Source: Ranitomeya imitator (Eukaryota). Taken from it: a stretch of DNA of 64,000 nt. A program made the translations under genes and the position numbers. Location: assembly GCF_032444005.1 (NCBI RefSeq), contig NC_091288.1, positions 218,054,001 to 218,118,000 of the forward strand, written 5' to 3'. The notes under the pieces were generated by a model. The model did no database searches, had not been told where the DNA came from, and saw nothing but the letters and a program-made list of their open reading frames with translations. Below, piece by piece: positions 1 to 64,000 of this stretch. Numbering within the stretch: position 1 is the stretch's first letter; each line of letters begins with the position of its first letter.

Positions 1-1226
1 GATGACATAAGAGCAGACAAGAGTAGCCGGATGAATTCTGAAGTGGACCGGGATATACTTTCAGCCCAGATTCAGCCAAATGCTGCAAAGTTGATTGGAC
101 GGCGCTTCATAGTACAGATGGACAATGACCCCAAGCATACAGCCAAAGCTACCCAGGAGTTCATGAGTGCCAAAAAGTGGCACATTCTGCAATGGCCAAG
201 TCAATCTCCAGATCTAAACCCAATTGAGCATGCATTTCACTTGCTCAAATCCAGACTTAGGGTGCCGTCACACAGTGCAATTTTGATCGCTACGACGGCA
301 CGATTTGTGACGTTGCATCGTCGCTTAATTATCGTTTCAAACATCGTAGACTGCGGTCACACTACACGATGCACGGCGCTGAAGCGATAAATTCATGACG
401 TATTTGCGATGTAGAAGTCGTATGGGACAGTCGTACGGTCGTGTCACACACGACGATTCAGAGCAAATTTTGCATAATCTGTGCGTGACGTTGTTCACTG
501 GGGGCGTGTTGTGCTACTTGCTAGTGTGCTGATAGGCCAAAGGTTCTGTGCACACAATTGGTTGGAAAATTTGTCACCTGAGCGCTATTGTTCCCAATGC
601 CACCTCACTGCTTTCAAAATTTCCTTTCTTCACTTCGTACTTGGACACTTGGTGGACCTGGACATTGGAATTTTGTACTTCGCTGAATATACCACGCTTT
701 GCACCGCTGCTTCGAGGTATGTAAACCGCTTGGGCGTGGTGGATGGAACGCTGTATGGACGGCATGAGTGCTTCGTTCCACCGCTGAAGCGAAGCGGATG
801 GTACACTGTTGTGACTGGAGGGCTACAATGTGACAGATGGTACGCTGTTGTGACTGGTCGTGACTGGTGGGCTACAGCGTGGTAGATGGGACGCAGTTTG
901 GTCGGCATGACCGCTTCGTTCCGCCGCTGAAGCGATGCGGATGGTACGCTGTTGTGACTGCTTATGACCGGTTGTGTCTGTTGAGCTAGAGCGTGGCAGA
1001 TGGTACAATGTATGGTCACCATGAGCGCTTTGTGTGGCTGCTGTAGTGAAGCAGGCGGTACACTGTTTTGGGTTATGGTGGCCTATGGCGTGGCAGATGG
1101 AAGAAGCGATGGTAGGCATGAGTGCTTTGTGTGGCTGCTGTTGTTAAGCGTTTGACACACTGGCAAAAGTATTGTTTAAAGGACTCTTTGTCAACCGTGT
1201 AATTTTTTTTTATAATTATTTTTCAG

Positions 1227-2650
1227 ATGTCAAATCGTGTGGAGTTCATCAGGGATTTCATCGAGATTTATCAGTCTTTTCCCTGCCTCTGGAAAATAAA
1301 ATCTCCTGAGTATTGTAACAGGGAAAAGAGGAGGGAGGGTTACTTAAAGCTCATTGAGCTTTACAATCGTCATGCACCAGAAGAGGCAGCAAACGAAGCA
1401 GTTATTAAAAAGAAAATCCAGGCGCTCCGCACGGTGTGGAGGAAGGAGCTGAACAAGGTTCTTCAGACTACAAGGTCCGGAGCTTCCACTGAAGATGTTT
1501 ATGTGCCAAAACTTTGGTATTTTGAACATCTTAATTTTCTGAGGGACCAAGAGGTGCCACAGACTTCCACGTGTCTTCGCTTGTTGGCACCTGTGGAACC
1601 AATAGTTTCGGAGAACCACGCCGAGCAGGAGTCACAAGGGCAACAAGTAAGTAGCTCTTTGGACGAAAGTTCACCAATGTGTCCTATAATTACATAAATT
1701 TTCTCTGCATTTTATGTTTTATACTTCTGATTATCACATCAGTTTGAAGTTGTTACAAAAACATGTCCACATAAGTAACCCTGTCGCAGTAAAGTATTAT
1801 ATGGGGAACTTAATATGTATGAAATGGCGATATATCTAAACCATACCATCTAAGCAATATAGAAAATAGTATCGCTTCCAGCTGCAGATGTTTTCTTGTT
1901 GAGACTATTTAGACTATAAAATATTGGTCAGGTTCCCCTAGCAGTCAGAACAGTGTAGTTCAAAGTATTAAATAAAAGGGAGGGTTAAAGAATATTACTA
2001 AGCTTAAAATATATTATAATCTTTTTTTTTTACCTACTACGAATATATAGTTTGGATGCGGTTATGGTGGTACAACTTTTTGTTGCCGGGTTCATAACTT
2101 GTTTTTTTTTCCCCCCCCCCAGGATGACAGTGCGCAGGAGAGTACACTGGACTGTTCACAGGACTGCACGACAACTGATTTAGTGGAGGCTGCACCTGCC
2201 AGGACTCAATCGAGGCAAGGTCCAAGAAAACGGAAAGCCACCTCAGACGCCTCACATGAACTATTGAGCCTTGCAAAGAAGGTGTTGACAAGAAATGTTA
2301 GCCCTGCGTTGCAGGGGTTTGGACACTATGTGGTTGACAAACTGGCCAAAATGGACGACAACCAAAGAATACTAGCAGAGCGTCTGATTCTGGAAGCAGT
2401 GAACAGGGGTACAGATGGCGATTTGGACAAGAACACTTGTTTGGTCTCTTCCCGGCCAATACAGCGGACAGAGCCATCAAATTACAATGGTTGGTCACAG
2501 TGTCAGACATCGATGCGACACAATCCTCACGTTTCCCACTTCGGCCAGCCACCCCCTAATAACTCCTACACGCCAATACCGTCACATATGGCTTCGCCCA
2601 TCAGGCACCAAAGTTTTCAGCCGGAACAATCGTCGTATCATAATTTGTGA
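1227..2650 (+). CDS. Harbinger MADF/Myb-like DNA-binding partner protein, exons 1227-1646 and 2123-2650 (~315 aa)
   Basis: N-terminus FIRDFIEIYQSFPCLWKIKSPEYCNREKRREGYLKL...IKKKIQALRTVWRKEL fits the MADF pattern. Donor caa|gtaagt at 1646/1647 and acceptor ccccag|gat at 2122/2123 give an in-frame phase-0 join. C-terminal FGHYVVDKLAKMDDNQRILAERLILEAV is BESS-like. AATAAA at 2709. Confidence 0.85.
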
Positions 2651-2889
2651 TTTCCTAACTTCTTTTACATTCCTTTTTATTTTATTGTCTTGTTAAAATA
2701 ATGTTTCAAATAAAAGCTTTTATTAGAAATTCTATCACTACTTTTTGATTGGTGTGTCTCGATCACAGCACTGTATGAGGGCACAAATTAACGTAACAAA
2801 TTCATGTACAGTTAACTAAAAAAAAAAATCGAATGAAAGTTTAACAAAATCTTTTAATTGGAACAACAAAAAATGGATTATTGGCCCGC

Positions 2890-5481
2890 CTACAACTGCT
2901 GGCACATGTCCCGCAGCTTCTGCAGCTCCTCCATTGCCACATTGTGCTGCTCCTGAATACGCGCCATAGTGTGGATTAGCTTTTCTATGCCGGCTTCAAG
3001 ATCCTCCTTGTTGACAGTGACGAGAGCTGTGGGTCAAAAAACATAACATTAATAACACAGTAGTCTCCCGATGTGTCTTTGCTTCTGTGAAGGAAAAAAA
3101 AAAAAAACAGTCAGCATATAAGGGCAAAACTGACTTGGGGGGGGGGGGGGGGGGTGTTTGGGTTGGGGGTGAAAGAGTGGGCCTGCAACAAAATCAAAAT
3201 AACTTTATTGTGGGAACCTACTAGGATGTTGAGGCACGGAGGGCACTTCGGGATCTGAGTCTGTGTCGAATGCCTCGTGCTGTCGGCGGCGGCGCTGTCT
3301 CTTTGCCTCTGTGAAGGGAACAAAACAAAAAAAAGGTCTGTCAGCATATATGGCAACACTGGCTGCCGGGGGAGGGGGTGGGGGGGAAGAGGGGACCTGC
3401 AACTTAATCCAAATCACATAATTGTGGGAACCTACTAGGATCTGGAGGAGTAGACCCGGAGGGCACAGATGTAGAAGAGGCTGTGCGGGATGCCTCGTGG
3501 CGGCGGTGGTGCTGTGTCTTTGCCTCTGTGAAGGGAAAAAAAAAAAAAAAAGGTCTGTCAGCATATATGGCAACACTGGCTGCCGGGGGGGGGGGGGGAG
3601 GAGGGGACCTGCAACCAAATCCAAATCACATTATTGTGGGAACCTACTAGGATCAGTTGTCTTTGACCCGGAGGGCTCTGGGACTTCAGAGGCGGTGTGA
3701 GAAGCCTCGTCGCTACGGCGGCGCTGTCTCTTTGCCTCTGTGAAGGAAAAAAAAAGTTCGGTCAGCAGTTAGCTGTGCCACATAGTACTTTTCACCGTTC
3801 ATACTGTCCCATAGCTGTTGGACATAGTGGCTCTGCAACGTTCAAACTGTCCCATAGCTGTGGCACTGCAACGTTGAAACTGTCCCATAGGTGTGGCACA
3901 TAGTGGCTCTGCAACGTTCAAACTGTCCCATAACTGTGGCACATAGTGGCTCTGCAACGTTGAAACTGTCCCATAGCTGTGGCACATAGTGGCTCTGCAA
4001 CGTTCATACTGTCCCATAGCTGTTGGACATAGTGGCTCTGCAACGTTGAAACTGTCCCATAACTGTGGCACATAGTGGCTCTGCAACGTTCATACTGTCC
4101 CATAGCTGTGGCACATAGTGGCTCTGCAACGTTGAAACTGTCCCATAACTGTGGCACATAGTGGCTCTGCAACGTTCATACTGTCCCATAGCTGTGGCAC
4201 ATAGTGGCTCTGCAACGTTGAAACTGTCCCATAGGTGTGGCACATAGTGGCTCTGCAACGTTCATACTGTCCCATAGCTGTGGCACATAGTGGCTCTGCA
4301 ACGTTGAAACTGTCCCATAACTGTGGCACATAGTGGCTCTGCAACGTTCATACTGTCCCATAGCTGTGACACATAGTGGCTCTGCAACGTTGAAACTGTC
4401 CGATAGGTGTGGCACATAGTGGCTCTGCAACATTCATACTGTCCCATAGGTGTGGCACATAGTGGCTCTGCAACGTTCATACTGTCCCATAGCTGTGGCA
4501 CATAGTGGCTCTGCAACGTTCATACTGTCCCATAGCTGTGGCACATAGGGGCTCTGCAACGTTCAAACTGTTCCCATAGCTGTGACACATAGTGGCTCTG
4601 CAACGTTGAAACTGTCCGATAGGTGTGGCACATAGTGGCTCTGCAACATTCATACTGTCCCATAGGTGTGGCACATAGTGGCTCTGCAACGTTCATACTG
4701 TCCCATAGCTGTGGCACATAGTGGCTCTGCAACGTTCATACTGTCCCATAGCTGTGGCACATAGTGGCTCTGCAACGTTCATACTGTCCCATAGGTGTGG
4801 CACATAGTGGCTCTGCAACGTTCATACTGTCCCATAGCTGTGGCACATAGTGGCTCTGCAACGTTCATACTGTCCCATAGCTGTGGCACATAGTGGCTCT
4901 GCAACGTTCATACTGTCCCATAGCTGTGACACATAGTGGCTCTGCAACGTTCATACTGTCCCATAGCTGTGGCACATAGTGGCTCTGCAACGTTCATACT
5001 GTCCCATAGCTGTGGCACATAGGGGCTCTGCAACGTTCAAACTGTCCCATAGCTGTGACACATAGTGGCTCTGCAACGTTCAAACTGCCCCATAGCTGTG
5101 GCACATAGTGGCTCTGCAACGTTCATACTGTCCCATAGCTGTGACACATAGTGGCTCTGCAACGTTCAAACTGCCCCATAGCTGTGCCACATACTTTTGG
5201 GTACCTGAGTACTAACCTCTGCTAATCTCCTGGCGAAGCTCCTGCAGGCGCTCTGGGCTTTTCGACTTGAGATCGCCCCATTTTTTCACTATCTGGGCCT
5301 TGCTGCGCGTTATCCCAAACCGCTTCCTGAGGCCCTCAGACACCACACGGACAACTTCCTCCTTGTGCTGGTTGCGGTGCAGCACCATCCCTGTGGTTTC
5401 ATACTGCATCCTATCCATTGTTCCAATAAGGAACTTGAGCTCTGGGATGCCCATAGGTGGACCACGGCGACTGGCAGCCAT
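2890..5481 (-). CDS. Harbinger accessory gene A: Myb/SANT-like domain, repeated basic modules, C-terminal coiled coil (~222 aa). Exons 5481-5217, 3737-3648, 3525-3436, 3308-3222, 3026-2890
   Basis: Exon 1 MAASRRGPPMGIPELKFLIGTM...RFGITRSKAQIVKKWGDLKSK has the RS..Q..KKW.DLK signature of MSANTD/NAIF1-type domains. Donor G|gttagt. Three 87-90 nt phase 1-1 exons lie between ttcacag| and |gtaggt. The last exon TLVTVNKEDLEAGIEKLIHTMARIQEQHNVAMEELQKLRDMCQQL* is in frame. Total 669 nt, open. Confidence 0.75.
3775..5190. repeat. 43-bp tandem minisatellite (~33 copies) in intron 1 of accessory gene A
   Basis: Unit gtggcacatagtggctctgcaacgttcatactgtcccatagct. Alternating ttgaaa/ttcata variants give an 86-bp higher-order period around 3900-4400. 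Confidence 0.95.
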
Positions 5482-5763
5482 TATCACGATGTCAGGGGAC
5501 AAAAACAAGCTAGGGCAGGCACGCAGGAACGCTGTACGTCATCACGCCGTCATAGACCACGAGCGTACATTACGTGCCGCTCCGGCGTTATATAACGATC
5601 CTTCGAACGGCATTTACTATGTGCGTTCCTTTCGTAACGCTCAGTCGTCACAAATGTGACGCTGTTCATAAACGGCAACGCTATTGCGATGCCAATGGCG
5701 CGGCAGGACGGCGGAGCGCTGCTCCTCCTCTGGGCGTTGCTCTTCAGGGTCATTCCATCTAAA
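5482..5763. promoter_or_regulatory. Putative bidirectional promoter between accessory genes A and B
   Basis: 282-bp CpG-rich gap between two head-to-head ATGs (5481 on -, 5764 on +). Near-palindrome cgtcacaaatgtgacg at 5646-5661. Confidence 0.5.
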
Positions 5764-7646
5764 ATGGCGGCGAGAATGCGTTCTGCTCCTCTGGGGCAGC
5801 CAGAACTCCTTTTTTTTTATTTCCCAGATGGATGCCATGGATTACGAGGGTCTGGAGAGCCGCCCTGCCCACCCACACATCCACAAGCGGGAAGTGCTTG
5901 GCCACATAACAAGAATGATGGAGAGGAGGTTTGGCGTCTGCCGCAGTCAGCTTCAGCTGCGTAAAAAATGGGCTGACCTCCGCTATAAAACGCCACAAAT
6001 GTTTGCGGAGTTGCGTGCGGAGGCAAGGCGAGGCAAGTACTAGTATGGGGGGATTGGGAGATGCATGCTGTCAGGAGGGGGGGGTTTGGGAGGGAGGCTT
6101 GCGCTCATGGTTGCCAACTTCACCTCAAATGCATTAAAACACATGCCCCGTTTTTTAAAAATTTAGTTATTTTCCAAGCAGAATATGCGTTGTCCGTGAG
6201 AAAACTTGTCGGGTTCCCTAATCTCAACCACCATCTTGAAATTATTAAGATGTCCATAATTTTTACTTTCTCAATTTCCCATAAATATTAACGGAGGAGG
6301 TTGGCCTACTGATGAAATAATACGTTTTCCAAAGACAGGAAGACCATTGAACCCCAGAGCCCACAGACATGTCAGAGTATCGCACCCCTGTAAAGTGTGA
6401 TCTCGATTTTATGTTTGAGTATATTGTAAGCTTTGCTCTGCAGCACTCAACATTTGTGTGTAAACATTGTGATTCTTTACTTTAGGTGTAGAGAGACAGC
6501 GGCGGCGGCAAGTCAGACACACCATTGCCACCAGTACCCCATCTTCTGACACCAGTGGGAGCCCACAGTCCGGGACATCACGTAAGTTCACAATCATTTA
6601 TTGCATTTTTTTTAACATCACACGGGACATAACAGGGTAGCTGAAATATTTGAAGACATTACAGACGCAGTAATGACCCAGCGGCCTACCACACCTCCAC
6701 CATCTGTTGCGACCATGCACCCTCGCACCCCTGTGAAGTGTGATATAAATTTTATGTTTCAGTATATTGTTAGCTTTGATCTGCAGCACTCTACATGTGT
6801 TTTTAAAGATTGCGTTTGTTAACTTTCTGTGTAGAGAGACAGCGGCGGCAACAGGTACCTGCCATTGCCAGCAGCACCACAGCATCCACCACCAGCGGGA
6901 GCCCAGAGCCCGGGACGTCACGTAAGTTAACAATCATAGATTACAGTTTTTCAACTGCATACGGGACATAAGAGGGTAGCGGAAATATTTGAATACATTA
7001 CAGACGCAGTAATGACCCAGCGGCCTACCACGCCACCACCAGACAGCAGACGGCCTCGCACCCCTACACCACCCTCAACACCTCCCTTCCGACACTCCTC
7101 TTCCTCCCCCGGGTCGGCGGCATTCTCCCCAGAAGCTAACATACGTAAGTGACCAAAACAGCAAGCGCTTCCCAACGGCGTGTTCCATAGTTAACCAGAT
7201 CTGTTATAATTTCCTTTTACCTGCTGCAGCAGAGGCCAGATCGCTGGGATGGGACATTAGCAGCTCTGGTTCTGGCAATGAGGAACCGGCGTCCCTTCTC
7301 CGTAAGTATCAAGATAATGCGAGTGGTTTTCTGCTGGATGTCACCATAGACAACCAAAACTGTAAAATTTAATAAAATTTACATCGCCCTGTGGTGCCAG
7401 ACCAAATAGAAATTTACAACACAGAAAATTAGGTCCTGCCCCAGAGGTCGAGATGTATTTTCAGAGGAATCAACGTTGGTTCTCCAACCTCTTCTATCCA
7501 CAGAACCGCCCACCGTAAGAGAGCTCCTGGCGAGACAATTGCGACTGGAGCGGACAGCAGCGCTCCTGCAGCAGACAGCAGCGCTCCTCCAGAGTCAAGT
7601 GGAGCAGCAGGGCGTGACGCTGCGACACCTCTTGGGCCGGAGATAA
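5764..7646 (+). CDS. Harbinger accessory gene B: paralog of gene A (Myb/SANT-like, basic/Ser-Pro modules, coiled coil; ~279 aa core). Exons 5764-6032, 6492-6581, 6835-6921, 7004-7144, 7230-7301, 7465-7646; further small exons possible; +1 T in a homopolymer near 5810-5818
   Basis: Removing one T from a 9-T run gives MAARMRSAPLGQPELLFFISQMDAMDYE...RFGVCRSQLQLRKKWADLRYK, collinear with gene A. Donor is G|gcaagt (GC-AG consensus). Internal exons of 90, 87, 141 and 72 nt are all phase 1-1 with gtaagt donors. Last exon ...VRELLARQLRLERTAALLQQTAALLQSQVEQQGVTLRHLLGRR*. Confidence 0.7.
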
Positions 7647-7849
7647 TTTTTTTTTTTGGGGGGGGTTATGTTATATTTTGTTGTAAAATAATTTAAAACC
7701 AAGAAAGTGTTACAAAAAAACCAAAAATCTTCGCATTCTTTCTTTAATGTTTACCAAGCTATAAGGGTTAACAGCACCATTTTATAGGCATCACATTTAA
7801 AATTATTTAGAGAGGTTTATATGACAGCAAAGCAAAAAAAAAATTTTTT

Positions 7850-9574
7850 TTATACGGCGCGATCCTGCCAGGGTACAGCTCCAGAACCATTAAAGTACTG
7901 ACAGTATTTTTCGCGACAGTCCCTTGCATCGTCTGCCTGTCTGCCAGATCCAAGAGCTTGAAGAGCTGTAAAATTTTCAGGTTGTGTACGCCATTCCCCG
8001 GGCACAATATCTCCGGTTCGTGCGTCCACTGCATCAATAAACGAAGGAGGAGAATAGGAGCTCGTATCATGACGTCTCAGGAAATTATGGAGCACACAGC
8101 ATGCCAAAACCACAAAGTCTATAGTCGGCAGCTTCAAGTTGATAGCTGTGTGGAACACTCTAAACCGATTTGCCATAATCCCAAAGGCATTTTCAACCAC
8201 ACGACGGGCCCTCGACAACCGGTAATTAAAGATTCTGCGCTCCGGTGTGAGTGTTCTCTGTGCAAATGGCTTCAGCAAATGTGGATGAAGAGGGAAAGCT
8301 TCATCAGCGATGAAGACAAAATTTAGGTTTGCTTTTGTGTCTTCATTTAGTGGCAACAGCAGTTCATTGTTCCTCAAGCTTTCCCCAAATGAAGTGTGTT
8401 CAAAAACACCACCGTCGGAGACTCGACCATTCATGCCAACATCTACATCGACAAACTCATAGTTCGCATTGACAAGGGCCATGAGGATCACACTGAAATA
8501 TCCTTTGTAGTTGAAAAAGAAGGATCCAGAGTTGGCTGGTTGCGTGATGCGCACATGCTTTCCATCTAATGCACCACCGCAGTTTGGAAACTGCCACAGC
8601 TCATCAAAATCGGAAGCAATCCTCTTCCAGTCATCCGCCGTCTTGGGAAACTGCAAGATGAGAAGGAAACATGTACAAATTAGGTCAAATATATTATGCA
8701 CATACACTCTCATGTGCACATCCTACAGTGAATGAGGCGCAGTATGGATTAGTATAACAAAGTCAACAACACAGAGTATGCAGGCAGCCATTTTTTCAGA
8801 TGGCTTCGGTGACTCAGAGGGGGTGCTAAACAATATATCTAAATTATATAATCAATAAAATTACGTTGGGAGCAGCAAATAAAAGAAGGGTGGCGCAGGG
8901 TTGGAGCAGCACATATCAGAATGGAGCCGCAAAATGGTAGCAGCACATGTCAGAATGGAGGCGCAGGATCACAGCAGCACATGTCTGAATGGGGGCGCAG
9001 GATGGGAGCAGCACATGATAGGATGTAGAACATATACCAATAGAAATGCTCGCCATCAGGGCGTAGAACGGGTTCAATAGCTAGTATAATATATCGACAT
9101 AACACAGCAGCCAAAAAAATATAGTAGTACCTCCATATAATGCCTTAAGCTCTGCACAATGGCCTCGCATGTCTCCGGAATCACAACGCTCAGGAAAGGT
9201 CTGGAAACAGCTGCGGAAAACTGCAAATCCTGAAGAGACCTTCCTGTTGCCAGGAAGCGCAGTGTCACCGCCAACCTTTCCTCCACGGGCACGGCTGCAC
9301 GCATCGGCGTATCACACCTTTGTATGAGTGGCGTAACAGCAGACAGTATTATCTTGAAGGATTCCTCGGACATCCGAAGGTAGTTTCGGAAATCATGAGG
9401 GTTATTGTCACGTAACTCTCTTATGAGACCCATGTGTGACAATGTGGATCTTTTCTGCAGCCAGCTCCGGGTCCACATGCGACGTTTTCGTTTAGGACGT
9501 CTCTCCTCTTGGAGACGTGCTGCCTCAAACACCAGGGCAGCAGCAACAACAGAACTCTCATCGGAAGTGAGCAT
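7850..9574 (-). CDS. Harbinger (HARBI1-like, DDE_Tnp_4-type) transposase, exons 9574-9131 and 8650-7850 (~414 aa), uninterrupted
   Basis: Motifs FRNYLRMSEESF, VEERLAVTLRFLATG, GALDGKH, DGGVF, ADEAFPL, RRVVENAFG, VLACCVLHNF. Donor gag|gtacta and acceptor ttgcag|ttt are in frame. No stops or frameshifts. Confidence 0.93.
8860..9084 (+). mobile_element. Helitron-like 3' end fragment inside the transposase intron (5' boundary uncertain)
   Basis: gcagcacatg...aggatggga repeats followed by ...aaatgctcgccatcagggcgtagaacgggttcaatagCTAG|t, nearly identical to the CTAG-terminated end at 35770-35838. Confidence 0.55.
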
Positions 9575-10829
9575 AGTTCCTAAAAAGAAAACAAACGTAC
9601 AATAAATACACGTGCTTACAAAACAATGTTCTGACCATTGATCTAATAACTATATATGTTACTACTGGTATTAAATGGGGCAGTCAACCATCTCGATCTG
9701 TAAAAGGATTAATTAATTGGGCCACGCAACAGCTGTGTACCTGAGGTTCTCAGGCCTACCCTACTCTCCATAAAGGAACAATCGACCACGCTACAGCGTT
9801 TATCCCCGTTGAAGCGCAACATATGCTACGCTGTAGCGTTATACATACCTTTTGCGGTAAAAGTCTAGTAGTTAAAGGTCCAGGGAATCCAGCGAATTTA
9901 GGAGTTCTGTTCACAGCACGTGCTACAGAGAGAAATGAATAGCGCGCTCGAGAGCTCCGGTTTTATCCGCTGGGAACAATAGTCCTTTGTCGAATGAGCG
10001 CACAGTATTGTACCGCCCAATCAGCACACGGGAGGTGGAGAATTCAGCGCTCCTACATAGCCAGCTCCTCCGCCCTTTACATCGTATACAATATCGTGCA
10101 CACCTTTGTCACACCATGCGATCATGCCGCCACAGCGGGACACTGGACGACGAAAGAAAGTTTCAAACGATCTGCTACGACGTACGATTCACAGCGGGGT
10201 CCCTGATCGCAGGAGCGTGTCACACGCTGCGATAGCGTACCTATATCGCTCGAACGTCACAAATCGTGCCGTCGTAGCGATCAAAATTGCACTGTGTGAC
10301 GGTACCTTTAAGACGGAAAGACCCACAAACAAGCAAGACCTGAAGGCTGCGGCTGTAAAGGCCTGGCAAAGCATTAAGAAGGAGGAAACCCAGCGTTTGG
10401 TGATGTCCATGGGTTCCAGACTTAAGGCAGTGATTGCCTCCAAAGGATTTGCAACAAAATATTGAAAATAAAAATATTTTGTTTGGGTTATGTTTATTTG
10501 TCCAATTACTTTTGACCTCCTAAAATGTGGAGTGTTTGTAAAGAAATGTGTACAATTCCTACATTTTCTATCAGATATTTTTGTTCAACCCTTCAAATTA
10601 AACGTTACAATCTGCACTTGAATTCTGTTGTAGAGGTTTCATTTCAAATCCAATGTGGTGGCATGCAGAGCCCAACTCGCGAAAATTGTGTCACTGTCCA
10701 AATATTTCTGGCCCTAACTGTATCTGTAGCCCTATATACCGGCCACGCACTGACTCCAGGATTGTAGACCCCTGTGATGATGGTTAGTTGACACACCGCG
10801 ATCTAACATGTCCCTTGTGTCACATTATT

Positions 10830-11033
10830 TTCAGGGTTCCATCATTTCTGTCCAGGACGATTTCATCAGTTGTTTTTTTTTAATTCTGTGGAGGAAAAGC
10901 AATGTCTGACTCTCATCTGTTCATTTTCATAGATCTTTTTCTTGTTACCTTTGTCAGATTCAAGTTATTTCTGTGACCACTGTGGGTTTTTCTGTCATTA
11001 AACGAGCGGCACCAACAATTTTGACCTCGTGTG
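10830..11033 (+). mobile_element. Probable 3' terminal fragment of another Tc1-like element
   Basis: Ends in ...ccaacaattttgacctcgtgtg followed by TA, resembling a Tc1 TIR end. No partner TIR in the window. Confidence 0.35.
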
Positions 11034-11455
11034 TACATCCATGACTAATGTGGGGCAGGTCCCGGCCATTAATACCAGTGTGGGCAGCGCTGTGGGATGA
11101 CTGACTGTCACTCGCCCTGAACAGAAACTATCAGATTTTAAAGGGGGAAAAAAAGGTCCATTTATTTACAGGTGACAAGAAGCACAAAACTGAGGGGGGC
11201 AGACCGAAGCTTCTGGGGCAGTAATCATCCCAGGCCGTCCTCTCGGCCGATCCTCCCCAACTACAAGTCCCAGGTGTCCGGGCGGTCAAGGCATGCTGAG
11301 GTCTGCCACTTTTTGCAAGAAATGTGTGTGAGCGTGAAATAGTTAAATACATAAAGCAGCCGATGTTTGAACTTCAGATTGTGGGTGACCGAGGAAGTGT
11401 CCACAAGATGGCGCTCTGCTCAGTTCTGCTGCAGTTACAGTCCAGCTGGTGGCGC

Positions 11456-14400
11456 TCAGTACTTCCGCTGGCGAGGAAAGATGGCGGATGAGCGCTTTGG
11501 GGTAGGCACAGAGTCCGGGTCCATATCGAACAGATCGCGGCCGGTCTTCAGGATCTGCTCCTCGATCTTCTTGTGTCGCTTCATGTCGGACAGCACCTTG
11601 TCCATCCGAGCCTCTCTCTTCTGACTGCGGGTCGAGCTCCCTGGCAAACAGAAAATAAAGAGTTAAATATGTATGTTTACACGCAGACACCAGAAGACCA
11701 CCCTGTGGCCGGACAGCTCATCCAAGGCTGTGGCTACTACTCCCTCCACCATGCTTTACACTGCAGTCCTGCCCTATCAGTGTATGGCTATACACTGCTG
11801 TACTAACAGGCGCTCCCCTCCCCCATCACTTACCGGGCGTTCGCCGCCTGTCAATCAATGAGTTTTTCGGAGTGATAGGTTCATCATTGAAATCGAACTC
11901 TGTGGGGATGGAAGGCCTGCGGGGGAAAAAGAGACAGTCAGCTCCGCTATCATGTAATTCATCATTCATCGTCTGGACGAAGCAATGATCACACAGCTGA
12001 AGGTTCGTTACAATGGATCCAACCACTGAAGACGCTGCATCTACAGCAGTGAAACGTGTCGGGAAGGAGCAGAGGCCGTAAAGTTATTAACCCCTTGCCT
12101 CCGCAGCGCTTTTGTATTTTTTCCTCACCTTCATTTCCAGGACCCGTAGCTTTTGTTTTTAATTCTTCCATTCGCACAGACATACAAGGGCTCGTATTTT
12201 GGGAATCACTCTTCTTTTTCCCCCCATGTAAAATGCTAAAAAAAAAATCCATCTGCAGAGAAATAGTCTGTAACTCCATTATAGTTACTCTGGGTTTCGT
12301 TTTTGCTGCAGTAAAAGTCACCAGGTAGCCCCGTTCCCCGGTCGGTACGATTACACCCGCAGCCAAACACTTATTACAATTTAGTGAGAAAACAACAAGT
12401 TGCCATTTTCCACTTTCTCAGACCCTCTATTTTCCCGTCTGTATCGCCGGATCGAGGCTCAGTTTGTTTCCGCTATTTACTGAGACCACTTTCCCGCAGC
12501 GACACCTGCTATGGTGCAGACTCAGCTCCTGGTCCCGCAGCGACACCTGGTACAGTGCAGGCTCAGCTACCGACCCCACAGCGACACCTGGTACGGCGCA
12601 GGCTCAGCTACCGACCCCGCAGCGACACCTGGTACAGCGCAGGCTCAGCTCCTGATCCCGCAGCGACACTTGGTACAGCGCAGGCTCAGCTCCTGATCCC
12701 GCAGCGACACCTGGTACAGCGCAGGCTCAGCTCATGATCCCGCAGCGACACCTGGTACAGCGCAGGCTCAGCTCATGATCCCGCAGCGACACCTGGTACA
12801 GCGCATGCTCAGCTACTGACGCCGCAGCGACACCTGGTACAGCGCAGGCTCAGCTCCTGATCCAGCAGAAACACCTGGTACAGCGCAGGCTCAGCTCATG
12901 ATCCCGCAGCGACACCTGGTACAGCGCAGGCTCAGCTCATGATCCCGCAGCGACACCTGGTACAGCGCATGCTCAGCTACTGACGCCGCAGCGACACCTG
13001 GTACAGCGCAGGCTCAGCTCCTGATCCAGCAGAAACACCTGGTACAGCGCAGGCTCAGCTACCGACCCCGCAGCGACACCTGGTACAGCGCAGGCTCAGC
13101 TCCTGATCCCGCAGCGACACCTGGTACAGCGCATGCTCAGCTACCGACCCCGCAGCGACACCTGGTACAGCGCAGGCTCAGCTCCTGATCCCGCAGCGAC
13201 CCTTGGTACAGCGCAGGCTCAGCTCCTGATCCCGCAGCGACACCTGGTACAGCGCAGGCTCAGCTCCTGATCCCGCAGCGACACCTGGTACAGCGCAGGC
13301 TCAGCTCATGATCCCGCAGCGACACCTGGTACAGCGCAGGCTCAGCTCATGATCCCGCAGCGACACCTGGTACAGCGCATGCTCAGCTACTGACGCCGCA
13401 GCGACACCTGGTACAGCGCAGGCTCAGCTCCTGATCCAGCAGAAACACCTGGTACAGCGCAGGCTCAGCTCATGATCCCGCAGCGACACCTGGTACAGCG
13501 CAGGCTCAGCTCATGATCCCGCAGCGACACCTGGTACAGCGCATGCTCAGCTACTGACGCCGCAGCGACACCTGGTACAGCGCAGGCTCAGCTCCTGATC
13601 CAGCAGAAACACCTGGTACAGCGCAGGCTCAGCTACCGACCCCGCAGCGACACCTGGTACAGCGCAGGCTCAGCTCCTGATCCCGCAGCGACACCTGGTA
13701 CAGCGCATGCTCAGCTACCGACCCCGCAGCGACACCTGGTACAGCGCAGGCTCAGCTCCTGATCCCGCAGCGACCCTTGGTACAGCGCAGGCTCAGCTCC
13801 TGATCCCGCAGCGACACCTGGTACAGCGCAGGCTCAGCTCCTGATCCCGCAGCGACACCTGGTACAGCGCAGGCTCAGCTCATGATCCCGCAGCGACACC
13901 TGGTACAGCGCAGGCTCAGCTCATGATCCCGCAGCGACACCTGGTACAGCGCATGCTCAGCTACTGACGCCGCAGCGACACCTGGTACAGCGCAGGCTCA
14001 GCTCCTGATCCAGCAGAAACACCTGGTACAGCGCAGGCTCAGCTCATGATCCCGCAGCGACACCTGGTACAGCGCAGGCTCAGCTCATGATCCCGCAGCG
14101 ACACCTGGTACAGCGCATGCTCAGCTACTGACGCCGCAGCGACACCTGGTACAGCGCAGGCTCAGCTCCTGATCCAGCAGAAACATCTGGTACAGCGCAG
14201 GCTCAGCTACCGACCCCGCAGCGACACCTGGTACAGCGCAGGCTCAGCTCCTGATCCCGCAGCGACACCTGGTACAGCGCATGCTCAGCTACCGACCCCG
14301 CAGCGACACCTGGTACAGCGCAGGCTCAGCTACCGACCCCGCAGCGACACCTGGTACAGCGCACGCTCAGCTACCGACCCCGCAGCGACACCTGGTACAG

Positions 14401-15872
14401 AGCAGGCTCAGCTCCTGGTCCCGCAGCGACACCTGGTACGACGCAGGCTCAGCTCCCGCAGTGACACTTGGTATGGCGCAGGCTCAGCTCCTGATCCCGC
14501 AGCGACACCTGATACAGCGCAGGCTCAGCTCCTGATCCAGCAGAAACACCTGGTACGGCACAGGCTCAGCTACCGACCCCGCAGCGACACCTGGTACAGC
14601 GCATGCTCAGCTACTGATCCCGCAGCAACACCTGGTACAGCGTAGGCTCAGCTCCTGATCCAGCAGAAACACCTGGTACAGCGCAGGCTCAGCTACCGAC
14701 CCCGCAGCGACACCTGGTACAGAGCAGGCTCAGCTCCTGATCCCGCAGCGACACCTGGTACAGCGCAGGCTCAGCTCCTGATCCCGCAGCGACACCTGGT
14801 ACAGCGCAGGCTCAGCTCCTGATCCAGCAGAAACACCTGGTACGGCACAGGCTCAGCTCCTGATCCAGCAGAAACACCTGGTACAGCGCAGGCTCAGCTA
14901 CCGACCCCGCAGCGACACCTGGTACAGAGCAGGCTCAGCTCCTGATCCCGCAGCGACACCTGGTACAGTGCAGGCTCAGCTCCTGATCCCGCAGCGACAC
15001 CTGGTACAGCGCAGGCTCAGCTCCTGATCCCGCAGCGACACCTGGTACAGAGCAGGCTCAGCTCCTGGTCCCTCAGCGACACCTGGTACGGCGCAGGCTC
15101 AGCTCCCGCAGCGACACCTGGTACGGCGCAGGCTCAGCTCCCGCAGCGACACCTGGTACGGCACAGGCTCAGCTCCCGCAGTGACACCTGGTATGGCACA
15201 GGCTCAGCTCCTGGTCCCTCAGCGACACCTGGTACGGCGCAGGCTCAGCTCCCGCAGTGACACCTGGTACGGCGCAGGCTCAGCTCCCGCAGTGACACCT
15301 GGTATGGCGCAGGCTCAGCTCCTGATCCCGCAGTGAAGCCATACATTAGAGGTTGTTACAGGTTTGTGTAATCCCACACTTTTCCCAGCACAATTTTCTG
15401 ATGGCTTCGGGTGACCCTGAGGTCACAGGTTTCGGGCCTCGGTCACTCACGTCTCATCTTCCTCCTCCTCTTCCTCCTGCTCCTGGTCTGACTCCTCGTC
15501 CAGAGTGTCCGGCTCGGGGGTGGGCGGCCGGCGCAGCAGGAGGTCCACCTGCAGGGGCAGCGTCTTCTCGCTGGCGATGAGCTCATACAGGCGCTTGATC
15601 TCCTCGGGGGCCGGCATCCATCCGTCCGTCTCGTCCAGGTCGTCGTCACTGCAGGGGATGCACCAGTCCTCGTCCTCCTCCTCGTCGTCATCTTCCTCCT
15701 GCCGCCGCTGCTCATCTCCGTCCTCCTCCTCCACTTTCTCTCCTTCGTCCTCCTTCTGCCCCTCCTCACCCTCTCGCGCCTCCTCCTCCTCGTCTTCCTC
15801 TTCTTCCTTCACAGCCAGCGACTCCATGCCGGACGTCACCTTCTCCTCGGCCTCTCCGGACGCCTCCTCCAT
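11456..15872 (-). CDS. PAGR1: PAXIP1-associated glutamate-rich protein 1; coding exons 15872-15451, 11916-11834, 11640-11456 (229 aa)
   Basis: Acidic N-terminus, [86 protein letters not shown] and terminal FPRQRKY match vertebrate PAGR1. GT-AG sites give an open 690-nt CDS. Likely 5'UTR exon with donor at 16054. AATAAA (- strand) at 11161-11166. Confidence 0.95.
12490..15340. repeat. 41-bp GC-rich minisatellite (~70 copies) in PAGR1 intron
   Basis: Unit gcagcgacacctggtacagcgcaggctcagctcctgatccc with recurring variant blocks. Confidence 0.95.
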
Positions 15873-15949
15873 CTAAACAAGGAGAAAGGGTTAAAAATAA
15901 AGAAATGTCACTCACGACTTCCATGGCCTCAGGCAGCGCAGGCGCAGTG

Positions 15950-16720
15950 ACAGCACAGCGAGGAGTATTCCGCCATGATAAGACTTAGCTATAATAGGAT
16001 AATGGCGGCGCAGACGTTACCAGCCCGTAATCCGCGCCGGGTGACGTCACTCACCGGACTCCACCGATATCCCCGCGGATCACAGACAGGAGGAGGCCGC
16101 CATCTTGTCCGGTCTCTGTTTACCCCGAAAGGCGCACATGACGTCACATCCGGCCGCCTAACACTGCGGAGCTGGTGCTATGAGGCTGCGGCGGCCATAT
16201 TTACTTTGACAGGAAGCTCCCGTGCAGGACACATCTGACAGCTGTGGTGAAATCCTCGGATATTTGGGGTCTAAGGACAAAGTACATCATTGACAAAGAA
16301 TCGTGCAAATCCGGAGCCCCGCCTGGTAATTATAACTCGCCTGTCCGTGCCCACAGTAAACATGGCGCACGTGTCATGTGACCTGCACGGCAACGCGTTC
16401 CATTTTTTGAATTAACCAATGACGAGTGGTTTGCGTCTCACGCCTCTCGTTCGGCACCGGAATTCAGCGTCACGTGACGCGGTCAGGGCTTCCCATTGGC
16501 TGTTAATGAAGGAGGCCGCCAAATACGAAAAAGAGGTCCAGTAACCGATGGTTTCCCCTGAAGTAACTGAGGCCTGAGAGCGGAAGAAGCGGCGGCAGCG
16601 ACTGCGGGCGACAGGGAGGCAGGTGAGGCGGGAGAGGCACGGAAGCGACGGGCAGAGCTATCAGGGGGGCGGACGGGCGATTCCTGCGGGCTGTCTGTGC
16701 CGCCCCCTGGTTGGTCATTG
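15950..16720. promoter_or_regulatory. CpG-island, head-to-head PAGR1/KIF22 promoter region
   Basis: CpG-rich. YY1-type gccgccatctt at 16096-16106, TTTGAA (CHR-like) at 16406-16411, CCAAT at 16416-16420 and reverse at 16495-16499, gtcacgtgac E-box near 16470. Plus-strand donor cag|gtgagg at 16622/16623. Confidence 0.6.
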
Positions 16721-16997
16721 CCAGGAGCACAGGCCCGTGTGTATACAGTGTGTGTGTGTATATATATATATATAACGTGTCTGTATACAGTGTGTTAATA
16801 TATAGGCACACACCATCCAGGGGCGGCACAGACTGCAGGAATCACCGGCGCAATCTTTCCCCAGAGAGTGTTCTGAATATGGCCACTTCTTGCAGGAGGC
16901 TGTTGCTAAGCGACCACCCAACTCCAGCGCCTATAGAGGGGTAGAGCGGCCACTGGTTGCGTAGTGGTGTGACCGACAGGCTCTGGCTGCCCCATCT

Positions 16998-17330
16998 CAG
17001 CGCAGAGTGATGTCAGGGCACAGACCCTGATTCCAGCGATGTCGCTTCCTCGGTGCCTGCTGTGGTCTTGATACAAATGCAGAGCTCTGTATAACTCCCC
17101 CCACCCCCACCGATTGGCAGGTTTCTGCCTATGCGCAGTGTACACAGAGAGCAGCCAATCAGTGGTGGAAGCAGGGCTGGACCAGGAGGCACCAGACACC
17201 TAGTCCTGCAGTGATGATCTCCTGCTGAGAAAACACTGATTATATTGAAACTACAACACTCAGACTAATAAGTGACACATCGCCGGAATCAGGGTCTCTG
17301 CCCCTACATCATGCTGCTCTCGGATCACAC
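16998..17330. mobile_element. Palindromic MITE-like element
   Basis: gtgatgtcagggcacagaccctgattccagcgatgtc (~17007) is the inverted partner of gacacatcgccggaatcagggtctctgcccctacatca (~17275-17315). Confidence 0.45.
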
Positions 17331-17574
17331 AGCAAAACCCTGCAGGGAGATTCATGATCACAGAGCAGACCTCAGGGGACCATGTGCATTGATGTATTCT
17401 AGATCGCCCGGTGGCCATTGTTATTGGCAGCACGTGTTCTGGTTACACGGGACGATGTGCTGCCGAGGACGATGATCTTTTGTGCTGCACTCAAGATGAT
17501 TTTGATTGATTAAGCACCTTGATCAGCGTCCGGTTTACACTGCACGATAATGGCGAGAGGGGCGATTTATATGT

Positions 17575-18705
17575 AGGCCTGGCCCCGTGCCGCTCATTAT
17601 TTAGGCCTGGCCCCGTGCCGCTCATTATGTAGGCCTGGCCCCGTGCCGCTCATTATTTAGGCCTGGCCCCGTGCCGCTCATTATGTAGGCCTGGCCCCGT
17701 GCCGCTCAGTATTTAGGCCTGGCCCCGTGCCGCTCAGTATTTAGGCCTGGCCCCGTACCGCTCATTATGTAGGCCTGGCCCCGTGCCGCTCATTATGTAG
17801 GCCTGGCCCCGTGCCGCTCAGTATTTAGGCCTGGCCCCGTGCCGCTCAGTATTTAGGCCTGGCCCCGTGCCGCTCATTATTTAGGCCTGGCCCCGTGCCG
17901 CTCATTATTTAGGCCTGGCCCCGTGCCGCTCAGTATTTAGGCCTGGCCCCGTGCCGCTCAGTATTTAGGCCTGGCCCCGTGCCGCTCATTATTTAGGCCT
18001 GGCCCCGTGCCGCTCAGTATTTAGGCCTGGCCCCGTGCCGCTCAGTATTTAGGCCTGGCCCTGTGCCGCTCATTATTTAGGCCTGGCCCCGTGCCGCTCA
18101 TTATTTAGGCCTGGCCCCGTGCCGCTCACTATTTAGGCCTGGCCCCGTGCCGCTCACTATTTAGGCCTGGTCCCGTGCCGCTCAGTAGTTAGTTAGGCCT
18201 GGCCCCGTGCCGCTCACTATTTAGTTAGGCCTGGCCCCGTGCCGCTCAATATTTAGGCCTGGCCCCGTGCCGCTCAGTATTTAGGCCTGGCCCCGTGCCG
18301 CTCAATATTTAGTTAGGCCTGGCCCCGTGCCGCTCAGTATTTAGGCCTGGCCCCGTGCCGCTCAGCATTTAGTTAGGCCTGGCCCCGTGCCGCTCAATAT
18401 TTAGTTAGGCCTGGCCCCGTGCCGCTCAATAGTTAGGCCTGGCCCCGTGCCGCTCAATATTTAGGCGTGGCCCCGTGCCGCTCAGTATTTATTTAGGCCT
18501 GGCCCCGTGCCGCTCAGTATTTAGTTAGGCCTGGCCCCGTGCCGCTCAGTATTTAGTTAGGCCTGGCCCCGTGCCGCTCAGTATTTATTTAGGCCTGGCC
18601 CCGTGCCGCTCAGTATTTAGTTAGGCCTGGCCCCGTGCCGCTCAATATTTAGTTAGGCCTGGCCCCGTGCCGCTCAGTATTTAGGCCTGGCCCCGTGCCG
18701 CTCAT
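17575..18705. repeat. 28-bp minisatellite (32-bp variants in distal part)
   Basis: Unit aggcctggccccgtgccgctcagtattt, ~38 copies. Confidence 0.95.
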
Positions 18706-19796
18706 CCCCTGATGACCCCAATCCTGGCCGGCTCTGCATATTGGCACTTTGTGTTCTCATGATCCCCCTTCCACCCAGGAGTCTTCACCAGTGGACACTT
18801 CCTTCCCTTTTACTTTTTCCGTGATACATTCCCACATTGTTTTTGTTGCATAAATTGCATATGGCCCCCGCCAGGCTAAATGTTCACAGACCAATATGAA
18901 GTGACTGCCAAGGTCCCGTGCCGCAGTAGACAGCACAGATCAGTCTCCTGTGCAGCAAATCATGCTCCTGTTGATGACAGCCGGGAGGGCACGCAGATGC
19001 CACTACTGGCACCAGTTTGTCCAGGGATGACAGACCCAATACTGCTTTTATTACCTGTAAAGTTCCTCCCATTGATGACCTCGTGTGGGGGCCGGTTGTA
19101 GGATGTGCTCGGCCCTTTAGAATTTTATGAGATCCCCAAGTTACAGGATATCTTCGCCCCTGGAGGTTCCAGGCTGTAGATATTGTCAGCAGATTTTTTT
19201 ATGATGATGTTATCTCTACATAAATTATATATGACAGGTATAGCATTATCTATCGGTTCGTTATTGAGTTGTTGATGTGAGTGAATCCGTTCTGTTGGTC
19301 CCTTCACCATATCCCATTAATGTCGGATCTATTCAATATATGTACTCCGGCCCCGGCTGGTCTGCAACAGATTCTTTCATGAGAGGACGCTGTCTCATTG
19401 GAACAAAGGAAACCTCTGCACTTCTCCACCTATGTGTAAAAAAAAATCTCAATCTGGCTCTTTTCCCCCCAGTAGATATCCTGTTGTAAGCACCTGTCCA
19501 AGGCAGGAGGTCTCTGCTTCAAAGGTTTTTTTGTTTTTTTATTAATTTCTCTCTCCCTAGCTATAATTAATTGTATGTTCCTTCTTTCCCCATATGTTCA
19601 ATGTGGGGGACAGGTCTGTAGGGATTTTAATTTTTCTGACGTTCCTAACACAAATCCAGATGTATGTCTGGTCAGTGGGTGCAATACTTTATTATCACAG
19701 CCTTTATCACATTATTTGATAAGTTCTGGAATGCTCCATGTGTACAGGATCAGAATAATTAACAGTACAGCAAATGCAGAACCATAATCGGTACAA

Positions 19797-20118
19797 GAAT
19801 ACAGCGCCGGGGCCGTAGTCTGCGCGGGAATACAGCGCCGGGGCCGTAGTCTGCGCGGGAATACAGCGCCGGCGCCGTAGTCTGCGCGGGAATACAGCGC
19901 CGGGGCCGTAGTCTGCGCGGGAATACAGCGCCGGCGCCGTAGTCTGCGCGGGAATACAGCGCCGGCGCCGTAGTCTGCGCGGGAATACAGCGCCGGCGCC
20001 GTAGTCTGCGCGGGAATACAGCGCCGGCGCCGTAGTCTGCGCGGGAATACAGCGCCGGCGCCGTAGTCTGCGCGGGAATACAGCGCCGGCGCCGTAGCCT
20101 GCGCGGGAATACAGCGCC
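19797..20118. repeat. 31-bp CpG-rich minisatellite (~10 copies)
   Basis: Unit gggaatacagcgccggcgccgtagtctgcgc. Confidence 0.9.
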
Positions 20119-20299
20119 GAGAAAGATCAGTTTCTCGCTATGATGGCAAGAGGCCGTCCCCACATTGTCAGCACCGCTGGCTGCCTCATAGTCGGTGTAG
20201 ATGCTCCTTAGTTAGTATTCGGCAGGGTTCCCTCTTATCATGTGAGAGCTGTCAATCAGTCAGGTGTCTGCTCAGTATGTAAATCTAGGGGATCTAGCG

Positions 20300-20455
20300 G
20301 TGCTCGGGGCTCCTGGCCTCTCCGGCGCTGTGCTCGGGGCTCCTGGCCTCTCCGGCGCTGTGCTCGGGGCTCCTGGCCTCTCCGGCGCTGTGCTCGGGGC
20401 TCCTGGCCTCGCCGGCGCTGTGCGTGGGGCGCCTAGCCTCGCCGGCGCCGTGCCG
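20300..20455. repeat. 30-bp tandem repeat (~5 copies)
   Basis: Unit gctgtgctcggggctcctggcctctccggc. Confidence 0.85.
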
Positions 20456-20899
20456 AGGATCCCTCATTTCTATATATGATGACATGAGTATTAATGGTAA
20501 TTACAGCAATGAAATCTGGGGGTGACGTTTTTATATAACTGATCTGGGCTGATAGCCATCTCCTTTTTCTTGTATTTGTGGATCCCACGTATTTCTCTTG
20601 ACATTTTAGGTTCTCTTCGTTCCTATGATAGTTCTTCTTGTCACGTCACTGGTATTCTATACGATCAGTGGATGTCCCGTCGTTCTCACTCTGCGCTCTC
20701 TGTTTTTCAGGTGCCTTTTTCATATTCGGGGACCCCGCCCCCCTATTGGAGAGGACGGGATCACTGAGTGCAACCACGACGTGCGTTCTCTACAGGTGAG
20801 CGGGGGCACCGGTCTGATCCACCAGGGGCAGCGTTAGCGGTGAGGGACCTTCCACCCGATATTTGTCCTTCATCTATTCTTGCGTCGTCAGGCATAAAC

Positions 20900-23800
20900 A
20901 TGGCGAAGAGAGTGAGCGTCCTGGACAGTCACGGGGTGAATAAGAAGCCGTCACCTTCCCGCGTCCGAGTGTCGGTACGGCTCCGACCGTTCATGGAGAA
21001 GGAGGAGGACCAGGCCTGTGTCCGGGGCCTGGACGCGCAGTCACTGGAGATCGTGAACTATAGGAACCAGCTGGAAACCATGCAGTACCAGTGAGTGACC
21101 GTGGTGCAGGTGGTAATGTCTGCCGGGCGGACGCCATCACCCGTGTATCACTAAGGACCTGGCACATCCAGGATTTATGGCAGAACTTCACTCCTGTCCC
21201 TTCCTCTGCTCCTCAGCTTTGATGCTTTCTATGGAGAAAAGGCCACGCAGCGCGAGATCTACACCAGCTCCGTGTGTCCCATCCTGCCCCACTTGTTAGT
21301 CGGGCAGAATGCCAGTGTGTTCGCCTACGGACCTACCGGAGCGGGTGCGTAGTGTCCTGGGGGGCTGGGGGTTATATAACACCTGTGCTCCGTGTAACTG
21401 GCCGTCCTCTCCAGGGAAGACCCACACCATGCTGGGCAACCCGCAGCAGCCGGGCATCATACCGCGAGCTGTCAGAGACCTGCTGCAGATGACTCGGGGG
21501 AAGAACGGCACACCCGAGGAGGAGAACTGGACCTTCACCATCACCATGTCCTACGTGGAGATCTATCAGGAGAAGGTGGGTGATGACCTCGTACTGCACC
21601 GCTGGGGACCGGCCATATCCCCCTCCGATGCCTAATTAACCCTTCTCTTATCAGGTGATGGATCTGCTGGAGCCCAAGAACAAGGACCTTCCTATCCGAG
21701 AAGACAAAGGCCACAACATCCTCATCCCGGGGGTGACCCAGAAGACCATCACCACCTTCTCAGACTTCGATGAACATTTCATTCCCGCCAGTCAGAACCG
21801 GACTGTCGCCTCCACCAAACTGAACGACCGCTCCAGCCGCAGCCACGCCGTGCTGCTCATCAAGGTGAGAGGGGAGCCGGCCGACAAGGTGGCCTGGAAG
21901 TAGGAGCCGCCATTACTTGTCGGGTGCCTCTTCATTATGAGCATGGCCAGGCGACCAGAAGGGGCAGCCATGTATCAGCAGTGTTTCTGCCATCCCGGGG
22001 GACGGACCACCCATACGATCCTGCATAGATTCTCACAACTTTTGCCACTCTTAATCATTGAATAGTTGGTGATTTCATGCTGCAGTATCCGCTCCTGTCC
22101 TCGGCCTCCGCTCCTGTCCTCGGCCTCCGCACAGAGCGGACACTCCGCCAGGCCGAGGACGAGCCCCGCTAATGCTGTTATTATAGGACATTAGGTGCAG
22201 AATCGTTGTAAATACTTTTATGCCCAAAATGACACAAGTATTCTCGGAGGGATCCCTTTATTGCTGACCAGAATAATATATTTGCAGCTTTAGAGCACAG
22301 CGGCTCCTTCTTCAGGTAGGTTTACAAAAAAGCGAGCATACTTTTATCATTTTTGAGCATTAAAGTATTTGCATTGATTTTCCCGGCTAACACAGAATCA
22401 CAATATATATATCTATATCTTATTTATTTATTTTTTAATTGTACCTCAGGTGCAGAAGAATCAGCAGATTTCTCCGTTCAGGCAGCTGACCGGAAAGCTT
22501 TACCTCATAGACCTGGCCGGCTCTGAAGACAACCGGCGCACCGGAAACCAAGGCATCCGCCTGAAGGAGAGCGGCGCCATCAACTCGTCCCTGTTCACTC
22601 TCAGCAAGGTAGTGGACGCCTTAAATCAGGGGCTGCCCCGAATCCCCTACAGAGACAGCAAGCTGACCCGTCTCCTGCAGGTGAGGGATGGTGGGCTCCA
22701 CTGATGGCACCCTCCGCCATGATGGGCTGTCGCCGTGGCCGGTCTCTTGGGCCATCCTCACACGTGTTTGTTTTCCAGGATTCGCTCGGCGGCTCTGCCC
22801 ACAGCGTTATGATCGCGAACATCGCCCCGGAAAAGCATTATTACTTTGACACCCTCACTGCCCTCAATTTCGCTGCCAAGTCTAAGCAGGTCATCAACAA
22901 ACCTTTCAGCTTGGAGACCACCCAGGCACCAGGTATGGGGTTACCTCCGATCAAACACTGGGTATAAGGATGGCAGAACATCGTCTCACGTCTCTACTTT
23001 TCCTTCCTCAGTTCAGCCCACCATGAAGAGACCCCGGGATGACCTGGAGAATTTGGTTCCATCTCAACACCCTAAAAAAGTCAAGTCTGAGCTCACAGAG
23101 GAGTCTCCAACCTTGTCCAAGGAAGCAAATAGGTACGATTTTCATCCTGCACTTGCTGCGGGTTATTGTCGCCCTGGTGTGTGACCCATACGGAGACCCT
23201 ATCTGCTTTTTTTTTTTTTTTATAGGAAGAAACTCCATATCGCCAACTTGGACCCGGCAGTGGTGGATAGGCTGCTCAAACTGGACCGGATTCTGTCAGA
23301 GAAGGGAAAAATGGAAACCCAACTACTCAGCACCCCAAAACGGGAGCGCATGGCCCTCCTGAAGAAATGGGAGGAGAGTCAGATGGAGATCGAGGTGAGG
23401 CAGCAGCGGTCTGAGAGCAAGGATCAGCATTCTGCGGTGCCCCATTGAAACTACAATTCCCAGCATGCACTGTCAGAAAATGCTGGGAGTTGTTGTACAA
23501 CTGGGGTGCTGAGGTTAGCAGATCCCTGCCAGAGATCTGATGGTGATGGACACCAGCGTTAGTATAAGGGCATGGTCTGCGGGCAGCATCTGTGTATAGA
23601 GGATAATGGTGTAATATCCCTTTAACTCCTTCCTCAGCGGCTGAAGGAGAAGCAGAAGGAGCTGGAGGAGAAAGCAATGGCGGCTGAGGCTCGCTCAGAT
23701 ATTGAACTGTCCGATTCCATCGTCAGTGAGGGCACGTTCCGGGTGCCGCTGAGGACTCGTGCCAAGGCCAGGAAGGTGCTCCGCGTCCAGCCCCTGCAGG

Positions 23801-25320
23801 GTGAGAGTCATGGACGCCTCGCGGCGGAGGGCGAGCTCTCTGGCACGGCCCTGGGTAGGGGTCAGAAGCTTGTCTGTTAGTGACGGAGGTTGTGGGGGAC
23901 GAGTATCTTCTGTCCTGCACTACGGTAGGTGTCATGTCCTCACATCTGATTTTTTTTTTTTTTTTTGTTTGGTTCAGGTCTCAACGAAAACAGCATAGAT
24001 GCGGGGATCATGATGATGGAGAAGAAAACGCAGGTGAGTGGGAAACGCTGGGAATGGTTAAGTGGTGGGAGTACTCACCTGCTGACAGTCCCCATCATGC
24101 CTCCTCCCCCAGAAGACACTGGCGCTGGTGAATGGTGGGTTTCACGTGGGTCTTTGTATCTGGAGGTTTTCTTTATCATCTTACCCATCACATCCACAGA
24201 AGGTCCACGACGGCGACGAGAACAAACCCAGCTGGGAGATGAAGATGCGGACGGATCTGCTGCAGAACGGCAGAGAGCAGATTCTCAATCTCCTCAACAC
24301 CGGATCAATAAGAGAGCTGAAGTCCTTGCAGAAGATCGGGGACAAGAAGGCCAAGCTCATTGTGGGCTGGAGGGAGCTCAACGGCCCGTTCACCAATGTA
24401 AGTGTAAAAAATAAAGTGCGTGCTATCGAGTGAATAGCGCAGCATGCCGTCAGTATGAGACTCGGTGTCCGGGACTGTTCTCACCAATCTTAGTGTAGAA
24501 TTCATCTTGTGCTTCTGCACATTAATCTGCGACTGTATTTACTGCCATCTGCATGTGAGGTTTTACATCATTAGCTGCTTATAGCAGAATTCAATTTTCC
24601 TGCTCTCTGATAGTTGGTGTTATATTGATGCATATGGCAGAAGATAATCGTCTGCCATGTGCATCAATAGAGCTGCATTTGCAGTTTTACATGAGTAATA
24701 TTTCAGCAGCTCAGCCCTGCACTGACAAATACACAAGCTCCATTTTGGGGGAGTGCAGGAGAGTTGAGCAGCGTTAGAAAGCAGCTAAACAATAATGTAA
24801 ATCAGGGGTCCCCAACTCCAGGCCTCGAGGGCCGCCAACAGGTTAGGTTTTCAGGATTTCTTTAGTATTGCATAGGTGGTAATGTGATCATCTGCACAGG
24901 TGATGATTCCAACCCCTGTGCAATACTAAGGGAATCCTGAAAACCTGCACTGTTGGCGGCCCTCGAGACCTGGAGTTGGGGACCACTGATGTAAATCCAC
25001 ACTGCAGTCACACTGATGTCGATGGCAGAAGATAAGATCAACCGGTCAGAGGGTGCCATGTAACGGGAGAATACACTGTCGGGTGTTTTGCGGTCAGACG
25101 AAGGTTAGGATACCATTTCTGTGTTTCAGGTGGAGGACCTGGCCTCCATGGAAGGGATGTCAACCAAACAAGTCGACTCCTTCTTAAAGGTAAGACTCTG
25201 TATCTGTACATTGTAGCTTAGTAATGGGAGCTATATTTGTGGGGTGGAGGTTATAGGACAGACCTGATTCTGATGGTGGTCTCCCCACAGGCCAATATCC
25301 TGTGCATTGTAGCGAGCTGA
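20900..25320 (+). CDS. KIF22: Kinesin-like protein KIF22 (Kid, kinesin-10). Coding exons 20900-21090, 21217-21344, 21415-21575, 21655-21864, 22450-22680, 22779-22932, 23012-23132, 23226-23394, 23638-23800, 23978-24033, 24200-24397, 25130-25189, 25291-25320 (~623 aa)
   Basis: [12 protein letters not shown]-loop [59 protein letters not shown], and C-terminal helix-hairpin-helix [26 protein letters not shown]. All introns are GT-AG and the exon phases sum to 1872 nt. AATAAA at 25874. An extra upstream coding exon cannot be excluded. Confidence 0.93.
24803..24988. mobile_element. hAT-family MITE (186 bp) in KIF22 intron
   Basis: TIRs caggggtccccaactccaggcctcgagggccgccaacag / ctgttggcggccctcgagacctggagttggggaccactg. 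8-bp TSD atgtaaat at 24795-24802 and 24989-24996. Confidence 0.9.
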
Positions 25321-25939
25321 AGATGCCCCCCGGACTCAGCACTTCTCACCGAGAAGCCTTCACGTCATGGATTCTGTGAAACCTTTAATTCTCCTGCCTG
25401 ATGCCCGTGTCTTTGCCCCACGCCGGCCTGGGGGTAACCTGTGCGTCTGTGGAGCGTGTGGGGGTCCTCCTTCACCTCTACATGGGACCCCACATTACTG
25501 CGAGGAGACTGTGGGAGGACCGCCATGATTTATCATGTTATAGTGTTTGTAATAGTATGTATTTGTGAATCCCTGCAGTGTTCCCCCCCCCCCCCCCCCC
25601 GGCCCGGCCCTACACACTGCGTCATTTAGAGGGGTCTGTAGGGTCCCCAGATGTAACCACTTGTATATAAGAGCAGTCATTTTAATGTGACGTTGGCTGA
25701 TCCGCCCCGTGCAGGAGGAGCTCGTCGGGGCCCCCAGCATTCAGAAGGTGAGAAGATAAGTTATTGGCTGCACGGACCCTCCGCGTGTCGTCGCCTCCAT
25801 GTTTTACTTTGTTTTATGGTCCAGATGTTTGAGAATGAATCTTATCTGTTATTACTCAGCCGAGCGATGTATTAATAAAATATCTTTTTTACATATTGAA
25901 ATCTGATGTCTCCAACAGAGAGTGGAATAACTACACGGC

Positions 25940-26605
25940 CCCCGCTAGTATCTGGCCGTGAGCAACGCAGCCCCCGCTAGTATCTGGCCGTGAGCAACGC
26001 AGCCCCCGCTAGTATCTGGCCGTGAGCAACGCAGCCCCCGCTAGTATCTGGCCGTGAGCAACGCAGCCCCCGCTAGTATCTGGCCGTGAGCAACGCAGCC
26101 CCCGCTAGTATCTGGTCGAGAGCAACGCGGCCCCCGCTAGTATCTGGCCGTGAGCAACGCAGCCCCCGCTAGTATCTGGCCGTGAGCAACGCAGCCCCCG
26201 CTAGTATCTGGCCGTGAGCAACGCAGCCCCCGCTAGTATCTGGCCGTGAGCAACGCAGCCCCCGCTAGTATCTGGCCGTGAGCAACGCAGCCCCCGCTAG
26301 TATCTGGTCGAGAGCAACGCGGCCCCCGCTAGTATCTGGTCGAGAGCAACGCGGTCCCCGCTAGTATCTGGCCGTGAGCGACGCGATCCCCGGTAGTATC
26401 CGGCCGAGGGCGAAGTGGCCCCCATTAGTATCTGGCCGAGGGCGACGCGACCCCCGCTAGTATCTGGCCGAGGGCGAAGCGACCCCCGCTAGTATCCGGC
26501 CGAGAGCAAAGCGGCCCCCGCTAGTATACGGCCGAGAGCGAAGCGGCCCCCGCTAGTATACGGCCGAGAGCGAAGCGGCCCCCGCTAGTATCCGGCCGAG
26601 AGCGA
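25940..26605. repeat. 32-bp minisatellite (~20 copies), diverging toward the right end
   Basis: Unit cccccgctagtatctggccgtgagcaacgcag. Confidence 0.9.
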
Positions 26606-28094
26606 TGCTATAACGGGTACAGACCTCACTGACTGCATATTGCTCTAGTGTTCCTGCTCTTCCTGTAGAGACCCCCGTGCCGCAGTGGTATCCATTACGG
26701 GGGGCTTGTGGGCTGCTCTGTTATTGCCCTGTAGGTAAAGAAAAAGAATAGAGCTGAATAGAAAGGCCCGTTATATCTGGATACAAAAAAACCTGAATTC
26801 TAGGGAGAGAAAAAAACCCGCGTCTGTGTGTCGTGCTCAGATACTCACCTCGTTCTCTTCATTTTCTTTCAAAGAGTGGAAACTTTTAGTTTACAAGAGG
26901 GGGAGTATGGCGATATACAGACGGGGCCCAATCGCCGGACCGGGCCCCCAGCACTGACGGTACAGGGGGACAGAACTGCATAACACCCACCTGCACCACA
27001 AGGGGGCAGCAATGCTGCCAATATCCCTATATCTGCACAAGTCAGTGCAATAGTGACCGCATATAATGGGATTAGATACACAGCACTGCAGACAGTATCA
27101 CACAGGATTAGATACACGGCTCTGCATGCAGTATCACACAGGATTAGATACACGGCTCTGCAGTCAGTATCACACAGGAGAGGATTGGATGCCACAGCTC
27201 CCTGTGATCCGTGTCCCGGTTTTGGCTGCTGCAGCGCCTCGCTTTGCTGTAATCTGCCTCCTCAGTGCCGTGATGCAATTTGTCGCTTTCTCAGCTATTC
27301 GTGTTTTTCTGCAGTGATGAGGATTTCTCGGACATCCATGGGAATGCGCTGACGACCCCTTAGTCTCCTGTCCTGGGGGTCACTCTGCTGTTCTGACTGA
27401 TCATGTGACTAATGGCCCCATGCAGCCTGTGTCACTGACCCCAATAGTGGGGAAATTAGAGCGTGACCCCTCTCACCGCTGCGACTGGTCATTACATGAC
27501 TGGAGATCTACTGTGTGCCCTAATGCTGTGGGGTAGATCCAAGAAGAGCGGCCTCCGCCACTCACTGCAGGACGGACCAGTGACGCCTCCGGCCCCTGAG
27601 TTATGCCATATTCTGCTCGTTTTGTTGATTTGGCATAACATGGGCATTAACGCCCTGTGTTGTTTCTGTCCTGTGTAACGTCTGTTATTAGAGGAATGCA
27701 CAGGATCGCGCCGCTGCCCGGCACAATGCTCCATGTATGAGGCCGGCGTGCGCTCCGCAGATGGTGACTCTCCAGCAAGGCGCAGCCAAGATGTCAGTGA
27801 CAGGAAGGGTTAAATTAGGAGGAAGTCTATGGGGCCAGCAGGGTGGTCACTGGATGGAGGGCTGGACCGCTGAGGGGAAGAGACCACCCATTTACACATG
27901 CCAACGACACACAGTACTGCCCAATATACTATATACACAGGATGTCCCCTACCGTGAGTGATAGGCCTGACCTCTATATCCCCTATATACTATATATACA
28001 GGACGGCTCCTACCGTGAGTGATAGGCCCGATCCCTGTGTTACGTGTTATGGATCTTTTGGCAGTATGCCTCTGTTGTCAGTGCATATCGGGCC

Positions 28095-30860
28095 AAGATC
28101 ACTTCTTTGATCTGCTCATAGTCCCACTCCACTGAAACTGCCCTAACTAAGGTCACCAATGACCTATTAACCGCCAAGAGCAAGCGACACTACTCTGTCC
28201 TCCTCCTCCTGGACCTGTCCTCTGCCTTTGACACAGTGGACCATTCCCTATTACTACAGACCCTCTCATCACTTGGCATCACAGACTTGGCCCTATCCTG
28301 GATCTCATCATACCTAACAGACCGGACATTCAGCGTCTCCCACTCACACACCGCCTCCTCACCTCGCCCACTATCTGTCGGAGTCCCACAAGGTTCAGTC
28401 CTAGGGCCCCTGCTCTTCTCCATTTACACCTTTGGCCTGGGACAGCTCATAGAATCTCACGGTTTTCAGTATCATCTCTACGCTGACGACACACAGATCT
28501 ACATCTCTGGACCAGATATCACCTCCCTACTAACCAGAATCCCTCAATGTCTGTCCACTATTTCATCCTTCTCCGCTAGATTTCTGAAACTTAACATGGA
28601 CAAAACAGAATTCATAATCTTTCCCCCATCTCATGCGACCCCGCAACGAACCTATCCATTACCGTAAATGGCTGCCCACTCTCCCCAGTCCCACAAGCCC
28701 GCTGCCTCGGGGTAATCCTTGACACTGATCTCTCCTTCAAACCACATATCCAAGCTCTTTCCACTTCCTGCCGACTTCAACTCAAAAATATTTCACAAAT
28801 CCGTTCATTCCTCAACCAAGAATCTGCAAAAACCCTAGTCCATGCCCTCATCATCTCCCGCCTCGACTACTGTAACCTCCTGCTCTGTGGCCTCCCCTCT
28901 AACACTCTCGCACCCCTCCAATCTATTCTAAACTCTGAAGCCCGACTAATCCACCTGTCCCCCCACTATTCCCCGGCCTCTCCCCTCTGTCAGTCCCTTC
29001 ACTGGCTCCCCATTACCCAGAGACTCCAGTACAAAACCCTAACCATGGCGTACAAAGCCATCCACAACCTGTCTCCTCCATACATCTGTGACCTCGTCTC
29101 CCGGTACTTTCCTGCACGCAACCTCCGATCCTCACAAGATCTCCTTCTCTACTCCCCTCTCATCTCCTCTTCCCACAATCGTATACAAGATTTCTCTCGC
29201 GTATCACCCTTACTCTGGAACCATCTACCACAACATATCAGACCCTCGCCTACCATCGAAACCTTCTAAAAGAACCTGAAGACCCACCTCTTCCGACAAG
29301 TCTACAACCTGCAGTAACCACCGATCCACCAAACCGCTGCATGACCAGCTCTACCCTCACCTACTGTATTCTCACCCATCCCTTGTAGATTGTGAGCCCT
29401 CGCGGGCAGGGTCCTCTCTCCTCATGTATCCTCACCCATCCCTTGTAGATTGTGAGCCCTCGCGGGCAGGGTCCTCTCTCCTCCTGTATCCTCACCCATC
29501 CCTTGTAGATTGTGAGCCCTCGCGGGCAGGGTCCTCTCTCCTCCTGTATCCTCACCCATCCCTTGTAGATTGTGAGCCCTCGCGGGCAGGGTCCTCTCTC
29601 CTCATGTATCCTCACCCATCCCTTGTAGATTGTGAGCCCTCGCGGGCAGGGTCCTCTCTCCTCATGTATCCTCACCCATCCCTTGTAGATTGTGAGCCCT
29701 CGCGGACAGGGTCCAATCTCCTCCTGTATCCTCACCCATCCCTTGTAGATTGTGAGCCCTCGCGGGCAGGGTCCTCTCTCCTCCTGTATCCTCACCCATC
29801 CCTTGTAGATTGTGAGCCCTCGCGGGCAGGGTCCTCTCTCCTCCTGTATCCTCACCCATCCCTTGTAGATTGTGAGCCCTCGCGGGCAGGGTCCTCTCTC
29901 CTCCTGTATCCTCACCCATCCCTTGTAGATTGTGAGCCCTCGCGGGCAGGGTCCTCTCTCCTCCTGTATCCTCACCCATCCCTTGTAGATTGTGAGCCCT
30001 CGCGGGCAGGGTCCTCTCTCCTCCTGTATCCTCACCCATCCCTTGTAGATTGTGAGCCCTCGCGGGCAGGGTCCTCTCTCCTCCTGTATCCTCACCCATC
30101 CCTTGTAGATTGTGAGCCCTCGCGGGCAGGGTCCTCTCTCCTCCTGTATCCTCACCCATCCCTTGTAGATTGTGAGCCCTCGCGGGCAGGGTCCTCTCTC
30201 CTCATGTATCCTCACCCATCCCTTGTAGATTGTGAGCCCTCGCGGGCAGGGTCCAATCTCCTCCTGTATCCTCACCCATCCCTTGTAGATTGTGAGCCCT
30301 CGCGGGCAGGGTCCTCTCTCCTCCTGTATCCTCACCCATCCCTTGTAGATTGTGAGCCCTCGCGGGCAGGGTCCTCTCTCCTCCTGTATCCTCACCCATC
30401 CCTTGTAGATTGTGAGCCCTCGCGGGCAGGGTCCTCTCTCCTCATGTATCCTCACCCATCCCTTGTAGATTGTGAGCCCTCGCGGGCAGGGTCCAATCTC
30501 CTCCTGTATCCTCACCCATCCCTTGTAGATTGTGAGCCCTCGCGGGCAGGGTCCTCTCTCCTCCTGTATCCTCACCCATCCCTTGTAGATTGTGAGCCCT
30601 CGCGGGCAGGGTCCTCTCTCCTCCTGTATCCTCACCCATCCCTTGTAGATTGTGAGCCCTCGCGGGCAGGGTCCTCTCTCCTCCTGTATTCTCACCCATC
30701 CCTTGTAGATTGTGAGCCCTCGCGGGCAGGGTCCTCTCTCCTCCTGTACCAGTTGTGACTTGTATTGTGTAAGATTATTGTACCTGTTTTATTATGTATA
30801 CCTCTCCTCACATGTTAAGCGCCATGGAATAAATGGCGCTATAACAATAAATAATAATAG
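28095..30860 (+). mobile_element. 5'-truncated L2 (CR1-group) LINE with degenerate reverse transcriptase and intact 3' tail
   Basis: [55 protein letters not shown] motifs with frameshifts. 3' stem-loop agcgccatggaataaatggcgct followed by an (aat)n tail at ~30818-30860. Confidence 0.9.
29361..30748. repeat. 60-bp tandem array (~23 near-identical copies) inside the L2 3'UTR
   Basis: Unit ctgtatcctcacccatcccttgtagattgtgagccctcgcgggcagggtcctctctcctc. Explains the 444-aa repetitive ORFs on both strands. Confidence 0.95.
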
Positions 30861-31826
30861 TCCATACAGTCCTCATCGGGTACCGTGCGATAGGCGTCCG
30901 CTGCCCGGCCTGTCAGCTTGCTGGCCAGGATCTGAACCCGTTCCTCCGGCTTCACTTGATGAAGGGCACACTGCTGCTCAAAGTCCTGCAGAAAGCCATC
31001 AATGTCTTCCTCTGCCTCCCCCAACTGTCGGAAGGCATTATACTGGATCTTTTTGTGGCTTACAGTTGAAGGTACCTGGTCGGAAGCCAGAGCTCCCCCT
31101 GCTCGCTGACTCTCCTCTCTCCGCTCTGCCATCTCCATCTTGGCCAGCTCCACTTTGGTCCGCTCTGCCATCTCCATCTTGGTTAGCTCTATCCTGGTCC
31201 GCTCGGCCATCTCTTCCTTCAGATCAGTACGCACATCAGCCATCACCTCTCGTATGATCTCTACTGCAGGGTTTGGGCCATAGAACGCCAGTCTGTTCTT
31301 TACCTCCCTCTGGAATTCAGTCTCCTCCACGTTCACATTGGGGGGCGCTGCACTGTCGTGTTCCATGATGGCTGCTATCAAATCCGCTTTTGTTTTGTTG
31401 CTGGCGATTAACCCTCGGGCTTCCACCAGATCTTTAAATGTAGTCCTCTTTAACTTCTGGTAGTTGTCTTCCATTCATTCCTTTCCTCCTGTAGAAGGGG
31501 TATCACATCCCGCTGTCTGCCACCAGTGTAACGGGGTCTACCAAGCTGGGGTACCTCTTTCAGCACCACCCCGTGTTTCAGGAGGTCCACTCTGCTTTGG
31601 CTGGAGTCTGAATGAAGGACGCTGGCTGGAATTGCTTGATTACATGGGCGCATATAAAAGATCACTGCTACTCCACGTATTTCCAGTCTGACAACACTTT
31701 ACTCACAGGACACAGAATATATCACACAGATACAGAGGGCAGGCCAATAGAAAAGTGGCAGACCAGACATACATTACAATAGCCGCAGGGGGCCGGAGCC
31801 TGCCGATATTTACTGTGGGAATTACA
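30860..31826 (-). mobile_element. Truncated Gypsy-type LTR retrotransposon: 5' LTR (31826-31527), PBS, gag fragment (31474-~30860)
   Basis: On the minus strand the 300-bp LTR has TGTAA...TTACA termini, followed by PBS-like tggtggcag. ORF MEDNYQKLKRTTFKDLVEARGL...KADLIAAIMEHD (SAP/HeH-like), coiled coil, then EEDIDGFLQDFEQQCALH...LASKLTGRAADAY (capsid/SCAN-like gag). Confidence 0.75.
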
Positions 31827-32221
31827 AAGGTGGGGGGCGGTGTATACCGTGTATCCCCCTATATATTATATATACAGGACAGCTCCCACTGTGAGTGATC
31901 GGCCTGGTCCCTGTATACCCCTATATACTATACATACAGGACAGCTCCTACTGTGAGTGATAGGCCCGGTCCCTGTATACCCCTATATACTCTATGTGGC
32001 TCAGGCCCTTCTCTTGATGCAAGCACGTGTTGCGCTCGCCCGGACTGGTGAGACTGTGCGCCATTATGGACTGGATGGGATAACGACCCCTGTGCGATCA
32101 CTACTAATGGGACCTCTGATTGGATAAGTATTTCTCTCCACCGTTTCGCTCCTCCCTGCAGACGGGGGTCAGTAGAGGATGCAGCAGAGTTCATCAGGGG
32201 TCTGGTGTGTATTTGCTATAA

Positions 32222-32255
32222 CCCTGGAAGGCACATTGCCGAAACATGCGTCGGG
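32222..32255 (+). ncRNA. Degenerate type-I hammerhead-ribozyme-like motif (Penelope-type), probably inactive
   Basis: ccc-tggaa-ggca(cat)tgcc-gaaac-atgc-gtc-ggg: stems I/II/III, GAAA and GUC site present, but the CUGAnGA core is shortened (CTGGAA). Confidence 0.4.
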
Positions 32256-32464
32256 ACTATTGGTGTGCGCTGTCCCCTGCACTGCAGGTATTGCTGCCTG
32301 TGTGTGACGTGTCTACGCTGAGTGCAGCGGCTCCTTTTGTTTCGCATTGGGTGTGGGTTTATCAGAGTGGCAAGTAATGTTCGGCCATGTCGGGCCCTTG
32401 GGTCACCTCTAACTCTAGGTACCCGGTACTCCGTTGCGTGTCCCCCATAGATATCTGTTTAATG

Positions 32465-32850
32465 CCTGATTACTGGGGGTGAGGGGCTGCTCGGGGTGAG
32501 GGGTTACTGGGGGTGAGGGGCTGCTCGGTGTGAGGGGTTACTGGGGGTGAGGGGCTGCTCGGGGTGAGGGATTACTGGGAGTGAGGGGCTGCTCGGGGTG
32601 AGGGATTATTGTGGGGTGAGGGGCTGCTCGGGGTGAGGAGCTACTGGGGGTGAGGGGCTGCTTGGGGTCACTGGGGGTGAGGGGTTACTGCGGTGAGGGG
32701 CTGCTCGGGGTGAGGGATTACTGGGGGTGAGGGACTGCTCGGGGTGAGGGACTGCTCGGGGTGAGGGGCTGCTCGGGGTGAGGGATTACTGGGGGTGAGG
32801 GGCTGCTCAGGGTGAAGGGTTACTGCGGGTGAGGGGCTGCAGTGCCGGCT
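32465..32850. repeat. G-rich 17-18 bp composite tandem repeat forming the expanded left arm of an inverted-repeat element
   Basis: Alternating ggggtgaggggctgctc / ggggtgagggattact units. Confidence 0.8.
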
Positions 32851-32893
32851 TACACCGTTGTTACATGTTGTATTATGGACGTAGTGATTTATA

Positions 32894-33303
32894 GGATCAG
32901 CAAGTGACGCCTTATAACCGCACTGTGGCTCCGTCATCAGAGTATTTTATGAGAAAGCGCCGGGCTTCTGCACACAGCAGTGCGGTATATTACGCTGCGC
33001 CCCTCCGTGCGAGCTCCAGCGCGTCCCCTGCTCCCTTCCGTGCGAGCTCCAGTGCGTCCCCCGCTCCCCTCAGTGCGAGCTCCAACTCGTCCCCCGCTCC
33101 CCTCCGTGCGAGCTCCAGCTCGTCCCCCGCTCCCCTCGTGTGCGCTGGAGCTCGCACGGAGGGGAGCGGGGGACGCGCTGGAGCTCGCAAGGAGGGGCGC
33201 AGCGTAATATACCGCACTGCTGTGTGCAGGAGCCCAGCGCTTTCTCATACAATACTCTGATAACGGGGCCACAGTGCGGTTATAAGGCGTCATTTGCTGA
33301 TCC
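32894..33303. mobile_element. 410-bp almost fully palindromic MITE with TA TSD
   Basis: ta|ggatcagcaagtgacgcc ... ggcgtcatttgctgatcc|ta. The arms are ~160 bp, which produces the mirror-image 118-aa ORFs on both strands. Confidence 0.85.
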
Positions 33304-33305
33304 TA

Positions 33306-35838
33306 TCTATAATATAACGCTGGGAGGGTCACTCTGTCCGAAGCCTTTATAGACTGCACAAGCGCCGGCGCAGTCTGGCCCCCACAGAGTGACGCTCCCA
33401 GGAGATCGCGGTATGCGTAAACACTAAACGCACACCGCGATCTCCACCGGAGAGGCAGGGACCGTGGACGCGCCAGGAGGGGGAATATATTCACCTGTCC
33501 CCCATTCCAGCGCTGCGTGCGGCTCCGGCTCCCAGGTCCTCTGCTGTGACGTTCACAGTTCAGAGGGCGCGATGACGCGCTTAATGCACGCCGGCGCCGC
33601 CCTCTGACTGACCAGTCACAGCCAGAGAAGCCGGAACACGGAGCGGACGCAGCGCTGGAACGGGGGACAGGTGAATATAGCAAGTGCTGGGGGGCCTGAG
33701 CTGGCGGCGATACCGGCACCTGACCCCCACAGCGCGCCGGTGTCCCCGCCTGCTCAGGCCCCCCAGCACTCGGCGCCCAGCGACGATAGGTGAGTATGAT
33801 ATTTTTTTTTAATATATCGCAGCAGCATACGGGGCATATACAATGGAGCATCTTATGGGACTGTCACGATATGGTATGAAATATCATAAGTAGTTCTCTT
33901 GCTAGCCTGCGTGGGCTTAGCCCCTCTTCTTGGAGTGATACTGCAACAGTTGTAGCTGCAAATTCCTGGCTTTCCTTCTCAGAGAGTGTGGGGGTTAGGA
34001 GAGCCAAAGTTATTTACGACCGGCATTTCCTGTGTAAGCTCTTGTTCAGCTATAAGTGAAGTAGAAACTTCGAGGATCCATGAAAGATTCTTTGTTTAGT
34101 TTTTGTTAGATATTAGGCAAGCGATTTAAGCTAGACATACGAAAATATATATTCTTATTCTCACTCGGTGTATTTACCCATTCCCCGAAACACGGGCTTC
34201 TAACTCCGTCTGGTAAAGAAGTAGGGTTTTCTCTGTAAATATGTATCCCAGATAGGACATATTTGATCTCATTAGAATGCTCACGTTAATCCGAGATGAA
34301 TGATGAGTTTGTTAGGACTCTGACATGTTTTGTAGTGAAGTTATAGAAATAAGAGAAAATAGTTTAAAGTTTAGGCAGAATGTAGAGAGAGGAGGGTCTG
34401 GATAAGCCAGCCTTTCTGTGATGTCACAGCCTTAATGTTTTAAGTGTCTGGCAGGCTCTGAGGAGTCACTTTTCTGCTTGATTTCTTGTCTTCTCCTGGA
34501 AGAGCCCTGCACACGTCCAAATGAGCTGGGACGTACGGTTGCCTGTCATGCTTTGAACATGTGAGTGTTGCTTTTTCTCATTTATTCCCTTTATGTTATA
34601 ATTACCCTTGTACATATTTGCAATTGTCTCATTTGTAACATCTTTGTAAAATATTTTGATAAAACACTGCCTGAAACTTTTGATGGGGTATATTATTTAA
34701 TACCAGTTCTTTCTCCTGTTCTAAACCGTACCCTAAGTCTCTTGAAGGGAAAATACGCTACTGTTGTGTTGGGTTAGCTTCGGACCCGTTTAATCGAAGC
34801 TGGTGGCAGCGAGAGTGTGCAGACTGTTGAGTGAGGCTGTAGCGACTGCGGCGTTGCTAATTATTGTTCCTGCCTGAGTGGGAGTAGTTATCGCGTCGCT
34901 GTAGCGTGCCCAATAGCCAGTACATAGCAGGCAGCCTTTCTGGCGACTAATTACCCAGGGTGCAGTACCTAATCTGACCGGAGAGTAAGGGGGGCGCCAG
35001 AGAGCTGCAAGTGTTAAGTGGTACTGTAAGTGGGATATACATAAATCCCTGCAGTTCGTGGTATATAGAAAAGCAGTGGGATACCTAGAATAAGCCCCTG
35101 CTGTAAACTAAGAGGTCAATAGCCTTGTGTGTGTTTTCTCATCACATCGTGGAGTGGAGGGATAACTAAGATAAGCCCCCCTGCACATGTGATAGCCGAC
35201 TGTTGGCCTAAAGTCACCTCAATCCGTGACGTAGGGGTGACGGTCACGGTGGGAATCCTGACCAATTGGTGACAGCGGTCAGGGGAATCGTGACAGGGGC
35301 CATCAACCATAATGGAGCAGTGTACGGGGGCATATAGTATGGAGCATCTTATGGGGGCCATAAACCTTTATGGAGCAGTGTACGGGGGCATATACAATGG
35401 AGCATCTTATGGGGGCCATCAACCATAATGGAGCAGCGTGTGGGGCATATGGATGGGGGAAGCAAATTAAAGAACGGTGGCGCAGGATGGGAGCAGCACA
35501 TGACAGAACGGGAGCGCAAGATGGGAGCAGCACATGACAGAACGGGAGCGCAGGATGGGAGCAGCACATGACAGAATAGGGCAGCACATGAGAGAACGGG
35601 GGTGCAGGATGGGAGCAGCACATGACAGTACGGGGGCACAGGATGGCAGCAGCACATGACAGAACGGGAGCGCAGGATGGGAGCAGCACATGACAGGATG
35701 GGGGTGCAGGATGGAGCAGCACATGACAGGATGGGGGTGCAGGATGGAGCAGCACATGTCAGAATGGGGACGCAGGATGAAGACCATATACCAATATAAA
35801 TGCTCGCCACCCGGGCGTAGAACGGGTTCAATAGCTAG
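33306..35838 (+). mobile_element. Non-autonomous Helitron-like element 1
   Basis: Starts a|TCtataatataacgctgggag. Ends with short hairpin cccg...cggg, 8 nt, then CTAG at 35835-35838. No TSD, no Rep/helicase ORF. Confidence 0.6.
33862..35295. mobile_element. Probable solo LTR (1434 bp) inserted into Helitron-like element 1
   Basis: Termini TGTCACGA...TCGTGACA. Flanks gggac / ggggc form a 5-bp TSD with one mismatch. The empty site tcttatgggggccatcaacc is seen intact at ~35407. Confidence 0.65.
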
Positions 35839-38800
35839 TCTAATATGTGTGTATGTCCGGGATTGGCATCTGCACCGTCGCAGCTACAGCCACAAAATTT
35901 TGCACAGTCACACGTCTGAACCCCGAGAGCATCATAGGCTATGTTGTGAGGTGAAATTTTAACCCTGCACTTTCCAATTCACCAAACAATTTTGCCCATA
36001 TCTACATAATGGGGAAAAAGTGAAAGGAAAAGTGTTGGAGGCAAATTGACAGCTGCCAGATGTGAACAAGGGGGACTTAAAGAGTGAGAGCGATGGCGCC
36101 AAAGAGTATATACCGTACAGCTGCTAAGGTGGGGTCCCGACATGGGATACTCACCACACACGGGGATATGAACACACACACAAAATGCGCCACACACTAC
36201 CACGTGCTTGAACACATATACCACCCTCAGCACACATTTCACCACACATACACCAACCTCGCCACATAAAAGTCGAAACAAAAAAGTCAACGCTCAAAAC
36301 TCACCACGCGCAAAACTCGCCACATGCAAAACTAGGCTCACGCAAAACTCACCTCATGGAAAACTCGTCACACGCAAAACTTGCACACGCGGAAAAATTG
36401 CCACATGCACAAAAGTTGCCACATGCAAAAGTTGCCTCACACAAAACTTGCACATACTCAAAACGCACCACACATAAAACTCGCCACGCGCAAAACTTAC
36501 CATGCACACAACTTGCTACACTAACCTGTCACATGCAACTCGACACACAAAAAGTTGCTACACGCATGTCACCACACAAAACTCATCTCACAAAAGTCGC
36601 TACATGCATGTCGCCACACGCAACTCAACACACACAACTTGACACATGAAACTCGCCCTAAAACACACACAAGTCTGGTATTAGCCTTCAAAAATCTGAT
36701 TAATAAGCAGACAAACTACAAGAGCAACAACTGAACCATATAGGAAATACGGCAGCTGTCAGTCACATGACCTGTCTATTATGTGTATGTGTGAGCTAAT
36801 ATATACTGCCAGGGGGAGGGCTTCCTGTTGGCTGTGGATTTATCAGGCTGCCAATTTACAAATACTGAGGTAAAAATACTGAGCAAATAACGTGTAAACG
36901 TGGTCTAATACAGGAGGAGATGACATACAGATATATACTATATACAGGAGAGATGGCACACAGGTATATACTATATACCGGAGGAGATGACATACAGATA
37001 TATACTATATACAGGAGGAGATGACACACGTATATACTATATACAGGAGGAGATGACACAGGTATATACTATATACAGGGGAGATGACATACAGGCATAT
37101 ACTATATACAGGAGGAGATGACACACAGGTATATACTATATACAGGAGGAGATGACACACAGGTATATACTATATACAGGGGAGATGACATACAGGTATA
37201 TACTATATACAGGGGAGATGACACACAGATATATACTATATACAGGAGGAGATGACACATATATACACTATATACTATATACAGGAGGAGATGACACACG
37301 TATATACTACATAAAAGAGATGACACAGGTATATAGATTAGATGACAGAGCAGGTATATACTATATACAGGGGAGATGACATACAGGTATATACTATATA
37401 CAGATGACACAGGTATATACTATATATAGGAGATGACACAGGTATATAGTATATACAGGAGATGACACAGAAATATACAATATACAGGAGGAGATGACAT
37501 ACAGCAGGTATATATTATTTACAGGGGAGATGACATACAGGTATATACTATATACAGGAGGAGATGACACAGGTATATACTATATACAGGGGAGATGACA
37601 TACAGGTATATACTATATACAGGGGAGATGACATACAGGTATATACTATATACAGGGGAGATGACATACAGGTATATACTATATACAGGGGAGATGACAT
37701 ACAGGTACATATATATACAGGAGGAGATGACATACAGGTATATACTATATACAGGAGGAGATGAAACACAGGTATATACTATATACAGGAGGAGATGACA
37801 TACAGGTATATACTATGTACAGGAGATGACTTACAGGTATATACTATATACAGGAAGAGATGACACACAGGTATATACTATTTACAGGGGAGATGACATA
37901 CAGGTATATACTATAGACAGGAGGAGATGACACAGGTATATACTATTTACAGGGGAGATGACACAGGTATATACTATATACAGGAGGAGATGACACACAG
38001 GTATATACTATATACAGGAGGAGATGACATACAGGTATATACTATGTACAGGAGGAGATTACTTACAGGTACATATATATACTATATACAGGAGATGACA
38101 TACAGGTATATACTATATACAGGAGATGACATACAGGTATATACTATATACAGGAAGAGATGACACACGTATATACTACATAAAAGAGATGACACAGGTA
38201 TATAGATTAGATGACAGAGCAGGTATATACTATATACAGGGGAGATGACATACAGGTATATACTATATACAGATGACACAGGTATATACTATATATAGGA
38301 GATGACACAGGTATATAGTATATACAGGAGATGACACAGAAATATACAATATACAGGAGGAGATGACATACAGCAGGTATATATTATTTACAGGGGAGAT
38401 GACATACAGGTATATACTATATACAGGAGGAGATGACACAGGTATATACTATATACAGGGGAGATGACATACAGGCATATACTATATACAGGAGGAGATG
38501 ACACACAGGTATATACTATATACAGGAGGAGATGACATACAGGTATATACTATGTACAGGAGGAGATTACTTACAGGTACATATATATACTATATACAGG
38601 AGATGACATACAGGTATATACTATATACAGGAGATGACATACAGGTATATACTATATACAGGAGGAGATGACACACGTATATACTACATAAAAGAGATGA
38701 CACAGGTATATAGATTAGATGACAGAGCAGGTATATACTATATACAGGGGAGATGACATACAGGTATATACTATATACAGATGACACAGGTATATACTAT

Positions 38801-40147
38801 ATATAGGAGATGACACAGGTATATAGTATATACAGGAGATGACACAGAAATATACAATATACAGGAGGAGATGACATACAGCAGGTATATATTATTTACA
38901 GGGGAGATGACATACAGGTATATACTATATACAGGAGGAGATGACACAGGTATATACTATATACAGGGGAGATGACATACAGGTATATACTATATACAGG
39001 GGAGATGACATACAGGTATATACTATATACAGGGGAGATGACATACAGGTATATACTATATACAGGGGAGATGACATACAGGTACATATATATACAGGAG
39101 GAGATGACATACAGGTATATACTATATACAGGAGGAGATGAAACACAGGTATATACTATATACAGGAGGAGATGACATACAGGTATATACTATGTACAGG
39201 AGATGACTTACAGGTATATACTATATACAGGAAGAGATGACACACAGGTATATACTATTTACAGGGGAGATGACATACAGGTATATACTATAGACAGGAG
39301 GAGATGACACAGGTATATACTATTTACAGGGGAGATGACACAGGTATATACTATATACAGGAGGAGATGACACACAGGTATATACTATATACAGGAGGAG
39401 ATGACATACAGGTATATACTATGTACAGGAGGAGATTACTTACAGGTACATATATATACTATATACAGGAGATGACATACAGGTATATACTATATACAGG
39501 AGATGACATACAGGTATATACTATATACAGGAAGAGATGACACACGTATATACTATTTACAGGGGAGATGACATACAGGTATATACTATAGACAGGAGGA
39601 GATGACACACAGGTATATACTATAGACAGGAGGAGATGACATACAGGTATATACTGTATATACTATGTACAGGAGGAGATGACTTACAGGTACATATATA
39701 TACTATATACAGGAGATGACATACAGGTATATACTATATACAGGAGGAGATGACATACAGGTATATACTGTATATACTATGTACAGGAGGAGATGACTTA
39801 CAGGTACATATATATACTATTTACAGGGGAGATGACACACGTATATACTATTTACAGGGGAGATGACATACAGGTATATACTATAGACAGGAGATGACAT
39901 ACAGGTGTATACTATATATAAGGGAGATGATAAACATGTATATACTGAGGGGAAAATGAGAGGTGTGAGTGCAAAATGAGAGGAGTGAGGGAATATAGTG
40001 GAGTGATCGGAAAATGACAGATGTGAGGTCGAAATGACAAGTGTTAGGGGGGAATGAGAGGAGTGAGGGGGAAAATGAGAGACGTGAGGCGCTATAACTA
40101 ACCACAGCTAGTTACTATGCCCAGGCAACGCCGGGCTCTTCAGCTAG
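35839..40147 (+). mobile_element. Non-autonomous Helitron-like element 2, head-to-tail with element 1
   Basis: Starts TC immediately after the CTAG of element 1. Ends with hairpin gcccaggcaacgccgggc (40119-40136) and CTAG at 40144-40147, followed by T. Confidence 0.65.
36910..39930. repeat. ~28-33 bp AT-rich satellite with ~870-bp and larger segmental re-duplications, inside Helitron-like element 2
   Basis: Unit ggagatgacatacaggtatatactatatacag(g). Identical ORF translations recur at 37548/38925 and 37927/39304 (1377-bp offset). Confidence 0.9.
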
Positions 40148-40329
40148 TAAGCTATAAATCACTACGTCCATGATACAACATGTAACAACGGTGTCAGCCG
40201 GCACTGCAGCCCCTCACACCCAGTAACCCCCTCTCCCCCTGTAACCCCCATTGTGTGGGCTGCCATAGCCGGCAACTATAGAAGACGCTGTCCCTTTAAC
40301 AGAACGAGCGCCTAACTGTCTGCCGACAC

Positions 40330-41226
40330 ATAAATATTTGAGCCCGGAGGGAGGAGGAAGAGCGCCCCTCCCCTCTGAGAGGCCAGCTGCTCATCAATGC
40401 GGGCGGACGAGACCATCGCGGAGGGAGGGGGGTGTTTGTGCTCGGGCTGAGCTCGGAGGCTTCGCGCTTCCTCCCGGCGGCCGCGGCCCGTGTTTGTCGC
40501 AGGGCAGGGGGCGGGCGGAGGGGATTTGTCGCAGCGCGGACCCCCCTGTGGGCAGCTGGTGACTGAGGAGCGGGTTCTCCGCCGCCCCTTCCCCTCGGCG
40601 TCACACAATGCTCGGCCTCCATCTTGCTCCGACGCCGCGCTCCGCTCCCCCCTCCCTTGTTTATCTTTAGTTCAGTCCAAATCTGCAGCAAAAGGGGAAA
40701 AAAAAAAAAAAGCTCCAATGTTACAAACGGCGCAGTGCTATTAGCTGCATCCGCCGCCCGGTGCATCCGGTGCATCCGCCGCTGTGTCACCCGGGGCCGC
40801 GCCCGCCCGCCGCCGCCGCCGCTGTGTGACATTTTTTTTTTTGTTTTTTTGCAGGTGGGGGCTGGGGAGCCGCGGGGTGAGAGGTCACAGGCGCTGCCAT
40901 ATTTTGGATAGTAAATAATGCACAAATAATCCGCAAGGGGAGGAGGGAAGAAGAAGAAGAAGAGGGGAGAGGAAGAGGGAGAAGAGGGGCGCGGAGCCCC
41001 GGTGCGTGCTGCAGGGAGGCGGAGGCGGGGGCCGTGATGTCACCGCGCGCTGAGCCTTCTTTATCCCATGCCCTGTGTATTTTATAGGGGATTTTTTTCC
41101 CCCTCCGCCTTTAGGGGGCAGTGATCTACCGGAGAGACGCGTCCGAGGAGGGAGGGGGCGGCGGAGCGGGGGGGCGACAACCGCGAGAATAGACGAGAAA
41201 AAGAGACTTTATTGATTTCTGCAATA
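40330..41226. promoter_or_regulatory. MAZ CpG-island promoter/5'UTR
   Basis: Very GC/CpG-rich, with several GGGAGGG and GGGCGG boxes directly upstream of the ATG at 41227. Confidence 0.65.
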
Positions 41227-44200
41227 ATGGACGCGAACTGGACCAGCTTTATATTCCAGGTAATGGTGAGTGTGCGGGAGGCCGGGGTGTAAGGGGAGGA
41301 TGAGGTGTGCGGGGAGGCCGGGGTGTAAGGGGAGGATGAGGTGTGCGGGGAGGCCGGGGTGTAAGGGGAGGTTGGGGGTCTGCGGGGAGGCCGGGGTGTG
41401 AGGAGAGGTTGGGGGTCTGCGGGGAGGCCGGGGTGTGAGGAGAGGCTGGGGGTGTAAGGGGAGGCTGGGGGTCTGCGGGGAGGCCGGGGTGTGAGGAGAG
41501 GCTGGGGGTCTGCGGGGAGGCCGGGGTGTGAGGAGAGGCTGGGGGTCTGCGGGGAGGCCGGGGTGTGAGGAGAGGTTGGGGGTCTGCGGGGAGGCCGGGG
41601 TGTGAGGAGAGGCTGGGGGTCTGCGGGGAGGCCGGGGTGTGAGGAGAGGCTGGGGGTCTGCGGGGAGGCCGGGGTGTGAGGAGAGGCTGGGGGTCTGCGG
41701 GGAGGCCGGGGGTCGCTGGCGGCAGAGGAGCCGGCGGCCGCGGAGTCCTGTAAATCTGCAGCTTCTTCTCCCGCCTGTGAGGCTGTATTATTTCTTTTTT
41801 TGCAGGGAGGAGGGAGCGGAGAGCGCTGGTGCTGGGTGTTTTCTCACCACCCCTCCTCTCCCTCTTTCCTCTCCCTCTTTCCTCTCATAGTGAAGCTGGC
41901 AGTGAGGGATAGTGTCCTCTGCTCCCCGCGTGGAGAGGTCGCCCCTCGTCCGGGCCACAGTGACACCGAGGTCTGACGGGCCATTGTGTGCTGCGTCCAT
42001 GGGATACGGGAGGGTGGACGGTGTCAGGAAGCGGTTAATTGGGAGAGGATTGGGGTCTCATTACATTGGGGGGGGGGTCTCTGTGCCTAAGGATGAGGGT
42101 CCTGGGCTCTGCAGACAGTGTGTGACATGGGGGTGGTGCTCATTTGGGGTCCTTGTACGTTCTAGGTGTGATGACTTGTGCACAGAGATGTCATGGTGTG
42201 GCGGTGGTCTTTATTACGGTGTATAGACCACGTGTGCAGATAAATGTCCTCTACATGGGGGGGTAGCGAGGCTGGGACCGGACGTAGCGAGGCTGGGACC
42301 AGACGTGACCCAATTCTAAGCCTTTGTCGTGCTCGGGGCCTGGTCTGAGGAGCTTGCACTCGTCTGTGACCAGGTGGTCCTAGCAATTAATGACTTGGTA
42401 ACTGGTCAGCCGTTTGTTGTGGAGATCGTCGGTCTGACCGGCTGTACCCGGCCTCCAGTTGCCACTTGGGGTGTCCTAACTTTACACTATTGTTGTTGAT
42501 TTGGAAGCTTGGAGGATCTATTAGTTATTGGTCCTTTTGTCTCCTCCAGACCCCTCCTCCACCCCCGGCGGAGCCCTTACAAGTTGAACTGTTACCTGTA
42601 CTTGCGACTGTTACCGCACCGCCCGATGGATCCCTCACGACGCAAACCTTGGTGCACACTATGGCGCCCCAACACCCGTCCACAGTGGACACGGCCGCCC
42701 TCAAACAAGTGGTGCCGGGACTGTCCATCCCACAGCAGATGGTGCCAACCACCATTACATCTCAGCCTTCCCCCATCTCCACCGCTCTCCCTTTGCACCC
42801 GGTCATGGAGCTCTCCAAGAAGTCTAAGGGCCGGGGCCCCTACATATGTTCCTTGTGCTCCAAAGAGTTTAAGAACGGCTACAACCTGCGGAGACATGAA
42901 GCTATCCACACGGGCACCAAGCCCGCCCGGGCGCAGCCTGCGGTCAAGATGCCCACCATGGTTCCTCTCAGTTTGCTCAGTGTTGCTGGGACCCTCGGGA
43001 CCAGTACTGAACCCCTGGAGGTTCCTACATCTCCTTCCACGCTGCCTTTACCGGGGCCGTCGCCTACAGCTAAAAAGGTTCGGAAAAACCACGCCTGTGA
43101 GATGTGCGGGAAGGCCTTCCGGGACGTTTACCACCTGAATCGCCACAAGTTGTCTCACTCCGATGAGAAGCCGTACTCGTGCCACGTGTGTCAGCAACGC
43201 TTCAAGCGCAAGGACCGCATGACGTATCACGTCCGCTCCCACGACGGGACGGTGCACAAACCGTACATCTGTAGCCACTGCGGGAAAGGCTTCTCCCGGT
43301 AAGATGCCGGACAGCCAGCCCTGTCACTTGGCCAGCCCATCACTCGTCCGGCCTGTCCCCCGGGCCAGCCCATCACTCGTCCGGCCCGTCCCCCAGGCCA
43401 GCCCATCACTCGTCCGGCCCGTCCCCCGGGCCAGCCCATCACTCGTCTGTCCCGTCCCCCGGGCCAGCCCATCACTCATCCAGCCAGCCCATCCGCCGGC
43501 CCATCACCCGTCCGGCCAGCCCATCCCCCGGCCCATGCCGATTCCTCTTTTGTCTCTTTCAATCTTATTTTTCATTTCTTCTCTTTCAGTCCGGATCACT
43601 TGAACAGTCACGTCAGACAAGTTCACTCTACGGAGCGCCCCTTTAAATGCCAGGTACTTGTAAAATGTGGTTCTTCGATGATCTTTGGTCGGTCGGCGTT
43701 CGTTGTGTTTCTCGGTCACATCATTGTCTTCTCCTTCCGCCTCCAGACCTGTGAAGCTGCTTTTGCTACGAAGGACCGGCTCAGGGCCCACATGGTGCGA
43801 CACGAGGAGAAGGTTCCTTGTCACGTGTGTGGGAAGCTCCTCAGTGCGGCCTACATCACCGACCACATGAAGGTCCACAGCCAGGGACCCAACCACGTGT
43901 GTGAGCTGTGTAACAAAGGTAAGGGAGGTGTGCGTTGTGCACGTGTCTCAGCCGCTCAGTCCAACACCGCACCACTACACTTCTGAGGGCCCCAAATCCG
44001 GCATATCCCAACATCCAGCGATGCTCTTCTCGGCCATGAGTGAACACGTTCTCCTTAGAAGGGTGGAGGGTGGTCTTTGTTTGAGTCCTTCAATCTCTCT
44101 CACCAGTGTGGTCTTATGAGTGAACGGTTCCCTGACTAAATGGATGGGTTCTTTTCACTAACATGTTAGTAAATTGGTTACAACAAGAGTAGATATAAAA

Positions 44201-45335
44201 GGTCCATTATTCCTGTACGTTGTATCATGGGGGCATGCGGAGTTGTTGCTACAGGTACCGGAAGTTGATGTGATCTCGGCTAGGAGACCAGATGCAAGCT
44301 ATTTATTTGCAAATGTTAAAATAAGCATTAATGAGATCCTTGGGGGCGGGGTGTGTGGAATGTTAGACTCTTCGGGGGCGGGGTGTGTGGAATGTTAGAC
44401 TCTTCAGGGGCGGAGCCTGGCTATGAATTAAAGAACCAGTAAACAAATTAGACATTTCTGATCCTTGGACAGAGCGCCACCTACTTTTAGCCGAGAATAT
44501 AGTTTCTGAAACCTTCACATTGATCGGCTCTAACATTTTGTCTTCAGTCTCCTTTTTACTGAGGGCTTCCCATGAACTCTCCCTGTTTACTGGTTCTTTA
44601 GTGGGGTAGCGGCACCTTGCAGGATGGTGTGGGTGAGGGGATCGCTTTGTGATGATGGAGCTAAGCCTGTGGCCCGGCCTTAAAGTGGCGTGTGCTTCTC
44701 CTCCCCCGTGCAGGTTTTGCCACGGCCGCGTACCTGCGGGTCCACTCGGTGAAGCACCACGGTCTGGTGTGCCCACGGGCAGACAGCTTCCTCTGCAAGT
44801 TGTGCAGCGTTCACTGCAAAACCCTGGCACAGCTGAGCGGCCACATGCACACACACGCCATGTCGGGGGCCACGGGGCTCGCTGAGGGACCCCTACTGCA
44901 GTGACCACGGCTAAGGCAAGAGCCTAGTTCCCTTTTCCCTTCCCTTTCCTGGGGATGTATGCATTGTTGGTAGCTGGAGGCTGTGCTGAGCATTGCTGGG
45001 TTTTGGGGTATGCCCTGTAGCCCCCCGTACCTCGTCTTGTAGCATGCCTGCCCGTCACTCAGTGGTTGTGTTTGGAGACGCCCCTGCCCCCGCTCTGCTT
45101 GTCTAGATGCTTTATTGTATTCTCGTAATTCCGTCTCTAATCATTGACTTTATCCCCCTGCTCACGTTTTGCATTGTTCGTTATGTGCCCCCACAATAAT
45201 TCGCCTTTTTTTTCTGCCTTCTCTCCCCTCACAGGCACCTGCGAAGTCTGCCCTCTCGCGGATCCGACGGCCGGCGAAACCGCTGTGCTTCCGAACACCA
45301 GTGTTCCCGGCATGATGTCCACGCAGCCCTGGTGA
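41227..45335 (+). CDS. MAZ: MYC-associated zinc finger protein. Exons 41227-41259, 42550-43298, 43590-43653, 43747-43918, then last exon 45235-45335 (372 aa) or alternative 44714-44904 (402 aa, two extra fingers)
   Basis: GPYICSLCSKEFKNGYNLRRHEAIHTG, KMPTMVPLSLLSV, KNHACEMCGKAFRDVYHLNRHKLSHSDEKP, PDHLNSHVRQVHSTERPFKC, KVPCHVCGKLLSAAYITDHMKVHSQGP and terminal QPW* are MAZ-specific (distinct from VEZF1). Splice phases are consistent. Adjacent to KIF22 as in mammals. Confidence 0.95.
41275..41712. repeat. ~38-bp G-rich tandem repeat in MAZ intron 1
   Basis: Unit ggggtctgcggggaggccggggtgtgaggagaggctgg. Confidence 0.85.
43328..43525. repeat. 33-bp tandem repeat (~5-6 copies) in MAZ intron 2
   Basis: Unit ggccagcccatcactcgtccggcccgtcccccg. 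Confidence 0.8.
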
Positions 45336-48300
45336 CTGGCTCTCCTGGAGGGGGGTGCAGACAACGATGTCGCTCTCTTCTGATGTGTTTTGTGTACAGT
45401 GTTTGGGGGTCCACACCGGCCCCCGGCTCCGGCACACATGTTCTGAAGAGTGGTTGTATGTAACCCACCTCCCACCTTCTGTCCTCCAGGTGAATAAAAA
45501 CCGTGAGGCTAAAGGAAGGTGACCAGGAATATAGGAAAATGACATCCATACTGCCGGCCCCCCGAGGATGACTCTTGGAGTTCACCGCAGCCTGACTTGT
45601 ACACTACACTGTGCCCTGTGTAATGCTGTAGGACTTGGTGCCCATTTTTTGCATCCCCCCCCGGCGTGATCGGAGCACCTGGCGTGGTGGAAATCATGGA
45701 CCAACGCCTTGTATAAAAGTGACGCCATAGCGTGCACCGGTGCCTGCAAGGACGGTGAGACGTCAGGACTCTGCTCTGAGGGTGGCATGGACTGGCGGGC
45801 TGCTCCGGCTCATGATTAGTATTTCTTAACACTAGATGTGTGAGCGGTAAATCCTTTTCAAGTAGATGTCCTGGGCGCCAACCGAATTATCTGAGATAAG
45901 GGCGCTGTGAAGGAGGGCGGGAAAACGGGCACGGTACCCTGAGACGTGGTACGTGATGGTGCTGGTCCTCCGGGCAGCAGCGGGAGGTGGATAACGATAA
46001 CGTGGTCAGTTCCAGGACGGGCGTAATGCCATCATTTGAAGATGGACCTCCAAACTCCATGTTTCGGGCAGAATCTGGCTTCACTGGTAGGCTTTGCTTC
46101 TTGCCAGTCTGGTCACAAGTGTCCCGTGAAGGCCAAGCATTGTCTTCTGTGGGCACTTGCATCCAGTCCTCCAAATTGATCCCACTTGTCTCTGTCTACA
46201 GTAGGATGTAGCGGAGACAACGACCCGTACTGTAGGCGAAACGGCAGAACGTGCCCGGCGGCGTTGGGTGCAGCCACGCTCTACGCAGTTCTGTAACTAT
46301 CCCGCGAGCTCGGTGCAGCGGCGCCGGTGCCTGACAGGTTGGAACGAAGCCGCCATGATCCTGGCCATGTTCACGTTGCCCGTGTTTGGTGACTTTCAAC
46401 AGTCAGGTAATGTTCTCTAATACGAGCAGAAACTTCATGAATTTTGGCTGACGACTCCCATCGTACATTACAGCTCCACCCGTCATCCACCCTCGCGACC
46501 GAACAAATGGCTTCAGGGGGTTGGCGTATAAATTCTAGGTTTTAACCCTTTTTTTTGGTTTTTCCTTTTATTTTTTTTATGTTTCTAGGATCTAATATAG
46601 AATAACATGAATTCTTATGGAATGAGCAGGTTTAGTTTAGTGAAGGTATACTTATATCTTTTATAGCAGCTACTGAGGCCGCTTCGCCCCGGTGCTCCCA
46701 CTACTGTGAATCTTCTTAAAGGTTGAATTCTTCTAGCGTTTTATTGTCGGAGATGACAGAAAACAGGTCTGCAGATATCAATGGTGAAGGCCACCAGCTG
46801 GCAACCGAAACCCAGGGGCTTCAGTGCCAACGGAGGTGCTGTCAGGTGTTCCTGAGCCTTGAGGTCATCTGGGTGGGCGACGAACTTCGGGCAGCGTCTG
46901 ACTCGTCTTCTACGGTTGCACCATTAAAAACTTTTAACCCTTAGTTAATTGAGGCGTCCGTAACTTCTGCTCGTTCTTTACTATGGATGAAACTTCCATG
47001 TTCTGCTCCTGTTGCACATGAGGCGCAATAGTGGAGAAAAATCGGAAATTGCATCGTTTTTTTTTTTTTTTTTTCTATTTTACGACAGAACGTTCCGCTC
47101 CGGAAAAAAAGAGATCTTAGAGAGGTTTACTTATAGCAGATGGCGCCAATCTCCGGACGGACGCCCCGGTAGCTAAATATTGGGAATGTGGATAGAAAAC
47201 CGCCCCCTTTCCGTGCTGCTTATTGGCATTGAGGCGGGGAAACGTAGCAGGAAATGTATCGGTGACGTAAAGTTTGGATACATTGTATCCAATCACGATT
47301 CTACGTATCCTGCTGGATAGTTTCCCAAAAAACTGGGGCGGAACTTGTCCGCTGCCCCTGTTGACGAAGGGTCGTCATCTTCGTGGTCGTCTTCTTTTTG
47401 CATTTCACGTCTTTCGCCCATCGCAGCCTTCATTACCGAGTCCAAATCAGCCTTGTAGTCGGACTACATCTTTCCTAGCCATGGTTGATGTGACTAGTAG
47501 CCACGTGAGTTGGTGGCCATGTTTTTTTGTTTTTTTTTTCCTTTGGAGGGGCAGGACGAGGGCAGCAGTTTTCTGTACAAACTTCTACGTGTATATACTT
47601 TCCAGAAGGAGTGAATGCCTGTGTACATAGGTTTATATAGACTCTGTCCATGGTCATTTCAAGCCTTCGTTGTCCGCTCGTTACTGGCCCCGCATGTCGT
47701 TCCACCACCCGTATACGGGCCGTAAAGGGCAGGCGGTAATGTCCCTTTCTACAAGGCAGGAGCTCCTTTTCTGCGACATTTCAGGGCGCCCCCTTCCCTC
47801 TTTTTCGGTTATACACAGGTGAGACGTTGTGTATATAGTGTGCAGGGGTCGGGTACAGGCTGTATATAATGGACGTGTCACTTGCATCTCGCACTGTAAA
47901 TACTGAAAACTGCTGGAAATCCGTCATTTTGATAACTGTTGAAAAAGTTTAAAAGGTAAAAAAAAAAAAAAAAAATTTCTTAACTGTCCTAGTGGTGACG
48001 ATCGCTCCTCACCTCCGCGCTCCCTCTTGTGCGTCACTTCGGGATTTTTTTTTTTTTTTTAATTTTTTTTTTCTTGATCTCCCTTAGTAAATAACATTGT
48101 TCTTCTTCCCTCTATGTTCTCAGTGTCATATAATCTGTCTCCGTATATAAAGTATTTCGCCCTGTCTCACTTCTCATTGTTGCTTATGAAATAACTGAAT
48201 TTTAGTAAAAATATGAAATCCCAAGATTTATCGTTGTGTTTTTTTGTTATTGAGAGTACTACTATATTCTTGCACATAGGGGGCAGTATGGAGGCTGCAG

Positions 48301-48399
48301 TCAAAATCATTCGTCCCCCCCCAAATCAGGATTGTCAGCAAAATTTATCAACTTTCTGCAATAAACTAATGAAACCATGTAAAATGGCTGAACACAAGG

Positions 48400-50330
48400 A
48401 ATATAACAAGTGATTCTGCACCCCGTTCTGAGCAGTTTCTCTCGCACTTCACCGAGCTCCTCTGGCTGTTGTAACCTGCTGCAGATGTGCTGCATCACCA
48501 GACTCGGGCACCGTTCCTGAGGAGTCATAGTCCGGTCCTCGTGGGCAATGGCCTCCAGGTCACTCATATTCTTGCATTGTTAAGTGAAGACACCATGGTC
48601 TCCTTCAAAAAAGATGCAACGGCGTCGAATGTTACTAGAGATACAAGTGGTCTTAGGTGGGCGCAAGGATCGGTGGGGATTGATGCAGCAAATGAAAGGC
48701 ACGTATGAAGTGAGGACTGGAGGCCGCAGGGGAGCAGGTGGTGGTGCACAGTCACAACTAAGAGTCTTAATACCAAGACACAGGTGGATGCCCTGGTGGG
48801 CCTCTTATAGGTCCAGGCTGATATTATGGGAGCACGCCGAGCCACTTGCACAACCCGACGTGGAGAACAGCAACCGTAGAAGGTGATGAAGCCCTCCCTA
48901 GCCGGGCAGATACGTAACGGTACCTCCCAAGTTTAGGTCCTTCCTAGATGAGTTGGTAGTAGAAGAAACCATGCTTTGTGTGGAATTTCTGGAGCAGAAT
49001 AAGGCCACGTATCTCCTCTTTAGGTCCCCGCATTTCTCCTTCGGACCACAAGTCATATCACAGTCCAGAACTTGGTCTATTTCATACTCCCATAATTGGA
49101 TCAGAAGCAGGAACCGCTTTGACTCTAGAAGAGGATTTGTTGAGGACGACCTACAGACAGAGAGTTAGAAAACGTAGAAGGACACACTCGGGCTCAGTCA
49201 CGTCTTACATGGAGGAGACATCCGAGGAGTCCTGATAGGGACCAGGAACATTCGAGACCGAGGAACCAAAGTACAGATTCTGAGAAGGTATTTGAGGTGG
49301 AATTTTGAAGCGGTCATCACAAGATGATCCCCAATAGGAAATCCACGGAAGTCCCAAAATCACCAGTGGATCAGAAAATGGTAAATCTAAAAAAAAAAAA
49401 AAGTCATCCATGCACCCATCTGGAGAGTTACCTTCACTGGCCAGAATTAGATCTGACCACCTGGAATTGTTGAGCCATTCACGGAGGCTAGTTCAAGGGC
49501 GTCTGCAAAAGAACTAAAGAAATGGTCAGCCTCTTGGCCAAAGCCACGTCCATACAATTCTCTCCTGCTCCGGAATCAGTTAGTGCCTGTCCCGTGAACA
49601 TGGAGGACCTGTAGGAAATGACCATAGGCACTGACTATTGAGTGCAAGAAAGCATTAATCCAAGGGTAATGTCCTCCTCCTTGCCGAGGTGGCCTTCAGT
49701 TGGGAACAACTTGTTTGAAAATTATCCCGTTCACCACAACACTTAGAGTCCGCCAGTAAGGCGACTGGATCTTCCCGCTGTAGATGATCTGTTCCAACCG
49801 ATCTCCATGGGTTCCTCTTCTGCCATTCTGGGAGGAGATTTCGAAGACTTTTTTTGGAAAGTGACTCGTGGAATCCAGAGTTTTGTTTTGTTTTTTTTGG
49901 GGGGGGGGTTTCTCCTTAAGTCGTTCTTTAAAATGCTTGTCCACTTGGGTGACGAGGGAATACAAGTCCTAAAGCGAGTTCATCTCTGATCCCTTTGGGT
50001 AAGGCGGCAGAGAAGATGGCCAGGAGAGCGGCATTGTTTCAGGTAAATTCAGCAGAGCACAGAACTTGATGGCAAAATGTCTGAGAGTCAAGTGACTGCA
50101 AAGGGCCCGCAGCGAGATTGACGGCAGCGGGAAGTGAGGGTTCAGTTGGCACAGTGGAGCGCAGACATCTGAAGGTCTCCATGCTGGAACTCTGAGAGGT
50201 CACCACCTCTACTGCCCCAAAAGCACAAGAAAAGTCACCTCAAACCAGGGCCAGCGTCACCACCCTGGCAAGTGCTGGGGCCATAAGTAAGCGGGGTCCA
50301 CTCACAATCGGTGACACCGGCATGCTATGG
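48400..50330 (-). mobile_element. Possible highly degenerate DIRS-like ORF1 remnant
   Basis: Scattered minus-strand fragments (MDVALAKRLTI; DAVASFLKETMVSSLNNAR; AIA..RR.LW-like after indels) resemble amphibian DIRS1 gag motifs. Many stops and frameshifts. Confidence 0.3.
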
Positions 50331-50472
50331 GGGCTCCCTTGTCCTTTAAACTAGATGGAGCGATGATGTCACTACAGCAGAAGACGCCGAGGAGACCGGA
50401 GCTGCGGGGAACAAGGAGAGGTATTTTTTATCTATGGAGCATTATATGGGGCCCATTCTGTATGGAGCATTA

Positions 50473-52032
50473 CTATGGGGGAAATAAGTATTCGATCCTT
50501 TGCTGATTTTGTAAGTTTGCCCACTGACAAAGACATGAACCGTCTACAATTTTAAGGGTCGGATAATTTTAACATTGAGACATAGAATATCAAAAATATA
50601 ATCCAGAAAATTAGATTGTATAAATTATATAAATTTGAATTTTGCAGTGAGAAATAAGTATTTGATCCCTCTAGCAAACAAGACTTCAGACTTGGTGGTA
50701 AAACCCTTGTTGGCAAGCACAGCAGTCAGACGTTTCTTGTAGTTGATGAAGTTTGCGCACATGTCAGGAGGAATCTTGCTCCACTCCTCTTTGCAGATCA
50801 TTAAGACTTTGAGGCTGTCACTTGGCGACTCAGAGCTTCATCTCCCTCCATAAGTTTTCTATGGGATTCAGGTCTGGAGACTGGTTAGGCCACTCCATGT
50901 CCTTAATGTGCTTCTTTTTGAGCCGCTTCTTTGTTGCCTTGGCTGTAAGTTTTTGGTCATTGTCTTGCTGGAAGACCCAGCCACGACCCATTTTTAATGT
51001 CCTGGCGGAAGGAAGGAGATTGTCACTCAGGATTTTACGGTACATGGTTCCATCCATTCTCCCATTGATAAGGTGAAGTAGTCCTGTGCCCTTAGCAGAT
51101 AAGCACCCCAAAACATGATGTTTCCTCCTCCATGCTTGACAGTGGGGATGGTGTTCTTTGGGTCATAGGCAGCATTTCTCTTCCTCCAAACATGGCGAGT
51201 TGAGTTAATGCCAAAGACCTCAATTTTTGTCTCATCTGACCACAGCACCTTCTCCCAGTCACTCACAAAATCATCCAGGTGTTCACTGGTAAACTTCAGA
51301 CGGGCCGCACATGTGCCTTCTTCAGCAGGTGGGCACTGCGGGATATTAAACCTTTACAGTGTAATGTGTTACCAGTGGTTTTCTTGTTGACTGTGGTCCC
51401 AGCTGCCTTGAGATCATTAACAAGTTCCCCCCCATATAGTTTTAGGCTGATCTCTCACCCTCCTCATGATCAAGGATACCCCACGAGGTGAGATTCTGCA
51501 CGGTGCCCCAGATCGATGTCGATTGACCGTCATGTCGTATTTCTTCCATTTTCTTACTATTGCACCAACAGTTGTCTCCTTCTCATGCAGCGTCTTACTT
51601 ATGGTTTCGTAGCCCATTCCAGCTTTGTGCAGGTCTAGGATCTTGTTCCTGACATCCTTATAGAGCTCTTTGGTCTTGCCCATGTTGTAGAGGTTAGAGA
51701 CTGACTGATAATTGAGTCTGTGGACAGGAGTCTTTTATAAAGGTGACTATGTAAGACAGCTGTCTTTAATGCAGGTAACGAGATGATTAGGAGTCTGACT
51801 GGTCTGTAGGAGCCAGAACTCTTAATGGTTGGTAGGGGATCAAATACTTATTTCTTACTGCAAAATGCAAATGTATATAATTTATACAATGTGATTTTCT
51901 GGATTTTATTTTTGATATTCTATCTCTCAATGTTAAAATTAACCTACCCTTAAAATTATAGACTGTTCATGTCTTTGTCAGTGGCCAAATGTACAAAATC
52001 AGCAAGGGATCAAATATTTATTTCCCCCACTG
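50473..52032 (-). mobile_element. Tc1/mariner element (IR/DR type, ~200-bp TIRs), transposase pseudogene ~51683-50790
   Basis: TIRs gggggaaataagtattcgatcc.../...ggatcaaatatttatttcccccactg|ta with internal direct repeats. Fragments MGKTKEL...[60 protein letters not shown] with stops and frameshifts. Confidence 0.92.
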
Positions 52033-52287
52033 TATATGGGGCTCATTCTGTATGGAGCAATATATGGGGCTCCATTATACTGTATGGAGGACTATACTTT
52101 TGTACACTCATGTTATGTAAGCAGTGAGATCTTTGGGATTGTACTATACCTATATTTTTTATCTGTGCATCATGACTTGTAATATGTGTTAAAGGGGCCA
52201 CTGGGGCCCATAAAAACCAGGTTTTGGCCCGGCTTCTAATATGCTAAAAACCATGAAAATAACCACAAAAGCTCTTGGATTGTACAT

Positions 52288-54055
52288 AAGAGCAGTATTA
52301 TAGTAGTTATATTCTTGTACATAGGGGCAGTATTATAGTAGTTATATTCTTGTATATAGGGGCAGTATTATAGTAGTTATATTCTTGTACATAGGGGCAG
52401 TATTATAGTAGTTATATTCTAGTACATAGGAGCAGTATTATAGTAGTTATATTCTTGTACATAGGGGCAGTATTATAGTAGTTATATTCTTGTACATAGG
52501 AGCAGTATTATAGTAGTTATATTCTTGTACATAGGGGCAGTATTATAGTAGTTATATTCTAGTACATAGGAGCAGTATTATAGTAGTTATATTCTTGTAC
52601 ATAGGGGCAGTATTATAGTAGTTATATTCTTGTACATAGGGGCAGTATTATAGTAGTTATATTCTTGTACATGGGGCAGTATTATAGTAGTTATATTCTT
52701 GTACATAGGAACAGTATAATAGTAGTTATATTCTTGTACATAGGGGCAGTATTATAGTAGTTATATTCTTGTACATAGGGGCAGTATTATAGTAGTTATA
52801 TTCTTGTACATAGGGGCAGTATTATAGTAGTTATATTCTTGTACATAGGAACAGTATAATAGTAGTTATATTCTTGTACATAGGGGCAGTATTATAGTAG
52901 TTATATTCTTGTACATAGGAGCAGTATTATAGTAGTTATATTCTTGTACATAGGAACAGTATTATAGTAGTTATATTCCTGTACATAGGGGCAGTATTAT
53001 AGTAGTTATATTCTTGTATATAGGAGCAGTATTATAGTAGTTACATTCTTGTATATAGGAGCAGTATTATAGTAGTTATATTCTTGTACATAGGGGCAGT
53101 ATTATAGTAGTTATATTCTTGTACATAGGGGCAGTATTATAGCAGTTATATTCTTGTACATAGGAACAGTATTATAGTAGTTATATTCCTGTACATAGGA
53201 GCAGTATTATAGTAGTTATATTCTTGTATATAGGAGCAGTATTATAGTAGTTACATTCTTGTATATAGGAGCAGTATTATAGTAGTTATATTCTTGTACA
53301 TAGGAGCAGTATTATAGTAGTTATATTCTTGTACATAGGGGGCAGTATTATAGTAGTTATATTCTTGTACATAGGGGCAGTATTATAGTAGTTATATTCT
53401 TGTACATAGGGGCAGTATTATAGTAGTTATATTCTTGTACATAGGAGCAGTATTATAGTAGTTATATTCTTGTACATAGGAGCAGTATTATAGTAGTTAT
53501 ATTCTTGTACATAGGGGGCAGTATTATAGTAGTTATATTCTTGTACATAGGGGGCAGTATTATAGTAGTTATATTATTGTACATAGGGGCAGTATTATAG
53601 TAGTTATATTCTTGTACATATGAGCAGTATTATAGTAGTTATATTCTTGTACATAGGGGCAGTATTATAGTAGTTATATTCTTGTACATAGGAACAGTAT
53701 TATAGTAGTTATATTCCTGTACATAGGGGCAGTATTATAGTAGTTATATTCTTGTACATAGGAGCAGTATTATAGTAGTTATATTCTTGTACTTAGGAGC
53801 AGTATTATAGTAGTTATATTCTTGTACATAGGAGCAGTATTATAGTAGTTATATTCTTGTACTTAGGAGCAGTATTATAGTTATATTCTTGTACATAGGG
53901 GCAGTATTATAGTAGTTATATTCTTGTACATAGGAGCAGTATTATAGTAATTATATTCTTGTACGTAGGGGCAGTATTATAGTAGTTATATTCTTGTACG
54001 TAGGGGCAGTATTATAGTAGTTATATTCTTGTATGTAGGGGCAGTATTATGGTAG
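52288..54055. repeat. 35-bp AT-rich satellite (~50 copies)
   Basis: Unit ggggcagtattatagtagttatattcttgtacata. A lone copy also lies at ~48257-48290. Confidence 0.95.
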
Positions 54056-55419
54056 CTGCGTGTAATAAGTCTTGTATATAGCGGGTATAAATGTATTTTG
54101 CACACTATTTCCTTCTTACGTTCCTCTTGGCAGATAATAAGAACATTAATCAGGATGATGCTGATTTTTGGACTCTATTCTCAGTAATGACAAGACGGTA
54201 ATTCAGAATATAATGGATTTGTATGATGTCTATATGGTTCTTTTCTGTCCCTTTCGGGATGTAAGATACTTAAGAACGTCGTGAACTCCTATACCGGAGC
54301 GTTTGGTGTGATCGGGGTAGACTGTGGCGATATTTGGGGGCACCAGCACAGGTGGTCAGAGATGTTGTCTGTCTTGTGTGGTTCTTGGCCTCCAGTGTTT
54401 GCAGGAAGGTGAAGTCCTGAGCTGTGTGCAGTGACGTCAGGCGGTGTCTCCCCAGCAGGGGGCAGTCCTGGCACAGCACACAGATGTGCATTCTGCTTCG
54501 TTGGCACGTTGGGGCCACGCACGCTGTGTGATGTGCAGGTATCTGCTCCAGTTTCCATGGAGTCTCTCAGTGATGAGAAATGCAGATATTCATCCACAAA
54601 TCAGAATCTTCCACTTTGTGATCCTCACATATTGTCTCCTGGATCGCCCCCATTACCGCTCCTCTATCTGCAGGGAATATTTCGGTGTGATGGGAGATGT
54701 AGATCTTGATGCAATAAGAGGGGTGCACAAACTTTTTTGGGGGGAATCGTGAGTTATTGTAATAAATGGCCTCCAAGGTGTTCAGAGTCAAGTTGCCCAC
54801 ATAGTGATGTGAGGTGCTGTCGCCCACATGGAGATGGACAGAGGGTTGTTCTCTCCATTGTTGTATGAAGCTAATATGTAGCATATCCAACAGAAGCCCA
54901 AAAAATCAGTAAAATGGCGCCACATAAAGCATCGGCCCAATGCCGCCCAGTCGTCCTGAGTAACCCAATATCACCGCTCCTGACGCCGCGTTCTTCCTGC
55001 CTCCGCTACATCTTACACTCCCGTCTGCGCCATCATGTTCCTGCCTCATCAGCTCCTCATCCCCCATAAATCTCCTGTGTGTCCTTATTACGGTCTCGCT
55101 CATCCGCCGTGTGTCCGCACTTCACCCCAGGGCCGATCTTTGCCCCCTTAGTTCTTCCTCCGGGACAGATGACAATGTACGATGCCAAAATCTGATCCTC
55201 GAGATTCCCAACCAGAACATGTCTCCACATCATTTGTATTCTCCTCTAGGTTCCCGATCCTTGTTACCTTTTATGTTTACCAGCACTCCGGCTTTTAGGA
55301 ATAACCTCCGGAATCCTTTCTTCATGAGATGAGACCCCATCATCTCCACCTTGCCGCCCCACACACCCCGTCAACTTTCACCTCACTACCTCTCTCTGGT
55401 GTTCTACAAAGCTATCATT

Positions 55420-56885
55420 TCACATCTTCCCTTACCCGTGTCCCTTCCTTCATACCCTTCTCACTGCCGCCCTTACCCGTGTCCCTTCCTTCATACCCTT
55501 CTATTTGCCACCCTTATACAGGTCCTTTCTTTTATGCCCTTTTCACTGCCGCTCTTACCCATGTCCTTTCCTTCATACCCTTCTATCTGCCGCCCTTACC
55601 CGTGTCCTTTCCTTCATACCTTTCTCACTGCCGCCCTTCCCCGTGTCCCTTCCTTCATACCTTTCTATCTGCCACCCTTACACAGGTCCTTTCTTTTATA
55701 CCCTTCTATCTGCCACCTTTACACAGGTCCCTTCCTTCATACCCTTCTCACTGCTGCCCTTACCCACGTCCTTTCCTTCATACCCTTCTATCTGCCACCC
55801 CACTTACACAGGTCCTTTCTTTTATACCCTTCTCACTGCCACTCTCACCCATGTCCCTTCCTTCTTACCCTTCTCACTGCCGCCCTTACCCGCCATGTCC
55901 TTTCCTTCATACCCTTCTCACTGCTGCCTTTACCCATGTTCCTTCCTTCATACCCTTTTCACTGCCGCCCTTACCCATGTTCCTTCCTTCATACCCTTCT
56001 CACAGCTGTCCTTACCCATATCCCTTCTTCATACCCTTCTATCTGCCGCCCTTACCCTTGTCCTTTCCTTCATACCCTTCTCTCTGCCGCCCTTACCCTT
56101 GTCCTTTCCTTCATACCCTTCTCACTGCCACCCTTACCCGTGTCCTTTCCTTCATACCCTTCTTTCTGCCACCCTTACCCGTGTCCTTTCCTTCATACCC
56201 TTCTCACTGCCGCCCTTACCCGTGTCCCTTCCTTCATACCCTTCTATCTGTCACCCTTACACAGGTCCTTTCTTTTATACCCTTCTCACTGCCGCTCTCA
56301 CCCATGTCCCTTCCTTCTTACCCTTCTCACTGCCGCCCTTACTCATGTCCCTTCCTTCTTACCCTTCTAATAATAATAATAATCTTTATTTATATAGCGC
56401 CAACATATTCCGCAGCGCTTTACAGTTTAACAGTTTCAAACACAAAAGTCATAAGTAACAACGTTAACAATACAATAATTAAAGCAAAATAAGACACTGC
56501 CACCCTTACCCATGTCTCTTCCTTCATACCCTTCTCTCTGCCACCCTTACCCATGTCCCTTCCTTCATACCCTTCTCTCTGCCGCCCTTGCCCATATCCC
56601 TTCCTTCATACCCTTCTATCTGCCACCCTTACCCATGTTCCTTCCTTTATACTCACTGCCGCTCTCACCCATGTCCCTTCCTTATTACCCTTCAAACTGC
56701 CACCCTTACTCGTGTCCCTTCCTTCATACCCTTCTCACTGCCGCCCTTACCCATGTCCCTTCCTTCATACCCTTCAAACTGCCACCCTTACTCGTGTCCC
56801 TTCCTTCTTACCCTTCTCACTGCTACCCTTACGCATATCCCTTCCTTCATACCCTTCTCACTGCCGCCATTACCCATGTCCCTTC
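55420..56885. repeat. Pyrimidine-rich ~39-bp composite tandem repeat
   Basis: Unit ~tccttccttcatacccttctcactgccgcccttacccgtg. The long Pro/Leu/Ser/Phe ORFs here are repeat artefacts. Confidence 0.9.
56368..56497 (-). mobile_element. Short L2/SINE 3'-tail insertion within the pyrimidine repeat
   Basis: Reverse complement reads ...tgtaaagcgctgcggaatatgttggcgctatataaataaagattattattatta: L2-type stem-loop plus (att)n tail. Confidence 0.7.
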
Positions 56886-57811
56886 ATTTCTACTTCATTA
56901 CTGCCTCCGTCACATCTTACCCCATTTAACCCTTTGTATATTTTCACATTTATTCACTCATTGATTCTTGATCAGCGTCCTCTTTCTTTTTTCACGTCTC
57001 CTAATCGTTTCCCGCCATCTTTCTTCTCGTTCCCAGCCCCCTGGGATCCCCCCTTCCATCATCTCTGTGCCCCTTATACAATTCCTCAAATCTTCCGTGT
57101 TCCTTTATTATTTCGTGTGTTTCCGTTTCCTCACACCCTCGCCCCTGCCTCCTCCATCACCACAGCATCTTCTGTCTTGTATTTTCCTTCATCTTCTCCC
57201 CCCGCCATTGTCTTATTTTTCGGCTTTCCCCATAAAAGCTTTGTCGTTGTTTTCCCCATCGCTGAATGGCGATTCTCCGCTTGGCGCCCGGGTATTTTCT
57301 TCTCAGGGAAGCCCGGCTCTCGGCTTCTGTGTGGCGGGGGTTAACACAGAATGTCTCCTATGGGACATCCTGCGGTCATGAATAATTCATGGGCCCAGAC
57401 GTGCTTACATTATGGATGGATAGTGAGAGATGAGGTGTAGTGACAAACAAGTGCCGCAGACACGACTCGGGGCGGGAGATGGGGATTGTTTGCCTTTATC
57501 TGGGGGGCGACCTGCAAGGGTCCGCCGGCTGTAGAACTACAAGTCCCATCATTCTGCATGAGAAGACGTGTTATTCGTGGCTAGCCGGGCACAGAAACCC
57601 CGAAAGTCCTCAACGTAAAGTGTTTAAAAGGGATTTCCACCCACAGCTATGTATAATTTATCACCCTGCTCATTTCATGCTACAAGTATTTTCTTTCCAT
57701 CTTCCTCCAGCTCCGGAATTTATACCCAAAGTGCAAAAGGTGCCGTCCCTGTCCCAGGACTCGCGGGGGTATAGTCACCAGCCCCCAAATTATATCCCCC
57801 AAATTATATCT

Positions 57812-60800
57812 CCTGATATTACACCCATACAGCTACCCCTGATACCACCGCCACATGCTGCAGGGTTATTACTCCTGATATTACACCTATACAGCTACAC
57901 CTGATACCACCGCCACATACTGCAGGGTTATTACTCCTGATATTACACCTATACAGCTACACCTGATACCACCGCCACATGCTGCAGGGTTATTACTCCT
58001 GATATTACACCTATACAGCTACACCTGATACCACCGCCACATACCGCAGGGTTATTACTCCTGATATTACACCTATACAGCTACACCTGATACCACCGCC
58101 ACATACTGCAGGGTTATTACTCCTGATATTACACCTATACAGCTACACCTGATACCACCGCCACATACCGCAGGGTTATTACTCCTGATATTACACCTAT
58201 ACAGCTACACCTGATACCACCGCCACATACTGCAGGGTTATTACTCCTGATATTACACCCATACAGCTACACCTGATACCACCGCCACATACCGCAGGGT
58301 TATTACTCCTGATATTACATCCATACAGCTACCCCTGATACCACCGCCACATACCGCAGGGTTATTACTCCTGATATTACACCCATACAGCTACACCTGA
58401 TACCACCGCCACATGCTGCAGGGTTATTACTCCTGATATTACACCCATACAGCTACACCTGATACCACCGCCACATACCGCAGGGTTATTACTCCTGATA
58501 TTACACCTATACAGCTACACCTGATACCACCGCCACATACTGCAGGGTTATTACTCCTGATATTACACCCATACAGCTACACCTGATACCACCGCCACAT
58601 ACTGCAGGGTTATTACTCCTGATATAACATCCATACAGCTACCCCTGATACCACCGCCACATACCGCAGGGTTATTACTCCTGATATTACATCCATACAG
58701 CTACCCCTGATACCACCGCCACATACCGCAGGGTTATTACTCCTGATATTACACCCATACAGCTACACCTGATACCACCGCCACATACCGCAGGGTTATT
58801 ACTCCTGATATTACACCCATACAGCTACACCTGATACCACCGCCACATGCTGCAGGGTTATTACTCCTGATATTACACCCATACAGCTACACCTGATACC
58901 ACCGCCACATACCGCAGGGTTATTACTCCTGATATTACACCCATACAGCTACACCTGATACCACCGCCACATACTGCAGGGTTATTACTCCTGATATTAC
59001 ACCCATACAGCTACACCTGATACCACCGCCACATACCGCAGGGTTATTACTCCTGATATTACACCCATACAGCTACACCTGATACCACCGCCACATGCTG
59101 CAGGGTTATTACTCCTGATATTACACCCATACAGCTACACCTGATACCACCGCCACATGCTGCAGGGTTATTACTCCTGATATTACACCCATACAGCTAC
59201 ACCTGATACCACCGCCACATACCGCAGGGTTATTACTCCTGATATTACACCCATACAGCTACACCTGATACCACCGCCACATACCGCAGGGTTATTACTC
59301 CTGATATTACACCCATACAGCTACACCTGATACCACCGCCACATGCTGCAGGGTTATTACTCCTGATATTACACCCATACAGCTACACCTGATACCACCG
59401 CCACATACCGCAGGGTTATTACTCCTGATATTACACCCATACAGCTACACCTGATACCACCGCCACATGCTGCAGGGTTATTACTCCTGATATTACACCC
59501 ATACAGCTACACCTGATACCACCGCCACATACCGCAGGGTTATTACTCCTGATATTACACCCATACAGCTACACCTGATACCACCGCCACATACCGCAGG
59601 GTTATTATTCTTGATATTACACCCATACAGCTACACCTGATACCACCGCCACATACTGCAGGGTTATTACTCCTGATATTACACCCATACAGCTACACCT
59701 GATACCACCGCCACATACCGCAGGGTTATTACTCCTGATATTACACCCATACAGCTACACCTGATACCACCGCCACATACCGCAGGGTTATTACTCCTGA
59801 TATTACACCCATACAGCTACACCTGATACCACCGCCACATGCTGCAGGGTTATTACTCCTGATATTACACCCATACAGCTACACCTGATACCACCGCCAC
59901 ATACCGCAGGGTTATTACTCCTGATATTACACCCATACACCTACACCTGATACCACCGCCACATACCGCAGGGTTATTACTCCTGATATTACACCCATAC
60001 AGCTACACCTGATACCACCGCCACATACCGCAGGGTTATTACTCCTGATATTACACCCATACAGCTACACCAGATACCACCGCCACATACTGCAGGGTTA
60101 TTACTCCTGATATTACACCCATACAGCTACACCTGATACCACCGCCACATACCGCAGGGTTATTACTCCTGATATTACACCCATACAGCTACACCTGATA
60201 CCACCGCCACATACTGCAGGGTTATTACTCCTGATATTACACCCATACAGCTACACCTGATACCACCGCCACATACCGCAGGGTTATTACTCCTGATATT
60301 ACACCCATACAGCTACACCTGATACCACCGCCACATACCGCAGGGTTATTACTCCTGATATTACACCTATACAGCTACACCTGATACCACCGCCACATAC
60401 TGCAGGGTTATTACTCCTGATATTACACCCATACAGCTACACCTGATACCACCGCCACATACCGCAGGGTTATTACTCCTGATATTACACCCATACAGCT
60501 ACACCTGATACCACCGCCACATACCGCAGGGTTATTACTCCTGATATTACACCCATACAGCTACCCCTGATACCACCGCCACATACCGCAGGGTTATTAC
60601 TCCTGATATTACACCTATACAGCTACACCTGATACCACCGCCACATACTGCAGGGTTATTACTCCTGATATTACACCCATACAGCTACACCTGATACCAC
60701 CGCCACATACCGCAGGGTTATTACTCCTGATATTACACACATACAGCTACACCTGATACCACCGCCACATACCGCAGGGTTATTACTCCTGATATTACAC

Positions 60801-63800
60801 CCATACAGCTACCCCTGATACCACCGCCACATACCGCAGGGTTATTACTCCTGATATTACACCTATACAGCTACACCTGATACCACCGCCACATACCGCA
60901 GGGTTATTACTCCTGATATTACACCCATACAGCTACACCTGATACCACCGCCACATACCGCAGGGTTATTACTCCTGATATTACACCTATACAGCTACCC
61001 CTGATACCACCGCCACATGCTGCAGGGTTATTACTCCTGATATTACACCCATACAGCTACCCCTGATACCACCGCCACATACCGCAGGGTTATTACTCCT
61101 GATATTACACCTATACAGCTACACCTGATACCACCGCCACATACCGCAGGGTTATTACTCCTGATATTACACCCATACAGCTACACCTGATACCACCGCC
61201 ACATACTGCAGGGTTATTACTCCTGATATTACACCCATACAGCTACACCTGATACCACCGCCACATGCTGCAGGGTTATTACTCCTGATATTACACCCAT
61301 ACAGCTACACCTGATACCACCGCCACATACTGCAGGGTTATTACTCCTGATATTACACCTATACAGCTACACCTGATACCACCGTCACATACTGCAGGGT
61401 TATTACTCATGATATTACACCCATACAGCTACACCTGATACCACCGCCACATACCGCAGGGTTATTACTCCTGATATTACACCCATACAGCTACACCTGA
61501 TACCACCGCCACATACCGCAGGGTTATTACTCCTGATATTACACCCATACAGCTACCCCTGATACCACCGCCACATACCGCAGGGTTATTACTCCTGATA
61601 TTACACCCATACAGCTACACCTGATACCACCGCCACATACCGCAGGGTTATTACTCCTGATATTACACCCATACAGCTACACCTGATACCACCGCCACAT
61701 ACTGCAGGGTTATTACTCCTGATATTACACCCATACAGCTACACCTGATACCACCGCCACATACTGCAGGGTTATTACTCCTGATATTACACCCATACAG
61801 CTACACCTGATACCACCGCCACATACCGCAGGGTTATTACTCCTGATATTACACCCATACACCTACACCTGATACCACCGCCACATACCGCAGGGTTATT
61901 ACTCCTGATATTACACCCATACAGCTACACCTGATACCACCGCCACATACCGCAGGGTTATTACTCCTGATATTACACCCATACAGCTACACCTGATACC
62001 ACCGCCACATACCGCAGGGTTATTACTCCTAATATTAACCCATACAGCTACACCTGATACCACCGCCACATACCGCAGGGTTATTACTCCTGATATTACA
62101 CCCATACACCTACACCTGATACCACCGCCACATACCGCAGGGTTATTACTCCTGATATTACACCTATACAGCTACCCCTGATACCACCGCCACATGCTGC
62201 AGGGTTATTACTCCTGATATTACACCCATACAGCTACACCTGATACCACCGCCACATACCGCAGGGTTATTACTCCTGATATTACACCTATACAGCTACC
62301 CCTGATACCACCGCCACATGCTGCAGGGTTATTACTCCTGATATTACACCCATACAGCTACACCTGATACCACCGCCACATGCTGCAGGGTTATTACTCC
62401 TGATATTACACCTATACAGCTACACCTGATACCACCGCCACATACTGCAGGGTTATTACTCCTGATATTACACCCATACAGCTACACCTGATACCACCGC
62501 CACATACCGCAGGGTTATTACTCCTGATATTACACCTATACAGCTACCCCTGATACCACCGCCACATGCTGCAGGGTTATTACTCCTGATATTACACCCA
62601 TACAGCTACACCTGATACCACCGCCACATACTGCAGGGTTATTACTCCTGATATTACACCCATACAGCTACACCTGATACCACCGCCACATACTGCAGGG
62701 TTATTACTCCTGATATTACACCTATACAGCTACCCCTGATACCACCGCCACATACTGCAGGGTTATTACTCCTGATATTACACCCATACAGCTACACCTG
62801 ATACCACCGCCACATGCTGCAGGGTTATTACTCCTGATATTACACCTATACAGCTACACCTGATACCACCGCCACATACTGCAGGGTTATTACTCCTAAT
62901 ATTAACCCATACAGCTACACCTGATACCACCGCCACATACTGCAGGGTTATTACTCCTGATATTACACCCATACAGCTACACCTGATACCACCGCCACAT
63001 ACTGCAGGGTTATTACTCCTAATATTAACCCATACAGCTACACCAGATACCACCGCCACATACCGCAGGGTTATTACTCCTGATATTACACCCATACAGC
63101 TACACCTGATACCACCGCCACATACTGCAGGGTTATTACTCCTGATATTACACCCATACAGCTACCCCTGATACCACCGCCACATGCTGCAGGGTTATTA
63201 CTCCTAATATTACACCCATACAGCTACACCTGATACCACCGCCACATACCGCAGGGTTATTACTCCTGATATTACACCCATACAGCTACCCCTGATACCA
63301 CCGCCACATACTGCAGGGTTATTACTCCTGATATTACACCCATACAGCTACACCTGATACCACCGCCACATACTGCAGGGTTATTACTCCTGATATTACA
63401 CCCATACAGCTACACCTGATACCACCGCCACATACCGCAGGGTTATTACTCCTGATATTACACCCATACAGCTACCCCTGATACCACCGCCACATACTGC
63501 AGGGTTATTACTCCTGATATTACACCCATACAGCTACACCTGATACCACCGCCACATACCGCAGGGTTATTACTCCTGATATTACACCCATACAGCTACA
63601 CCTGATACCACCGCCACATACTGCAGGGTTATTACTCCTGATATTACACCCATACAGCTACACCTGATACCACCGCCACATACTGCAGGGTTATTACTCC
63701 TGATATTACACCCATACAGCTACACCTGATACCACCGCCACATACCGCAGGGTTATTACTCCTGATATTACACCCATACAGCTACACCTGATACCACCGC

Positions 63801-64000
63801 CACATACTGCAGGGTTATTACTCCTGATATTACACCCATACAGCTACACCTGATACCACCGCCACATACCGCAGGGTTATTACTCCTGATATTACACCTA
63901 TACAGCTACACCTGATACCACCGCCACATACTGCAGGGTTATTACTCCTGATATTACACCCATACAGCTACACCTGATACCACCGCCACATACTGCAGGG
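57812..64000. repeat. 62-bp satellite array (~100 copies, runs off the window end)
   Basis: Unit gcagggttattactcctgatattacacccatacagctacacctgataccaccgccacatac(c/t), highly homogeneous. Confidence 0.97.

What the first reader, a model, noticed from the sequence alone, without database searches (positions are those of the whole stretch)
260..10307. 10-kb PIF/Harbinger transposon carrying four multi-exon genes rather than the canonical two
Seen: between matching TIRs and a TTA TSD lie a MADF gene (+, 1227-2650), Myb/SANT gene A (-, 5481-2890), Myb/SANT gene B (+, 5764-7646) and an uninterrupted DDE transposase (-, 9574-7850). They form two convergent pairs around a central divergent promoter. 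Established: autonomous Harbingers typically encode one transposase plus one Myb/SANT or MADF partner needed for transposition; HARBI1/NAIF1 and MSANTD genes were domesticated from such elements. Inference: this lineage carries three DNA-binding-type accessory proteins of two classes. It may be an undescribed multi-component Harbinger system in which the extra proteins regulate, target or counter silencing of the element. It could also be a living source for MSANTD-like host genes.
Basis: partly seen in the sequence, partly recalled or inferred. Interest (0 to 1): 0.88.

Follow-up and report, generated by a model that had tools for sequence, protein, structure and literature searches.

The report
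Four-gene Harbinger transposon in poison frog
A young, expressed Harbinger jumping gene of the poison frog Ranitomeya imitator carries four spliced genes instead of the textbook two (transposase, a MADF protein and two old paralogous Myb/SANT-like proteins), and this layout belongs to the whole multi-copy family, not to one accidental copy.

Summary
Window 260-10307 is a PIF/Harbinger element with 54-bp TIRs and a TTA duplication. Removing it restores the reading frame of the Tc1-like transposase it interrupts.

It carries four genes:
- MADF, 315 aa, 2 coding exons.
- Gene A, 222 aa, 5 exons.
- Gene B, 6 exons.
- A DDE_Tnp_4 transposase, 414 aa.

Correction 1: the transposase is not uninterrupted. 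It has a 480-bp intron, confirmed by RNA contigs.
Correction 2: in this copy gene B is frameshifted in a T-run. RNA contigs and other DNA copies have one T fewer and are in frame.

A and B are NAIF1/MSANTD-type Myb/SANT (trihelix) proteins with heptad-patterned C-termini.

The middle is family-wide:
- Five other R. imitator loci keep the 5.0-6.3 kb spacing between transposase and MADF.
- DNA runs of two organisms hold gene B at a depth near that of the transposase.
- Differences between copies fall on third codon positions (13 of 16).
- Gene B is spliced in two RNA studies.

A Xenopus laevis element bounded by TIRs holds transposase, MADF and one such Myb gene, so the three-gene core is old. 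The second Myb gene is the Ranitomeya-lineage addition.

This scan flagged the same layout in other windows. I found no paper describing it. The functions of A and B are inferred, not shown.

The parts
257..259 (.). left copy of the TTA target-site duplication
   Evidence: sequence; the empty-site reconstruction restores the Tc1-like ORF
260..314 (+). left terminal inverted repeat, with CGTCACA heptamers at 266 and 306 (inverted)
260..716 (+). CpG-rich left end (o/e 1.23). Inferred MADF promoter and 5'UTR exon. Holds subterminal TGTCACAC/GTCACAC repeats at 267, 356 and 443. A putative 5'UTR intron spans 717-1226.
   Evidence: The splice sites were read from the sequence and are not RNA-tested.
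1227..1646 (+). MADF gene, coding exon 1 (MADF domain)
   Evidence: Pfam MADF_DNA_bdg 3e-16; gene model
2123..2650 (+). MADF gene, coding exon 2 (total 315 aa; no BESS domain detected)
   Evidence: The 315-aa MADF genes annotated at four other loci have the same length.
5217..5481 (-). gene A exon 1: Myb/SANT-like trihelix domain
   Evidence: Of the 6 variants between copies, 5 are at the third codon position.
3770..5193 (.). 43-bp x 33 minisatellite inside intron 1 of gene A
3222..3737 (-). gene A exons 2-4 (3737-3648, 3525-3436, 3308-3222). These are three tandemly duplicated basic exons, all phase 1, in a 212-bp repeat unit.
   Evidence: The A-type RefSeq models P0121 and P0122 have 4-7 such units.
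2890..3026 (-). gene A last exon: C-terminal helix with a heptad pattern (coiled-coil-like), then the stop codon
   Evidence: weak ZapB-like hit in the relative P0122
5482..5763 (.). CpG-rich centre (o/e 1.42) between the divergent genes A and B. Inferred bidirectional promoter. Contains the palindrome CGTCACAAATGTGACG at 5646-5661, which shares a 10-mer with both TIRs.
5764..5817 (+). gene B N-terminal piece (MAARMRSAPLGQPELLFF). It is out of frame with the rest in this copy, next to the T9 run at 5810-5818.
   Evidence: (one base left out at 5810 in other copies and in RNA)
5828..7646 (+). gene B. Exons: 5828-6036, 6496-6581, 6835-6921, 7004-7144, 7230-7301, 7504-7646 (245 aa from ATG 5828). 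It encodes a Myb/SANT-like domain, basic and S/T/P-rich repeats and a C-terminal helix.
   Evidence: gene model. RNA-only GT..AG joints at 6581>6835, 6581>7004 and 7301>7504. The exon 1-exon 2 junction is not seen among the listed joints.
7850..8650 (-). transposase exon 2 (DDE_Tnp_4 catalytic domain with the motifs ALDGKH, ADEAF and VENAFG)
   Evidence: 97.8% identical to P0001
8651..9130 (-). transposase intron. It holds a 34-bp repeat that is very high-copy elsewhere in the genome.
   Evidence: joint 8650>9131 in RNA runs X1 and X7 only; RNA depth is 0 in bin 8680-8853
9131..9574 (-). transposase exon 1 (148 aa, with a basic KRKRR stretch)
   Evidence: 99.3% identical to P0001
9579..9847 (-). 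transposase 5'UTR intron
   Evidence: RNA joint 9578>9848 (CT..AC) in run X7
9848..10307 (-). CpG-rich right end (o/e 1.28). Inferred transposase promoter. Subterminal TGTCACAC at 10107 and 10218. The last ~235 bp are shared with a far more abundant MITE-like family.
10253..10307 (-). right terminal inverted repeat
10308..10310 (.). right copy of the TTA target-site duplication

Best explanation
This is one copy of a young, transcribed, multi-copy PIF/Harbinger family of Ranitomeya imitator. The family's standard gene set is four genes.

LAYOUT
- Inward from the left end: a MADF protein.
- Inward from the right end: a one-intron DDE_Tnp_4 transposase.
- Outward from a CpG-rich centre: two anciently diverged paralogs, A and B. 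Each has an N-terminal NAIF1/MSANTD-type Myb/SANT trihelix domain, repeated basic exons, and a C-terminal helix with a heptad pattern.

HISTORY
The core of transposase, MADF and one Myb/SANT gene is old in frogs. It is found in Xenopus laevis and in Anomaloglossus. The second Myb/SANT gene is the addition in this lineage.

THIS COPY
This copy has intact MADF, A and transposase genes but a frameshifted B. It probably depends on B supplied in trans.

MECHANISM (INFERRED)
The inference is by analogy with Harbinger3_DR and rice PIF/Pong. There the Myb-like partner binds subterminal repeats and recruits or imports the transposase. Here:
- MADF and the Myb/SANT proteins would bind the repeated CGTCACA/GTCACAC motifs in the two ends.
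- A and B would pair through their C-terminal helices and help bring the ends and the transposase together.
- The same motif, as a palindrome in the A/B promoter, would let the element's own proteins feed back on A/B expression.

SHOWN HERE
Element boundaries, gene models, family-wide layout, splicing of B and of the transposase, and purifying selection on A and B.

NOT SHOWN
Any DNA binding, protein pairing, or requirement of A or B for transposition.
For: - Boundaries and precise insertion: and the empty-site reads.
- Domains: MADF 3e-16 and DDE_Tnp_4 9e-33.
- A/B family: 13 of 22 members hit Myb_DNA-bind_4 and _5. The AF2 model has pLDDT 79.6. Its best Swiss-Prot fold matches are MSANTD4/3, NAIF1, MYPOP, TSNARE1 and GT trihelix proteins, TM 0.6-0.7 by query. 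Protein-atlas features agree.
- Copy number: the transposase's 90%-identity cluster has 74 member sequences in R. imitator.
- Layout elsewhere: four loci with an identical transposase and one with a 95% identical one have MADF 5.0-6.3 kb beyond the transposase on the opposite strand, as in the window. The locus of an 87% A-type gene reads transposase, a 2.7-kb gap, A, then MADF.
- Splicing: RNA-only GT..AG joints occur in gene B and in the transposase in two studies. RNA depth is zero in the transposase intron, which argues against DNA contamination.
- Depth: gene B DNA depth is about 0.5x (same species) and 0.85x (organism B) that of the transposase.
- Selection: 13 of 16 listed coding differences between copies are third-position and 10 are synonymous, P about 1e-4.
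- Xenopus: a 5.6-kb TIR-bounded element holds transposase, MADF and a Myb_DNA-bind_5 gene.
- Anomaloglossus: the same trio of genes lies adjacent.
- Motifs and CpG islands at the three control regions.
Against: - Gene A splicing was not seen directly. RNA contigs run through its first 5' splice site. NCBI calls no gene in the middle of the five close copies.
- The exon 1-exon 2 junction of B is not among the listed joints.
- About 60% of same-species DNA depth carries the frameshifted T9 form of B, so many copies may lack a full-length B.
- No DNA of other R. imitator copies could be fetched. That A and B lie inside them is inferred from spacing, depth and variant contigs.
- Summed contig depth is not a copy number.
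- The motif link between the TIRs and the centre was found post hoc (about 0.02 for the 10-mer).
- Repbase and Dfam could not be consulted.
Confidence: 0.8

Rival explanations
1. A and B are family-wide passengers, or regulators, that are not part of the transposition machinery. Only the transposase and MADF, the canonical pair, move the element. A and B persist because they benefit the element indirectly, for example by repressing it, countering silencing or choosing targets, or simply by hitch-hiking.
For: - MADF alone is the partner in insect and nematode Harbingers (PMC9710019, PMC13668399).
- Many copies appear to carry the frameshifted B.
- NCBI annotates only the transposase and MADF in the close copies.
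- The palindrome in the A/B promoter suggests a regulatory loop.
Against: - A Myb/SANT gene of this family sits with transposase and MADF in Xenopus, Anomaloglossus and Ranitomeya. That is long retention for a passenger.
- Differences between copies show third-position bias.
- NAIF1-type proteins are the proven transposase partner in the fish element Harbinger3_DR (Sinzelle 2008, as cited).
Confidence: 0.3
2. The 2.8-7.7 kb middle is a one-off capture of host genes, or a nested insertion, in this copy only.
For: The middle holds minisatellites, and no gene is annotated there in NCBI's close copies.
Against: - Five other loci keep the same transposase-MADF spacing.
- Many variant contigs cover gene B in DNA of two organisms.
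- There is no internal TIR pair.
- Relatives of A and B are found next to Harbinger genes in three frog lineages.
Confidence: 0.03
3. A and B are decaying pseudogenes, relics of an old duplication. Their open frames and RNA signal would then reflect youth and read-through transcription, not function.
For: - B is frameshifted here and in much of the DNA depth.
- RNA contigs cover the introns and the centre as well as the exons.
- Pfam support on the window's own sequences is weak.
Against: - A and B are only 42% identical and share no DNA-level repeat. They are therefore old, yet both keep multi-exon open frames.
- 13 of 16 differences are third-position.
- The expressed contigs carry the in-frame B form.
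- Splicing is canonical, and the alternative isoform is also in frame.
Confidence: 0.07

Closest known systems
Canonical autonomous PIF/Harbinger elements (zebrafish Harbinger3_DR, rice PIF/Pong, insect and Caenorhabditis PIF-like elements)
   Same: - DDE_Tnp_4 transposase with the D..D..E motifs.
- 3-bp TTA target duplication.
- TIRs with subterminal repeats.
- A separate Myb/SANT- or MADF-type DNA-binding partner gene.
- Abundant MITE-like derivatives that share the ends.
   Different: - Four genes instead of two.
- Both partner classes (MADF and NAIF1-type trihelix) sit in one element, and the trihelix class is present twice.
- All genes are multi-exon.
- The middle genes are driven from an internal CpG-rich divergent promoter.
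- Length is 10 kb.
Three-gene frog Harbingers (Xenopus laevis element in L002 at about 5911-11500; the Anomaloglossus baeobatrachus locus of P0124; earlier scan note s1-274988)
   Same: The same three protein families: transposase 59-72% identical, MADF, and a Myb/SANT plus C-terminal-helix protein. In Xenopus they lie inside 26-bp TIRs with a TWA flank.
   Different: - Only one Myb/SANT gene.
- The gene order differs. Xenopus reads Tnp>, <MADF, Myb>. Anomaloglossus reads Tnp>, Myb>, <MADF.
- The elements are shorter (5.6 kb in Xenopus).
Harbinger-derived host genes NAIF1, MSANTD1-4, TSNARE1 and MYPOP (PMC9392472)
   Same: The best fold matches of the gene A domain (TM 0.6-0.7). They share the N-terminal trihelix Myb/SANT domain, and several have C-terminal coiled-coil regions.
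   Different: - Those are single-copy, syntenic host genes without TIRs.
- A and B are multi-copy, sit inside a mobile element, and share no significant sequence identity with them (9-19% in the structural alignments).

Membership tests
PIF/Harbinger superfamily of DNA transposons | DDE_Tnp_4 (PIF/IS5-like) transposase with the catalytic D, D, E motifs | tested here: met
   - Pfam DDE_Tnp_4 9e-33 and Plant_tran 7e-9.
- A 414-aa open frame after splicing, with ALDGKH, ADEAF and VENAFG present.
- Hits named HARBI1-like.
PIF/Harbinger superfamily of DNA transposons | 3-bp TWA target-site duplication and terminal inverted repeats | tested here: met
   TTA on both sides. 54-bp TIRs, 98% complementary. 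The empty site restores the host Tc1 ORF and is seen in reads.
PIF/Harbinger superfamily of DNA transposons | a second gene for a Myb/SANT- or MADF-type DNA-binding partner | tested here: met
   MADF 3e-16, plus two Myb/SANT-like genes.
PIF/Harbinger superfamily of DNA transposons | the transposase needs the partner protein for transposition | not testable with these tools
   Needs excision and integration assays.
Myb/SANT-like trihelix proteins of Harbingers (Pfam Myb_DNA-bind_4/5; NAIF1/MSANTD type), for genes A and B | a sequence match to Myb_DNA-bind_4 or Myb_DNA-bind_5 above the curated cut-off | tested here: inconclusive
   - Window gene A: 17.8 bits against a cut-off of 27.
- Window gene B: no hit.
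- 13 of 22 family members hit both models at E<=0.01 (best about 2e-5), mostly below the cut-off.
- The Xenopus relative reaches 21.9 bits against a cut-off of 21.7.
Myb/SANT-like trihelix proteins of Harbingers (Pfam Myb_DNA-bind_4/5; NAIF1/MSANTD type), for genes A and B | a three-helix Myb/SANT (trihelix) fold | tested here: met
   - AF2 model with pLDDT 79.6 and four predicted helices: three forming the Myb/SANT-type bundle, then a short fourth.
- The top Swiss-Prot matches are MSANTD4/3, NAIF1, MYPOP, TSNARE1 and GT-3b, with probability 0.8-0.97 and TM 0.6-0.7 by query.
- In PDB, Zeste and GT-1, TM 0.54-0.57.
- The E-values are weak because the domain is short.
Myb/SANT-like trihelix proteins of Harbingers (Pfam Myb_DNA-bind_4/5; NAIF1/MSANTD type), for genes A and B | binds the element's subterminal repeats and interacts with the transposase | not testable with these tools
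   Only candidate motifs were found.
MADF-BESS proteins, for the MADF gene | an N-terminal MADF domain | tested here: met
   PF10545 3e-16, covering the full model 1-84.
MADF-BESS proteins, for the MADF gene | a C-terminal BESS motif | tested here: not met
   No Pfam hit in exon 2, even at E<=5. I therefore call it a MADF protein, not a MADF-BESS protein.

The most novel reading that the evidence does not exclude
The frog Harbinger lineage has evolved a multi-component transposition machine with division of labour.
- MADF and two distinct NAIF1-type proteins each recognise their own sites in the ends.
- A and B pair through their C-terminal helices to bridge the two ends.
- The same proteins bind the CGTCACA palindrome in their own promoter. 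The element would thus measure and limit its own activity: a self-regulating DNA transposon with an internal control region.

This would also make it a living model for how NAIF1/HARBI1-type and MSANTD-type host genes arose, including KRAB fusions such as the one in Bufo.
Probability: 0.2. Interest if true: 0.8.

Novelty: new variant of a known kind. Interest (0 to 1): 0.62.

Why it matters
Harbingers are defined in reviews and recent papers by exactly two genes. Their partner proteins gave vertebrates NAIF1, HARBI1 and the MSANTD genes.

Here a recently active, expressed family carries both partner classes, one of them twice, with signs of selection on all of them. That makes several questions directly testable:
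- Which partner does which job: end recognition, nuclear import, synapsis or regulation.
- Why the trio has been kept from Xenopus to poison frogs.
- How DNA-binding genes multiply inside a transposon before the host domesticates them.

Practically, these spliced transposon genes are annotated in RefSeq as host proteins under misleading names ('serine/arginine repetitive matrix protein 2-like', 'anion exchange protein 3-like'). That matters for frog genome annotation.

Tried and rejected
DNA OF OTHER COPIES
- I tried to fetch DNA of other R. imitator copies, and the Anomaloglossus locus, through the look-up of encoding contigs. All such loci were listed without DNA because the files are too large. 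Copy-by-copy alignment was therefore impossible.
- Two Xenopus proteins were not on record.

STRETCH USED FOR READS
- For read laying I chose 5200-10400, which avoids the 1.4-kb minisatellite. Gene A's downstream junctions and the MADF gene were therefore not tested with reads.

SEARCHES WITHOUT A RESULT
- Profile search of A/B against PDB sequences: nothing significant.
- Foldseek against PDB: no hit at E<=0.001. Only Zeste and GT-1 matched, at TM about 0.55.
- Pfam BESS or any other domain in MADF exon 2 and in transposase exon 1: none.
- Rfam on the element: nothing.
- Other copies or MITEs of this family elsewhere in the 64-kb window: none.

OTHER
- A maximum-likelihood tree of the 88-aa domain is unresolved. 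It cannot say whether A or B is the ortholog of the single gene in the three-gene elements.
- I rejected my first gene B models. The first gave a wrong start for exon 2 and an internal frame error. The model was corrected.
- The context of the transposase family that is 73% identical was uninformative.

Full report
1. WHAT IS AT THE COORDINATES

The only long inverted repeat in window 1-11500 is a 54-nt pair at 261-314 and 10253-10306, 98% complementary. A 30-nt probe from it matches only these two places in the 64-kb window, against zero expected by chance.

The element (260-10307) is flanked by TTA on both sides. It lies inside a Tc1-like transposase gene (Pfam DDE_3, 3e-12). Joining 31-259 to 10311-10465 gives one uninterrupted reading frame through the site. 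A same-species DNA run also contains Tc1 copies with the empty site (loose end at 10308). So this is a precise Harbinger-type insertion with a 3-bp TTA duplication.

2. THE FOUR GENES

MADF (+)
- Coding exons 1227-1646 and 2123-2650, 315 aa, open.
- A full-length MADF domain (3e-16).
- No BESS motif was detected.

Transposase (-)
- Coding exons 9574-9131 and 8650-7850, 414 aa, open.
- DDE_Tnp_4 at 9e-33, with the ALDGKH, ADEAF and VENAFG motifs.
- It is 98-99% identical to R. imitator protein P0001.
The 480-bp intron is spliced out in RNA contigs of two runs (joint 8650>9131, CT..AC) and never in the DNA runs. A 5'UTR intron (9578>9848) is also seen.

Gene A (-)
- Five exons with canonical splice sites (5481-5217, 3737-3648, 3525-3436, 3308-3222, 3026-2890), 222 aa.
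- Exons 2-4 are three tandem duplicates of a basic, phase-1 exon inside a 212-bp repeat.
- Intron 1 holds a 43-bp x 33 minisatellite.

Gene B (+)
- Six exons (5828-6036, 6496-6581, 6835-6921, 7004-7144, 7230-7301, 7504-7646), 245 aa.
- Three of its junctions, including an in-frame skip of exon 3, appear as GT..AG joints in the RNA runs X1 and X7. These come from two different studies. The joints are absent from both DNA runs.
This is clearly homologous to the N-termini of gene A and of relatives. In this copy it is out of frame with the rest of the gene.
- The window has nine T at 5810-5818. All RNA contigs, organism-B DNA and about 40% of same-species DNA depth have one T fewer, which puts 5764 in frame.
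- So this copy's B is frameshifted, while the family has intact and expressed B genes.

Layout
- The three inferred control regions are the only strongly CpG-rich parts. CpG o/e is 1.23 at the left end, 1.42 at the centre and 1.28 at the right end, against 0.71 for the whole element.

3. WHAT A AND B ARE

- The window's own sequences give only a weak Pfam signal: Myb_DNA-bind_4 at 0.006 for A, and nothing for B.
- An exhaustive HMMER search of 1.8 billion cluster representatives with A exon 1 found only 22 relatives.
- All named relatives are from frogs: Ranitomeya, Phyllobates, Anomaloglossus, Xenopus laevis, Lithobates and Bufo.
- Thirteen of the 22 aligned members hit both Myb_DNA-bind_4 and Myb_DNA-bind_5.
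- An AlphaFold model built on that alignment (pLDDT 79.6) has four predicted helices: three form the Myb/SANT-type bundle and a short fourth follows.
- Its best Swiss-Prot fold matches are MSANTD4, MSANTD3, NAIF1, MYPOP, TSNARE1 and plant GT trihelix factors (TM 0.6-0.7 by query). In PDB the matches are Zeste and GT-1. Protein-language-model neighbours are also all Myb_DNA-bind_3/4/5 clusters.
- A and B are therefore NAIF1/MSANTD-type Harbinger 'Myb-like' proteins.
- Their C-terminal exons show a 3-4 hydrophobic spacing over about five heptads (read from the translation). An A-type relative has a weak ZapB-like hit. The coiled-coil label is plausible but rests on sequence only.
- A and B are only 42% identical in the domain. 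They do not group together in a tree, which is unresolved. They leave no DNA-level inverted repeat. They are old paralogs, not a recent duplication.

4. IS THE MIDDLE A FAMILY FEATURE?

The evidence:
a) The transposase's 90%-identity cluster has 74 member sequences in R. imitator.
b) Four other loci with an identical 414-aa transposase each have a 315-aa MADF gene on the opposite strand, 5.1-6.3 kb beyond the transposase stop. A locus with a 95% identical transposase has one at 5.0 kb. The window's spacing is 5.2 kb. The variation in length fits the minisatellite.
c) RefSeq model XP_069617890 (P0121) is 87% identical to A. It lies between a DDE_Tnp_4 gene and a MADF gene in the window's order and orientation, with a 2.7-kb gap where B would be.
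d) In the DNA runs, the gene B region is covered by many variant contigs. Its summed depth is about 0.5x that of the transposase in the same species and about 0.85x in a second organism. The tool warns that this depth is not a copy number.
e) Of the 16 best-supported differences between copies that fall in my coding exons, 13 are third-position and 10 are synonymous (P about 1e-4). Gene A exon 1 has 5 of 6 at the third position. Gene B has 7 of 9.
f) RNA depth is zero in the transposase intron bin, so the RNA libraries are not visibly contaminated with DNA. Yet gene A exon 1, the centre and gene B are covered.

Together these make a one-off capture or a nested insertion very unlikely.

Limits:
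- I could not fetch DNA of the other copies.
- NCBI annotates no gene in their middle.
- Gene A splicing was not seen directly. RNA contigs run through its first 5' splice site, and the stretch I laid did not include its other junctions.
- The exon 1-exon 2 junction of B is not among the listed joints.

5. HOW OLD IS THE ARRANGEMENT?

- In Anomaloglossus baeobatrachus, a 418-aa transposase, a 247-aa B-like Myb/SANT protein and a 304-aa MADF protein are adjacent.
- In R. imitator, another B-like gene converges on a MADF gene.
- In Xenopus laevis I could read the DNA (L002). A 26-bp perfect inverted repeat (5906-5931 and 11480-11505) with a TTA/TAA flank encloses three genes:
  - a DDE_Tnp_4 transposase (3e-31, 60% identical to the window's);
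  - a MADF gene (1e-6);
  - a Myb_DNA-bind_5 gene, 21.9 bits, just above Pfam's cut-off.
- This agrees with the earlier scan note s1-274988. The three-gene core predates the split of Xenopus from neobatrachian frogs. The four-gene form, with two diverged Myb/SANT genes, is so far seen only in the Ranitomeya family.
- Other first-reader notes in this scan (s1-288129, s1-294663) report the same layout on other pieces of this genome. I did not check them.

6. MECHANISM (INFERRED)

- In Harbinger3_DR and rice PIF/Pong, the Myb-like partner binds subterminal repeats and recruits or imports the transposase. This is established knowledge, cited in PMC9710019 and PMC9392472.
- The heptamer CGTCACA occurs at the tip and the inner edge of each TIR. 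It occurs twice more, as the palindrome CGTCACAAATGTGACG, in the centre of the A/B promoter (5646-5661).
- The 10-mer ATTTGTGACG occurs only three times in 64 kb: in both TIRs and in that palindrome.
- TGTCACAC recurs in both subterminal regions.
- I therefore propose three things. MADF and the Myb/SANT proteins bind these motifs. A and B pair through their C-terminal helices and help assemble the ends with the transposase. The central palindrome allows feedback on A/B expression.
- The motif link was found post hoc (about 0.02 for the 10-mer). No binding, pairing or requirement has been shown.
- The main rival is that A and B are regulators or passengers and only transposase plus MADF do the cutting and pasting.

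7. COMPARISON WITH WHAT IS KNOWN, AND NOVELTY

- All defining features of PIF/Harbinger that could be tested are met.
- The literature held here, including 2022 and 2026 papers, describes Harbingers as two-gene elements. Searches for three-gene or ORF3 Harbingers found nothing relevant.
- Repbase and Dfam were not available, so an existing consensus with these genes cannot be excluded.
- I rate this a new variant of a known kind. It is interesting to transposon biologists, and it has been flagged repeatedly by this scan on other DNA of the same genome.

Noticed in passing
window 1-259 and 10311-10465: The host of the insertion is a Tc1-like (DDE_3) transposon. Its transposase reading frame is continuous across the empty site. 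Other copies with the empty site are present in the DNA run.
   Followed up: partly
window 10072-10307: The last ~235 bp of the element have roughly 100 times the contig depth of its interior in all four runs. Contigs diverge inward at 10079, 10148 and 10225. A very abundant MITE-like family appears to share this end.
   Followed up: partly
window 8854-9201: The 34/68-bp tandem repeat inside the transposase intron has about 100-fold higher depth than its surroundings in both DNA and RNA runs. It belongs to a high-copy repeat found elsewhere in the genome.
   Followed up: no
window 3770-5193: A 43-bp x 33 minisatellite (92% matches) fills most of intron 1 of gene A. On the minus strand it reads as a string of overlapping 84-aa ORFs. 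Its length probably explains the 5.0-6.3 kb variation in spacing between copies.
   Followed up: partly
window 5646-5661: The palindrome CGTCACAAATGTGACG sits in the A/B intergenic centre. Its 10-mer ATTTGTGACG otherwise occurs only in the two TIRs within the 64 kb. No variant is listed at these positions among the contig differences shown, of which only the best supported are shown.
   Followed up: partly
window 6046-6428: A 383-bp deletion variant (with CT inserted) in intron 1 of gene B occurs both in an RNA-run contig and in organism-B DNA. It marks a distinct subfamily of copies and is not a splice.
   Followed up: no
window 6581-7004: Gene B is alternatively spliced. Exon 3, one of two duplicated basic exons, is skipped in one RNA run, and both isoforms stay in frame. 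The number of such duplicated exons also varies between A-type relatives, from 4 to 7 units in P0122 and P0121.
   Followed up: partly
proteins P0130 and P0146 (Bufo bufo and Bufo gargarizans, 656 aa): Relatives of the A/B domain occur in toad proteins that have an N-terminal KRAB box and Myb_DNA-bind_5 hits in two stretches. The proteins fall in one 90%-identity cluster across two Bufo species. They are a candidate domesticated KRAB-Myb/SANT fusion.
   Followed up: no
proteins P0121 and P0122 (R. imitator RefSeq): A-type transposon genes are annotated as 'serine/arginine repetitive matrix protein 2-like' and 'anion exchange protein 3-like'. These are misleading automatic names, caused by the low-complexity basic repeats.
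   Followed up: no
L002 5906-11505 (Xenopus laevis, CM030347.1): A 5.6-kb Harbinger with perfect 26-bp TIRs holds transposase, MADF and a Myb_DNA-bind_5 gene. The gene order (Tnp>, <MADF, Myb>) differs from that in the dendrobatid elements.
   Followed up: yes

Follow-up and report, generated by a model that had tools for sequence, protein, structure and literature searches.

The two-gene description of PIF/Harbinger transposons underlies models of co-domestication, including those for HARBI1/NAIF1, the MSANTD genes, and the plant ALP/HDP pairs. An element of this superfamily in Ranitomeya imitator, situated within a 64,000-nucleotide stretch of DNA (the whole stretch analyzed, hereafter the window), raises the question of why such a transposon would hold two further genes, here designated A and B, that diverge from one another and encode similar proteins. 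The answer we favor, at a probability of roughly 0.7, is that A and B are diverged copies of an accessory gene, X, of a frog-specific PIF/Harbinger lineage and have been kept by selection among element lineages.

A PIF/Harbinger element with four genes

The canonical PIF/Harbinger gene set consists of two genes, encoding a transposase (Tnp) and a MADF protein (PMC9710019, PMC13668399). A and B were described in an earlier note as lying inside a transposon, and indeed both reside within the TIRs of a whole PIF/Harbinger element (260-10307), together with genes for a DDE_Tnp_4 transposase and a MADF protein. The TIRs (261-314 and 10253-10306) are 54 nt long and 98% complementary, and a TTA TSD of the 3-bp TWA type characteristic of PIF/Harbinger flanks the element on both sides (257-259 and 10308-10310). 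The insertion site is a Tc1/mariner transposase ORF, the flanks of which rejoin into one Tc1 frame (...ccagacTTAagacgg). The transposase gene (7853-8719, minus strand) matches PF13359 (E 9.4e-33; 113.5 bits, cut-off 24.8), and the MADF gene (1227-1694, plus strand) matches MADF_DNA_bdg (E 3.3e-16; 59.8 bits, cut-off 22). The transposase also bears a basic stretch of its own, RRPKRKRR. The place of the Myb-like or MADF second gene is thus already taken by MADF, and A and B are additional. Two further R. imitator copies, L001 and L005, possess a four-gene order identical to that of the window element, and A/B sequences occur in many small sequencing runs at high depth. With their location inside TIRs and at least two further full copies, A and B depart from the single-copy, TIR-free, syntenic state of a domesticated host gene.

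Gene A (2890-5481, minus strand) comprises five predicted exons with an open frame of 222 codons. Exon 1 (5217-5481; ATG at 5481-5479; 88 codons plus 1 nt), encoding the Myb/SANT-like trihelix domain, ends at the donor AGAG/GTTAGT. It is followed by three phase 1-1 mini-exons on the same strand, all contained in a 212-bp tandem repeat present in 2.8 copies: exon 2 (3648-3737, 90 nt, EAKRQRRRS...), exon 3 (3436-3525, 90 nt), and exon 4 (3222-3308, 87 nt, EAKRQRRRRQHE...). The last exon (exon 5, 2890-3026) encodes a heptad-rich helix and terminates with TAG at 2892-2890, a little upstream of an ATTAAA signal. The A-type exon junctions, including that of exon 2, agree with the NCBI models P0001 and P0008 of sister copies. 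A minisatellite of 33 copies of a 43-bp unit (3770-5193) fills intron 1 and is found in the same intron of L001.

Gene B (5764-7646, plus strand) comprises six exons. Exon 1 (5764-6032) encodes the Myb/SANT-like domain and contains a run of nine T residues (T9, 5810-5818), across which the ATG frame (beginning at 5764) and the Myb frame (from 5819) differ by +1. Other copies (runs X1, X7, X14, and part of X2) possess T8 at this position. The frame is therefore broken here by one extra T, and B in the window copy is disabled, as assembled. The open frames that the earlier note ascribed to both genes consequently fail for B in this copy, the underlying alignment having tacitly used T8. The splice sites, likewise described as intact, are not all canonical, because the intron-1 donor of B (CGAG/GCAAGT) is GC rather than GT; this GC donor is kept in L001 and L005.

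Exon 2 of B (6486-6581, GVERQRRRQ...) is a mini-exon with a second acceptor 6 nt downstream, likewise in frame, and its donor at 6581 is used in GT..AG joints to 6835 (X1, X7), 7004 (X1), and 6665 (X7). The 87-nt mini-exon 3 (6835-6921), joined by 6581>6835, is left out of some transcripts, as seen in the joint 6581>7004 and in X7, where loose ends at 6921 and 7004 bear each other's sequence. Exon 4 (7004-7144, 141 nt), a proline/serine-rich linker that is open in L001 with a difference of +6 nt, begins at the acceptor 7004 and ends at a donor at 7144/7145 (joints of X1, X7, X14). The 72-nt exon 5 (7230-7301) has a copy-dependent acceptor (7221, 7230, or 7233) with the frame preserved in each variant; the exon 4-5 joints read 7144>7236 with TGT between and 7145>7222. 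Exon 6 (7504-7646), with leucine-zipper-like heptads and a 21-bp repeat in 2.3 copies (7545-7592), is reached by the GT..AG joint 7301>7504 (X1, X7) and closes with TAA at 7644-7646. The earlier description of B as an exon-1 domain, mini-exons, and a heptad exon accordingly lacked two further exons (7004-7144 and 7230-7301).

A and B as a paralogous pair

Alignment of the two genes identifies A and B as a genuine paralogous pair arranged head to head, 282 bp apart. A tblastn comparison inside the window aligns 74 aa of the exon-1 peptides at 42% identity (E 4e-15), and the N-terminal 18 residues add 10 identities, so that about 40 of some 90 residues agree, close to the 39 of 89 counted by hand in the earlier note. 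Three aromatic residues, Y27, F55, and W68, are common to A and B. In each gene, exon 1 is followed by a phase-1 intron at the homologous codon, as had been claimed (5217/5216 in A, 6032/6033 in B). The mini-exons described there were also recovered, three in A (90, 90, and 87 nt) and two in B, with an RQRRR-type basic start in all.

The last exons had been called heptad-rich, and both display the heptad periodicity of a coiled coil or leucine zipper. The hydrophobic fraction at positions a and d amounts to 0.85 in A and 0.77 in B, values reached by 3 and 38 of 2000 shuffles, respectively, in a home-made shuffle test rather than by a trained coiled-coil predictor.

The exon-1 domain of A and B is, by homology through relatives and by modeling, a divergent Myb/SANT-like trihelix. 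Neither gene reaches the Pfam gathering cut-off of 27 (A, 17.8 bits, Myb_DNA-bind_4 E 0.0045; B, 14.8 bits), and domain membership is therefore assigned only transitively and structurally. Among 34 family members, 17 match PF13873 (Myb_DNA-bind_5) and 15 match PF13837 (Myb_DNA-bind_4) at E <= 0.01, and the frog relative P0011 exceeds the PF13873 cut-off with 44 bits against 21.7. An AF2 model of A exon 1 (pLDDT 80) contains helices at 12-24, 36-55, and 61-73, forming a three-helix bundle of the Myb/SANT/trihelix type, and a fourth helix at 76-87. Against 48,161 PDB representatives, its best matches are the DNA-binding domain of Zeste (PDB 5cqq; Z 7.9, rmsd 2.6 Å over 72 residues) and plant GT-1 (PDB 2jmw; Z 6.4 over 67 residues), with TRF1, Myb, and SANT domains ranking next; Z scores of this size are middling and can be reached by a small helical model by chance. 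Sequence identity to Zeste and GT-1 is 12-19%, a resemblance of fold alone that is not evidence for orthology or common function. The model and its structural matches support the trihelix-type fold put forward previously.

A profile comparison of the X family with the element's own MADF revealed no similarity. At the level of sequence profiles, the frog lineage has a second, unrelated Myb/SANT-like gene class beside MADF, and in the literature searched we found no description of an extra Myb/SANT-like gene beside MADF in Harbinger.

Selection and transcription

The pair had been proposed to be kept under selection, and the dN/dS ratios between copies bear this out: comparison of the window with L001 gives 0.18 and 0.50 for exons 1 and 5 of A, and 0.31 and 0.22 for exons 1 and 6 of B, a range of 0.18-0.50 indicative of purifying selection on both A and B. 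The corresponding values for Tnp (0.16-0.21) and MADF (0.14) overlap with those of three of the four A/B exons, A exon 5 lying above. Length differences of A and B exons between copies are all multiples of 3. Relative to the RNA-like X1 contig, 10 of 11 differences in the window occupy third codon positions, eight being synonymous and three non-synonymous.

Introns 2-5 of B are spliced in X1, X7, and X14, runs whose RNA nature is guessed, with GT..AG joints falling exactly on the predicted exon borders; the DNA-like run X2 yielded no GT..AG joints at these borders. All splice joints recovered from reads belong to B, the 3' exons of A lying beyond a satellite. Across intron 1 no splice was seen in the RNA-like contigs, which continue through the GC donor, and retention of this intron leads to a stop three codons on.

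These observations bear directly on whether the duplication left B as a by-product now in decay, with only A, in the ancestral position and orientation, working and the conservation of B reflecting recent copying. Such decay would agree with the frameshift in the window copy, a 46-nt deletion in exon 4 of L005, the GC donor and unobserved intron-1 splice, and the far greater divergence of B exon 1 between copies (63% amino acid identity, versus 86% for A exon 1). No B-type protein was found in the protein collections searched, and B has therefore never been annotated there. Yet the dN/dS ratios of B were obtained at dS 0.24-0.72, and its divergence is therefore not that of recent copying. In L001 all six B exons are open and change in length only in frame; all five differences between B and the expressed X1 contig lie at third positions, four of them synonymous; and splicing of introns 2-5 preserves the frame even where the acceptors are copy-specific. 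We therefore judge decay of B to be unlikely, and retain the reading in which both paralogs have been kept by selection.

Origin of the X lineage

A HMMER search of 1.84 billion representatives returned 80 matches; 20 were looked up, and all 17 with a species in the name are anuran. Three-gene Harbingers related to the window element hold one gene of this kind, X. X adjoins Tnp and MADF in Anomaloglossus (L002), R. imitator (L003), and Xenopus laevis (L006), Tnp in a second Anomaloglossus locus (L004), and MADF in Hyperolius (L007). Altogether, X lies beside Tnp and/or MADF at six of the seven loci examined, from five frog genera, and at the seventh, L001, A and B lie beside both. Because X occurs in Xenopus and in neobatrachian frogs, its lineage is probably old.

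In the phylogeny, A (support 100/99) and B (97/87) form sister clades (93/73) nested beside single-copy X genes (adjoining X clade, 99/95), in agreement with the old inverted duplication that had been postulated. Support for the A-B sister node is moderate. The inverted duplication is known so far from Ranitomeya only.

These relationships also bear on whether A, B, and X are host genes taken up by the transposon through transduplication and carried as passive cargo. Host-like relatives do exist, e.g., Bufo P0011 with a KRAB and two X-type domains, and the domain class is common among host transcription factors. Against this stand the recurrent adjacency of X to Tnp and MADF described above, the position of A and B within the TIRs in the window family, and a level of selection on A/B similar to that seen for Tnp and MADF; moreover, searches of protein collections found no syntenic single-copy host homolog closer than the element copies. 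We regard passive cargo as very improbable. The narrower case, capture of a host gene by this copy alone, is excluded: two further copies contain the pair, and in several frogs genes of this type accompany Harbinger genes. Harbinger Myb-like genes gave rise to NAIF1, MSANTD1-4, and the N terminus of TSNARE1 in vertebrate hosts (PMC9392472). Compared by description, these host genes share with A/B the broad domain class Myb_DNA-bind_5/Myb_DNA-bind_4 and differ in being single-copy, syntenic, and conserved across jawed vertebrates, whereas A/B are multi-copy, TIR-bounded, and frog-restricted as far as searched.

The accessory-gene origin that we favor would proceed as follows. Elements of the X lineage would carry, beside the canonical transposase and MADF genes, an X gene whose predicted product combines an N-terminal Myb/SANT-like trihelix, a variable low-complexity linker, and a C-terminal heptad helix; in A and B, the linker is made up of the tandemly duplicated RQRRR mini-exons, which resemble nuclear-localization signals. 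In a Ranitomeya sub-lineage, the whole of X would have been duplicated in inverted orientation, yielding the order Tnp> <B A> <MADF with a conserved stretch of ~285 bp between A and B that presumably serves the two as a bidirectional promoter. Purifying selection among element lineages would have kept both genes since, with B transcripts spliced.

Possible roles of A and B

The closest known system is the Myb-like protein of Harbinger3_DR, the second gene of that element, which, in the summaries of Sinzelle et al. (2008) provided by PMC9710019 and PMC9392472, represents a type of partner that binds subterminal repeats and the transposase N terminus and carries the transposase into the nucleus. 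Like it, A and B share a Harbinger with a DDE transposase gene and possess a Myb/SANT-type domain of three helices in which aromatics are conserved, basic stretches suggestive of nuclear import, and short repeated subterminal motifs as candidate binding sites. In contrast, MADF fills the canonical role in the window element, leaving A and B as a third and fourth gene, and A/B contain a C-terminal heptad helix and tandem mini-exons. The A/B proteins would be nuclear, dimerize via the C-terminal helix, bind element DNA, and assist or regulate transposition in parallel with MADF.

The region between the divergent genes (5482-5763, 282 bp), the presumed bidirectional promoter, contains a palindrome GTCACAAATGTGAC at 5647-5660 and TTATATAA at ~5587-5594. 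Its 175-bp core is 91% identical to that of L001, versus 75% for B exon 1, and GTCACAAATGTGAC is preserved in the window, L001, and L005. The motif GTCACAC occurs at 16 sites in the window, six of them within 200 bp of the element ends. We infer that the end-clustered GTCACA(C) motifs and the GTCACAAATGTGAC palindrome are candidate A/B binding sites.

A perfect palindrome at the center of the shared promoter that repeats the end motif, kept in three copies, is a type of site suiting a dimeric DNA binder, and agrees with an alternative in which A and B would control or curb the element without being required for transposition, for instance by autoregulating the bidirectional promoter between them or by competing with MADF in a dominant-negative manner. 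The canonical Tnp and MADF set is moreover complete in the window element (PMC9710019, PMC13668399), and given the RRPKRKRR stretch of the transposase an import helper may be unnecessary. Yet in Xenopus, Anomaloglossus, and Ranitomeya X has been retained together with Tnp and MADF, and in Hyperolius together with MADF, a pattern that fits a co-factor role equally well. Regulation in place of assistance is a tentative alternative, possible although somewhat unlikely.

More speculatively, and with considerable doubt on our part, A and B may form a heterodimeric DNA-binding accessory that recognizes GTCACA half-sites in the promoter palindrome and the end arrays, and that links autoregulation to end recognition or to synapsis, with MADF acting in parallel. 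Complex prediction for the A (2893-3024) and B (7506-7643) helices gave a score of 0.03 against a mark of 0.34, an outcome that counts neither for nor against their pairing. If such a heterodimer did exist, it would constitute a third functional layer, undescribed in PIF/Harbinger elements, whose requirements are taken to be just a transposase and one Myb-like protein.

The A/B pair offers a natural system for examining the role of extra DNA-binding partners in a cut-and-paste transposon, and a way to study duplication and sub-functionalization within a mobile element. The X family further bears on the origin of frog host genes with the same domain, such as the Bufo KRAB fusions; in R. variabilis, a gene model contains exonized A exons.

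A divergent gene pair within a nested Harbinger

Genes A and B are head-to-head paralogs of Myb/SANT-like type carried by a single PIF/Harbinger transposon of 10,048 bp (260-10307), which is bounded by terminal inverted repeats of 54 nt (261-314 and 10253-10306, 98% complementary) and by a TTA target-site duplication on both sides. The flanks (1-259 and 10311-10465) are Tc1/mariner sequence, and joining them restores a Tc1/mariner transposase ORF (...HLLKSRL/KTERPTNKQ...); because both rejoin in one reading frame, the Harbinger is a nested insertion in an older Tc1 copy. The window contains no N. The element also encodes a MADF gene (1227-1694, plus strand, E 3e-16) and a DDE_Tnp_4 transposase (Tnp; 7853-8719 and 9077-9574, minus strand, E 9e-33). 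Harbingers have been described as two-gene elements comprising a transposase and a Myb-like/MADF gene (PMC9710019, PMC13668399, PMC9392472), and a full-text literature search turned up no mention of a further Harbinger gene, third or fourth, of the A/B kind.

The gene order Tnp> <B A> <MADF (arrows give direction) recurs in two further full R. imitator copies, L001 and L005, and the terminal inverted repeats match in L001. Relative to L001, the transposase half of the element (7824-10306) is 94% identical and the B/A/MADF half (258-7824) 83-85%, a disparity in sequence identity that suggests either recombination between subfamilies or separate histories for the two halves.

A shared exon plan and one frameshift

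Gene A lies on the minus strand (exons 5481-5217, 3737-3648, 3525-3436, 3308-3222 and 3026-2890) and comprises 222 codons in a fully open frame, with exon junctions that agree with the NCBI gene models P0001 and P0008, both of which belong to sister copies. Its first intron is occupied by a 43-bp minisatellite (3770-5193, 33 copies, 92% matches), which belongs to the family and is no later insertion, since the matching intron of L001 carries it (10330-12395). Beyond the element lies a 41-bp tandem repeat (12492-14000 and continuing; at least 37 copies, 91% matches) that, as far as we looked, is unrelated to this satellite.

For gene B, the earlier note listed three kinds of exon; we find six exons on the plus strand (5764-6032, 6486-6581, 6835-6921, 7004-7144, 7230-7301 and 7504-7646). 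The likeness of the two first exons, previously counted by hand as 39 of 89 residues, is borne out: within the window they share 42% identity over 74 residues (E 4e-15), with 10 further identities among the 18 residues at the start. Both first exons also close, as claimed, with a phase-1 intron at a homologous codon, and the RQRRR mini-exons are real in both genes, forming three units of a 212-bp tandem repeat in A and two units of a longer duplication in B. The heptad-rich last exons likewise hold, with a periodicity above that of shuffled sequences (3/2000 for A, 38/2000 for B). The splice sites proposed as intact are canonical GT-AG in every intron of A, but the donor of B intron 1 is GC rather than GT (GCAAGT, at 6033), giving a GC-AG intron that is kept in L001 and L005. 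All three copies thus have a GCAAGT donor at B intron 1, and L001 has one at B intron 5 too, an unusual clustering of GC-AG introns for a single small gene. An alternative splice of B intron 1 (GT donor at 6036/6037, acceptor at 6495/6496) would be in frame, but with its poor acceptor and zero read support it is no more than a possibility.

The end-to-end alignment of the two first exons stands as to similarity but not as to the open frame of B. It requires that one T be dropped from the window sequence, in which a T9 run (5810-5818) separates the frame of the B ATG from that of the Myb domain. Contigs from four public runs carry T8 instead, and these make up the full depth in X1 and X7, the greater part in X14 and 41% in the DNA-like X2. 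The frame break is therefore private to the window copy or its assembly, and B is intact in the family. Searches and structural models took A and B as single exons, with B read as it stands in the window.

Joined exons of B in public sequencing runs

In X1, X7 and X14, runs from three studies that we guess to be RNA, contigs connect B exons at the predicted borders; the DNA-like X2 yields none of these joints. The evidence consists of contigs rather than raw reads, compared over 5195-7700, a span that takes in gene B and stops short of the satellite in A intron 1. GT..AG joints were seen at 6581>6835, 6581>7004 (skipping exon 3), 6581>6665 and 7301>7504. At intron 3 there are reciprocal loose contig ends at 6921 and 7004, and at intron 4 the joints differ by copy, all in frame. 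The expectation of spliced transcripts thus finds support for these exons of B but not for intron 1, over which the contigs show no joint: RNA-like contigs continue past the GC donor, in a copy variant that has 383 nt less in intron 1. Retention of intron 1 would bring a stop three codons on and, if constant, would leave B with a Myb-only product of 92 aa.

Substitutions and decay between copies

The dN/dS check proposed with the original claim gives, for window versus L001, values of 0.18-0.50 for the A and B exons: 0.18 for A exon 1 (dS 0.36), 0.50 for A exon 5 (dS 0.58), 0.31 for B exon 1 (dS 0.72) and 0.22 for B exon 6 (dS 0.24). The corresponding values are 0.14 for MADF (dS 0.37) and 0.16-0.21 for the transposase (dS 0.10-0.12). 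L001 has an open frame in each of the six B exons, and their length differences to the window are all multiples of three (-3, 0, +6, 0, +6). Between the X1 contig and the window there are 11 exon-1 differences, 10 of them at third codon positions (P about 1e-4), with 8 synonymous and 3 non-synonymous. Decay is seen in single copies, as the B frameshift in the window, a deletion in B exon 4 of L005 and a transposase stop in L001.

B as the inverted copy of an old passenger gene

Related Harbingers each carry one gene of the A/B type, here called X. The order is Tnp> X> <MADF in R. imitator (L003) and Anomaloglossus (L002), Tnp> X> in a second Anomaloglossus locus (L004), where another, partial element follows, and Tnp> <MADF X> in Xenopus laevis (L006, 6740-11065); in Hyperolius (L007), MADF adjoins X. 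Its presence in these elements points to X as an old passenger of a frog Harbinger lineage. The X. laevis element sits in an intron of a glycogen phosphorylase gene, and its X is seemingly intronless. A comparison by hhalign of the X family with the element's own MADF gave zero profile similarity, so X is no recent MADF duplicate.

In a maximum-likelihood tree of the domain, the A copies (100/99) and the B copies (97/87) form sister clades (93/73), and A+B is sister to the X clade of dendrobatoids (99/95), with a long stem of 1.25 leading to A. The inverted duplication put forward in the earlier note is thereby supported: A stands where the ancestral gene stood and in its orientation, and B is the inverted copy. 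The RQRRR mini-exon, common to A and B and absent from X proteins, is for that reason older than the duplication. A-type proteins are also found in Ranitomeya variabilis.

A Myb/SANT-like domain in frog proteins

Matches of A and B to Myb_DNA-bind_4 fall below the Pfam threshold, and a language-model atlas points the same way. An A+B profile matched 80 proteins among 1.84 billion representatives; 20 of the 80 were looked up, and the 17 named with a species are all from frogs (Ranitomeya, Anomaloglossus, Xenopus, Bufo, Lithobates, Hyperolius, Engystomops and Eleutherodactylus), all uncharacterised or misnamed. A word search with A exon 1 gave no match, as its length window explains: the full-length relatives have 233-334 aa. 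Among 34 family members, Pfam hits at E <= 0.01 reach Myb_DNA-bind_5 in 17 and Myb_DNA-bind_4 in 15, and one relative, P0011, exceeds the Myb_DNA-bind_5 cut-off.

AlphaFold2 models A exon 1 with three helices and a fourth (pLDDT 80). When this model was compared by VIA-align with 48,161 PDB representatives, the DNA-binding domain of Zeste (Z 7.9) and Arabidopsis GT-1 (Z 6.4) came out on top, ahead of TRF1, Myb and SANT domains; Foldseek against the PDB gave no match at E <= 0.001, and the family profile found no relevant match among PDB sequences. With their middling Z scores, the structural matches agree with the sequence evidence for a Myb/SANT-like domain, which is agreement and not proof.

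Candidate sites at the ends and centre of the element

The motif GTCACAC occurs 16 times in the 64 kb, and six occurrences (267, 356, 443, 10108, 10219 and 10294) all lie less than 200 bp from the element ends, three in each subterminal region (267-449 and 10108-10300) at a spacing of about 90-110 nt. A k-mer count found no 9-12-mers repeated in both ends; the shorter GTCACAC came from a repeat search. These subterminal copies are candidate protein-binding sites. At the centre of the 282-bp spacer between A and B lies a perfect 14-nt palindrome, GTCACAAATGTGAC (5647-5660), the half-site of which is identical to the motif that clusters near both ends of the element. L001 (9821) and L005 (9883) retain the palindrome; the three-gene relatives lack it upstream of X. 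We infer that A and B would act as nuclear DNA-binding proteins, dimerising through the C-terminal helix, with GTCACAC at the element ends and the spacer palindrome as possible targets. A complex prediction for the last exons of A and B scored 0.03 against a mark of 0.34, which weighs neither for nor against their binding. A 175-bp core of the spacer is 91% identical between subfamilies, versus 75% for their B exon 1.

Putative host proteins with A- or X-type sequence

NCBI gene models for two isoforms of R. variabilis LOC143807995 (P0099 and P0100) combine a nucleolin-like acidic/basic N-terminus with sequence of the A-type mini-exon and last exon, which suggests that 3' exons of A are spliced into a host transcript. 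In Bufo bufo and B. gargarizans, P0011 and P0012 have two X-type Myb/SANT-like domains after a KRAB box, and are likely host genes derived from the transposon gene X.
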